64,000 nucleotides of DNA from Lama glama (GCA_028534125.1 CM052816.1:5892001-5956000); one strand, 5' to 3'. Positions 1 to 64,000 are shown, counted from the first letter of the stretch. Notes: generated by a model not told the origin, from the sequence alone. Made by a program: numbers and translations.

Positions 1-494
1 TGCCCTTTTCTTAGATTTAACCATCGTGCATTCTTTAAGCTTTTCCACCAGTTCCTATGGTAACCCGAGCACCATCTGAAGATGCTGCTTTGCCCAGGAT
101 TGAGAAGATGACAGTAACACATCCTGCTACACAATCATTACTGAGATGAGTCTCTATTTCTTTATGCAGATGAGTTTCCACTCCACTCTAACTGTCCCTT
201 AGCCTTAGTCCTATGTGAGCTAATTCTGCCAAAGCCAACGTGCCAATGTCTATATTGGTCCTGAGGGTTAAAGTTCTAGTCTTTTCATTCAAAGGCTGTG
301 ACTGAACTCAAATGCTGATGAGAACTGGGCTGGCATTCTGGGGCTGGGCTTCAACAGGACAAAATATAAAGAAAACAGGCTAGATTTGTCATTCTCCATA
401 TTGAGAGAGCAGAGTCAAGGCCTAGCATAGCTGGTAGAGGTGAGACAAGGCCAGATCTTGGGTGGAAACCAACCAAGCTACACCCCTGGGAAAG

Positions 495-615
495 AGACCC
501 TCGCCCCGACCCGGCAGGCAGCGCTTAGTCGCGGAGCCCCTGGACAATCACTCTGCCCCAAACGCATGCGCCAATGTGCCTTGCACTTCACCGCCTCCAG
601 ATTTTTTTTCACGCT
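495..615. promoter_or_regulatory. Small CpG-rich promoter/enhancer-like element with NRF1-like motif and CCAAT
   Basis: Local CpG cluster; ACGCATGCGC at 562-571 (one mismatch to the NRF1 core GCGCATGCGC) overlapping CCAAT at 571-575. Confidence 0.35.
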
Positions 616-657
616 GCTTCTTCTGCTTTCCTCTATTACTTAAAGTTTTTTAAAAGG

Positions 658-955
658 GACATAAACTTATTTACAAAACAGAGACAGACTCACAGACATA
701 GAAAACAAACTTATAGTTACTGGCGGGGAAGGGATAAATTGAGAGTTTGAGACTTGCAGATACTGACTACTATATATGAAATGGATAAATAGCAGTCCTT
801 CTGTACAGCATAGGGGACTGTATTCAATACCTCATAACGGCCTATGGTGAAAAAGAATAAGAAAAGGAATGTATGTATGTACACATGAATCATATGCTGT
901 ACACCAGAAGTTAACACAACATTGTAAATAGACTGTACTTGAATTAAAAAAAAAA
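658..955 (+). mobile_element. Young lineage-specific LINE-1 3' UTR fragment (camelid-like), 5'-truncated
   Basis: aacttatttacaaaacagagacagactcacagacatagaaaacaaac...gctgtacaccagaagttaacacaacattgtaaatagactgtacttgaatt followed by poly(A); homologous to the minus-strand copies at about 14.9, 44.8 and 61.9 kb. Confidence 0.9.
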
Positions 956-1229
956 CCACATAGGACTTTGTAGCATCTAAAAAGTATTTTTATGTCCGCC
1001 GTGTTGCTCAGTCATCATAACAACACAATGAGACCAGTACCGACCAGACCAGTCGCCGATATTTCACAGACAAGAAAGTGGGAGATCAGAGTCGTAAAAG
1101 GACTTGCCCCAGGCCACACGGCTCATCCCCGCAGTCAGATCTTCTTCATTCTCTGGTCTCCAGGGTATGTGGTTTCCCACGTGACCGAGCTGATAGAACT
1201 CCAGACTGACACTGGACTTGGGCACCATG

Positions 1230-1430
1230 TCGTCATCTGGGTTTGAATCCTGGCACTCGGCACGGTTCTGTGGCCTGCCTCTGGGAGTCTGTGCCTCAGT
1301 TTATTCATATGCAGAATGGGAGTAATCATAGCCTCGCTCTCAAAAGACTGAGAGGAGGAAACGAGTGAGTGTGTGCAGAGCACTCAGAACAGCGGCCGAC
1401 ACAAAACACCCGCTCAGTAAATGTTGCCAT
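1230..1430 (+). mobile_element. MIR SINE
   Basis: Core ctgggtttgaatcctggc...tctgtgcctcagtttattcatatgcagaatggg and tail ctcagtaaatgttg. Confidence 0.8.
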
Positions 1431-4400
1431 AGGAACCAGGCCATGTCCTGTCTGAATTTCCTCTCTGCCAGGGCTCATCTGGAATGCCAGGAAGCGCGAT
1501 TCTGACTTTTCATAAATACATGCAATTCCTGTTTCGTTTAGACCCTGTAATCATCTGTGCTTTGCTCACAGCACACGTGTGTATGCTCTGCTGTGTGCTG
1601 GAGAGGTCTGTGAACTCGTTTTTTCTCGTCCTGCTCACCCCTCGCCTGTGAGTGCTGTGGTTCAGAGAGGCAGCTCTGATGGAAGCACACCCCCTGCAGA
1701 GCCCAGCGCGATGCTTGATGCCAAAAAGGAAGACGGCTGGCAACTGCTAGTGACACTGAACTCAGTCGCACCCAGAATTCCAGTTCCTGTGAAGTCCCAG
1801 AATGTTAGGGCTGGAAAGGCTCCTTAAGAGATTAGCCAATCCTGCACTAATGCCAGGTAACTGGGCTGCTGGAGGAGGAAGATACTTGTCCAGAGTCATA
1901 CAACGTATTAGTGGCAGCCGTAGGAATAGAAACCAGATCTTGCCACTACCCGCAGCCCTGGGCTTCACCCAAAGCTCTGGGCTGTGTCTCTTTCCATGGA
2001 ATGGAGGAAAAGATAGCCATGTACCTGAATTAAAGAGAGAAGCATGGGGCAAATGACAGCACACAGCTAAGTTTCAGCACCAGTATTGCTCAAAAAAAGG
2101 GATGTATTAGGGATGCACATCCAGAAGCCTACGGCGGGGAGGGACGTGAATAAATTGCACAGCCGATGAGGCAGTTCCTCTGAACTGACTGGTATTTCTC
2201 TGCTGCATGAATGGTTCAGGAGTCCTGCGAAGGAGAAGCTTCAGGGTTCAGGGTATTCAGCGCAAACCTTTAAGTGGTTCTTTGCCTCTTTCCGTTTACC
2301 ATGTAATCTAAACTGGAGTCCTCCAACCTTGGACTCCAGGTCACCTTCTTCATGTTGGGATATGTATGTAGAAGATGCTAAGATACAGAGATACTCAGTC
2401 CCTGTACACGGAGGCCATTTCTTACAGTTCTCTGTGGGATGATCTAATCTGGTAGGGATGAGAAAGGTATAGTCCTTATCAGCCTGCCCCCCAGAGTCTC
2501 CTCTCCACAGACTACTGTCAAGTTTTTTCCCCTTGCTGAAGTTTCAGATAATGTTTAAAATGTACAAAGAATCAGAGATAATTCTGCCCTGGTCACCATG
2601 ACTTGAGCAGAGAAATGTTTTGATTCCTGGTACTGTCAAAGCTTGTCTTCCAAAGTAAGATATGTAAGTCTTAAGGAGATAACGCTCCCCCATCATCTCA
2701 GAGGCAAATGCTTTGGGGGAGGAGGACCAGTGAGAACCCAGATTGTGATGGCTGCGGGGGGTGCTTTAGAGGAGCTCTATAAGCAGACATAGCCCCAGGG
2801 TGGGGGACAACTGAGGCTTACACCCCAGTTGGTCAGATAATGAAACCCAAGGCTGCCCTTAACCACAGTGTCAGCCTCTGAAAATCGGGGGACACATTAG
2901 TTTGCCAAGTCAAGGTTAGTGAGAGATGAATGTTCACAGCACAGCCATCCTGGAGAGAAATGCCCAGATGGCAAACAGCTCGAACTTCAGGACTTTAGGA
3001 GAAGTCACCTTTTCCTTTTGATCTCTATGTCCAATGCATGAGTCACTTAAACATTTTTTTTTTTACTGTCCAGGATAAAAAGTGCTTATAACAGTGAAAG
3101 GTGAAGCTGAGACGGGGAGAAGTGAAAAAGACTTTTTGCAAAGGAAATTCATCTAGAAGTCTTTTCCCACCGCTGACTGATGTGGTGGTACCCATTAGTC
3201 TCCTGCTGTTTATCAGGACCAGTTGCTGTTGTTGTGTTGTTACTTCAATCCACATGTGGCTTTGTCAAATATACTGTGAGAACAATATTTGATTACCTTT
3301 CAAAGAGCTCACGTACCATCTCACCACCACCATAAACCATGTGCAAAGCAAACTGGCACTAACTTATTATCATTTTTGTCTTAAAGGGCCACCCTCTCAG
3401 TGTCTCTGATCAATATCATCTTCCAAACTACTCCACAGATGAGCCATCAGGTGTGTTGGATGCATCTGTTTGGGGTGGCATTTCTAGACTTAGGTTTCCC
3501 TTGGGAAGGACAGAGCTGACTTGACACATAGGGAACCCATTACTTGTGAACAGAGCCATTTTCTGTCCCATCAACATCTTCTACGTTGATGAAAGTAACA
3601 GAGGTAAAATATGAAAATGGAATTGGCCTACAAATTCTGAAGTCTAGTGGATTCATAAGACTGATTGTTCTTTATTGTTGTTTGGTTTTCACTGTTACGC
3701 TTAATCAACGTCTTCCCTTTTTTTAATGAAAACCTTATGCCCTCTCTCCCTGAATGTTCCATCAGTTCATAACACCCTGGGCTGTCACTTGTGACCTTCT
3801 GGGAACATATAATAGGCCCCCACTGATGCCATTGAGCTCTGAGTTCCTTGAAGTCAGAGACAGCCTTACACTAATAGGAAAGATTTCTGAGGGTCCGTCC
3901 CTCTCTGTGCTAAGTCCTGGAGGCAGTGACCTCTGTAGTGCAGGGTCAGCAAATGCGTGACACATATGCTCCCCTCTCCTGCACCCAAGGGAGACATCAC
4001 TAATCGATCGTGGCATCCTTTCCTGGTGCACCCTGGCAAGGCCTCCCAAGCCCTCATCATCAGCATTCTTGAAAGCCATTACCAATTTATTGGGATTGAC
4101 AGGCTCAATAAAAACCTATTTTCCGGTCTAGCCTTAATGGTTCCAAGCCAGGGCTTTGGAATTGGACTGACCTGAATTCAAATCCCAACACTGCCATTGA
4201 CACGCAGGTTACATGGCATGAAGTACAGCAGCCCGAGTGCCCTAAATCTCAGTTTTCTCCACTTTAAAATGACCAAGTCCTCTCATGCTTCGGAAGCCTA
4301 CATTTAGGTATTTCTTCCTCTGAGAAACCTGTATTTACCTGTGACTGAGGGTAGATGCCTCACCTAGACCTCTGAAAACACCCTGAACTTGCTCCTCATA

Positions 4401-5020
4401 ATTCTGCATTTCGTCTAATTCCCCCCATTGGTGTATGAGCTCCTTGAAAGCAGTTAGACTTTGACAGCTGGATTTTCAGAGCCCAGTAAAAGGCTTGGTA
4501 CAGTCAACAGTTCAAAACACCGCTGACCCATAAAAATCACTTAAAACAGTGCTAGGAATACATGTGATAAATGCTTTAAAAGCATTTGTTATTTTCACAT
4601 TTATTGTTATGTTCCGTCACTTGGAGTCTCAGGGGAGAAGGCTTACCACAGAGCCAACTTCTATACATGTTTGGTTTCATTTTGTTCCGCTGTTACTCTT
4701 CAGCTGCAAGGGTACCAAGGTATCTATATTTTCTGAATCTTGAGAGGTGCATTTCTTGAAACAGAGCCATGTTTTCCTTTCTCAGCCGTATAAAACCTAA
4801 CATGGGGTCTTGTACATAAAGGGTCTACTTGAGCGTGTTTTGGGTCACACCTACTGCATTTGCTAACACTGGTGTACCCCAGCCTGACCTGGCCTAGACC
4901 AGCCCTTTAGGGACCTACACTAGACACTCTTCCAGGTTACTGGAGCCCTGCCATTCTCTTTTGAGTACCCCTGGCCAACGGATCAGCCCAGGAGGTGTGT
5001 CCTGGGATAATCACTTACGG

Positions 5021-5214
5021 CAGTGGGTCTCAAACTTGGGCATGCAGTGTGCATCAGAATTCCCTGGAGTGCTTGTGAAAATGCAGGCTGCATGGCCCAC
5101 CCCCAGAATTTCTGATTCAATAAGTTTGAGGTGGGGCTGGAGAATTTGCATTTCTAACATGTTCCTGGATAATCCTTCTGTTGCTGGTCCTGGACTATAT
5201 TTGGAGATTCACTG
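5021..5214. mobile_element. MER5A-type hAT-Charlie MITE, full length
   Basis: Termini cagtgggtctcaaact / tggagattcactg; internal gcatcagaattccctgga and tttgcatttctaaca; degenerate 8-bp TSD acttacgg (5013-5020) / actaatgg (5215-5222). Confidence 0.88.
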
Positions 5215-7231
5215 ACTAATGGAATAAAGGAGATGAGAAAGGAACACCCTTGTCTAGAGAAGAAACCTTAAGTTCTATTTACCAGCTCCCAGATTGGTGA
5301 TGATCTCCACCCGCATCCTGCAAGCTGTATTTGCAACTGATTCTCCTTAAAGTCAAGGAAACTTACACCCAAGTAGCAGCTGTAGGACCTTGCTGAAGGA
5401 TGAAAAAGCAGGGCTTCTAAATGTTGCTGATGGTGCTTACGCATTTCCTTCCTTCTCAGTTGACAACCAGTGAAACGACTTGATACTTTAATATCTTACA
5501 GTAAATATCATACTTGTGTGAGATACTTTATAATTTTCCAGAACGCTTTCATCTGTATCATCACATATGGTTTTAGAACAACTGCTTACAAGGGCAGAAG
5601 GAGGTAGAAATTAGCATCATTCTTTGAATGACAAGGCAGAATATAACCAGGATCCACCATCCTCGACTCTTTGCCAGGTCTCTTTCCATGATACCACATA
5701 GTCTTTGGTGCACGTGTAAGTTCTGCCTTTGAACCCCCTTCATGCACCAAACCTTAATTTATTTCAGCTTGTTACAGATGGTTTGAGCTAGAAGACAACA
5801 GAAGGAGATCTGCTAATCAGAAGGTTCTTAGGGGATACAGATTCCTTTGAGAACCTCAGGAAAGCTTTGGACTCTTTTCCAAAACAATTCAGACGCCTTA
5901 ACATATAATACAACTTACATACAGTTTCAGGTTTTAAAAGGACCTCTCAAAGTCGGGGGCCACCGTGTTTCATGACTATGAGAGGCACCATTCCCAGTGA
6001 ATTAACTGTGGTCCTGTAACTTCCAACCGTAAGCTACAGAAGGACAGAGGCTGTATATTTGCCGTTTTGGCTGGCTGGTTGCTTGCTTGCTTTTTGTGAT
6101 TTTTAACAGATGAGCAAACTGAGATTCAAGAACCTGAGTGATTATTTCTCAGGTATCACAGTTAAATAAAGGCAGAACTAGGGTGGAAACGAGGCTCCTT
6201 CCAGAAGGCAATGCAGGGCTGTGGAAGGAAACCGGCTTTGGAGTCAGGGAATCTTTCAGTCTCAGCTTGTATTACCTACTGGCTGTAAGACCTTGCTTAA
6301 CCTCCAAAAGATTTAATCTCCCCATTTTACACATAGGAATCAGAAAATCAAATACTGTTTAAAATCTATTCTGATAGGGTGCTTTTAGTGTAAGGATCAA
6401 ATGAAAGAAAATAGATCAAGTGCTAACACACATTGTGACGCCTGGGAGGCTGGAAATCCCCTGCCTCCCAGGCTGTTTTCTGAGCTCAAGTGCAACAATT
6501 GGATAAATTTTCCCTTCTCTCAGAGCAGGTCGATACTACCTCAGGGGGATCAGGTAGACACCCCCGGGTCCTCTGGATCATATAAACCTACATATGATCT
6601 CATTACTTATGATTGTGCTTAGGCGCTTGCACCACTGTCCCATGTGGAATCTCAAGGACATTTGTCCCCTCTCTAAGCATGGGTGCAAATACAGAAAAGA
6701 AAATGTCTCACTGAAGGGGAAGAAAGCCCAGATTACGATCGTGTCTAATTCTCCCAGTATTTTTCAGTTCTTATTTCAGCCTGTGCAAGATTCATTCTTC
6801 CCACTGCACAGGAAGCACATTATACTTCCTAATCTACAGAGGGTAATGATGTTCACCCTAAGTTTTCATTCTGTATTTGCATCTAATTCACATGTAAAGT
6901 TCAGCAGAATTTATAAGTCACTTCACTGTATACATTTCCTTGTGTCTTATACATAAAAAAACAAGATCCTTGCTTTAGCTTATTATTAAACCCCAGAATG
7001 CCAGGAATGGAAGGACTTGTAGAGGCTTCACTGAACCCCCTTATGTGACAGGCAGGAGGTAGGTGCTCTGGAATGGGGAAGTTGTCCTTGAGTCAGACTA
7101 CTGTCGTCTACCCTTGAACATACCCTTACCGGACTCTACATTCAGCATCCTCACCATGTATTTCCTGACCTGCCTCAGATTTCAAGATACTTGAAAGGTC
7201 AAGCAGTTGTAAGACATTTTCCCACTCTTAA

Positions 7232-7731
7232 NNNNNNNNNNNNNNNNNNNNNNNNNNNNNNNNNNNNNNNNNNNNNNNNNNNNNNNNNNNNNNNNNNNNN
7301 NNNNNNNNNNNNNNNNNNNNNNNNNNNNNNNNNNNNNNNNNNNNNNNNNNNNNNNNNNNNNNNNNNNNNNNNNNNNNNNNNNNNNNNNNNNNNNNNNNNN
7401 NNNNNNNNNNNNNNNNNNNNNNNNNNNNNNNNNNNNNNNNNNNNNNNNNNNNNNNNNNNNNNNNNNNNNNNNNNNNNNNNNNNNNNNNNNNNNNNNNNNN
7501 NNNNNNNNNNNNNNNNNNNNNNNNNNNNNNNNNNNNNNNNNNNNNNNNNNNNNNNNNNNNNNNNNNNNNNNNNNNNNNNNNNNNNNNNNNNNNNNNNNNN
7601 NNNNNNNNNNNNNNNNNNNNNNNNNNNNNNNNNNNNNNNNNNNNNNNNNNNNNNNNNNNNNNNNNNNNNNNNNNNNNNNNNNNNNNNNNNNNNNNNNNNN
7701 NNNNNNNNNNNNNNNNNNNNNNNNNNNNNNN
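7232..7731. other. Assembly gap (500 N)
   Basis: Run of N; the round length suggests a placeholder size. Confidence 0.99.
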
Positions 7732-9137
7732 CCACTCACCTGCTCTTCTCACCTGGCATCTGTTGTTAACAAGTCCAGTGACCAAGCCCATTAAATCACT
7801 CAACTGACATTTATACAGTTTTACAGTCAACATGCCTTTGCCTGCAGGATGCAAGAAGGATGATAATTCTTTCATTGGACGTAGAAAACTTTTAACTCTA
7901 CATTTGTATACTAGCAGTTTTCCAGAACTTGCAGATTCTGTAAAACCTGAAAGCTGGTGAAATGAGAATGTCCATAGGTGAAAATGCAAACCAGTCTCAC
8001 AGGTTGTGATGTTCTTAACGAGACACTGTAAGCGCTTGATTCTGTTCAGCAAACTCTGCATCCTTGCCCCACAGAGGTTTCTAGTCCATCCACCTCCACT
8101 CTTGCCAAAGTGACAAAATTAAGTCAAATTTTCAAGCAAAAAGGTCATCTCTGGGAAGAAAACCGATGCACAAGAAACGAAAACAGTCCTGTTGTCTCCC
8201 AGTTATTACTATATCCACCCTGCACATAAATCCAGACTCTTTCAATAATCATAATAAGATGTGGGCATTTAAGTTGAAGAATCAGTTTGAGAAATCACAG
8301 AGGCCAAAACTATAGGGTGCATGTGAGGTTTTTGGGGGGAGGAAAGAGTGGTAGGGAGGTAGGAGCATAGGGTCCATCAGAAGGACTTAAGGGAAAAAAG
8401 ATGGAAGGGAGGGTAAACTCAAATGACAGACACAGAAGGATAAGCACTTCTAATTGGCCATGGAGACCCTCTGTAGGTATGGGATGAGAAGAGTGAACTA
8501 CTCTGGAGGGTGCTTTAGTTGGCTACTTCTGTGAGGTCTTATGGATGGAAAGTAGGTGTTTCAGTGAAGATCAAAGACAGTAAGACCAATCAAGGGACCA
8601 TTTATTCCAGCACACCTGCTCTCCCTAATCCCAGTCACAAGGACCAAGTCACGTCTTTTCACATTTCTATGTAGGCAATCTTCGGAAAAGACTAGATGGT
8701 TAGACCCATAGTCAGAACTGGTGTCATTCTTCCAGACAAAAAGATGGCTCATGACACACAACTCTTCCCCAGAAAGAAAGAAACAGAGTCAGCAGCCCAC
8801 ATTCCCAGGGGACCACTTCCTGAGAACAATGTGGCAGCAGCTGTACAGAGCCTCACCTGTACGTTTAGTGGAAAAGACACACATACTGAACTCAGGCATA
8901 TACCTTCACCTTGATGATTAGTGCTTATAAAAATAGGCATCGAGCGTTCCTGTTTCACCTGCTCTCTAATTTTCTGAGCATCAGTTAGGGAGGATCTCTC
9001 AGCATGAACTATCTACAGCCTTTTCCGCCAATGCCATGAATCCTCTTTTTACCCGCGGGCAAGGTGTTTCTTCCTATCTTTGTCCTTTTCCTCAGAAGTG
9101 CACGTCCATGTAAAATGCCTTACTCTCCCACCTTTGC

Positions 9138-9169
<32 letters not shown>

Positions 9170-9212
9170 CAATTATAAAAATATTATAAATAATAATTAT
9201 TATATAAAAAAA
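9138..9212. repeat. (AAT)n microsatellite and AT-rich tract
   Basis: About 10 AAT units followed by degenerate AT-rich sequence, next to a minus-strand MIR remnant. Confidence 0.9.
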
Positions 9213-9454
9213 AACAAGTAGCAGCAGCCGCAGTGGCCAAGACAAACATTTGAGTATTTACAAAGAACAGAGCGCTCAGCTGAGTTTCTAACGTGTGACT
9301 TCATTTTGCCTTCCCAACAATCTGATTTTTATCATTTCAAAGGCATAGATGAGAAAATTGGGGCTCAAAGAGAGTAAGTTCCTAGATTCACAGAGTCCAA
9401 ACATTCAGACAGGAATCTTACTGACTGCATGGCTCCTGACTCAACTTACAAAAA

Positions 9455-11200
9455 TTTTTTTCTTCTAAATGATGTTTATGTTTTTAGAACAGTATTTCTT
9501 TATATATGGATTGCAACCTAAGAGCTAGGGGAAGAAGGAACAGAGGAATGTCTGGAGGACTTGAAGTCCCAAGCCTTACCCAGTGGTACCATTGTTGCCT
9601 TACAAAGTCCATCAGATCCAGGAGATTCAGGAATATTCCCCCAGGGGAGCTGAGAAATGTCCCATGCTCGATTCTGTCAGGAGGAATATCCAGGAGTACA
9701 GTGGTTCTTTCTTTCTTCTTTCCTTTCTTTCCTTCCCTTCCTTTTTTCTTCCTTCCCTTCCTTCTTCCTTCCTTCCTTCCTTCCTTTCTTCCCTCCCTTC
9801 CTTCCCTCCTTCCCTTCCTTCTTTCCCTTCCTTCCTCCCTCCCTTCCCTCCTCCCTTCCTTCCTTTCTCTCTCTCTCTTTCTTTCTTCCTTCCCTTCCTT
9901 CTTCCTTCCTTCCTTCCTCTTTCTTTCTTTCTTTCTTTCTTCCTTCCCTTCCTTCCTTCTTCCTTCCTTCCTTTCTCTCTCTCTCTTTCTTTCTTTCCCT
10001 CCTTCCCTTCCTTCCTTCCCTTCCTTCCCTTCCTTCCTCCCTTCCTTCCTCCCTCTCTCCCTTCCTTCTCTCCTCCCTTCCTTCCTCCCTTCCTTCCTCT
10101 CTCCCTCCCTCCCTCCCTCCCTCTCTCCCTCCCTTCCTTCCTTCCTTCCTTCCTTCCTTCCTTCCTTCCTTCCTTCCTTCCAATCTCTGTAAGATGTAAT
10201 GGCAACTTGAGATGTGCTTTTTTAGCATCTAAAAGAGATTCCAAGAAGTCTTTGGCTTCTCCTTCAGTAGGATCTCCACTGAGGTCAAGCCCCAAAACTG
10301 CATCCTCTATAGAAAGGAAGACCTCTTTGCCAAGTTTAACAGTCTCCTTGGCTACTGAAGGGCCACCTCTTCTGTGGATTCCTATCAAACACCTAACATC
10401 AATGTCTAAGTTTTCTTCTTCAGACTGTTTAATACTCTCAAGTACATATTCCACATAAATCCCTTTTTTAAAAAATTAAGTCATCCCTGTAGCATTTCCT
10501 CTTCTGGGTGTGCTCCTAAGTTTCAGGCACCTGACACCACCAGCTGGAATTCTTTAATGACATCTTTTGTCGCCATTAAAATATCTTCAGGGTTAGTTGT
10601 AAGTTGATGAATCAGGTGATACATCTGGAAACATTCTTCTACAGTTCTTTGCTTTCCCCTGTGAATCACAGTCACCCGATTATGGACTTTAAGATCTGGC
10701 TTCTTAATAATTTCTTCCAGTACTAGAACTAATGGGTCCATTCAAGTGGGCATGAGGTTTTGCTTTAGGTAGCTCTGAGTAAAAGGCGGTGTCCATGGCT
10801 GTGGTAGTTCTTCTGCCTCCACCATGACTTAGTGGAATAAAACGGTCTTTCTCCACACACTTTCATTCTTGGTATGAATGATGCAGTGTATTTCGGTCAG
10901 CAAGTTCTGTGGTCTTGAATTTCCTAAAGATTGCTTTACGTCTGCACATTAGGGTAAGATTAGCTCCACATGCAGCCCTGGGCTCAGCTTCATCACCGTG
11001 GTGGACATCAGCTCCTGAGCCTCTCCTGGCCTGGAGCCCTCGCAGCCCTGAGCTCCAGCGACGGCAGCATCCTCTGCAAGAGTCCCCTGGCTGCGCAGGT
11101 ACCCACAGAACCCTCTGCAGCGCTGACGTTTCCAGGACCACGCTGCTCACCGCTCATCCACTGAGGCTGTTACACGAACGCCTGCGCAGTGCAGCCCTGC
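9455..11200 (-). pseudogene. ADAL: Processed (retrotransposed) pseudogene of ADAL/MAPDA, with 5' UTR, disrupted CDS and short 3' end
   Basis: Minus-strand translations across frames follow mammalian ADAL with no introns: ATG at 10825 (MVEAEE), ..FYSELPKAKPHAHLNG.., KKPDLKVHNRVTVIHRGKQRTVEECFQMYHLIHQLTTNPEDILMATKDVIKEF (ORF 10523-10741), IKQSEEENLDIDVRCLIGIHRRGGPSVAKETVKL...VLGLDLSGDPTEGEAKDFLESLLDAKKAHLKLPLHLTEI (ORF 9627-10454), then after the repeat VLLDIPPDRIEHGTFLS...DLMDFVRQQ. Several frameshifts are present. A short A-run lies at 9455-9464. The 5' boundary is approximate and I found no convincing TSD. Confidence 0.95.
9705..10181. repeat. Compound (CCTT/CTTT/CCCT/CT)n microsatellite, 477-bp pure polypyrimidine tract inside the ADAL pseudogene
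   Basis: Only C and T on the + strand from 9705 to 10181; ends in a perfect (CCTT)n run. Confidence 0.98.
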
Positions 11201-11329
11201 CCGTGCATCTTACCCGGCTTCTCAGCAGTTCCTTGCCCTAAAGCTTCAATGAATGCCCAGGAGTGTAGTCCTCCCTTTGAATTCTGCTGTATATTAGTGG
11301 GATCTGTATGATGGCACTTTCTATGCAAA

Positions 11330-11670
11330 ATTCATTTATTTCACAAATATTTATTAAATGGCACACTGTGTGTCAGGCACTGTGCTAGCCCTGGGAGGAT
11401 AAAATATTTTCCTGGAAGAACTCAAAGACTGATGAGTGGGAAACACAAGTGATTAGAATGTGGGGTGAGAAGTATTATGATTAGGAGCCAGGAAACAAAA
11501 GGGGGGCATAACTAAGCCACTCATACAGTGTTTCTGAGAAGGCTTCCAGGAAGAAGTGTCACTAAATCTGGGACCTACACAGCAGGTAGGATTGTGGCAG
11601 GTAAAGAATGGGAATATTTCAGACGCAGGTAAGCAGCATATGTAGACCTGGAGAGGCTGAGTGGTGCACT
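11330..11670 (-). mobile_element. LINE-2 3' fragment
   Basis: ttcatttatttcacaaatatttattaaatggcacactgtgtgtcaggcactgtgctag is the reverse complement of the L2 3' end; followed by gaaggcttccaggaagaagtg. Confidence 0.75.
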
Positions 11671-11930
11671 GCTTCCTCTGTCCCTGCCACCACCCTCTAG
11701 TACTGCAAACTCCATAATCACAACATACCTCTCCTACGTCGACAGTGACCTTGAAATAATGGGATGAATACATTTGGCATAGTTAGTGCCAGAGTCAAAC
11801 AGAGCTGAGTTCAAATCCTGGCTTCGCCAGTTCCTGGCTTTGTGACTGTGGTGAAGGGATTAGCATCTCTAAACCTCAGTTTCTACATAGGAAATGGAGA
11901 TCGGTAGTCATACCGTCATCTTAAGGCTGC

Positions 11931-12301
11931 TGCAAGTAAGAAAATGACCTCAAGTAAGGAAATGACCTGCAAGTAAGAAAAAATACATAAAGGGACATAG
12001 CGCAGCACCTGGACCAGGCAAATCCCCGGTGGTGGCGGCTTTTATTAATAGTGGTAGCGCAAGAACAAAGAATTCCTACAGCAAGAAGTTTGCAACAACC
12101 TACCACACCGCATCCCCTGTTTTTTTATATAAAAGGAGTCTGTATTCTGACCAGAGTAGGATGGTTCTCCAAGACAGTCTGCCATCCTCTCAGTCTGCCG
12201 CCATTCTGAATGAAGTCGCTATTCCTTGCCCCAGCACCTCGTCTCTCGATGATTTATTGGCCTGTCGTGCAGCGAGCAGAACGAGTTTGGACTCAGTAAC
12301 A
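11931..12301 (+). mobile_element. Solo ERV1-like LTR
   Basis: TATA box tatataaaagg at 12126-12136; degenerate poly(A) signal aatgaa at 12209-12214; U5-like end ggcctgtcgtgcagcgagcagaacgagtttggactcagtaaca; short U3 tandem repeats (caagtaag.aaatgacct); retained CpGs. The 5' boundary is uncertain. Confidence 0.75.
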
Positions 12302-13049
12302 GTAGGAGTTCCTAGGTCCACTAGGTCTGTTTAGATTAGGACCTCTCCGTGAAAAGAAATCTGACTTATTTTTCTTTGTGCCAACCTCATTGTACCTTGA
12401 ACTGCATAGACTTAATATCAGGTTCTCAGTGAGTACCTGCTGAAGGATTTGTTGATGTGAATTTTCCATTAAGCTGTTAAACAGATATTTACTGAGCACT
12501 TACTGTGTGCCAGGCACTGTTCCACTTTGGGTACAGCAGCGAACAAGGCATGTTCCCGGAAATTTCATCTTAGAATTCTGACCAGCAGTTTCGTAAAATA
12601 GATGGTGACTTATGCTTAAGAATCAGGTTTGGAAAATATCCCAAGCATGAGAATTACCTAAATTGATAGTGATAAGAACTGTAAATCCACTTGATGTTTC
12701 TGGAGAAACTGATTCCTTGTCTTAAGACCTCTTCAACCAATTCATTGTTTTTCCACCTGGCACTGGGTCCTGCCTGAATCTAAAATGATGATTTCCACTT
12801 CACTCCACAGTCTACATCACAGAGTCCCTCCCATGGTCCTTGTCCTCAACAGACCAGTTTGCTAATTCGCTTCTCTTTCTTTTTACTGCATTCCGCTGGT
12901 ACCTGAGAGGCTCTCTGTCTGCATAGGAAGAGAAGTGGATTATCAGTCAAGCTATTTAAGTTTTAAATTAAGTTTTGCTGCTAATCAATTTAGACAAATT
13001 TTTCATTTATTCCTTCAATGAATATTAACAGAGCACCTCATAGAGACAG

Positions 13050-13295
13050 AGCACAGCCTGGTTGAGGGTTCAGGCTTTGGAGTCAGAATGCCTGGGTTAG
13101 AAACTAGCTCTGCTCTTTTGCAGCCATCTAATAGCAGGTGAGTGACCTGACGACTCGGTGTCCGTATCTGCAGAATGAGGATAATAATCATACCCACCTC
13201 ATAGGATAGTTGTAAGTATTCAATGAGTTAATTCATGTAAAAATCTTAGAACAGCGTGTCTGAAACTAGCAGGTTCTCAATAAATGTTAGACACG
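13050..13295 (+). mobile_element. Near full-length MIR nested in an L2
   Basis: ggctttggagtcagaatgcctgggtt...gaggataataatcatacccacctcataggatagttg...ctcaataaatgttag; L2-like sequence on both sides. Confidence 0.88.
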
Positions 13296-13329
13296 ATTAC
13301 ATTTTTGTTAGTATTTGTTGTTACTGTCA

Positions 13330-13800
13330 AATGCCAGGCACTGTGTATGACAGTGAAGAAATAGTGGGGGAAAAAAGGGAGAATGGTATTTGTATCTAGA
13401 GACCTTGCTTTCTGATAGGTAAAGAGACATTAAAACAACTGAACACTCACATACATAGTTACAGATTTGATGGGTGCTATGAGGGAAATGAACAGGGCAC
13501 AGTGTGTGGACTAAAGAGGGCTATTTGAGCTAAGACCAAAAGAAAAAGTAGAAGGTCCAGTGGTGAAGAAGGCATGTGTGCCTATGGGTGAAGGACTGTC
13601 CAGGAGAAAGGAAAAGCATGCGTAAAGGCCCTGAGGCAGGGACTGACGGGCCTGTGTGGTTGCAGTGTGGAGACTGAGGTGGAGAGGGGGCTGACACAAT
13701 GGGCAGGGCCCAGGCCATGCAGTGCTGGGTGATGCTTATGGAGCTTGAAAATTTTCCTAAGGACAAAGGAAAGCTATCGGTGGTGCACCGTTTCCTTTCT
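13330..13800 (-). mobile_element. LINE-2 fragment
   Basis: tgccaggcactgtg...ggtgctatgagggaaa...gcgtaaaggccctgaggcagg, typical antisense L2 3' region. Confidence 0.7.
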
Positions 13801-14844
13801 GGCACACAGGATTGTATGAAAGACTCTCTCAAGTCTCTTTAACACTGAAGAATTTGAGATTCTGTGATGACTACCAAAAGAGAGACTGTTTCTTGGAAAA
13901 GTAGGAAAAAAATAAGGAAGCAGGGAGGGAAGAACGAAAGGAGGGAGGAGGGGAGGTAAGAAAGAAGGAAAGATGCTGTGACTAAAACCAGTGGAGGCAT
14001 GAAGTCTAGAGATGAAATGTTGAATATTCAACACAGACAAGACTCAGTACCTATCACATCTGTGTGCGTGTAGGTGTGTTTGACTTACGCACATATTGGT
14101 ACGTTCACTGATTTGGCAGGAAACCAAACCGGGGGAGCCTTTCGGTGGAAGACAAGTAAGACTAATGGGCTGGGAACGTTGGAAAAGGGGGAAAATGGGG
14201 TGTCAATCATTTTGGTTCAATGCATGATTACTGGATATAAAGATGCATCTGGAACAGCTTCTGCCAGAAAGCTGGTGTTCAGGAATTGAAATGCGGGCTG
14301 CAGCCTGGCCCAGCGGCTCCTGTCAGGAGCTGCTTGGTGGAAATCAAACAGAATTGCATTAGGAAAGGAGTGGCTGCGAAAGTACTCTCTGGAACAGAAA
14401 GTTTTATTGGAAGAAGGAAAAGAAAAAGGAGTTTCATCCAAAAGAAGAACTGACTCCAGGAATTCTAATTTGTTCCAGCCTTCAGGAGCTCAGAGGAACT
14501 TGGGACACTTCTTGGCTAGATATTCAGATGTGGCGGTGAAAAAAGGCATGCAAGGCAGTGAAAATCAAAAATAAAGAAGTGTTCTTTGGGCCCGATTTTT
14601 CATTTCCAGCTGAGTAGGGCTAAAATTTAAGAATTTTTTTTTAAAGGGGAAATACACACCGGTTCCACTCTGCAAATGCTTTATAACGCTAATACCACTC
14701 CAGCTTTCAGTACCTGCCCTTGATTTGGGCGTGTATGGCTGGGTATCTTACGACTCTCATAGCAAATGCTAGGAAAAATACTGATTTGTGTTACTTCAGT
14801 GCAGTGGGAAGTAAAAGGAGCCTCTTCTGGTTTATGCAAAGTTG

Positions 14845-15312
14845 TTTTTTTTTTTAATTGAAGTACAGTCAGTTACACTGTGTCAATTTTGGGTGTACAG
14901 TAAAATGTCCCAGTATGCATATACATAAATATGTTCATTTTCATATTGTTTTTCATTAAAGGTTATTACAAGATACTGCATATAGCTCTCTGTGCTATAC
15001 AGAAGAAATTTGTTTTTTTAAATCTATTTTATTTTAATCTATTTGCTAACATTTGCAAATCTCAAACTCCCTAATTTATCCCTTCCCACCTCCTTTCCCC
15101 CAGGAACCCTAAGATTGTTTACTATGTCTGCGAATCTATTTCTGTTTTGTAGATGAGTTCATTAGTGTCCTCTTTTTTTAGATTCCATGTATGAGTGATA
15201 TCATATGGTATTTTTCTTTCCCTTTCTGGCTTACTTCACTTAGAATGATGATCTCTAGTCCATCCATGTTGCTGCAAATGGCATTATTTTATTCTTTTTT
15301 ATGGCTGAGTAG
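14845..15312 (-). mobile_element. Young lineage-specific LINE-1, 5'-truncated
   Basis: Poly(T) followed by aattgaagtacagtcagttacactgtgtcaattttgggtgtacag...ccatccatgttgctgcaaatggcattattttattcttttttatggctgagtag. Confidence 0.92.
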
Positions 15313-16114
15313 TTCTTTTCTGGTAAAGAAATAGCCGCTAGTGAGTGGTTCACTTAGCATATGCCTAATTTGAGTTAATAACAGCAGCTGCCATTTAATG
15401 GACATTTACAATATGTTTCAGGTACTTAAAGCACATTATCTCATTGAATCTTCACAAAGTGTTACAAGATAGATTCTTGCATTCCCACTTTGCACAGGAG
15501 GAAAAAGAGGCTCAGAGAAGTTAAGGAGGTTGGGCAAAGGCATGTGTTGCTGGGATGGATATGCAGATCTGATTCTAAGCCCATTTTCCCTTTGAGCCCA
15601 CCTTTTTTTTTTTCTTGTCTATAAAATGGAGGTGGTTAATAGTATAATCTTTAAATCCTCATGTTTCCAAAGCTCCCTGAGGAAGACTACAGATTCACCA
15701 AGTTCACTAGTATTTGTGTTTTATGTGCTCTTCTTAGCTCAGAGCCCCCCCCACCCCCCATCCATTCTCAGCACTCCAGTGCATGCAAAGATCTCCTATC
15801 AGAACTTGTTCTGGGATCATTCAACATCCCCTGAGGTGCAAATGGTAGATCATAGAAATTAAAATTTAGCAATAGTTCTTTACTTTTCTGCAGGTGGTAG
15901 TCAAGGACTTACGCTTCCATTTTGCACTATCCCAATGTCATTGAGAAACAGACAAGATGAGCATTCTCCCAGACTTCAAATGAGACAGTACGGCTCCTAT
16001 AGGGAAAATAACTCAGCCAAGGCCACACAATGTGTTAAAAGCAGAGTCATGACTACAAGCTAACATCTCCTAATTCCTGGTCTGTCACCTTTTCCAGGAA
16101 AGCACGCTGCTTCA

Positions 16115-16400
16115 CTGAGTTGCAAACTCAGGGGCCAGGCAGGAAGCACAAATGGAACAAATGGGCAGGTGAGGGAACACTTTCCCCCTTGCCAGTGGTC
16201 TCTCAGCTTCAGGCAGACTTTACCAAGTGAAAAGGTCTAGATCTTTCCATTTTAAACAAGAGGGGCTGAGAATATGGATTTTTATGTGCAATTCCATGAT
16301 TTTTTAAAAAGCTTCCTCAAACTTTTGTTTTAATTCTCCTTGAGAGCTGATTACCACACATTTGTAAGCTGGAGTAACCACTGGGCAGTTTTCCACCTCT
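16115..16400. mobile_element. Ancient hAT-Charlie-type fossil (MER102-like)
   Basis: ctgagttgcaaactcaggggccaggcagg... start; similar sequence at about 18075-18290 and 21360-21490. Family call from memory. Confidence 0.45.
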
Positions 16401-16589
16401 GCCGCCCAAGGAAGAATATGGTTGCAGAGATGTCTAGCTGACAGCCCTTTCAACCATTGGGAATGCCCATTTCTTGGGAGAATCCAAATGTCAATCAGTC
16501 AAACCTCAGAGAACAGTAAGGAGTCGGGGTCCCAAACAAAGGAGGGCAGATAGAGACACTCCAAATCCCAGCTGCTGAGAAGGTTGGAC

Positions 16590-16762
16590 CTGTGGTGTGA
16601 TAATGAACCAGTTCTCCAGGAAAAAAAAAATTGCAGCATTTGCCAGTATTCCCACCATGGCCAATAGCTACTGATGGTTTAACAACCAGTTTGCAAAATT
16701 CATGACTAGTAACAATTAGTTCCAGATATTTAACAATGGGTACACCAGAGGCCAGTGATTCC
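16590..16762. mobile_element. MER63-like hAT MITE
   Basis: tgtggtgtgataatgaaccagttctcc...gcatttgcc...gatggtttaacaaccagtttgcaaaattc; reverse-complement similarity to 36425-36635. Confidence 0.55.
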
Positions 16763-16779
16763 AAAATGGTTGCATATGA

Positions 16780-16920
16780 TAATCACCAGTGAGCTTTTTA
16801 AAAGTTCAGCTTCTCAGGCCCACTTCAGATCTACTAAATCAGACTGTCTGTGGGTGGATCCTAGGAAGCTGTATTTTCAAAAAGCCTTCTGAAATGAGCA
16901 GTAAGATTTGGAAATCCCCA
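16780..16920. mobile_element. MER5-type MITE fragment
   Basis: aatcaccagtgagctttttaaaa...ggcccacttcagatctactaaatcaga...ctgtattttcaaaaagc. Confidence 0.65.
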
Positions 16921-17089
16921 ATGTAATCCCCATATCCAACTAGGAAAGAAATAGTCTTAGGAAGACAGCCTATCTAGAAAGTTAAGTGAAAGTATAGAAC
17001 AGAGATGATAAACCCAGGGCTCTGAAGAGACATGAGATAAGCATGTTAAATATCATAAAGTAATTATAATAATAAAACAAGTTTAATTA

Positions 17090-17312
17090 CTAATAGTAGT
17101 TTTTGAGTTCAGTCACTGTTCTAGATACTTTCCCTGCATAACTTCTTTTAATCCTCACAAGAACCCTTTGAGGTGAGGATCACTATTATTTCTATTTTAT
17201 ATATGGGGTGGAGAAAATAAATGACATGTCTGAGGTCCCAATGCTAGTATGCAGGAGAGTTGGGATTAGAATCCAGGCAGCCTGGATCTAGAAACTACAC
17301 TTTCAGCCACAA
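17090..17312 (-). mobile_element. MIR SINE
   Basis: tttaatcctcacaagaaccctttgaggtgagg...gggattagaatccaggcagcctgg. Confidence 0.8.
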
Positions 17313-18699
17313 TTAGGGAAAGCACCTTATTCCTGAAGGTAGAGATTATTTTGCATAGAGTAGCTGTACTCAGCAAGTTTTCATTGAATTAGACCAAGTA
17401 AAGGACAGGAGTTCATTAAAAAAAAATCATACCCTTCTCTCTTTCCCAGGGTATCTGGAAATCTTTGTAGGCTTTTATTCCATTCTAGTGACTTTTGACA
17501 AAGTCTATTTTGAATCCAGTAGTCCTTGAGCAGATAGATTTCCTGATTACTGACAGGAAGAGCTGAATCTTCTATCTCTCTCTCTCTCTTTGTTTTTTTT
17601 GTTGTTTTTTTTTTTTTTGTGGTTTTCTCTACTTGGCCGCGTCGATGACACTGACACTCCTTACACTAGCTCTGGAAGTGGACTCCACACCCCACGGGAG
17701 CTATACACCACCTGTTTCTAAGTCATCCTGCTTTCAGTCTTCCATTCAGCACGTCCTGGTCTCATATCATGACTGAGGCTAGAAACCAGCTTTTAGTGCA
17801 GATGTTCTGCCACACAAGACAGTCTGGCAGTCTGTCCTCACAGGGCAATCCTGGGACCATTAAACATTCTAGATCTTCCAGGCACACGGAGAAGAGAATG
17901 ATAACAACTCTGTAAAATCTTTAGGAGCTCTTTTTCAGAGAAAAAATTAAAAAACTAACCTTCATTTCCCTAGTATATAAAGCCAAATTTAGAAGAAATA
18001 AACCCAGGAAGGTCAAATAGTGCCTTACTGGAATGTTTATCTTCTGCTTTGTTTTAGAAAGGATTTAAGGCAAGAGTCTCAATCCCAAATGTCAACAGTG
18101 ACTGGACTGATGTAAATGAGAGGTGACCAGCAGGACACTGTGATGATTAGGAGAATACATGCCTCATCCAAAGGGAGAAACCACTGCCTAGGGTCAGCCT
18201 ATTGTGGACATGTCTGTCGATTTTTAAAGAGAAGGCACAGGACTTTCACTTGTGTTAATGAGACACTATGTAATTTGGACCTATAAGGACAAACAGAAAA
18301 GTGGGACAAAATACTTAAAAACCTGCTTGATGATGTAGAGGAGCTAAAAAGAGAGTGAAGAATCACAGAGTGAGGGTCTGGGGCTGGAGGAAAGTCAGTG
18401 TGAAGACTTTGTGTTTGGAGCTTCTTTTGCCCTGCAGACATTAAACAAGTCTAGAGTGAGCAGCTAAACTAAGTGGAGGCAGGAATAAGAAGGTGGGGAT
18501 CGGAGTTCAGAACCAAAACGTAGTGGCAGTGGAAAGAGGCCGCTAAACAATGACCACTTGGGGTTGGACCCAGAAGAGCTGCCCAGTAGGAGTGAGGATG
18601 AACCTGGAAAAAGATGCTTGTAGATACTGCAGTTTAGCTTCAAATCACCCCCGTCTCTGAAACTGGATTGAAATGAAGAGGGACTGCTATCAAGAAGGC

Positions 18700-21350
18700 A
18701 AACATATATATCCATCAGGGGAAAAAAACAATAACCCTATACCTCAAATTCTTTCTAGAAAAATTCTGCAATACAATGTCCAGCACACAATAAAAAATAA
18801 CCGGTTACACCAGAAGGTAAAACAGCGTAGATAAAATGAACAGACAAGAAGAGAAAATAGGGACAGACACATAAAGGCACAAGACATTAGATTAATCAGA
18901 CGTATATTTTATAGTCAGTCACACTTACTACCTTCTAGGGAATAAAGTAAATGATTGATGATTTCAGCAGGCTACTGAAAATCACGTAAAATAAGCAAGA
19001 GAAAATTTCAAATTTGAAAAGTACAAAGACTGACATTAAGAATTTTACAGGCATAATGGCAGATTGGATGGTTCTTAAAAAGAGAATTAGTAAACTTTAA
19101 GGTAGATCAAAAGAATAATAACAATTAAAGCATAGGAAGAGAAAAGGATGAAAAATTATTGTTGCTGTTTTATTTGTCCATATTTATTTATATTAATGCA
19201 TGTATTTATAATTTTTATTCCTTTTTATTTTATTCCATTCTGCATCTCTGAATTTCCATCTGGAATAATTTTCCTTCTTCTTGGATATTATCCTTTAGTT
19301 TTTCCACTAGTGTGAATCTATTGTTGACAAATACTTTTATAAACATTTATATGAAGATATTTTCATTTTACAATCTCTTTTGAAAGTAAGGTTTTTTTGG
19401 ATGTAGAGTCCACATTTGCAGTTATTTTATTTTAGCTCTTTAAAGATGTAATTCAGTCGTTTCTTGTGAAGTGTCAGTTGTCAGTCTTACTGTTGATCAC
19501 TACACAGTAATCTGTTTCTCCACCTCTTCCTCACTCTGAGTGCTTTTAAGAGTTTGTCTTTGGTTTCCAGCAATGTTACTATATTGTGTCTCTGTGTGAT
19601 TTCTTTTTTTTAAAACATTTTTTATTGATTTATAATCATTTTACAATGTTGTGTCAAATTCCAGTGTTCAGCACAATTTTTCAGTCATTCATGGATATAT
19701 ACCTGTGTGATTTCTTTTATTTACTATGCTTTGGTTGCATTGGACTTCTTAGTGAGTTAAGTATCCATTTCAATAACTTAAGAGAGAAGAAAATACAGTG
19801 TAGAAATTAATGAAATAGGAAATGTACAATAGAAAGATCAAGACACTCAAAACTAACCCCCAAAGAATCTTAGAGAAAGTGCCAGAGCAAATAAATAGGC
19901 ACAAAACCCACCATCGTCAGTGATATAACAGGTAACATCACTACCAGTCTTACAGAAGCAGACCAGTGGAATAGAAAAGAAAGACCAGAAGCAGAACCAC
20001 ATATACCTGGTCATTGGATTTATGACAGAGACACCACTGCAGTTCAGTAGAGAAAGAATGAACTTTTCAATAAATGACATCACCCACCAGTTGTATATCT
20101 AAATGGAAAAATTGATTCAAGACCCCTGTATCACACCACATAAAAAGTCAATTCCAGATGGATTAATCGAAGTGGAAAACATAAAGCCACCAGAAGTTAA
20201 TATAGACTATCATGATGTCCTCAGGGTGAGAGAAGTCTTCTTAAACAGGATAGAAATATCCAAAAAGGGAAAAAAAAAAACCTGATAAATTGTACTGAAT
20301 AGTTTCTGTTCTGAACATCAAGAGATACCATTAAGAGAGTGAAAATGCAAACTACAGAAAGGAAGAAGATATTTGCAACATACGCATTTGACCAAAGGCT
20401 TATATCTAGAACACCTACCAATCAGTAAGAAAAGCACAGACAACCCAGGAGGAAAATAGGGAAAAGGCATATTGTCTTATTATTTTGAAAAGCATATGAA
20501 CATTTCAATAAACGCAGACATGAAGCTAACCTCACAAATAATCAGGGGAAATACAAATTAAAATTGCAGTGAGTTATCATTCCACTCCCACCAGAATGGC
20601 TAAAATTAAAATGACTGACAATCCCAAGTGTTTGAGAGAATCTGGAGCAAGGAGAATCGTCACATACTGGTGGTGGGAGTGTAAACTGGCACCGTCACTT
20701 TGGAAATATTTGGCAGTACCTATTAAAACTGAACATCCTCATACCACTCCTAGGATTATTTCCAACAGAAATACGTGCACCTGTGCACAAGAGACCTATC
20801 CAAGAATATTTATAGACTCATTATGCAGAAGTGTAAGCAGCTCAACTGTCCATCAACAGCAGAATTACGGATGGATGAATTGTGACATACTCATTCAACA
20901 GAATCCTATACAGAAATGAAAATGAGTAAACTACACCCAAAAACAGCAATATGGATGAATCCCGTACGTGTAATACCAAGCAAAGGAAAACATATACACA
21001 CATAAAACTGTACCAAATTATCTCCTCCACATAAATTTCAAAAAGAAGGCAAAATGAAACTCTAACATTTAGGAATGTATGTTAGATGATAAATTTATTT
21101 TTTAAAAAAGATGTTATTTTAAGAGTCAGATAGGGATTCTCTTTGGCGGAACAGTGTTTTGTTTTTGTTTGTTTGGTTGGTTGGTTTTTTTTTTTTTTTT
21201 GGCCTAAAAGGGTAAAAGGAAGTATGATGGCAACGTTACATTTCTTGACCTGGGTGATGGTTACTCGAGCGTTAACTTTGTGATAATTCTTTGAGCGACA
21301 TAGTTTTGCTCTAAGTATATGTGTTAGACTTTACAATGTATGAAAGTTAA
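18700..21350 (+). mobile_element. Old rearranged LINE-1 (L1M-type): ORF1-region piece, inverted middle segment, ORF2 end and 3' UTR
   Basis: ORF 20569-20919 (YHSTPTRMAKIKMTDNPKCLRESGARRIVTYWWWECKLAPSLWK) matches the L1 ORF2p C-terminal cysteine-rich region; 3' UTR motif cttgacctgggtgatggttac near 21245; segment about 19160-19760 is T-rich and appears antisense. Confidence 0.8.
19608..19702 (-). mobile_element. Very short young L1 3' end with perfect 16-bp TSD
   Basis: ttttttattgatttataatcattttacaatgttgtgtcaaattccagtg...; TSD ctgtgtgatttctttt at 19592-19607 and 19703-19718. Confidence 0.9.
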
Positions 21351-24300
21351 AAGAGAGAGAGAAGCCAGAAACAGATTTTCAAATGAAATGCCTGGGTTTT
21401 TACAATGTTACCAACTGATTTTTTAAAAAAATTTAGAAATCTTTGTGGACCATACCCAGTTCATCTGTGAGCTGCTATTGTGTAACCTCTAAAGGTCACT
21501 CCTGTTTGATTAGGAAGTTATGGGCACTGGGTTCGTTTCTATTCCGGTGCAAGAATCTAAGAAGTTTGGGGCCACCAATTTCGTTTGCATGTAGAGAACC
21601 AGAGTTAGACTAAAGTAGCAAGTCAAACTTAAATTTCTCTCAGCTCTTTCTTTTACTTCTCTCTCCTCTCTCTGCCAGTGGTAGCAGATTCCCTAAGGAA
21701 AGCTCCAGGGAGAAATTTAAAAGCTTGTTTCTGACGTGTCCATGCGTGAAAACAGCATCACAAATAAAATAGGACTCATTCTGAGGCTGCCGAGGCTTCC
21801 TGGGGATTGTAAACCAGAGGAGCAACAATATGGTAATAGCGTTACCATTTTTGGAGAGCTGTCTCTATATCCAACCCTGTACAAAATTCTCTGCCTATCA
21901 CTTAATGATCATACCATTGAAATGTTCCTGTGCCGAGGGAATTATTGGATCTGTCTTAGAGATGAGAAAGTTGAGGCTCAAGAACATTGCAGGCCAGGGG
22001 CAAATGGCAGAGACTGGATTCTTGTTCAGGGTTGTTTATTACTAACTGTTACATACATCATACTTGTGAGGCTATCAGTCCCCATGTGAGATATAGAGAC
22101 ATCCTTCCAGGATGTCCTAGATTTTGTAGAGCAGAGACATAGATATTTGCATATTCAACCTGAAAAAGGGTTCCAGCTGCTTAAACCCTTACTACCTTGA
22201 GCACTCAATCAATACAGGTGATTGTTACAATCTGTTCATCCTCCCAGTTTCCCTGAGACCTGTGGTACAAGCTCAGTACAATTCAACAAAGCCCAGCCCA
22301 GTCCCCCTGCCTGAACACAAAGGGCACCAAGAGACAGAGAGAAAAGAGTTGTAAGAATCACAGACTGAAGAGCCAGTCTTCAGTCCATGATTGGTACATG
22401 ATCAAGGATTATACTGGCCGAATAGTGAGTGCTCATGAAATTCAGAAAACTAAAACCCTTTAGCCTTGGAAAATTCCACTGTAGAAGATCTGGTTATACT
22501 CCTCTACCCTAGAATGTGGGAACTGAGGAGCAGGGTGATAATGAAGATGGGGAAATAGTGGGAAGGGTTTCACTTCACACATGACTACTAGCTAGTGACA
22601 TGGCTGGACCTTGGGCGAGTCACTTCATCCCTCTGGCCTTTGTTGTCTGTCAAATGGGAGTGTTAGAATAGACATTGTTTTTAAAAGGACTTTAAACTTT
22701 TCTTTAAGATAAATCTTAACTGCAGTTCCAATATTAGGCAGTTAAGTAGTGAGGAGGAGAGGGTAAGTTTGTCTCATTGTTCCTCCTTCCCTGTGGAGCA
22801 GCCTGGAGGCAGCTTCTGGACCAGGACTTGGCACATAGTAGGTTCACAATGAATATCTGAAGAATAAACTGAGTATTCTTTGTTCTGGAGAGCATAATTT
22901 AAAACAATTTTGGGTAGGGTACTTTAAGGTTCCTTCTAACTCAAAAACTCTATAGTCACCCAAGGGATTTGCCTGAGAGCATCCTGGGAGCAAGGTAGGG
23001 GCAGAGCTGAGTGAAAGCTAGCTCTCCCATCTGGCGGTCCAGGGTCCCCGGGGTCACTCTCTGGCCCTTTGGCTATAGGCTGGTTCCATTGTGAGCTCTC
23101 CAGTTCAAGCTCCAGCTCTGCAGGGTTGTGTGGAGAGGTGTTCTGTGCTCTTCCTCTCATACTCCTTTAAACTCTGATTTGATTGTCACCTTTGCCTTGG
23201 ACATGTACCCTGATGAGAGGAAACACACACACACACGAGACAAAATGAAAGTTAATCCCGAGCCCTTCATGTCCCAGTGAAAGGTTGGGAACCGAAGATG
23301 CCTTTATCTTTAGCAGGGGAATTATGAAATAGCAGGGCTGGAGGATATCTAAAGGTCATCTCCAGGAGGGTATCACTGTGAAGACTGTGGACTCGAGGAC
23401 ACTTTTTTGAAAAGAAAAAGTTAAAAAAAAATAAGAGTGTGGACGGGCTTGGTTCAAATCTTAACTCTATCATTCATTGGCTAGAGGATCTTTGGCAAGA
23501 TCCCAAACTCTTTAGGAGTTCAGGTTTCTTTCTTTCTTTTCTTTTCTTTCTTTCTTCCTTTTTTCATAAAATGGGGATAACAGCATCTTTTACCTCATGG
23601 AGATACAGAGGTGGGGAGGTGAGGTGTGGGAAACCGTATAAAATGCCAAATATAGAGGCAGACAGCCAAGATGGGCTCAATCACTGTTAGCTATTATCAT
23701 TCTGACCAGCCAGCTGCTGAATGAATTCTCTTGACAATATTTGTGCCAAATGGTCCTCTGCTTAAAAACTCCCAGTAATGGAGAATTCACGACCTCAAGG
23801 GGAATCAGCTTCAACCTCAAGCATCTGAGCAGCTCAGACTTCCACTTTCCTTATGGGACAAGGCAGGCAGTCACTGAAAGCCAAGATGAGAATGTTCCAG
23901 GTGGGATCCTGGGGTGTGATGCCTCTCTGAGAGTTGAGCCTATAGTTAAACTTGAAATAAACAGAAGACTTCACCTTCCAAGTCTGTCAGGTTGGCAGTC
24001 TCTGTGCAAAGCTCACCTAAACCCAAATTACTAAGCTGCCAGACACAGGGAAACTCTGAAATAATTTTTTAGCAGCAAGGTTCCAATGTGGCAGACATCT
24101 ACCTGCTTCCTCTCCTGGTTTTTCTCCAGACCCTGGCCTGGCAGGCCAGGGGGTCCCCTGGGGATGCTTCTTTCTCAGTCTGAGATTTTAGACCATCATT
24201 TTCTGTAAATGTGAGCCCTTCAGGCACAATAACCTGAGATCCTTGTGCTGCCCGCCACCCCCCCCATGGTGAAAAATCTCGTGGACACATGATAATTCAT

Positions 24301-25739
24301 TCCTCAAGAAATTCAGGACTAGAGAGCATCTCTTTTTTTCCTACTATTTGGAAACTTACCCCTACAATCCCCATACTTCTATCTCCAACCAGGAGGAGAT
24401 GGCTTACCCTATAGACCACCTGTGACCAACCCTCTTTGGCACTCAAGGCTCTCAGTACCCTGCCTACTTTACCTAGACAACTTCACCACCTGGCACAGAC
24501 CTTTTAGTCGAGTTAAGAGCCTTCCTCATGTTCCCCATGGCTCTGCGTGCCTTTACCCATGCTATTTCTCAGGCATAGCACCTCTTCTTTCCTGACTTTC
24601 ACTTACTGTCTCCAAGTCCCACTGTCTCCAGACCTTTCACCGTCTATGATCTTGGCCCTTCCCACCCACCCAGGATCTATCCACACTGCAGATGCAGTCA
24701 CTTTAGTTTCCTGAATTGATGGCAAACTCACAGGCAGCCTTGCACCCCTCTGAAATAATTTCATGAGTATTGTCTATTTGCAAGATTATGGTCTTTCAGA
24801 TTAAATACTGTGACCTACACTTCTTTCATACTTTCGAAAGTGCCTAGCCTAGTAGACGCTTAGTAAATTTTTCTGGACAAAATAATTTATTTGAGTTGAT
24901 AAAAAGTGTAAAGCTAAAATTAGCCATAGATTTCAAGTATGCTGAAAAGGAGGGAAATTATATAAAATCAGTGGCCCCACTCTGGTGAACCTTGATTAAA
25001 CCTATGCTGTTTAATACCACCTAGCATGGTTTGATTTTCATTTAATTTTGTTAAAGTATCATAGGACAGATTCAGTGGGCCGCATCTTAATCTCAGGAGT
25101 GCAATAAATATCTACTGAATGAAGGGAAAGAGGGAGGAATTCCTGAGGAGGAAGTATAATTTCACATGCAGTTAAGGAAGGCTGATATATACAATACATG
25201 ATCAGAATCACTTCTTTTTGATCCCGCCCTTGGATCCCAGCTCTTCCTCAGCTCTGCAGCGTGGCATTCAAGGCTCTCCATATTCTAAGCATAAATGATT
25301 TTCCAGCCTCATCCATCAAGTTTCCTCCATTTGCTCCTGTGTTTCTGCAAATGGACTGTTTGGTGTTTTCAAAATATAGTTTCAGTTCCCTGCTATTATC
25401 TCTCCTTACTTTTCCCCCTTTCCTCTAAGATGTACTAAACCCGTAACTTAAGCTCCAGCGACCTCCTATCTGAAACAATTTGAATCAGAGGAAAGGGATC
25501 AGACCAAGCAGGTTGTGGTCTCCCTGTCTTGACTCCTCTCTCGCTCAAGTAGTATGATTTTACCTCTTTGACAAGGCTTTGTATGTTTCGGCTCATGTAT
25601 ATTGATTGTGATTGGTTATTTACAAGCCATTCTCAAAAGCTTCTCCTGGACTGTGACCTGAAGGACAGGAGTGATCTTTCATCCATCTCGATATTTCCTG
25701 TGACACTTAGAAATAGCAAAATTTGCTCAGTAATAGCTA

Positions 25740-25980
25740 ATAACAATGCTAACATTGTAAGAGTACTTCTGGGTGCTAGGCATCACGTACTATCTCAGTG
25801 AATACTCGCGGTGACCCTCTGAAGCAAGAACTCTTAGCGTTGTTTTTCTTTTTTTTTTTTTTGGGTATGTAAACTAAGACTTAGAGACTTTAAGTAGCTT
25901 GTCTGAAATCATACACCTGTGAGATGGAGGAATCGGAATACAAACCCTGGAAGTCTGACTACAGAGCCTGAGTTCTTGGA
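25740..25980 (-). mobile_element. MIR SINE
   Basis: gtgctaggcatc...aaactaagacttagagactttaagtagcttgtctgaaatcataca...gtctgactacagagcctg. Confidence 0.75.
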
Positions 25981-27669
25981 AAAAAATTGGCAACAACTGC
26001 CATCAACCCCCCGCCACGGGCAGCCATCCTAGAGAGAAGAACAGACTCTCAAAAACAGTCAAAAATAGAAAAAGGCGGGGGGTGTGCAGGATCCATGGCA
26101 CAGACCTCCAGAGGTCCTGACTCTTGAAAGTCTCAGTAACCAATTCGTATTCAGGTAGTCCCCAAACGTGCTAAGTGCTGAAATATACAAAGGGAAAGAG
26201 GGAAAGCAAGTTCTAAGGACCAAATTTCTATTGACCAAAGCGCCCCTTCAAAACAGCTCAAGGCTCTGCTGAGCTGAATTTTTCAAAACTGTCACTTTCC
26301 CGCAGCGTGAACTCTTCAAAGGACCTGAAAGAAGTGTTCCTGCTGGTGTCGGCTCACTCTGTCTGCTCCCTTCCGAGCAGACAGCCAAGTGTGCAGAATG
26401 CCTGGGGAGGCCAAGGAGCCAGGCGGGCTCAGAATGTTTCCTCTGTCAGGTGAGGAGAGACCTGTCTCTCCCTCGAGCCTGGTCCACTGGCCTGAATGAC
26501 AGCTGAGCAGCAGCCGGACTGGCTTCCCCCGATAGGACTGGGTTTGGAAGCCATGTGTGTTTTATCCTTAAAGGTCTTGTTAAACTGGCGAAGAAGACCC
26601 ACGCAGAATGGAGGATGAAGTGGTAGTGACCTGTTCTGGCCTCTGAGGTCGTCATAGCAAATGTCACTTGAGAAGGGAGAGCAAGGACACAAGAGAAGTG
26701 ATTAACCATAAGCTGAGTTTTGAGGGTCTCTCCGTGTCCTGCCCTCCCTTCCCCATAGCTCTCCCAGTGTCAAAACAGGGACTCCCAGGGTCATGAATAG
26801 GGATCCCTGGATTTGGAATCAGAAACTCTAGGTTTTAGACCCCTGTCTCCCATTTGCAACTCGTATAACCTGCTGCTAATCACAGGTCTCTATTTCCCTG
26901 TCTGCAAAATAGAGCTGTAGGTGATGTCTGTTGTAGCCGCCTCTTTCACAGGGGCTGCTGTGGGGATCATTCAGCCAACACGTGAATGGGTTTTGTCATC
27001 TGGAGACCACAATAGGATATACAAAGGATTGTCGTTTGTTGGATTTTTGTAGCATACATGTGGACACAAAAATAAATATGAAACAAAAATAAAAGGGCTG
27101 TAGGATACACTTCTAAAAGGAAAATATATTTTTAAATGCTTTTCGTTTTACAATTCTGGGACATGTTCAGATAGAACAGATGCAAACTTGTCATACTCTG
27201 TGTGCTTAAAAGATTCTCCCCTCTCCCCTTTCTCTCTCTAAATCATTCCCAGCCTCTTCTGGGATGCTGTGACGGATTCATCAAAATTGATCACTCAGGC
27301 CACTGAGATCTGTTGCTTTCACACTGTGAAAATGACACAGCTCAATACTTTGTAAAGTGTTGACCTGGTTTCTTATTTTTCTGTATATGTTTATTTGCTT
27401 TATATACTTACAGGTCCTTGAGGGAGGCCTTATGCATCTATGACTTCTTATAGACCATGGCACGAGATATTTAGAAATGGCTCAGTACATCTTTAACATT
27501 AGTAAGTCAGCCAAACAAGTATTTAGTGTTCAAGTCCTATGTGTCTAGCACTTTGTTAGGAAATAAGGAGCTTAAGCAGTATAAGAAATAGAATAGGATT
27601 ATATTATCTAAACCATATCTTACGTTTAAATAGAGGTTTACAATTAAAAAAGCATTTTTCAATTTGAGC

Positions 27670-28192
27670 TACAAAATCATTTAAGTAGTATTGGATTATA
27701 CCCAAAGTATAAAATAAATATCCACAGATCCATATCAATATGAATAAATTGATTAAATAAGTGAATGGGGAAGAACTGACAGTCTCCCAGGCAGAATTCC
27801 AAATAATTTATGTGACTTCTTTGCCTTTAAAGAGATGGGTCCTAATGCTCTACTCTTTAATGTAGGCTGGGCATAGTGACTTCTTTCCAAAGAGTTAGCC
27901 CAATATTTAGGGTTAGTTAACAATATACCATTACTGGTTCATAATTTTGACAGATTCATCATGCTAATGTAAAATTTTAACTACAGAGAAGAAAACTGGC
28001 TGTGGGTACATGGGAACTCTTTGAACTACAGTCGGCCCTCTGTGTCTGCAAATGCGGATCCCTCAGATTTGAAGGGCCGAGTGCACTATGCCGTTTTATA
28101 TAAGGGAGTTGAGCACCTATGGATTTTGATATCTGGTTCTTTGAGACCTTTCTATAAATAAAAAACTGCAATAAAAAGTTTATTAAAAAAAA
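27670..28192 (+). mobile_element. Old L1 3' UTR (L1MC-like) interrupted by a MER2-like insert
   Basis: cagaattccaaataatttatg...gggcatagtgacttctttccaaagag...gggtacatgggaactct...aataaaaagtttattaaaaaaa. Confidence 0.65.
28029..28137. mobile_element. MER2-like TcMar-Tigger MITE fragment
   Basis: TA|cagtcggccctctgtgtctg...ttttatataagggagttgagcacctatggattttgatatc; matches the copy at 51930-52027. Confidence 0.7.
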
Positions 28193-28224
28193 GCAGTTTC
28201 ACAAATGTGAGCTTGTCTAATGCC

Positions 28225-30325
28225 TGTCATCTTGAATATACATGGTTGTCTTTGCTATCTCCCCCAAACCCACAAAAATCACAGCAAAGTGATAAAGTAG
28301 GTACAAACCCAATAGAACAAAGACATGCTGAGAAAAGGCAAGATCAGGCAAAAAAGTAAAATATTTGGAGGATGGAAAGTGGATGAATGAAGGGTAGCTG
28401 ACTTAGCAAAGTGAAGAAAGCTAAAGCTGAACTATCTGTAGAGGAAGTGGGTGGAGTCAATAAAAGAAGCCAATAACAGCACAGACTATGAGAAAAGGAG
28501 TGGGAATGTGAAGCACTAGGACTGAAATACACAGGAAATGGGGTGAAAACTGGTAAGAAGCTCCAGGACCCCTCTCCTAGCTCATGCAATGAGGTGACTG
28601 CCTCCTTTTCAGCCAGGCTGACAATCAGCATGAATTGGAGGGACTCTAGACTGGGAACACCAGGTATGGTGGAGGGTGAGGGTGAGGTCCAGCCACTGGC
28701 CATCTTCCTCCTCTCAGGCAGACCGTCCTATTGCCGTTTTGGCATTTATAAGAACAGATTGCTAAGGGTCTCTAAATATGGGGGGTGGGGTTAGAAATTA
28801 AAATTAACGGACAGGAAAAAACAAATCGCTGGAAACAAAGTACAGTTCAGGGGCCAAAAGAACGCTTCAAAAACCTGTCCTCTTATTTGGGAGAAAAGAG
28901 GCATGAATACGATGCTATAACAAAGGAATAATAAAAAACAAGGACGTTAATAAAATAGATAAATGCATTAGTTAACAAAAATGCTGAAATACAGAGTTGA
29001 AGACATCACCCAGTAAATAGCTAAAAGTCTCATAAACAGAATCTTAAAAGTCCAACCTAAAACTACTAGGAAATGGAAGTGAAAGAGAAGAGGAGGGAAG
29101 GGTACTATCAAGTAAATTATATCAGAAAATCTCAAAGTGGAGGATCTGCATTTTAAACTGAAAATGTTCACCGAGTGCCTCGCATCGTGAATGATCCGTG
29201 AGTGAAATATGCTCCAGACCATAGCCCATCCAATCTATTAATGATTCCAGGGACACAGAAAAGATCATAACAGCTTCTGCAAGGAGACAAGGGAGCAAAT
29301 CATATAAAAAGGAGGAGCACTCAGAATGGCATTGGGTTTTGGTCAGTTCCAGTGGATGGAAGACGATTTTACAATGTGGTTCCTAAGAGAAAGAGAAGAT
29401 AATGGGACGAATGCCTGCAAATTTTGAATGAAAATTATTTCCAAGCTTTCATTTCATCCCCAATCAGTGGAGTTTGAGGTGGAATAAAAACCATCTCAGA
29501 TATGCAAGACGTACAAATTTATCTCCCATGTACTTTTTCTTAGGAAGGTACCGGAGGATACAGTCCACCAAAATGGGAGAGTAAATGGAGAACTGAGGAA
29601 GAATGAGATAGAAGAGGACTAATATTAGGGGAATGGGAGGGTCAGTCCCCAGAAGACAGCTCTCCTTGCTGGCCCACCAGGTCCAGGCCAGGCTGGAGCA
29701 GAAAGGACCAGGGAGGGGGTGGTGTTGGGGGTGTCCAAGGAGGAGGTCTCTAGGAGAGAACAGTGCAACTGAGAGACCTCCTTCTATGTGTGATTGTAAC
29801 TGAGAGACGTGCTGTGGTTTGCTCTGCAAATTTAGGTCTGAATCAGTGATAAAATACAGAGAACGAGAACAGCAAAGCAAACAAGCAAAGTGGCATAAAC
29901 AAACAAAGCAGGAAGACAGGAAGTTTCAGAGTTCACTCTTTGGCTCTGCTGTGAAGGTATTTACCTAGTCATAATACTGTAAACGCTGGATATCGATTTA
30001 ACAAAAATATAACATTGGGAAAAAGGGAGCTATGTGAGTGAGGTGGTGGTGAAAGGGTTAAGGATGTGTGAGCTCAATCCTCATCTGTCACAGTAAGAAT
30101 CCAATAAATAATATCTAAAACTAGAAAGTCAGAAAAAGGCAGTATGAGGGATTTGAAGGTAAAATATCAGAAGAAATAGCAAAAAAAAAAAGTTTTAAAG
30201 TGATTCCTGAGAGCTGGAATGTGGGATAGAAAAGAATGAGGGAAGGCAGTGCTGAATTTTATTTTATTACTTAGAATACCATGTGGTTTTATGCATTATT
30301 TGAGGGGGAAAAAATCTTTAAAAAT
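28225..30325 (+). mobile_element. Near full-length HAL1-like (ORF1-only, half-L1) element, highly decayed
   Basis: 5' ccccaaacccacaaaaatcacagcaaag; ORF1-end-like tcagatatgcaag...atctcccatgtactttttctaggaaggtaccggaggatacagtccaccaaaatg; A-rich 3' end near 30310; no ORF2-like sequence seen in between. Confidence 0.6.
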
Positions 30326-32324
30326 ATTCATGTCCTCCGTCCAGTGCCTGGAAGAATGAGTAATCATCTTTCTCCATTTTACAGAAGAGGAAACTGAGGA
30401 TGTCAGAGGTACAGTGACATGTTCAGAATCACAAAGAGAGGCAGTGGTGCAGCCAGGACTAGACTCGGTCTCCTGACTCGCAGACCGGTGCTCTGTCCAT
30501 TTAGACGGAGAAGCGGGGAGCAGTAGACTTAATTTATCCTGTCAGCCCCGTGGGCAGGGATTCTGTAGAATCTAGAGTCTAGAGTCATCTGCTAGTTTCA
30601 GGGAAAAGCTTTGACCTCTATCACCTTCTGTGAGTCCTGGAAAACAACAGGCTTGGACAGTTCATGGGGGACAGCCTCTTGCTACGAAGGAACCAAATCC
30701 TAAAATCATCTTCCATCAGCCCTTTGTGTCTTAACTGCCGCACTGCTCTCTAGTCCCTTCCTGGTGTCGCATGCTTCAATAAACATAACTACTTTTACTC
30801 TGGGTAAGAAAAACTACAGTGGGACAAAAGAATGAAACCGTAGATGTTTTTGCATTTTTAAACTAGTCGTTTGCTTTCCTTTCCGTCACAGTACAGGGGA
30901 TAGCCCATTTCTTTTCCTGCCTGGTGCAGTTGAAGCGTGTTTCCCTCAGATATCTTCTGTCTTGTGAGATGCATTCTGGTTTGGGCTTTTGCTTTCATGT
31001 TGCCATCACAAAAGATTGTTCTACTTTCTTAGTTTGTACTTAAGAATCTGCCCTACTTTCTGCCCGGTGTGGGATTCTTACAGCAGGTCTGTGCCTTCAT
31101 GCAGCCCCAGGTTCTTGAGATGCTTTCCTTCCTTCCTCATACGACAGTATGCGTCTCAAACTCATCCAACTCCCTCCTCGATCATCGTTTCTTCCTTTTT
31201 TTCTTTCATTCCAGTGCAATTCTATTGAATAACTTTATGTGATTGTAAGTCTGTCGGTGTGTGCGTGGTAGACGCTAGACAGGGATCTAGGAATTCCGTG
31301 GTGCACAAAACAGATACTGCCTCTATCCCGTGAGCTCTCAGTTGAGTGGAAAAAGCAAAGGCAGGAATGAATAATTACTGCATTTGTGTGACAGAGAGTT
31401 GTGCAGGGAATCTGGGTACCATGAAAACCTGTGAATAAGAATCCAACCTAATTGAGATGGCGGCTGTTGGTCAAGGCTGTTGTGTGAGACTCAATGGGAC
31501 ACCTCAGATGCCTGCCACAGAGTTGAGTGACACATTAATGCCTAAAAAACATTGACCATTTCCCTGATTAATATCCTTGGAATGGTACTGAAGTTAAAAG
31601 TGATCTACAAATTAACCTTATTATTAACCTTACTACCCTAAGGAAGTTCAATAAAAAGTCAAGAAAAATTCCTGATATAAAATGAGGGTGAAACTTGACT
31701 GGGGGAAAAGGATGGGAAGGATTCTTCCTAGACCTGGAAGATCAAGCTGACTTCTCTCCTTACTCCTTTGCCATCTTCAAATTCGTTCTGAAAAGCAATT
31801 TCAGATTTCAAATTTCTGCTTAGTGGCTCCTGAAGAACTAGGCTTGGGTCAGGATGTAACTAAATCTTTCGACACTGGGGACAACAACCAGAAAACAGCA
31901 ACCCACATTTGTAGGGCTTGCAATTAACACAGTACCCCATCCAAGGTACACCACTTAGACCTTTTCACACTCTCAGAGATAGGCTTCTCAGCTTTGAAAG
32001 GGTAAGAAAAAAAAAAAAAGATAGGGTGTGCTCACAAGTACTGTACACACCCTAAATGAGAACAAATGTTTATAGAGACAGGAAGCTGAAAATAAAGTTT
32101 TGAAACTAGCAAATACAGGTTTACTGCTTCCACTGTAATTTGGCATAGAGAACAGATTTCAAGAGGTGGAATGAGGATTCCCTTATTTGGCAAAAGTAAT
32201 GTTTTCTAGAAAATATGGGTGCAAAGTGAATTTCTTTAAAATTAGTACCCTTTTTACAGTTTTTCACTGGAAAGCTAGGAAAGCAGCCTAGTAGGGAAGG
32301 GGTCTCCAAAGTACCGAGGAAGAG

Positions 32325-32392
32325 ATGCGCGCACACACACACACACACACACAAAACACATACACACTCAACGCATACACACACACTCACAT
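32325..32392. repeat. (CA)n microsatellite, imperfect
   Basis: gcgcgcacacacac...acacacactcac. Confidence 0.95.
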
Positions 32393-34899
32393 GACTCAGT
32401 AGCTGGTCGAGGCAGGTTATTTTAGGGGCTCATCAGTGACATTTTCAGGACTTTGGACGTCTTTCTCAATCTTGAATTTTCTACTTCATCCAACCTTGGA
32501 AACCTCTCTAGAACCTCAGTATTTCACCCTTACCTGAAAAGCTGTGGTTTCCATACTTGGATCCTTCCTTTATGATTTGTGGACTTGGTATAATAAAGCT
32601 TGGCCATAACACAACACTTTCTTGGAGGCTTTTACTGTCACCTCCTACTGTGATTTTCTCAAACTTATGTAATTTATGGGCCCATTTGGAGGGAACTGTT
32701 CTTCTGAACTCACAATGTTGGCAAATTATTTTTATCTTAAGGATACTTAAAGATGTATAAACATTCAAACAGAGGTCAACTCTCTGCTTCTAGCTTAGAA
32801 TGATAAAAACGAAGAAAATTTATAAATGGGATGTGAATGCAGTGGTTTGAGCAACGGGTTTTGGATTACCAGCATATATTTAATGTGACCGACTGTGGCA
32901 TTTGCTGACTCCAGAACACTCTTTGTGACGCCAATACGGTGCTGTGTTATTGTGTAAGTTTTATGAGTTCAGCATGCCTAAAGCGCTGTGTGCTGGGTGA
33001 AGATTCGGTTCTCTCACCAGTGGTTTTCCTCTTTTTCCATGTAGTACATCGTCATGTCGCCTTCCCCCTGCTTTATCTTATGGGTGCACCACTTCTGTGC
33101 CGATGGGATACTAAGTGCAGATACCAGCAGCGACTTAACCTGTGACAATACTCAGTTAGGAAGTGATCATACTAAGATACCCTCCTTGTTTTTAATGATA
33201 GTCAAAATAAAGACACCAGGTTAAACAAACAAACAAACATACATACATCAGAGGACTCAGATCCCTGAGAAAAAGGAGCTGGGGGGCCGACATCAGCCTG
33301 AGAAGCTACTAATATGCTCCTTCATAATTATATTTATGTCCAAAGCTATAGATTTTGCAGAACAAATGTGGGAACTATTTTATCTACTTTTTAAAGTCAA
33401 AATTCTTCAAAAGTACCCTTAATTAAAATGAAAGGGATCCATCAGGGGCTTTGAAAAGTACAAATTAATGCATATTTCAAGAGGTGTACGAACTCCTTTG
33501 GGCACTTCCACTAGAGTGATTCAGAACTGAGGCACCACACAGAATGCATGTTTTTCTTTCTTTTCTTCCTGGAGAGATTATCTATAATGTTTTAAATTTC
33601 TGTACCATCTTTTCCCCCAAGCAGTACAGAGCACTTCATAAACTTCATACTAATGATGTTAACATACCCATGAGACTAAATAGATGGTGTGTGACATGGT
33701 CCCCGGCTTACAAATAAATGAACAAGCTCAAAGAGAGGGATAGAATTTCACTTCCTGGGCACTTTGATTAACTTCTCTTCTCTTCCCCACTCGCAGCACT
33801 ATAAAAATCCACACTCTCCTCTTTCACTTTTTTATCCCTTTCCTGTTCATTCACCCAAGGAATCTGCATAAAAAGCAGTCTTTTATGCATTGTACTCGGT
33901 GGGTGTGATGAGAGTAGTAAGGCCAATACAAGGCACGACCTTGCAAAGCTAATCATTAGAGAGGATGAAAAGGAAAACTTTACTACAAAAGCTGAAAGAT
34001 GATTTAAAAATAAAATAATTTAGTACAAATAAAAATACCCAAAAATCTGTTCTAGGAATTTAGATAAGAGGCCCATCCTAGAAGGCTGGTGGTAGAGGGG
34101 CGGTTGGGTCAGAGATGGTGGAGATTCACCAGATGTACCAGATAGGAGACAGACATTGATCTGGTGACTAGTGGGTGACACATTTTGGACAGAAGTAGAA
34201 GCAGCTGTTCTAGGCAAGAGAGATTGTGCATAGACTGTCTGGGAGACATTAGATAGGAACGGGCAGCATTGAGTCTAACAGGTTATCATTAAGTCAGTAA
34301 TTCTGTATGCCATGTATTATGCACGAGGCTTTATGTACTTATCTGATTTAGTCTTAACACTTTGATCCAGTTTAAAGGCACACAAATCAGCAAGATTAAA
34401 TCATCTGTCCTGGGTCACAAAGGTAGAAAGTGGAAGAAACAAGATTCATACTGGCTATTTGACTCCAAAGCCCCTGTTTTCAAACATCATGTGATTTCCC
34501 AGTAGTGAGAGATGACAGCTAAAAGGTTGGTTGGTGCTGGGTTATAGACGTTCTGGACGTCGGAGGGTTCAGGCTCTAGGCTGTAGAAACAGCGGGTGAT
34601 TTTTAGACTAGAAGAGTAATAGGAAAAACAGCAGTGCTTTAGAAAGAGGAATTTGGCTGTGGGTGCATAGGCTGAGCCAGAAGACGAGACGCAGAGGGAG
34701 AACAAAGATTGATTCCTTCCAACAGCGAGACATGGAGGTTATCGTGGCTTCTCAGTGCTCCAGCGCAGCCTCTCTGTAGCTCCCCAACCTTGTCTTACAC
34801 CACCCTCCAACTTGGTTCTCGGTCACCATCCAAACCAGCCTACTTTCCCTGTGCTGGTGGGAGCTACACTCCCTTTCACCGAAGAACATTTGTACACAT

Positions 34900-35282
34900 T
34901 GCTCCAATCAGCAGAAATGATTTCTCCTCTTTTTTATTCCTTAACTTATGCTTCTATTCATCCTTCAGATTTTGGTTTAAATGTAACTCCACTTGAGAAG
35001 TCTCGCCTGGCATTTCTGTCTATGTCAAATGCCCTGTCAGAGACCCTCACAGCACCATGTGCCCTCTCCTTTATAATATCCTTCACAGGTAGAATGATCC
35101 ATTTATCCATGTGCTTATTTGCTGAATAGCTGCTAGCCTCTTCTAGAATACATGCTGCTTGAGGGCAGGAGTCATGCCTGCTTTTGCTCATCATTGTGTT
35201 CTCAGAGCCTCCTGCACTGCCTGTCACATGGTGAGCACTCACCCTGTGTTGAACAAGTGTGGGAATGAGTGAATGAATGAAT
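34900..35282 (+). mobile_element. LINE-2 3' end
   Basis: gcttgagggcaggagtcatgcctg...cctgtcacatggtgagcactc...gaatgagtgaatgaatgaat. Confidence 0.75.
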
Positions 35283-36067
35283 CCTGCATCAGGATGACAG
35301 CAGTGCGAATGAATGGGCAGGTATGATGGAAGCATTGACAAGAGGCCCCAGTGACTGATCTGGGGCTGGGGAGTGGGGAAAGAGAGGAAGGGCACGCCGA
35401 GGTTGAGACAGCTGTCGATGATGGCTCTGTGGTGTTCAAGCCTGGCTACTAGAAAAATCAGACAGCCTTCAATTGTAGACTTTGCACTCACTACCATCTT
35501 GGGTAAGTAGCTGCCTGAGATTCTGAAGCAAGAGGCGAAGAATCAGAAGCAGAAATGGGCAAGCAGTGTAGCCCAGAGCGAAACACACCTTTAATCAAAG
35601 AGTTTCTTAAGAGAACAGCAGGCGGGAGAAGTTAAGTCCCCTTGTGGAAGTGTGCCTCAGGGGGATTATCAGATTTCCTGACCAGTTGACCCTCAAGCCA
35701 TCTCAAAAACGCATCTGCAGTTCCCTTTACATTTGAGTGAAGCCTGATTCCTCTTTTGGATCCAAGGAGGTTTCCTAATGTCACTTGCCCCAGGTGGGAA
35801 GCAACTCAGCATGATAGATGAAAACACTGATAATATTTTCCAAGGCCTCGACCAGATGTTAGCTTTGTCAGTCACATGGCCTCACCTGACCACCATGACA
35901 CCCCTGCTTTTCCCAAGAAGCGTTAGGTCTGCCCTCACTAACCCAGGTCCTGTTGTGCATATTAGGCATACCTCCACCATGGTCACATTATTTCTTTCTG
36001 TTCTTCCTCTTTTTGTTTTTCCTCTAGATTATGAGCTCTTTGAGAGTGGGGACCTTATCAACTTCAT

Positions 36068-36230
36068 GTAGCATGGGCTCTGGAGACAGTCTCCCTGGGT
36101 TCAAATCCTGGCTCTTCCATCTACTGTGAGCTTGGACAAGCAGCTTAATCTCTCTCTGCATTTTAGTTTCCTTATCTGACAAATAAGGATTATAGTAGGA
36201 CATACATTCCAAGGTCATTTTGAGGATTCT
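36068..36230 (+). mobile_element. MIR SINE
   Basis: gcatgggctctggagacagtctccctgggttcaaatcctggctcttcc...ttagtttccttatctg. Confidence 0.82.
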
Positions 36231-36239
36231 GGTTCACCC

Positions 36240-37005
36240 AATCATTCATAATCAATTCCAGTCATTAATTCACTGAGTTCCAAATTCCCAGCTCTGTTCT
36301 AGGTACTAGAAATGCAGCTGTAAATAAAATGGATAAAGTCCCTCCTCTTTCAGAGCTTGTATTGCATGGGAGGGAAAAAGAATTACAAATAGACAAACAC
36401 TATAATTTCAGACAGTAAGACACGTGCCAGGATTAGCTTACACTGGCTCACAAGAGCGAACTGTGTGTATTTCTTCCCAGCTTCACATTCAACAACATCA
36501 CATTGCTAATGTGAACAATTGAATGAGCCATAGTGGAGGTATTTACACTAGGAAATTGGCAAATGCAACAAATTAGCAACACCTTATTGCTACCCGACTC
36601 TGTCCAAGTGTTAAGCATTTATCAGCACGTCGCTGAGTAGGAAGGCACTAAGGCTGATTAAGAGACAGTAAGGAGGTAAGAGTGGGGTAACTCGTTGTCA
36701 AGGAATCTCTGAAAAAGTGAAGCTTATGCTCAGTCTTGAAATACGAATATGTAGAAATGATGAAGGGAAGTGTAATCTAGGCTGAGTGGACAGCTGGTTC
36801 AAACTCCTAAAGGGGCAATAGGCTGGTATTTATTCCAGGAACAAGAACAGTAAAAGCCACTGAGGCTGAAGCATAAGGATTGAGGGAAAGAATGATGTGA
36901 GGTGAGGACAGAGCAAGATCACATAGATCCTTGTTGGCAAATCACCTGCATTGATTCCAAGAGCAGTTGGCAGCTGTCGGGGGGTTTTCAGCAGGAGGGA
37001 CTATT
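36240..37005 (-). mobile_element. LINE-2 fragment interrupted by a MER63-like MITE (about 36425-36635)
   Basis: atcattcat...ccagctctgttctaggtactag...; insert ggattagcttacactggctcacaagag...gttaagcatttatcagcac; L2-like sequence resumes afterwards. Confidence 0.6.
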
Positions 37006-38331
37006 CAAAGGACTTAGAATGTACCCAACACCTAGGATATGCTCTATAATTGGCACCCGTGCCTGTTAGTACTCATCTTGGTGTCCCTGGTAGCTCACAC
37101 ATTGCTGGGCACGTAGAAGGTATCCATTGAGTAATAAATGTATGGTCACAAGAGAGCCCCTTGCCCTTTCCAAGCCTCAGTTGCCTCATCAGAAAAATAA
37201 ATTCTTTGCAATAGATGGTCTCCCAGGTTCCTCTGTTCCTAAGCTCTCCCCTTGTATGACCATGGATTGCAGACTGATTTTGCTAACCCACCTGGCAGAG
37301 GTTACCGCAGCTCTTAACAGCCAATATTTTCAAACAAACACGCAACATCACTATAGAGTCATCTCATTCCCGAATGTGACAATCCTGCCCCGTACAATCA
37401 CGTAAAACAGAACAGGCTCCATATTTATGTTCCCATCTTAAGGGGCCAGGGGAAGAAGGAGAGAGAGAGAAATACGCGATTACTAACAAGGCCATAAATA
37501 TTGATGTCTTCCTCAGACCCCCCCTAGATCTCTATCATTTTGGCAACTGGCTGATTAATAATAGATTAAACACTTCATATTTGCTTACTCTGGAATCCAT
37601 GACTTTAAGTGCATCTGCTGTGTGGGAACAGGTTTAGATGGAGATCAACAGATCACGCCGACTTCCAGCATAAAAATACAATGGGAGGGGACACAAATTG
37701 AGCATGACAACCAATATTGCCACTGACTAACACCTCTAATGCTGCGTGCAAGGCTTGGGATGTCTTTCCAGATGTTAATTTGGAACATGAGAACCCAAGT
37801 GAGAGGACCGTGCTAGCACGTACCATATGGTCATGTTCTCAGTAAGTGACAGAAGAGAAAGGAAGGCTCCCCACACCTCATCCAAATACCGGTCGGTGAT
37901 CACAGGAATCTGAGACAACATGGACATAACTGGGAGGAGACTGGGGTACATGTCCATGGCTGCTGAGGTAGACCATCTTGCCCGAAACACGTATCCTTCA
38001 CGATGGAGACAGGTGACAGGACCAAAGGATTCACTGATGCCCCACTAAAATGCTAGAAATGCCCACTTAAATGCTTGTCTTTGTAAACCAGTGGGAGGGC
38101 CACCAGCTCCAAATGACAAGAGGCAGTTTGGCATATTGGAAAAGATGCTGAGGGAATCATGATACCAGGCATCCTGCTCTGACACTGTCGCTGAGTGTCC
38201 GTGTGATCCTGGGCTTATCCCTTCCCTGGTCCTCAGTTTCCCATCTTCCCAGTGAAAGGATGGGTATGAGCAGTGTTCCTCAACGAGAATCACTGGAGGA
38301 GCTTTTTAAAAATCCAGATGCCGGGATTCTT

Positions 38332-38772
38332 TGTCAGAGGTTGAACTGTGTCCTCCTCCGAAATATGTTCATGTCTCAACCCGCAGTACCTCAAAATGTG
38401 ACCTTACTTGGAAATAGGGTCACTGCAGATGTAATTAGTGAGGATGAGGTCATACTGGGGTAGGGTGGGCCTGTGCGACTGATGTCCTAAGAAGAGAAGA
38501 CATAGACACACAAAGGGAATCACTGTGTGACAGTGGAGACAGAGACTGGTGCAGTCGCTGCAAGCCAGTGAATGACAAGGATTACTGGCAACTACGGGAA
38601 CCTAGAAAAAGGCAAGGAAAGATTCTCACCTACAGTTTTTAGAGAGAGCGTGGTCCTACCGACACCTTGATTTCAGACTTCCTGCCTCCAGAACTGTGAG
38701 ACAATAACTTTTTGTTGTTTTAAGCCACCTGTTTGTGGTACCTAGTTATAACATTCCTAGGAAATGAATACA
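38332..38772 (+). mobile_element. MaLR solo LTR (MLT1B/C-like) inserted in a MER5-type MITE
   Basis: tgtcagaggttgaactgtgtcc...aatgtgaccttacttggaaatagggtc...gacaccttgatttcagacttcctgcctccagaactgtgagacaataa...ctaggaaatgaataca; MER5-like halves at 38271-38331 and 38773-38880. Confidence 0.9.
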
Positions 38773-39424
38773 CCTCACTTCTAAACTTACAGAATTAAAA
38801 AGTCAGGGGAGGAGCCTGGAAACACAGTTATAAAAAGCTCCCTAGAAAAAAATTTGGTGCACATCGTGGTTTATGAACTTTGAAATAAGTGCCTTCCCAA
38901 CTGTGGAATTCTTTGACTCGTGTAGAAATCTGACTCCAGCTTCTGGCTCTGGAGATACATCACCGGAACAATGAACTAGGAAAGAGATGCTTGGGTGATA
39001 AGGAAACTTTCCTGCATTCTGTGGCAGAACAATGGAGTCCCGCAAACAGCGAACGAAGAGAAAGAATCTCGGGTGGTGCTGAGGGCTCATCCTCCTTCTA
39101 GGCTCATTCACAACCCCCCTAAACATAAACTACTTAAAAGGCAAAGTTGATGGGAGCTACCAGTGAGTCAAGGATCCCTTTGAGATACTAATAAAAACGA
39201 TAAACATCCTTGCCAGAAATGTGCCTACACTTCCACAGAGCTCCAGACACCCTGATCCCCCTCTGCTGACTTTCCAGGGATCCATGAACATCCCACCAAG
39301 AACCTCTGGATGCGGCAACTCGGCATGGCCCATTGGTGCTAACCTAAAACCTTCAGAGAGCAAACAGGAAGCAGTGATGGCTACTCTTCGCTGGTTCTAC
39401 CTTGTCCACCTGTGGCAGGAGGGG

Positions 39425-39992
39425 CTTCGTCCATCCATCCCCACACATGTGCACTGGGCATCTACTCTGTGTCACAGCACCTTTGTTCCTGCTCCAGGTT
39501 TGAGAGACATTGAGAATCCCAAGTGTCACGGCACTGATCTTATAGTAAGACCGCCCTAGGTAAATGAGTCAGCAGGTGCCAGGAAGACAATGTGACAGGG
39601 CAGTGTGGTGGGGGCAGACTATGCATAGGAGTGGAGGCCAAACAGGGAGGTCAGGGAAGTACTTCTGAGCCGAGCTGGGACCCAGTGATGTGAAGGAGCC
39701 AATCACGGACAATGTGGGGGAAGAGAGGTGCAGGCGGGAAGAATTGTGGATGCATTGCCCCTAAAGTAGGAGAAAGCTCGGCACATGGGAGGTGCAGAGG
39801 GAAGGCCAGTGTGGCTCCAGCACAGTCAGCTGGGAGCTGTGTGGGAGGTGGGGTCAGAGAGGTCAACAGAGATCAGGTCAGGCTCACCGTCTGGGTCATG
39901 GGCGGCATCTGGATTTCATTCTAAGCACCATGGGAAGCCAAGAGAGGATTTTTAAACCACAGAATGAGGTGATCTGATTTACATTTTAGGAG
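39425..39992 (-). mobile_element. LINE-2 fragment
   Basis: ggtcagggaagtacttctgagc...gtgcagagggaaggccagtgtggct...gatttcattctaagcaccatgggaagcca...gatctgatttacattttag. Confidence 0.78.
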
Positions 39993-41077
39993 GGAGGGGT
40001 GACTTTCTAAGGTTTTCCACTGCGGACTTTCTAGAAAGAAACAGTCTCGTGTCCTTCCATCATTGCTGCCAATGTGGACAGAATGTCAGTGTAACTGAAC
40101 ACAGTACTGTGCTACCGTGACAAGCAATGATATCTCACGGACGTGCAGCCGGGGAAGAAAGGGAGGGCAGGAAGCTGTCTGCATGCCAAACTTCGAACTG
40201 AGCCCGGCTTCCCTGTGAAATGCATAAACTACCTTTGTTATTTCTAAAGGGTTATCTGTTGAAACAGCTTTAGGCAAAACCTGTCATAAGATGTCTCTCC
40301 AAATGCACACCGAAACTCACAACGGATCTCAGCTGCCTCCCTATTAGGATGTTGACACATGGAACATCAAAGCCAGAGATGCCCCACTGAGCGGCACTGC
40401 CAAGGCACCGGCAAGCTGCTCTGAACACAGAGAGTGGTGGGAACCCAGGCAGCGGAGGGCCGCTCTCGCCCCCTCCCTTCTCCTCTCCCTGAATCCAAAT
40501 TTCAGCTTCTAATGAGATGTCGCAGCCTGAGCTAGTGGCTGACCCCCAGAAACTGGCACCAGCGTGTAATATTAATGAGATGAACACATGCATCTTAGTA
40601 GATTACCAAATACTAAGTGCATTCTCTTCCATGATCCCATTGAAATCTCACGAACACCCTAGGATGAGAGCTGCATGGGTATTTTTATCCATTTAATCAA
40701 AGAGAAGCTTGGCTCCAGGGCAGGCACTTGACCAAGACCAAAAGGCTCACACCTGGGTGTCAGATTTCCACCCTGGTACTCACACACATCCCACTGAACT
40801 CGGCTGCCTCTGACATGCGCCACAGCTTAGGCTCAAATTGGACAGGATAATGTGTACAGCTGCCAAGTTGTAGAGAAGGTCAGTGAGACTAGTGCAATGA
40901 TTTAAAGCTGGGTCTGTGACCCAGTGCATCTGGGTTTGAGGGCTGGCGGTGTGAGCTCAGGCCAGTTATGCCATCTCCCTCTGTTCCATTTAACACATAT
41001 GTAAAATGTGGGAACTAATAGTTTCTATGCTATTCTGGTAGGTGAGACGCAACCTCTGCCACAAAATTACCAGCTCT

Positions 41078-41143
41078 GATGTGATGATGATGGTGATGAT
41101 GGTGATGGTGATGTTGATGCTGATGCTGATGCTGATGGTGATA
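41078..41143. repeat. (GAT/GGT/GCT)n trinucleotide-type simple repeat
   Basis: gatgtgatgatgatggtgatgatggtgatggtgatgttgatgctgatgctgatgctgatggtgat. Confidence 0.9.
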
Positions 41144-42974
41144 ACAGCAAGAACTAGCATTTATCGTGCATTTACTCCGCGTTGGGTCCTGTGCCCACTC
41201 TTTATACACGCTTCACATATCTGGTTTCTTAGTGCCTGTTGCACGATGTACAATACACAACTGCTTTGTTGACTATTGAGCTTTTTAAAGTTAGAGATAA
41301 TGTTCTAGGACAGATGAAAAAAATTCTCTATTTTAGTTACTGGAGGTAAAGGTGGGAGTTTGGGAGAAGGAAGTGACTCCAGGAAGATCATAGGGAATTT
41401 GTCTTTTTTTCCCCCATGGAGAGTGTCCAAATCTGGAACTAAGGAAACACAGTGTATTCCATGGGCCAGACTATAAGAGCCTTTTATATTACAAATAATT
41501 CAATGTATAATCAAAATGGCCAAATATATCCTATCCAGCCCACACATGGTTGAATCAAAGAATGCTAAAGTTGGGAGGAACTCAAAGATTCAGCTTATCC
41601 AAACCCTTGAGGGGAGAGCAAGAGAAGCCTGAGGCAAATGCATGGTGGGCACAAAGTCAGCCCCAAGGTCAGAGACACCTCTTTTCCAACCACAAGGGAA
41701 GACTCTCAACTTACTGAACGTCTGTTCCCAGTCCTATTCCTTCTTTGGCAATGCCGCTAACTGTGGACTGCCTTCATGTCTTTTGTATCTTCTCCGTCCA
41801 TGGCAGCCCTCAGCTCTGTACGAGGCTGAGAGGCAGGATGACAGGAACTTTAGTAGGTGCTTGAACAGGTGGTACCAAGAACACTTGCCCATGTGGCTCC
41901 TGCCTGTGGTCCTGTTTCTCTGTGTGCAAAATGTGAGAAGAGGGCTGGACTGTATGGATCCAATGTTTTCCCACAGTCTCAAAATCCTCCAATTCCTATT
42001 TATTTAATCTGGGATTTAGGATCCTAGTTTTCTTTCCTAAGACTCCCAGGGGAGCGGAGGGGGTCTTGACACGGTGTGCTGGCACAGGATCTGGGAGCTC
42101 TGTGAGCGAGTTTCACCTCCTCCGTCACTCACGCTGTGACCTTGAGGCAAACCACTTATGTGCTTCATGGCCATTTCCCCAATGAGAACACTCCCACTCT
42201 ACCTCTGTGGGTGAGTGTGAGCTAAATTAAAACAATAGATGGGAAAAAATGCGTTGAGAAAAGTAGCAAAGGGCTATAAATACACCCATGTGTGTGTGTA
42301 TATATATCTGTATGCATTATTAATCATGTTATTATCATCGTTATCCGTATTATTCTTCACAACTCCTTCGTGGGTAATCGGGGACCTATGACTAATGAGA
42401 ACCAGCTTCCACCGACTGCAGAAAGAGAGCTGAGAAGGTGCCCGGCTCCAGGCAAAGACCTGCTGACTTGACCCTCAGTCTGGCCCATGATAATTCTCTC
42501 CGGAGACTTTTATTTCTTAGGGTTAAAAAGCACATTTGATTCTGGTTGATATTTTCCTGGGCCAAATATAGAGAATAAGTTGGTCCCATGGAATAAAGAA
42601 ACCAAATCCAAAGTCTAATAAACAAAAAACATAGAAGGTACTTTTTACTGGGATGGGGTTCTCAAAGCATTTGTGGCTGATTTCTGATCTGTTCCTGTGA
42701 AGGAGGCCAGGCTTTGGGGAAATGATTATTGATAAAACCTTATATGTGCCTGACGCTTTGTAGTTTATAAAGGATGTTCATATTTTTATTGAAAAATTCA
42801 AGTCAATTAAATATTTATCAAATGCTACTTGGAGCAACGTATTATAATGAACGTTATTCGATACCCCAGCAACCTCTTGGAAGGACACAGACTACAAAGT
42901 TTTTCCTCCATTTTTAGGAGAGGAAAGGGAAACACAGAAGTTGAAACAATGGGACAAAGTCAAATTTTAAAACA

Positions 42975-43612
42975 GAGATTAGATCACATGACACGTCTAC
43001 TTACAGCCTTCCAGTGGCCTCTCATGCGCTTAAAATAAAATCCAAACTTCTCTCCGTGGCCTCGCAGGCTCTGCCTAATCTGCCCTTTCTCTCCTCTGTC
43101 TTCCCAGTCTGATCCTCCATCAGTCTGTGCCTTGCCAAAAATGCTCTAGTTACCTGGCTGCCTCTCAGTGCCTCAAACTCCACCACTAGGCTTCTTCCTA
43201 CCACAGGACCACTGCATGCATTGCTTCCCCTCACTAGAATATTTTTCCCTCAAATTTTTGTAGAGCTAGTACCTTCTCAGCCTTTGAGACTGGGCTTATA
43301 TCTCACCACCTCAGAGAGGGTTTTGATTGACTACACTATTCAAACAATACCCCCTTTTACTTTTCTTAACACATTGCTCTTTTCTTCAGGGCGTTTATGT
43401 CTCACAATTATGACATATATTTAGACATTTATTTGTTGTGTGTGCATGTAGATGTGTGTGCGTATCTTCTTTGTCTGTCTTACACCATTAGTACTAAGGT
43501 CCATAAAGTCAGGAGTCTTGTCCCTGTTACTCACTACTGTATTCCCAAAGATTGTCAGAGCCTGCTACAGAATAGGAACTCAACATATAATGAATGAGTC
43601 AATGAGTGAAGT
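42975..43612 (+). mobile_element. LINE-2 3' region
   Basis: ccttccagtggcctctcatgcgcttaaaataaaatccaaactt...cacctcagagagg...taatgaatgagtcaatgagtgaa. Confidence 0.8.
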
Positions 43613-44089
43613 TTATAAACTTTGGACCCGAGTCTCGAACACAGGTCTTGTGACTTCTGGTTTTCTGGTCCTTCCCTTTATTCTACATGATCTCCCTGCA
43701 ACCCAAGCATTGGTACCCTCAACTCTGTGCCTCAGGATGGGAATACGCAAGAGGTCTGTTTTTTCTCATATGAGGGAGGACCTGCAAACACACTAACATA
43801 CAGCATGTGAAAGAGGATAGTCTTTTACAAATAGTCTTGGTTGTTGAGGGCCTTGCTTCAAAGGAAATTTACTAATTTTCTATATTGCAAAATTACAGCA
43901 GAAAGGCTCAGTGCCCATCCCCATTTGACAGACTCCCAGGCTGCTTAGAGGTAAATGACTGCAGGGCATGCCTGCTTTCTGTGCCCTTGGATTTGTGCTG
44001 AAGTTTGGGTTATCACTGAGGAAACTGAAAAAATTTGGCAGATACTTAGAGCAGCTGTCAACTCACTTAATCCCCCTTTCTCTCCCAAC

Positions 44090-44187
44090 TATCCATCGAT
44101 CAATCGATCGATCCATCCATCCATCCGTCTGTCCATCCGTCCGTCCATCCATCCATCCATCCATCCATCCATCCATCCATCCATCCA
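44090..44187. repeat. (ATCC)n/(GTCC)n microsatellite
   Basis: Tandem atcc units with gtcc/atcg variants, at an L2/MIR-like tail. Confidence 0.95.
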
Positions 44188-44708
44188 GTATTCACTGAGA
44201 GTTCACTATGTATCAGGCAACCTGGCCAACTATTAGTAACCTTTCTAAAACTCAAACAAACTAAAGTACGGCATGGGCTTGCTGTGAGGGTCAAAGGTTG
44301 CAAAATAAGTAACACCCATTAAAACAGTCAAGTCTAGAACACATAGAAGGAATTATGATTAGTAGCAATGTGACTTAGCAAGTGGAGAGCAAGGGAGAGA
44401 TGGAAGCTAATACAATTAAAGTCTAATGTGGCTGCTCATTTAGGGAATTATTTGGACATAGTCTTTACTTTTTGTAACAATTAATATATTCTACAAAAAT
44501 TTCAATGATGTCGAAGAAAGGTTTCTGTGATGTGACTTGTTTCAATAAATAGTCCCCACTCTTTCCCAGGGAAATAATTCAGAAAATTAAAATAGAAAAT
44601 ACTGCTGAAAGTAGGTGTCAATGATTGGAATATTATTTCAAATGGAAGTACAGAGTCCAAAGCATTACGATAGTCAGCAAATGTCTTTGGACATTTGCAT
44701 AGGCTATT

Positions 44709-45315
44709 TTTTTTTTACCGTTCTATGATTTCACTAGAATAATTTTTTTAATTGTATAGTCACTTTACAACATTGTATCAATTTCTGGTGTATGTACAGC
44801 ATAGTGTTTCAGTCATACATAAACATACATATATTTGTTTTCATATTCTTTTTCATTACAGATTACTACAAGATATTGAATATAGGTCCCTGTGCCACAC
44901 GGAAGAAACTTGTTCACCTATTTTATATATAGTAGTTACTATCTGCAAATCTCGAACTCCCAGTTTAGCCTTTCCCATCCCTTTTCCTGCTGGTAACCAT
45001 AGTTTTTTCCCATGTCTGTGAGTCTGTCTGTTTTGTAAATAAGTTCCTTTCTGTGTTTTTATCTTTTTTAGATTCCACATATGAATGATATCATATGGTA
45101 TTTTTTCTTTCTCTTTCAGGCTTACTTCGCTTAGAATGATGATCTCCAGGGCCATCCATGTTGCTGCCAATGGCATTATTTTATTCTTTTTTATGACTGA
45201 GTAGTATTCCATTGTATAAATATACCATAACTTCTTTATCCAGTCATCTTTTGGTGAACGTTTGGGTTGTTTCCATGCCTTGGCTATTGTGTATAGTGCT
45301 GCTATGAACATTGGG
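44709..45315 (-). mobile_element. Young lineage-specific LINE-1 (ORF2 end and 3' UTR) with TSD and probable 3' transduction
   Basis: ORF 44856-45320 (PMFIAALYTIAKAWKQPK..DDWIKKLWYIYTMEYYSVIKKNKIMPLAATWMALEIIILSEVS) matches the L1 ORF2-end region; TSD tgcataggctatt (44696-44708) / tgcacaggctatt (45316-45328). Confidence 0.93.
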
Positions 45316-48300
45316 TGCACAGGCTATTGCCCTGCTTGCTCCTTCCTCTCGCCTCTTCTAGTATGCAAGTACAGTATGATTGTTTAAGACTCTGCTGCTT
45401 CCTAATCTCTCCCAGGAAGCATTTCCTAATCTCCTTAGGATATTTGCATATTTTCCTCTTCTTTCCAAATTCTCACAATGTATATAAACTAAATCCTAGA
45501 AATTCATAGTTAATTCTTTGCCTCTTGCGGGTTTTTCCCCCCCTCATTTAGATCAAGTTAACTTTGTTTAGTGAACACCGTCATCATCATCTCTGTCTTA
45601 AAAATGGGAAGAATGAGTCTCACACAATTTAAATGGAGTACAATGATTAGGTGACCAGCAGGTGATGGACGTCCAATTAGAAACTAGGTTTTTGAACTAT
45701 CAGTCCGTTTCTCTTTATAGCACAATTCCCTGTATCTGAATCAGTATGATTTGAATTGGGAATGGCAGATGAGTCTTGATGAGTGTACTTCTTCTTCCAG
45801 TGCTGGTGGTACACGTAAAGACCTGCTGTGTACAGGTCACGAAAGCCTCCAGATCCAACATCCCTTTTGTGTAACCATCAGTCTAAGGTGGCTGGTGACC
45901 CTCATGCCCAAGGAAAATCCTCACTTCATTTCTGACATTAAACTGCAAAGAGCCAGAAAGCTGAGTGGCCCATATCTCTCAGGGAAGGTCAGGCAGTCAC
46001 TGGGGCCAGGTAGTGGGAAGGGCCCCAGGATACTTCATGAAACTCTACTAGAGTTCAAGTTCTAGATCTGAGTACTAGTCCCAGCTCTGCTGAGAATTCC
46101 AGGTGACTCTTGCAAAAGGCCTGCATCCTCTCTGGGTCTCTGTTTCTTATTTGCAACACCACAGATTTCGGAAACTCTCTAAAGTGTCTCCTCTTGCTGA
46201 TGTTCAGTGACCTTTTTCAGCCTTTAGGACCTCCCAGACTCTCAAGGAGTAAGTTCCCAAAATCTGAGGTGCTGGACTGTGGGGCTATTGAATTTTCGAC
46301 CCTTCATAGGTCGTCAAAATGGTAAACAGCATTGCTGAACAGGCAGTGTGCAAAATGTTTTTATTTCCCTACATAAGCTCATGGAATATGACTTCTGTTA
46401 AGAACCGAAAATCAGGCAATGAAGAGTTAAGCAGATAGGCAAACAGTGTTTCAGGCCTGGCTGAGGCTTTTGTGTCCCTTTGTCTGTGTCTGCGGTGGGG
46501 GTTGGGGGACAGCTCCCCAGGTAATTCAAGCATATTATTCTTTGTTTTAAACAGCTCTCTCTCTTTTTCTGTTTCTCATCTTGACTTCCAAGGGAGCGCT
46601 GTGCGTAGCACTACTGAGCTGAGGAAGATAAGGCCCAAGAGACCATCCCAGGATTAAATAGAGTCTCCTTGTGATTTAGAAGCCTGTGATTTCCAGCTCT
46701 AAATCAACATGAATTCTCCATTTAATTTGAATCATTGGGTTTTATGAGTCTGTTTCCCTTTCAGTTTATCAGCCAGATCCCGTCTTTCTCTCCCTGTCTC
46801 TAGCTCCCTCTCAATCTTTCCCCCACCCCGCTATGGTTTCAGTGTTGCGCAGGCAGAGAGCTCATACTCCGGCAAGGCTGAAAGGGACCTAGACCAAGCC
46901 CTGGGCAGCACAGATAGGGAAACTGAGACCACGTGGAGGCAAGAGATTTGTTCAAGGTCACCTGCCTGGTGGTTTCTTCTCTCACTCCCATCTGTATTGT
47001 GTTTCTCTCCCATCCCCTCTCCTTTCTTTACCTCACACAAAGGCTTTTGTTAACTTCAATTGTTTATTCCTTCTTTCTTCCAGTAAAGAATCAGTTGTCC
47101 CCTTCAGGGGTTCACAGCAGCCTACTGAAACTTCAATTAATCAGAGATCAGGTTACAAGACTCTTAAACCTTGAATTATTTCTCTGATTAGCTTTAAGGA
47201 GAAATAGATAATCTCTCTCCTTTCATCCCTCCTTTCTGTTTTTCACATATACCCAAGATATAGATACTAAGATTGCCTGTATTAAAATTTTTAAAATGCC
47301 TGCATTTAGCCTATTCTCCTGGAGAAAGATATTGATGGTTCAAAGGAAAAAACCCATACCTACTTCTTTGGATGCCCAAATTCAATTACTGGCCATTGAG
47401 GACTTTTTCTATAATGTAGCAGGGCATTTATCATTTTTATTATTATTAAGGACAACAACAGAAACAATCACAAACTAGAACTGACAGTAGTCGCAGTCTT
47501 CCTCTCTGCACACAACAACATGTGGTGAAGTAGATATGACAGTAATGCCCTTCTTGCTGATGAGACAACTGAGGCTCAAAGAGATTAAACAACTTTCCCA
47601 AAGTCATCAAGCTACCAAAATTACAGTTCTGAAACTCGAAATGAAGTCTCCTGTTCCCAAACCCCAGTTGTTATCACCAAGTCACCTGTCTTTTTCTTGA
47701 ATGTTTTTATTTGGTGAGAACTTTGGTCTTCGAGGGAGAGAACCTGGGTTTTGGGCCCCTTGCCAGCTGGGTGAGTTCCTCTTCCCTCAGTCATCCACTC
47801 TGCCTCTTGTGTGCTTCTGTTACAGACTCGTGGAGAGCTGCACTGGGACAGAGCTTTAGTCTTGCTGGTTTCCTGCCTCACCAGAGCACTTGGCATCCAT
47901 CATCACAGTAAGAGTAATTCTCTTGTTGAACTGTCTCGTGCATCACTTTCCTGTCTCTCCCGTTACACCTGGAGCCCCTTGAGTGCACAAGCTGCACCTT
48001 ATTCACCTTTAGGTGTCTTGTGGCTAGGACAGTGCCTAGCACTTAGTAGGTCTTCAAAGTATGTTTACTAAATGTATCAAGACTCCAGTCCAGTACTCTT
48101 GGTTGACATGAGAGATGACTTGCCTAAAAATCTCATAGGGAGCTGAGGGCAGAACTGGAACTAGATGCCCCAGCTCTAGACTTTTTCCCTGCGTATTTCT
48201 GTGTGTGAGGTAGATGATGAGGATATCATGACTACTAATAACGGTTGCAGCCACCACGAGTCAGATGCTGACTAAACGCCAGGCACTGTGCTAAGTACTT

Positions 48301-49999
48301 TCCCATTTGATCTTCCCAGTAATTCTTGGAGGAGAGTTGTATTTTTATCCCCACTTCCCAAGTGAGAAAACTGATATATATATAAATTGCTTTAGGTTGC
48401 AATTAGATTTCTTCTCACCTTGCAAATATGGCTCCCACCCCCAACATAAAAAATGAAATAAAAGTCAGTACTGGGACAGGGACCAGAAGGCCTCTTCCTG
48501 TATGACTACAACACGCAGATGCCTGGCATCCTCAACAGTGGACGTCCTGGCCAAGAAAGCACGGATGAGGAGACATGCTCATTAGCTGCTAGCTTCAGAC
48601 CTCTTAGGTCTCCTTTATTTGGGCTGTCACTCAACGTGGCCTTCTTTTTTCCAGTCCTCCCTCTTGTGAGCATCTCCTGGTGATGCTTATTTGTTTATCT
48701 GAAAGGCCAGGCTCCCTGGGATAGGCTCATTAAGAAGACGTTCCCTTTCACGAGGGCCGGGGAGAACGGCAGGGATGCAGTGTCTCCCGCACGCCTCCTT
48801 CTTGCCATGCCAACATCACAATAGAAGGCGCTCAGCCTAGAGCCCACCGAAACCCAAGTCAGACAAAACGTACTCTGCTGGAGCCCAGCCGTGAGGAAGA
48901 ATGAGCATTTCAAAGCCCTGAACACCCTCTCACCTCCATCATGTAAGCTTCCCTTAACCTTTCATCCCACAATGATGCATCCTTTGGATCCAGTCACAAA
49001 ACCATGCCAGCTGAGGAATACAGCCATATGGTTCCAGTCAGGAGGGACCATAGAGATGTCGGATTAAGCGTGGCCACACCCTGGCATTGGTGCCGGCCAC
49101 TCCCTGGGTCCCCATCCACAGCAGACAGCTCTCATCGACTGTGACACTCTCTTCCCTGCCGAACTTGGATGGTGCCTCAGAATCCTTCTTAAAAAAGCAC
49201 TCTGGGCAGAAGAGAAAAGTAACTCTCCCATTCAGGATGGAAAGCATAGAAGGGGCTAGAAAAGTAACCCCCTGCTTGCCAATTCAACTCTCTTTCTGCC
49301 ACTGTAACTGTCTTGACAACGTCCTCTTTGGGGGTCGTCTCACGTGAATAAGCCTGAACATCACCAGAAAATTTTTAGCTTCCTGAGGGTGGCGCTTGGG
49401 TCGGCTGTTAATCTCCTAGGTACTCATTATGCTGAGTAATGTATTCAGGCTACTTAGTTGACAAGAGAAATGAGTAGACAGACACCAGACCCCAAGTATA
49501 TAAAGGAGACACTTGGAAATTTCAAAAAGGATTATAGGAACCACCTTGGATTAAACAATTACACATTACACAAACATTCTCTGGATGAAATACATTAGAA
49601 AACCACTAAGGCACTTAGAATATTTCTAGGTGCCTAATTGGACCTCACCCAAGGGTAATCAGTTGTAAGAAGTCCAAAAGGCTTTGATGTGAGTTGGTTT
49701 CTTACCTATGACGGCAACTTCTCAAATTTTTCACCAAAGTCACATAAAAGCAGAGAAGGAGGATGTCAGGGATGGCCTTCAGGGATCTGAGGCTTAGTTC
49801 CAATCAATTCATGGGAAGCAAGACATTAGTTTGTAAAATCGTATATTATCCTGAAAATTCTTGTGGGTTTAGATTCTCCTCCAAATTATAGCCATGTTTA
49901 TTTTGATTTAAAAAAAAGTTTTCTCCCAATTTTTAAAGTTAATTTGATGCTCCTGGGAGAAGTGACACGTTTATCCCAGGCTCCACACACACCTTCACA

Positions 50000-50308
50000 C
50001 AGAAGTCAGCTAAAATGGCCCTTGAGAAAAATCCAGCCCACCACCTGTTTTTATAGTCTGTGAACTGAGAGTGGTTTTAATCATTGAAAGTGGTTGAAAA
50101 AATAATAAAAAGAAGAATATTTAGTGACACATGAAAGTTATGTAAAATTCAAATTTCAGTGTCTATAAAAGACATTTCATTGGAACGTATTTGTTTGTGT
50201 ATTATCTGTGGCTGCATGCTACCAAGACAGCATTGAGTAGTTGTGACAGAAACAAAGCCTAAAATACTTACTCTCTGGCCCTTTACAGAAAAAAGTCTTC
50301 CAGTTCTG
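50000..50308. mobile_element. MER58-type hAT-Charlie MITE
   Basis: aatccagcccaccacctgttttt...gtaaaattcaaatttcagtgtc...ttgagtagttgtgacaga...aaagcctaaaatacttactctctggccctttacagaaaaaag. Confidence 0.85.
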
Positions 50309-50374
50309 TCTTGATCTGTTGGCTACCCTATGACCAAACATGTCCCCGTCACGGGAGAGTGTGCTATGTAAATC

Positions 50375-50594
50375 ACTAGTTCTCAACTGGGGGCACTTTT
50401 GCCTTCCAAGGCGCAGTTGGCAATGTCTGGAGATGTTTTGGTCGTCACGAGTGGAAGAAGGGGGTTTCTACTGGCATCATAAGTGTGAGCAGAGGCCAGG
50501 GATGCTGCTGAACACCCTTCAGTGGAAAGATCAGCCCCCAGAACAAAGACTCACCTGATCCAAACTGTCAGTACTGCTGAGACAAGAGACCTTG
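50375..50594. mobile_element. MER20 hAT-Charlie MITE
   Basis: gttctcaactgggggcacttttgcc...ttggcaatgtctggagatgttttgg...agaggccagggatgctgctgaacacc. Confidence 0.88.
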
Positions 50595-50814
50595 GTATAA
50601 GCCGCCTAATGCTGAAGGGTGACTTCTGTCTCCATCCTTCATTTCTTTCCTCATCTCCATTAAACTCAAACTGACTCTTGGTATTAGTAAATCTGAGGGG
50701 ATTATTCATTCAGGCCTGGGAGAAAAACACTCCATAAATAATTATGAGGGATGAGGAAGGCTTCTTATTTCACTGCAGGAATTATTAATAAATATGTAAA
50801 CATAATAATAATTA

Positions 50815-51030
50815 GTTTTTATGAAGCACTTATGTGCTAGGCATTGGGCTAAGTATTTTATATTTATCCTATTACTTAGTCATTATTTCAGCCTTGTGAG
50901 ATCATTATGACTCCCATTATGCAGATGAGGAAATTGAGTCTCAGAAAAGTTAACGGTCAACGGTCGCAAAGCTACCAAGGAGCAGAGCAGTGACTCATAC
51001 CTAAGCAGTACAACTTTAACATCATACCAT
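50815..51030 (-). mobile_element. MIR SINE
   Basis: gcacttatgtgctaggcattgggctaag...cccattatgcagatgaggaaattgagtctcagaaaagttaa. Confidence 0.8.
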
Positions 51031-51929
51031 GAACTTGCTAGAATACATATTGACTCATCATTTCCCTCCTTTGATGTGGGCAAAATAATTTAACTTGTCC
51101 ATCCTGCATCTCTGCCATGAGGCAAAAGAAAGTAACTGGCACCCCAAAAGCCTTGCCTTTAAGACACTGTGCTTGGCACCGATGTCCTTTGCTATAAAAT
51201 TGCTTTGTAAATTCAAGTGCATTGAACCACTTACAAGCTGGTGGGTCAGCAAAACTCTTTAAAAACTACATGATCCATGTTCTAGAGGCTTCTTGTAGGA
51301 AACACATAGCCTGTTGACTCAGTGAGATGTTAAAGCCAATTAGCATCTAAATAGATTTCTTATTTCTCTCCCAGATATAATCAGAATTGGAAGTCATCAT
51401 TAGAGGGTTAACTCTGAAAAGAAAGTAGATAGGTGTTTGAGGCAATGAATCTCAAAGACAGAGGATACTGCTCCCAATTTTGTCAAACCTGTCTTAGAAC
51501 AGAAATGGCAAATACATTCGTTTACATGAATTAATGTGGATTGTCTGACAGGCCACATTGATAGTTGGCTAAGAGCATGGACTCCAGAAATAGATCGTCT
51601 GCGTTCAAATCTCAACTTTGTTTACTATGAATCAGAAAGGCTGCACTGAACCTGTTAACTGAATATTAGCCCTGGGTTCATGAAGCTTGAACTGCAGTCT
51701 CAGCTCTGAAATAAACACTTGTGACCCTGGACAAGTCAGATCACTTGTCTGGGCCTCTGTTTCCATAGTTGTAAAAAGGGAGTGATGGCACTTTCCCTCT
51801 ATCTCTTTGGCTTTATGAGGTTCAACAGAGCTACTATATTTATAGAAAAGATTGTTTGTAGCAATGTCTACTCATGGGAATATTTACAGTTCAATGCCCA
51901 GGAATAGGAAAACTAAACTATGCTATTGT

Positions 51930-52027
51930 CTTGTGCCATTTTGTATAAGGAATTTGATCATCTACAGATTTTGGTATCCACAGGGGTCCTGGAACCATTC
52001 CCCTGTGGATACTGAGGGACAACTGTA
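51930..52027. mobile_element. MER2-like Tigger MITE end
   Basis: gccattttgtataagg...gattttggtatccacaggggtcctggaaccattcccctgtggatactgagggacaactg|TA. Confidence 0.8.
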
Positions 52028-52539
52028 TACAAAAAGGTGATAATACACTGAGCCAAGTGACCAGCAGACACTGTTGCCAACAACTTCAAGAAATAAGTAA
52101 CAAGCAAACACAAAAATGTAGCAAAATACAGGATTAGGGTTAATGTTATCAGCATTTTGTGTCTGGCTGCCCCTGGCTCAGCTGGGGCAGTCCGGCTGGA
52201 GTTCTACGCCTGACACAGCTGTTCAGAGCAGCTGGCCTTGGGTGCCTCAGCAGGGCAGTGGGAAGGGATACCTGTTGTTCTGACACCCAGAACAGAGCTT
52301 TGTTCCACGGAATACAGAGACTCTTAAAATAAACATTCACGGGTTTTTTTGACCTGAAATTCTGGATGGTATCCAATGCCTGTCACCTTGCTGATCAGAG
52401 GCTGCCTACCCATGGTTGGTTTTATAAACCACACTGTTTACGTAACTGCTGAACTGTAGCATGGACCCTTGGAGGAAATAAATTAGGAATGATGTGCTTG
52501 TAAATCTGGGCAATACTCCACAACTCCACTGGATTCAGA

Positions 52540-53240
52540 AGCAAAATATTTACTGACTACCACTATGTGCTCAATGCCTTGTCAGATGCTGAAGATGGGA
52601 GAAGGGGAATGATGTGGCCCCTCTCATCTGTGAGTTTAAGATCTAGTTGTAAGATACACACTTTTACCTGAAATTATAATGCAATTGAATGAAAACTGGC
52701 ATAGGCAACAAATGTCACAGGTCCTCAGAACAAGGGGAGATGACAGTGACCCAGGTGGATCTGATGTTCATATGGAAGCAGGATTTCAGCAGAGCCTTGA
52801 AGGCAATAGAAAAGATGGAAAAGGGCATTCATTCCAGGGTATGAACAAAGGCACATATGTTCATAAGAACATATATGCAACAGATTCTCTGTGAAGTGTT
52901 TCGGGGCTTGAACGTAAATGGCCTTCAAAGCCAGAGTTAGGATACGAATTTTACCTTGAAGGCAAGAGAAAGCCAGAAAAGATGAAAAAATCAGAGCACT
53001 TTAGGCAAATGGAAGGGTAGGAAGAGGGTTCAGGGAATAAGTTTGGATCTGCAGTGGTCCAGGTGCAGGGTAGTGAGGTCCAAGACAAAGGCAGTGGCTG
53101 TAGAAATAGAAATGAAAGGATGTGTGTTGTAATTGAGGAAATCTCCTTAATTTGTGACTTTGTGAGTGAAGACTTACTGGAAACAAAGGAAAGAAAGGAA
53201 TCAGGATGGCGTTATAATAAGAACTTGATGACAGCATCAT
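52540..53240 (-). mobile_element. LINE-2 fragment
   Basis: aaatatttactgactaccactatgtgc...gcagagccttgaagg...gcagtggtccaggtg...ggaatcaggatg. Confidence 0.7.
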
Positions 53241-53321
53241 TAGTCTTCTGACTCAGTGAAAACCCATCAGAAACCATCTGAATCACTAAACTGCTTCTGA
53301 TGATATTTTGATAAACTAGAT

Positions 53322-53476
53322 CAGTGTTTCTCAAGCTTTAACATGCACAGAATTTACCTGGGGGCCTTGTTAAAACAGAGATTTTAATTCACTAAGTTTG
53401 AGGTGGGGCCTGAGAGTCTGCATTTTTGACAAGTTCCCTGGTGACACTGATGCTGCTGGTATAAACCGTAGCAAGA
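53322..53476. mobile_element. MER5A-type MITE
   Basis: cagtgtttctcaagcttt...cagaatttacctgg...gaggtggggcctgagagtctgcatttttgacaagttccctggtga...gatgctgctggt. Confidence 0.85.
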
Positions 53477-53761
53477 GGTTAGAGTTACTTTTCTTTGATT
53501 TTCATGCCAGTGTCAACAACTATATTAGGACTTCTTAAATCAGATGAATTGATGGAACGAACATATTAATGGTCACCTGCAATCTTTACCTTAGTTAACA
53601 GGTGAGGACTGCTTAGTGTCCCTTAATCGGAGGAGTGCTAGGCCAAGAGTCAGCAGACTTGGGTGTTAGTCTTAGCTCTATCACTGTTTATAGTTCCTTG
53701 AGCAAGAAAACATGGAATAAGAACTCAAGTCCACTGCTCAGTTCCTATATGCAAGAGCACC

Positions 53762-55898
53762 TGCTAAATACTGCCTATTTATGCCCTTTCAAAATTCAGA
53801 TGCTGAAAACTATCTCTAATGTGATGGTATTTGGAGGGGGTGGAGGACCTTTGGGGAAGTGATTAGGTCATGAGAGGGGAGTTCTTGTGAATAGGATTAG
53901 AGATCCCTTATAAGAGATATCACAGAGAGCTCTCCTGCCCTTTGCGCTACAGTGAGAACATAGCTGTCTATACAACAGGAAGCAAGCTCTCTACAGACAC
54001 CAAACCCACTGGCACCTTGATCTTGGGCCTCCCAGCCTCCAGATCAGTGAGGAATAAGTGTTGTTTAAGCCACTGAGTCTATGGTATTTTTGTTATAGGA
54101 GCCTGAATGGACTAAGACAGAAATTGGTGCTGAGATGTGGGGGTGTTGCTGTAACAAGTTTCTAAAAATGTTGGAGTGGCTTTGGAACTGGCTAGTGGGT
54201 AGAGGTTGGAAGACTGTTCAGGTGTATGCTTGAAAACGTCTGTATTGCCTTGACTGAATCTTTAAAGGGGATTCTAGTGAGAACTGAGAGAGAAAAGGAG
54301 AGATGTAGAGAAAGTCTCCATCTTCTTAGAGAATGCCAAAGTAATCATGACCACAGTCTTGGCAGAAATAAGGATGGTGAATTTCATTCTGATATCTCCA
54401 ACAGAAGTGAGGAACGCGTTACTGGAAACCAGAGGAAAGGTGATCCCTGCTATAAAGCGTCAAAGAATTTGACTGAATTGTGTTCCTGCTCCAGTGTTTT
54501 GTGGAAGATACAACTCACCAGCAGTGAACTGGATATTTAGTTAAAACATTTCCCAAGCAAAGTGTTGAACATGTGGCTTGGCTCCTCCTGACTGCTTATA
54601 GTAAAATGTGAGATGAGAGAAAGGATTTACAAGAGGGAATCTTTAAGCAAAAAGGAACTAAGACTTAAAGATTTGGAAAATTCTCAGCCTATTTATAGTG
54701 CAAAAAGTGAGAACACGAAGGGTATGGCCAAATGACGGTTTGATACGGAGATTAGTGTGGATCAGCCCACTCAGCAGAGGCTGGGAACTCTTCTCCCAGA
54801 TAACAGGAGAATGATGCTGAAGGTGGTTCAGAAATCATCAAAGCTGCCATCCCCATCACAGGCCCAGAGTGCGAGGGGGGCGTAGTGCTTTCAAAGGGTG
54901 GGCCAAGATGCTGCCACTCAGTCCCTTGGCGTTGGGGCCCCTGCAGAGTGTTGTGGCATTGGCTGTGCCTAGCACAGCTCTGGGGACATGACTCCTTCCT
55001 AGATTTCAAAGAATGGGGCCACCTGGCAGAACTAGGGGTTCAGGACCTCAACCTGGGAGAGCTGTGGACATTGGACTCCAGCCCTGAGGAGTCACAGGCA
55101 CAGGATGTCAACAGAGAGTTGCTGCAGGGCCATCCCACCGAGCCATGGTGGGGAGGTTGCCATGCCAGTGGACCTGGAAGGTAGGGCATCAAGACAAAGA
55201 GGATTATCCTGGAGCCTTACTGTTTAATGTTGTTTGCCCTGTTAGGTTTTAGATTTACCTGGGACCTGTCACTCCTTCCCTCTTTCCTTATTTCTCCCTT
55301 TTGGAATGATAGTGTCTATCCTATACCTACCTCACCACTGTGTTTTGGAAGCTCTTGTTTGGTTTCATCGGTTCACAGGTAGAAGAGATTCTGCCCCAGG
55401 ATGAACAGTACTTTTGAGTCTCACCCATGTCAGATTCACATATTTAGATGAGACTTTGGACTTTAGACTTTTGAGTTGATGCTGGAATGAACTAAGACTT
55501 TTAGGGCTATTGGGATAGAATGAATTTTGGAGGGGTAGGTCAGGGGCTGAATGCTATGGCCTAAATGTTTGTGTCCCCTCCCCCCTCAAACTCATACCTT
55601 GAAACCTAATCCCTAAAGTTGATGGTATTTGGAGGTGAGACTCCTGGGAGGTCGTTAGATCATGAGGGTGGAGCCCTCATGAATGAGATTAGCGTTTTCA
55701 TAAAAGACCTCCCAGAGGGCTCCCTCCTTTCTGTCTTGTGAGGACACAGAAAGAAAGTAGGCTCTCACCAGACACTGAATCTGCTAGTGTTTTGATTTTG
55801 GATTTCCCAGCCTCCAGAACTATGAGACGTAAAATGTTTGTTGTTTAAGCCACTCAGTCCATGGTAATTTGTTATAGCAGCCTGAATGGACTATGACA
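53762..55898 (+). mobile_element. Full-length MaLR provirus (MLT1A-type): 5' LTR 53762-54119, internal region 54120-55551, 3' LTR 55552-55898
   Basis: Two homologous LTRs that start tgcta.., share gatggtatttggagg, and end ttgtttaagccact..gcctgaatggacta.gaca; purine-rich tract before the 3' LTR; 5-bp TSD gcacc / gcatc; internal ORF remnant 54226-54540. Confidence 0.92.
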
Positions 55899-55904
55899 GC
55901 ATCC

Positions 55905-56645
55905 CCAACTCACTGACTTACAATTACGCTTGGAATAAATCCCAAATTTCTTATTGTCATCTGCTAGGTTCATCGTAATCTGGCCTCTGTCCACGTCTCA
56001 GATTCCATCCTCTACCAGTCCTCTCCTCACTCACTGCCCTCTAACTCAAAAGCCTGGTTTCTGTTTCTCAAACAGACAAGCACATACCCATCTTGAGACT
56101 TCTGTATTTGACCTACGATCTGTTTTGAATGGTTTCACCTTACAGCTTCCCATAAAATCAACTTCTGCAGGTCTCTATTTAGAGATGCTTTCCTTAACCA
56201 TCAACCTCAGTGGTTCTCAGCTGAGGACATGTTTGTTCCCCAGGGAATATTTGGCAATGTTGTAGATAATTTTGCTTGTCACAGCTGGGGCAGGTGGTAC
56301 CACTGGCCTCTAGTAGGAATACTACTAAATATCCTACAGGATACCCCTTCACAATGAAGAATTATCTGGCCCAAAATGTCAGCAGTGTTCATCTACCTAA
56401 AGCTGCTCCCCACTTCTGACACTTGCCCCATGAAATCTTTCTACCTCATTACCCCTACTTTATTTTCTTAAAAATATCCACTATGGTCTAAAATTTTTTG
56501 GTGTATTCAGCTGTTTATCATCTGCCTCCCCTGATTGCAACATTAGTTTCACGACAACAGGGACACTGTCCTACCTTGTTCACTTGTACCTAGAATAGTT
56601 CCCGATACATAATAAGCACTTCATGAGTGAATGAAGGAAGGAAGG
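55905..56645 (+). mobile_element. LINE-2 3' region interrupted by MER20 (about 56208-56390)
   Basis: L2 tail cctagaatagttcccgatacataataagcacttcatgagtgaatgaa; MER20 cagtggttctcag...gggaatatttggcaatg...gaattatctggcccaaaatgtcagcagtg. Confidence 0.75.
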
Positions 56646-56724
56646 AAAATAGAGGTAAAGAATGAACATGAAATAAAACACATAAATGAATAAATGACCA
56701 AAGAACATAAAAATAAAAAACTGT

Positions 56725-57292
56725 GGTGTAAATGATACCATCAAGAAAAGATAAAAGACACAGAGTGGAAGAAAATATTTGCAGACATATATCTGATAAG
56801 GGACTTGTATCTAGAATCTATAAAGAGCTCAGATAATTCAACAATAAAAAGATAAGCCTGCAATTTAAAATATGCAAAGGATTTTCATAGACATTTCTCT
56901 AAGGACGATAGGCAGATAGCTACTAAGCACATAAGATGTTCAGTTCCATTAATCATTAGGAAAATGCAAATCAAAACCGTAATGAGATACCGTGTCACAC
57001 CCGTAAGAATGGCTGCAGTCAAAAAGACAGACAATAACATGTGTTAGTGAAGATGTGGAGATAAGGAAGCCCCCACATACTGCTGGTGGAAATGTGAGAT
57101 AGTGCAGTCAGACTGGGACCAGTTTTTCAGTTCCTCAAAAAGTTAAACAGAGTTGCTGTATAACACGGCAATTCCACTACTAGGTACATACGCAAGAAAA
57201 ATGAAAAAGCATGTGCCCACAAGACAACTTGTACAAGACTGCTCATAGCTTCATTAGTTATAATAACCAAAAAAAAATGCACAAAACCTGTC
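56725..57292 (+). mobile_element. Old LINE-1 ORF2 3' fragment (L1MA/MB-like)
   Basis: gaagaaaatatttgcag...tctgataagggacttgtatctagaat...aaaatgcaaatcaaaaccgtaatgagataccg...gcaattccactactaggtacatac. Confidence 0.88.
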
Positions 57293-60200
57293 TGATTGAA
57301 ACTCCATCTTCTTAAACATGATGACAAGAAACAACACAGAACAAAAATAATTCCAATAAGAACTGGGCTCCCCATGAAGACTTCCCTACTGGGAAAGGCT
57401 GCATTGTTTGAAGCACCAAAGTCCAGTCCACATGACTGGCTATTTATCCTGGCAGATAGATGCCACTATGGCAGCTGTTTATAGGGCAGTTTCTCAAGGG
57501 TTCGGTTGTCATGATGCAGGTGCCTTGAACCTAATTGTCCTTGAGTATTGGCAAAACTGAGACTCCAGACTTTGCCAGCTTGAGAACCCTAAATTGTGAA
57601 GAGGTCACACCTTGATCTTGGCACACCCTTCAACAAGCAGTCGTGTTTTACACAACATTCACAAAATAGTTCCTTCATGTAATTGTTAAAAAAACAGCAG
57701 CATTAAGTTTGTATCTGTGAAAGCAACGTACATTGCATTATTCAAATATAAAATCTTATTAATTAGCATTTAATGTCTCCAACAATGCTATTTATAGAAT
57801 ATCTGCTTTTTTTTTTTTTTTTTTTTTTTGTCCCTAAGAGCCAAGAAACTAATGGAAAGAGACCAATTTGAGATGAAAGAGTCTCTTTGCAACCCAGGCT
57901 TTTTGTTCTCCCTGAAGGGGAGAGGAAGGCTAGAAATGGGGGAGTGAGGGTGACAATGAACTTCTTTGATGCCATGGTCCTTCTTCAAGATGGACTGACT
58001 GCACATGCCAGTGAAAAGAGAAACTTTTGATCTGCTCCACAACCAATATTATAAATATTTGATGGAAAGAATAGACTGGCAGCAGGAGGTGGAAGCAGCA
58101 GATAACAATGTGAAGTTACAGTTTTGTGTTATTTTATTCTTCCCCCAAACTATTCAAGACTTCTGAGGCCTAGGTGAACTTGACTGCCTCCTACTGCCTT
58201 CCATCCTTCACCCTCCTTGCTGTAAGGAAGAGAAAACTTTGTAAGGGGAAATTAAAAACACAAACAAACAAACACCAAACAGCTGCCTCTGAATGCTTGG
58301 AGAACAAAACAGTTGGTACCTTTCATGTCTTTGAAGGTTAAGCTCCATTATTTCACATCAGAATCAGAGCATGGGGCTGGAAAATCGGCTCTCAGAGGGC
58401 ACAAAGCCAATGCTCCCTCCATGACTGACTTACTGAAAAGGCAACAGGCAAAGCGTTGCTTTTAGGAAGAAAAAAAGAAAGAAAACAAAAAAGGAAAGCA
58501 GGATTCCAAGTCATAAAATTGTGTACACCTCGGAAAGCACCCTTTAAAGGAAGTATAAATGGAGATGTGTGAAAATAATGAAATTGGGAGAGATGAAAAG
58601 TCCTGGGTTCAAGTCCCAGTCATATGTGTCCCAACCATGAGACCTTGAGATATTTTCACCCTGTCCCCTCACTTCCGTTGCCTGAGTCAAATGGAGATTC
58701 ACTCATTGACATGCTTACTTGTTAAGTATGCAACAATCAAGCAATCAAGCATCACACACACACAATCGTACCTTCAGTAAGTTCACAAGTCAAAGTATTT
58801 CCCTCGTCTCATCACAAGGTTGTTCTGAAAAACCCAATGGACTTTAACACAGCAGAGCAGGGGACTGCTACTAAACTGCTGTGACTAATAGAAAATGTAC
58901 CTTGCAAGACTTGTTAAGTCCTAGGCGTTTCACAGGACTGACGCAGAGGTCTCAGATTCTCCTTCCCCATCCAAAGCCAACATAGGTCTTGCTAATTGGA
59001 TATAGCATTGTATTAGGTCAGACTTTATCATGAACTGGTCCTTCCCAAGTCTCATTCGTACCCTGTAACTCCCTTACATGCATCCCAGCCATAGTGGGTG
59101 TAGATAGCCTGCCCAGTCTTCCTGGGACATTGCTCTGCTCTGTTGCTCCCTTGCTCATAAATATTCGATGTTTCCTCTCTTCCTATAAAACCAAGCCTCT
59201 GCTCAATGCAATTCTCCAAACTCTCGCCCCAAGGCATCTGTTCACCGCCATCTGCATTCACACTCGTATCAGTCAGCCAAAATGCCGTTCACCATTTGTA
59301 GTCACTACTAGTGTTCTCCCATCTCTTTGTTTTCACTCATGGTGTTTCTTATATTGGCCCTTTTGTGTATGTGTCCCTACATACACATTCTCCTTTGGAA
59401 GTCAGATTTGCATTTTGATGAACCTTGCACCCATCCTCACACACCCTGACTGTCTTGGTGAAAGTGATTGCCCCCTCTTTAAGCAGGACTTTGCATAATC
59501 CTCTCTCTTGGCAAACAATAAGGATGATGGTAATGATAATGAGATAGCAATACTAGCCTGTACTGAGACTTAAAATGTGCCAGGCATTATGAGAAATAAA
59601 TGCTTTTACATTAATTATCTTTTCAATTCCTGCAAACACTGTAAGCCTGCACACTTTGTTATCCCATTTCGTAGAGGAGATTGGAGCCTAGGAAGGTTAA
59701 GTAAGAACCTGATTTCCCACATAGTATCTAGCAGTTCCATGCATGGGCTTTGGCATCACAGGCACTTGGGCTGAGCCCAAGCTCTACAAGTTACCAGCTG
59801 CATGACATCTGTACTTGCCAAGTAACTGTCTCAGTGTCATCCTCGTTTACTTATCTGTGAAATATGGATAATGTTAAGTTTGTTATAGTGATTACATAAG
59901 ATAATGGATGTAAGATTCAGCAAGATGCGGAATACAGAGAAGGTACTAGAGAGATGGTAGCTCTCATGACCCCCACCGGAAAAAGCTGCTTGGGGATCAG
60001 GATCTGATGTCTTAGTGGACTCCTGATCCTCCCTCAAAGGTTTAATAAATGCCAGCTGAATAAATCAGGGCCACTCGAAGAATCTTGTACTTGTCTAAGG
60101 CTGTCCTAAAGATGTGTATCATAGAGAAACTTGTGTAATTAAAGGAGAAAGAAGTTACATAAATAGAGGAAACCAATAAAAAAAAAATTCCCTGTTCTTT

Positions 60201-61274
60201 GGTCTTAAATCTGTCCTTCTTGCTTTGCTGAGAAAGTGGCAGCCTGAAAGCTGGCCCTGTTGCTCTGTCCTCTCCACACCTGCCGTCCTTTATTGTCCTG
60301 TTGCTCTGGCTTAGTTGTTTACGTGGGAGCACCTTCGGAACTCTACTGAGTGATGCATAATTGCCCAGCTGAATGTTAGAGAGCCTCAAAATGAAAAACT
60401 CAGAGTTTATGCCCCAAACCTCCACTATATCTTCCAAATCACTGGTTTGGGCAGAGTCATTGGAGGTCACTGCAGGGGAGGCAGGTGGGAGTGAGGGCTG
60501 GAGAGGCAAGCAAAAGCTAGGTCTTACAGGTCTTGTGAAGGCTTTGAGTCTTCATCGCAAGGATTTGGGAAAGCCACTCGAGATAATAAGCAAAGGAAGT
60601 TAAAGTGATTTTCCCACCTCCAGTGAGATTCTGTTAGCAAAACTAGGACTGGAAATCTGGTCCCTGGCTCTCACGCCTTGATAAACAGTCTTCTTGGCAT
60701 GCATCCTCCCAGGTACAGACATTAATGAGCAAAAATGAGAGCAACTGGATAGAAAATGTCATGCTCTTTGCTTGTGTCTCTGCAAGGAGCAGGGCAAGTC
60801 TGAGTGATGGGTCCTTGGAGGGTCTGAGCCAGAGTTCCAAAGGGGTGGGGGGCCAGGGAGGAAGCTTGCGTTATGTTGCCTGGGACACGTAGGCTGAAGA
60901 AACGGAAATTAGCCATCGAACCCATTATCCGTGGATAGGGTTGCTGAGGTCCTGGAAAGGGAAAAAGGGCTGGCCATGTCACACGGTGAAAGCCTAGACT
61001 ACTGTGGGCAGTGCCTCAAATCTAATCCAATACCTATTTCATTAAGCTCAGCTGCCCCGCAGTTTGCTAATATTCTATTTGAGAAGTCAAGCCACCGAGT
61101 TTAAGGCATTCAACATATAAAACAGGAAGCAGCAACAAGGTCAGTGGTTCTCTGCCTTTTGTGAGCCCTAACCATTTTGGGACTCTGACAAAAACTCTGA
61201 ACCATCTCCCCACAAAAACACTATATATATATATATACACACACTCAGTAATTCTGAATGGACCCACTCTCACA

Positions 61275-61775
61275 ATACTTCCCTGAAAGATATAAAGAAA
61301 TATGTGTGAAAAACCTACACATGAATATTTATAACAGCTTCATTCATAAATGCTCTAAATTGGACACAATTTAAGTGTCCATCAGCTGGAATGGGTAAAA
61401 AATCTGTGTGGTACATCTATGCAACAAAATATTTGCTCAGCTATAAAAGGAACACACTATTGGTACACACAACAACATGACTGAATCTCAGAAGCATCGT
61501 GTTAAGGAAAGAGAGCCAGACTGAAAAGGCTATATCCTCCACTACTCCATTTATATGTCATTCTGGGAGAGGCAGGATTACAGGAAGAGGAAAAGGATCA
61601 GAAGTGGTTGAGGCTGGGGTTGGGGCAGGGAGTTGCTTGCAGAGGTATATAAGGGGAATTTGGGGGCTAATGAAAATATGCTGTATCTTATTACGGTGGT
61701 GGCTACACGACTGTAGACATTTGTCAGAAGTCATGGAACTGTCCACCTAAATTAGACTACACTAAATTGAACTTT
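61275..61775 (+). mobile_element. Old LINE-1 3' UTR (L1ME/MC-like)
   Basis: catgaatatttataacagcttcattcata...aagtgtccatcagc...cacaacaacatgactgaatctc...ttccatttatatg...ggtggtggctacac. Confidence 0.8.
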
Positions 61776-61846
61776 TAGGATATGATGCATGTAGTTACAG
61801 TGAGTACATTGACCAATCTTCAGACCTTAGGTAAAGAAACCCTGCT

Positions 61847-62164
61847 ATTTTTTTAATTTTAAAACGTTTTTATTAAATATTTTTTATTGAATTGTAGTCA
61901 GTTTACAGTATTGTATCAAATTCCAGTGTAGAGCACAATTTTTCAGTTATACATGAACATACATATATTCCTTGTCACACTTTTTTTTCTCTGTGAGCTA
62001 CCATAAGATCTTATATGTATTTCCCTGTGCTACACAGTATAATCTTGTTTATCTATTCTACATATGTCTGTCAGTATCTATACATTTTGAACTCCCAGTC
62101 TGTCCCTTCCCACCCCCATCCCCCCTGGCAACCACAAGTTTGTATTCTATGTCTGTGAGTCTAT
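61847..62164 (-). mobile_element. Young lineage-specific LINE-1 3' UTR with TSD
   Basis: ttttttattgaattgtagtcagtttacagtattgtatcaaattccagtg...; TSD aagaaaccctgct (61834-61846) / aagaagccctgct (62165-62177). Confidence 0.9.
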
Positions 62165-64000
62165 AAGAAGCCCTGCTTTAGAGTTAAACAAAATTTGAAG
62201 TGGAAAGACCTCGCCAAACACCTACCGCTCCTACTTACTGCAGAGATAGGAAAACTGAAGAAAGAAGGTACAATGTGCTCACCAAGTTCACATCTCTTTA
62301 GTGATGTTCATTCTTGCAACCAAGATTAGTTGGACACCTATCTGGATATGCCAGCTTAGAAGAAAAATGAGACTTACTGCCTTTAAGTCCTGGGATTTTA
62401 ACTCAGGTTTTTGACCCTGTAGTTTATTCTGAGAGACGAGCAGGGCTCCAGGGAATATTTAGTTTCTGGTTCTTGCTGGAGCACTGGGCTGGAAGTGAGG
62501 AGACCTGTACATGGATGAAGTGAGCTGCACGGAAGAGTGACCTTCTGTGATACCAACTGATCTCTGAGCCTCTCCTTTCTTGGCCAAAGTTGGATGAGAA
62601 AATAGTTGTATTTCTAAAAGGACCAACTTCAGCTCCCACACTGTGCAAAGATCAAGAACTTCCCCAGAAGCGTGGCGTAGTGCAGCAATGAACAGCCTTC
62701 CCAGATGGTGTCTGTAACAAGGAATTGCATCATAATTGTGCAGCGAGGGAGAGTAGAATGGACTTGAGGGTGAGCTGGACTACTTGTCACCGTGTGTAAG
62801 TCACTTAATACGCCTGAACCTCAGGTTCTTCATGTGAAATGAGACAAAAAGTGATCCCTCTGCCTGCCAGGGTTGGTGTGAGGATTAAACAGGATAATGG
62901 ATGTCCTGGACACATTATCATCTCTTAGTTAATGTCACTGGCTCTACTCTGAATGCCATCATCATCAGTGTCATCATTCCAGTTTCTACATTTCCTTTCT
63001 GTTTCTCTTGAAAGATTCTTCCTGCCCCAAAAGGCCAGGTTGTTATTTATCGCCAGACAGGGCAATTTCAGCCTCTTTCCCTCTGGATCAGGTCATTTGA
63101 CATCCAGCAGGGGAAGAGTTTCCACATTACTGAAGTGTACACCTGAGTCCTCTTGAACAGTCTGTCAGACTGGCTGAAACTCCAGCCTGGACAGGCCAAT
63201 TCAGATGCACAGACACCTTCCAGGTAGGCAACCAGGAACCAGTCATTCTCTCCCGGGCCTGGGCTCCCTGTGGTGACCGGCTTGCGCCCAGCTGCCTCCT
63301 GGCCCTCCCTGGCCTTGGCTTTATAACAGTGACCTTGACTGGAGGGGCACGAGGAAGTGGGAGCATGCTTGCTAAAGGTAGAGGTTATATAACAACACAT
63401 CGCAGTATTCCTGTGAAGCAGCAGGAGTCGTGGCAAAACCGTATTCAATATGAACACATTATAAATTATTAATCATTTAGGTATACCTATTGTTTCAATG
63501 GTATGATTTTCCAAAAGCAGTGTATTTTCCTTCATTGGTAGTGATGCATAGAAGGTGGAATTTACACTCTGCATTTAGCGATACTCATTGAAGGGCATTG
63601 TCCAAGGCTGTATTCACATCTAGTGGAGGACAGCAGGGTGTGAGGCTTTTATGATAACCCAAAGGGGTGATCATTAGTTCTTTTTTAAAAACTTGCAAAA
63701 CAGTGCTGTAGTGAGACCTCAACATCTGAAGACTGAGAGGAGTTTTACCCCCTTTCCTGTCCTCCTGTGGTCAGCACATTTGGAAAACCTCCCAGCTGCT
63801 CTGTGCTAAGAAAATGGCTCCATCACTGAGAACTGCGGGTTCCAAGCTGCAAAAGGGATCATGCATGATCTCTGTCGTGATTTAACACGTGAAGTGGCTG
63901 CTTCGGAACTGATTCCTAGGCCGTAGTCTAGGTTCAGAAGGAAATAGCCACGTTAGCAGACAGGGAAGGAAGGCCATTTAACTACATGCCCTATTTCTCT

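Follow-up and report, generated by a model that had tools for sequence, protein, structure and literature searches.

The minus strand of this locus carries an intronless copy of ADAL, the gene for the N6-methyl-AMP deaminase, that runs across an unused splice donor and stops a short way into an intron, and the question it raises is what kind of RNA served as its template. We compared 40 kb of the parental locus with the 64-kb window, by which we mean the whole stretch of DNA that was analysed, and obtained ten collinear blastn matches with no introns between them. Minus strand 11199-9455 is a dead, very old intronless ADAL retrocopy; the processed pseudogene as a whole (9455..11199) extends from the 5' UTR to an A-run and includes a secondary microsatellite, its 5' limit being taken from the alignment to the parent and its 3' limit from the break in homology. 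A search of the animal's own genome placed parental ADAL at G000:C8:70370587-70387646 on the plus strand, on a contig (C8) unlinked to the one that holds the copy (C1). At the parental locus introns separate the matches across 14.7 kb. In the copy, eight of eight upstream introns are precisely absent and the exon 8/9 junction is visible in the alignment. Because the introns are gone, duplication at the DNA level was ruled out. The pseudogene is the sole ADAL retrocopy detected in this genome.

The copy can be followed exon by exon. At its 5' end, a copy of non-coding exon 1 (5' UTR, 10994..11199) matches C8:70370587-70370823 in two overlapping blastn pieces (11200-10990), with 71.6% identity, a K2P distance of 0.365 and an approximate boundary to exon 2. 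The exon 2 copy, placed at 10763..10993 by alignment to the parent and matched by blastn at 10937-10763, contains the former start codon ATG at 10825-10823. Copies of exons 3 to 8 follow without introns at 10182..10762, interrupted by frameshifts and stops, in six blastn matches of 81-86% identity: exon 3 at 10759-10632, exon 4 at 10633-10563, exon 5 at 10570-10486, exon 6 at 10468-10390, exon 7 at 10394-10268 and exon 8 at 10263-10185. A further match at 9714-9463 takes in exon 9 and the sequence that follows it. Coding exons 2-8 retain 80-86% identity to the parent by blastn.

Decay is extensive. Seven in-frame stops, one TGA and six TAA, lie within the match to ADAL residues 11-215, and exons 5 and 9 carry frameshifting indels. 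Beyond exon 8, a (GGAA)n microsatellite of 116 units and 475 bp (9707..10181) stands where the parent reads CCAAACCAAAAAAAAGAAACC; the array arose secondarily within the pseudogene, in place of the initial A/G-rich codons of exon 9, whose opening ATT still adjoins the last codon of exon 8. The rest of the exon 9 copy (…DRIxHGTFL…DFVRQ…PL, 9580..9714) has a 9-nt insertion and a 1-nt deletion. The longest open piece, of 98 aa, scores 19.3 bits against Pfam A_deaminase (PF00962), below the cut-off of 27, and a second open piece of 72 aa gave no Pfam A_deaminase match; ADAL descent is assigned because of the DNA homology and not because of a domain score.

The 3' end is where the copy departs from an ordinary processed pseudogene. 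The splice donor, reading frame, TAG, TATAAA, CATAAA and A-run that the first-pass annotation had read off the minus strand all lie where it had placed them. The strand reads ...CCACTGG|GTAAGG: the exon ends with the G at 9580, and the unused 5' splice-site GT of intron 9 stands at 9579-9578 (9578..9579; G|GTAAGG, parental donor G at C8:70385208). From this donor onward, 117 nt of intron 9 read-through (9463..9579) align ungapped to C8:70385208-70385324, with 74.6% identity and a K2P distance of 0.339; the longer match of 9714-9463 to G000:C8:70385080-70385324 shows 73.6% identity over 254 columns (E 8e-37). As had been proposed, this segment represents the first part of the parental intron that follows the exon ending in IPL: the 117-118 nt past the donor align gapless to the beginning of intron 9, 88 of 118 positions being identical. 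Over the final 60 nt up to the endpoint, 43/60 positions match the parent; over the next 60 nt identity falls to the chance level of 17/60, and homology to the parental intron ends within one base of 9463. Immediately beyond, preceded by a G at 9462, lies a poly(A) tail remnant of seven A (9455..9461) that is not templated by the parental intron, which reads TTAGAA|ATTAACTG at the endpoint, without an A-tract. At 7 nt the A-run is short, as expected at the pseudogene's age. The best match between the flanks is a 7-mer lying away from the junctions and equalled in 157 of 2000 shuffles; no target-site duplication was demonstrable, so the insertion's 3' limit is set solely by the A-run and the loss of homology. 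The 3' flank at about 9230-9440 may carry a MIR-type SINE core; searches of the own genome and the window with this segment matched only the locus itself.

Two further features of the read-through stood only in part. The frame of the copy continues ...VPLGKAWDFKSSRHSSVPSSPSS and is closed by a TAG at 9520-9518 (9518..9520), as had been described, but this stop is probably particular to the copy and probably arose in the pseudogene, because the parent has CAG there and other lineages have Q or H. Likewise, the variant poly(A) signals are present in the copy, TATAAA at 9504-9499 and CATAAA at 9475..9480, 12 nt before the endpoint, but neither occurs in the parental intron 9 segment, which instead has AATATA four bases further upstream than the CATAAA. 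In a scan with a list of signal hexamers, AATATA was the sole listed one in the parental intron, where it occupies intron nt 96-101 and leaves a gap of 16 nt to the endpoint. AATATA and CATAAA are known weak variants of the poly(A) signal; since the copy's hexamers differ from the parent's, the signal actually used is uncertain. Among translated intron fragments, those of two other species, P0002 (…FVLNI) and P0157 (…CSKYID), fit the same AAATAT stretch, a back-translation that is no proof of it.

Nothing of the canonical ADAL sequence follows this endpoint. Both that absence and the removal of all upstream introns had been claimed, and both hold: the eight introns are gone, and in a tblastn search with full-length ADAL (P0006), residues 257-355 found no match in the 64-kb window (best E 0.88). 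In the parent, residues 257-292 and 288-355 are encoded by two exons 1.6 and 2.2 kb downstream; these exons 10-11, which carry the Asp-Asp motif, are missing from the window. When 1.5 kb of 3' flank was compared with the rest of the parental gene, nothing significant was found (best E 0.31, over 18 nt). Conceivably the retrocopy was once longer, having been full-length or having retained all of intron 9, and was cut back later by deletion or rearrangement, the A-run then being a coincidence. Such a history would be compatible with the failure to identify a target-site duplication and with a locus that has clearly been altered since insertion, the 475-bp microsatellite included. It would, however, require a break that meets the A-run to the base, 12-16 nt past a hexamer resembling a poly(A) signal and within the intron that also terminates a known isoform, and would have to account for exons 10-11 and the deeper part of intron 9 being untraceable in the window. 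We regard later truncation as a remote prospect.

A different alternative concerns the template itself, which could have been a partly spliced pre-mRNA still containing intron 9, primed at an internal A-rich patch, with no real short isoform behind it. The first-pass annotation had named a genomic A-run at the parental endpoint as the sign of such priming, and the present parent has none (TTAGAA|ATTAAC), so that objection to a real isoform fails. The parent does read AAA at this point (TTAGAAATTAAC) and its ancestor could have been A-richer; the A-run in the copy is only 7 nt long, and a target-site duplication that is not demonstrable leaves some further room for internal priming. Set against these points are the hexamer resembling a poly(A) signal at the expected distance of 10-30 nt from the end and the removal of all eight other introns, more in keeping with a completed mRNA than with a nascent transcript. 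The read-through form also exists today, curated as an isoform in human and assembled as spliced transcripts from pig, bat and a seal-like animal. Taken together, these leave internal priming a slim chance.

We consider it very probable that the pseudogene is a retrocopy of a finished intronic-polyadenylation ADAL mRNA, with exons 1-9 spliced and the copy inserted by a LINE. The template would have been a short ADAL mRNA from which introns 1-8 had been spliced out and in which the intron 9 donor was left unused. Its transcript would have been cleaved about 117 nt into intron 9 and have received its poly(A) tail there, which amounts to intronic polyadenylation with a composite terminal exon, and the finished short mRNA would have been reverse-transcribed and inserted by the LINE (L1) machinery; we infer the L1 mediation as well as the exact cleavage site and signal. 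After insertion, the copy decayed through stops, frameshifts and the 475-bp (GGAA)n expansion. It had also been suggested that the short message was abundant in the germline, a claim that the copy does not bear out, as one retrocopy requires just one template molecule.

Such a template would fall into the isoform class to which the annotated human ADAL isoform 2 belongs. A human short isoform had been put forward earlier, and it exists with exactly the ending given for it: P0186, 'adenosine deaminase-like protein isoform 2 [Homo sapiens]', which we took from the member list of one 90%-identity cluster, has 267 aa and ends FVRQHRIPL|GKAWSFRSSR. In this isoform the donor left unused in the copy is read through after …FVRQHRIPL, the human tail GKAWSFRSSR matches the copy's GKAWDFKSSR at eight of ten positions, and, as in the copy, the C-terminal third bearing the DD motif is lacking. 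Human isoform 2 exists as a living transcript and the copy as its DNA fossil in another mammalian order; the two also differ in where the read-through stops: after 10 residues in human, 20 in the copy and 40 in the parental gene.

The same read-through is found in many mammals, and an attribution to a non-primate lineage was too narrow, the isoform being annotated in primates as well. Human isoform 2 and six other primate entries end IPL|GKA(W/C)SFRSSR; the GKAWSFRSSR tail recurs in five Old World monkey entries (P0188, P0189, P0190, P0194 and P0197) and in a 232-aa human entry (P0196), the orang-utan tail is one change away from the human one (GKACSFRSSR), and that of a sifaka reads GKAGFRSLRQ. 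Spliced read-through proteins from pig (P0136, which is UniRef A0A481B7B0_PIG, P0139, P0140 and P0004) end GKASGPPG(R/W)PLSPSP, a spliced read-through form from the bat Phyllostomus discolor (P0010) ends GKA, and a seal-like spliced read-through transcript (P0005 and P0007, from a JGI data set) ends GKV; a metagenome scan for the seal-like P0007 returned 149 pattern matches, of which 0 were confirmed. Tail length is thus 3 residues in bat and seal-like animal, 10 in human, 15 in pig and 40 in the own parental gene, beside the 20 of the copy, and by these comparisons the read-through tail varies between lineages in both length and sequence and is not conserved. In the own parental gene the first in-frame stop lies at C8:70385327-70385329, 3 nt past the fossil endpoint, so a parental message cut at the old site would be without a stop codon. 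A protein search with the tail only (residues 40-86 of the parental read-through) gave 9 candidates and 0 at E <= 10, because the tail is too short for the database. The 24 sequencing runs were all assembled contigs; one is recorded as RNA, with a word share of 0.50, and such a share is no evidence of expression. This exon boundary has another annotated short ending as well, IPL|D or IPL|DR, in human X4, macaque, rabbit and beluga, and also in armadillo, a seal, Rhinolophus bats and dog-like Logan transcripts.

How old the fossil is can be gauged from its divergence. K2P distances between copy and parent are 0.34 in the intron part, 0.35-0.37 in the 5' UTR and 0.19-0.30 in the coding exons. 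The intron part has diverged as much as the 5' UTR, and nothing in these distances would point to selection on the tail or the site. The neutral rate is about 2.2e-9 per site per year; a K2P of 0.34 over two lineages suggests, as a rough inference, an insertion roughly 60-100 million years old. The claim that the event is old is upheld by this distance in the intron part and by a set of cetacean sequences that group with the copy.

These sequences emerged from a search with the 98-aa piece, which found short 'hypothetical proteins' from narwhal (P0176) and fin whale (P0179) together with an unnamed ENA sequence (P0177), all three with several ADAL exons without introns and with pseudogene-like defects. 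We built a tree of 157 columns from 22 rows, one of them made by merging the two window pieces. In it P0176, P0179, P0177 and the window copy form a clade (support 95/94) distinct from two further groups, the functional camelid ADALs (96/98) and those of toothed whales (87/84), and in five columns the copy and the cetacean sequences share a derived state that occurs in no functional ADAL. Forcing the copy to group with camelid ADALs cost 10.7 log-likelihood units (AU p 0.07) and forcing the cetacean sequences to group with cetacean ADALs cost 14.3 units (AU p 0.04), the groups in both tests having been named after the tree was seen; the AU tests speak only weakly against the camelid-lineage and cetacean copies having arisen independently. 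A younger, camelid-only origin is disfavoured by the tree, with an AU p of 0.07 that is not a firm exclusion. By a crude measure, camelid ADAL proteins come nearest to the parental exons among the proteins of >= 300 aa that were compared. Because the cetacean sequences group with the copy, the insertion is probably older than the divergence of camelids and cetaceans. P0176 (Monodon monoceros) and P0179 (Balaenoptera physalus), whose intronless, decayed ADAL-like frames resemble that of the copy, are probably the orthologous pseudogene; they differ in being known as protein models and in having frames that run only as far as the beginning of exon 9, short of the copy's 3' end.

What protein such a message would encode can be predicted from the living short forms. 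Of the 330 positions of Pfam A_deaminase, the pig short form spans 1-239 and the full-length protein 1-326. The short-isoform protein would end after about 258 ADAL residues, without the last third of the deaminase fold and the Asp-Asp motif, and because that part is lost the short product would be expected to be catalytically inactive. In its available text, the preprint 10.1101/2024.05.23.595515 reports four human ADAL isoforms, places the zinc-binding H208 together with the DD motif 293-294 only in the full-length protein, and describes ADAL-knockout cells in which modified AMPs were cleared only by full-length human ADAL and the Arabidopsis enzyme. The 267-aa form is likely among these four, so far as that text goes, and the inactivity of the human short isoform has apparently been shown there already (10.1101/2024.05.23.595515). 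In the available part of PMC7152754, the phrase 'isoform 1' appears merely within the enzyme's name.

A stronger reading is that the real isoform is, in addition, a selected and regulated off-switch for N6-methyl-AMP deaminase activity. The short isoform is annotated in many mammals, and the IPL|D or IPL|DR ending provides a second truncation route at the same exon boundary in several species. In the available tables of PMC11541570, human ADAL is among the genes with a RefSeq- or UCSC-annotated intronic-APA transcript, with truncation ratios of 0.25-0.66 in the breast-cancer lines MCF-7, MB361 and BT549, the intron concerned being unstated; one of five human rows is significant under Torin (p 0.004). 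The same tables speak against a switch in leaving the other four rows without change under Torin and in giving mouse Adal a truncation ratio of only 0.026-0.038. The immune-cell atlas PMC5928244 does not list ADAL in its four supplement files. Adal-knockout mice are moreover viable and fertile, according to the accessible text of 10.1101/2024.05.23.595515. A selected switch would also sit poorly with a tail that ranges from 3 to 40 residues, with an intron part that has diverged as fast as the 5' UTR, and with an own-genome stop 3 nt beyond the fossil cleavage site, which might leave the message without a stop codon. We therefore think a regulated off-switch unlikely. Its full form, in which premature polyadenylation about 117 nt into intron 9 would be an ancient mammalian event, at least as old as crown Artiodactyla, shared with primates and maintained by selection to lower the output of N6-modified-AMP deaminase, is in our judgement improbable; if it were true, the pseudogene, its cetacean orthologues and possibly a rhinoceros pseudogene (…PLGKA), described below, would be dated germline records of the switch. 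Nothing in these results shows regulation of the isoform or selection on it; the pseudogene, for its part, is inert.

Processed pseudogenes have reportedly been treated before, by Shemesh et al. in 2006, as fossils of past transcript isoforms, and the ADAL copy fits that concept in being a retrocopy that keeps an alternative mRNA form of its parent. In the accessible portions of two atlases (PMC5928244 and PMC11541570), composite-terminal-exon isoforms share with the copy an unused donor, cleavage shortly downstream in the intron, a truncated coding region and a short intron-encoded tail; these portions give no position for an ADAL site. Pseudogenes as records of past isoforms are an established idea and the human short isoform is already annotated. 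Within the library searched, we found no paper on an ADAL retrocopy, none visibly about ADAL intronic polyadenylation and, judged by titles and abstract openings, nothing on retrocopies of intronic-polyadenylation isoforms. What is new is the fossil itself and its probable sharing with cetaceans, which gives the isoform a minimum age: the read-through message was probably made, in the germline, before the split between camelids and whales, a lower bound that extends to the annotated human isoform. The locus is thereby a small, concrete case in which retrocopies are used for dating intronic-polyadenylation events. ADAL clears N6-modified AMPs that would otherwise inhibit AMPK, according to the available text of 10.1101/2024.05.23.595515, so a long-standing truncated and predicted inactive isoform merits a look from those who study this pathway.

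One further sequence may extend this record. The rhinoceros hypothetical protein P0178 is intronless and pseudogene-like and ends …TPLGKA. In the tree it falls outside the clade of the pseudogenes, and a placement inside that clade is not rejected (AU p 0.18). P0178 may represent the same insertion, or it may be a second, independent fossil of the short isoform.

The read-through frame of the short ADAL isoform, in which exons 1-9 are spliced and the intron 9 donor is left unused, remains open for 40 codons at the parental ADAL locus of this genome (intron 9 read-through stretch, positions 1629-1750 of stretch L002, corresponding to G000:C8:70385208-70385329). Its first stop, a TAA, begins 3 nt downstream of the fossil cleavage point, the position 117 nt into parental intron 9 where the homology of the pseudogene to its parent stops. 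Because this stop lies just past that point, present-day use of the old site would yield a stop-less message.

A hypothetical protein from the rhinoceros Diceros bicornis minor (P0178) consists of a pseudogene-like ADAL frame without introns, which spans exons 6-9 and ends in …TPLGKA. Its intron 9 donor is also read through, as in the Lama glama pseudogene, so the short ADAL isoform may have left a second fossil in P0178. A hypothetical protein from the bat Cnephaeus nilssonii (P0185) is a short ADAL-like frame in which exon 6-7 sequence is fused to C-terminal exon sequence (…SVWDLSCESINYIFASDSTRSELK), and it has the appearance of a decayed retrocopy of full-length ADAL mRNA. Another family of short ADAL forms ends in IPL|D or IPL|DR, at the exon boundary of the read-through forms (P0187, P0193, P0026, P0070, P0120, P0127, P0146, P0147 and P0152), and is found in human, macaque, beluga, rabbit, armadillo, Rhinolophus, dog-like transcripts and a seal. 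These forms represent the same ADAL truncation reached by a different splice route.

Within the ADAL pseudogene lies a (GGAA)n array of 475 bp and 116 units (window 9707-10181). It occupies exactly the place that matches the start of parental exon 9, a purine-rich run (CCAAACCAAAAAAAAGAAACC), and looks like an in-situ microsatellite expansion for which coding sequence served as the seed. Some 20 units of a (TAT)n/(ATA)n repeat form an array 260 bp past the A-run of the pseudogene (window 9138-9197). The 3' flank of the pseudogene (window 9230-9440, minus strand) may resemble a MIR-type SINE core; when searched against the window and its own genome, this flank matched only the locus itself.

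Elsewhere in this genome, an intronless copy of adenosine deaminase (ADA, not ADAL) is located on the minus strand of contig C2 (positions 533-1342 of stretch L017, corresponding to G000:C2:39221333-39222142). Its 269-codon frame is uninterrupted and shares 25% identity with ADAL residues 117-342, and the copy is probably an ADA retrocopy.
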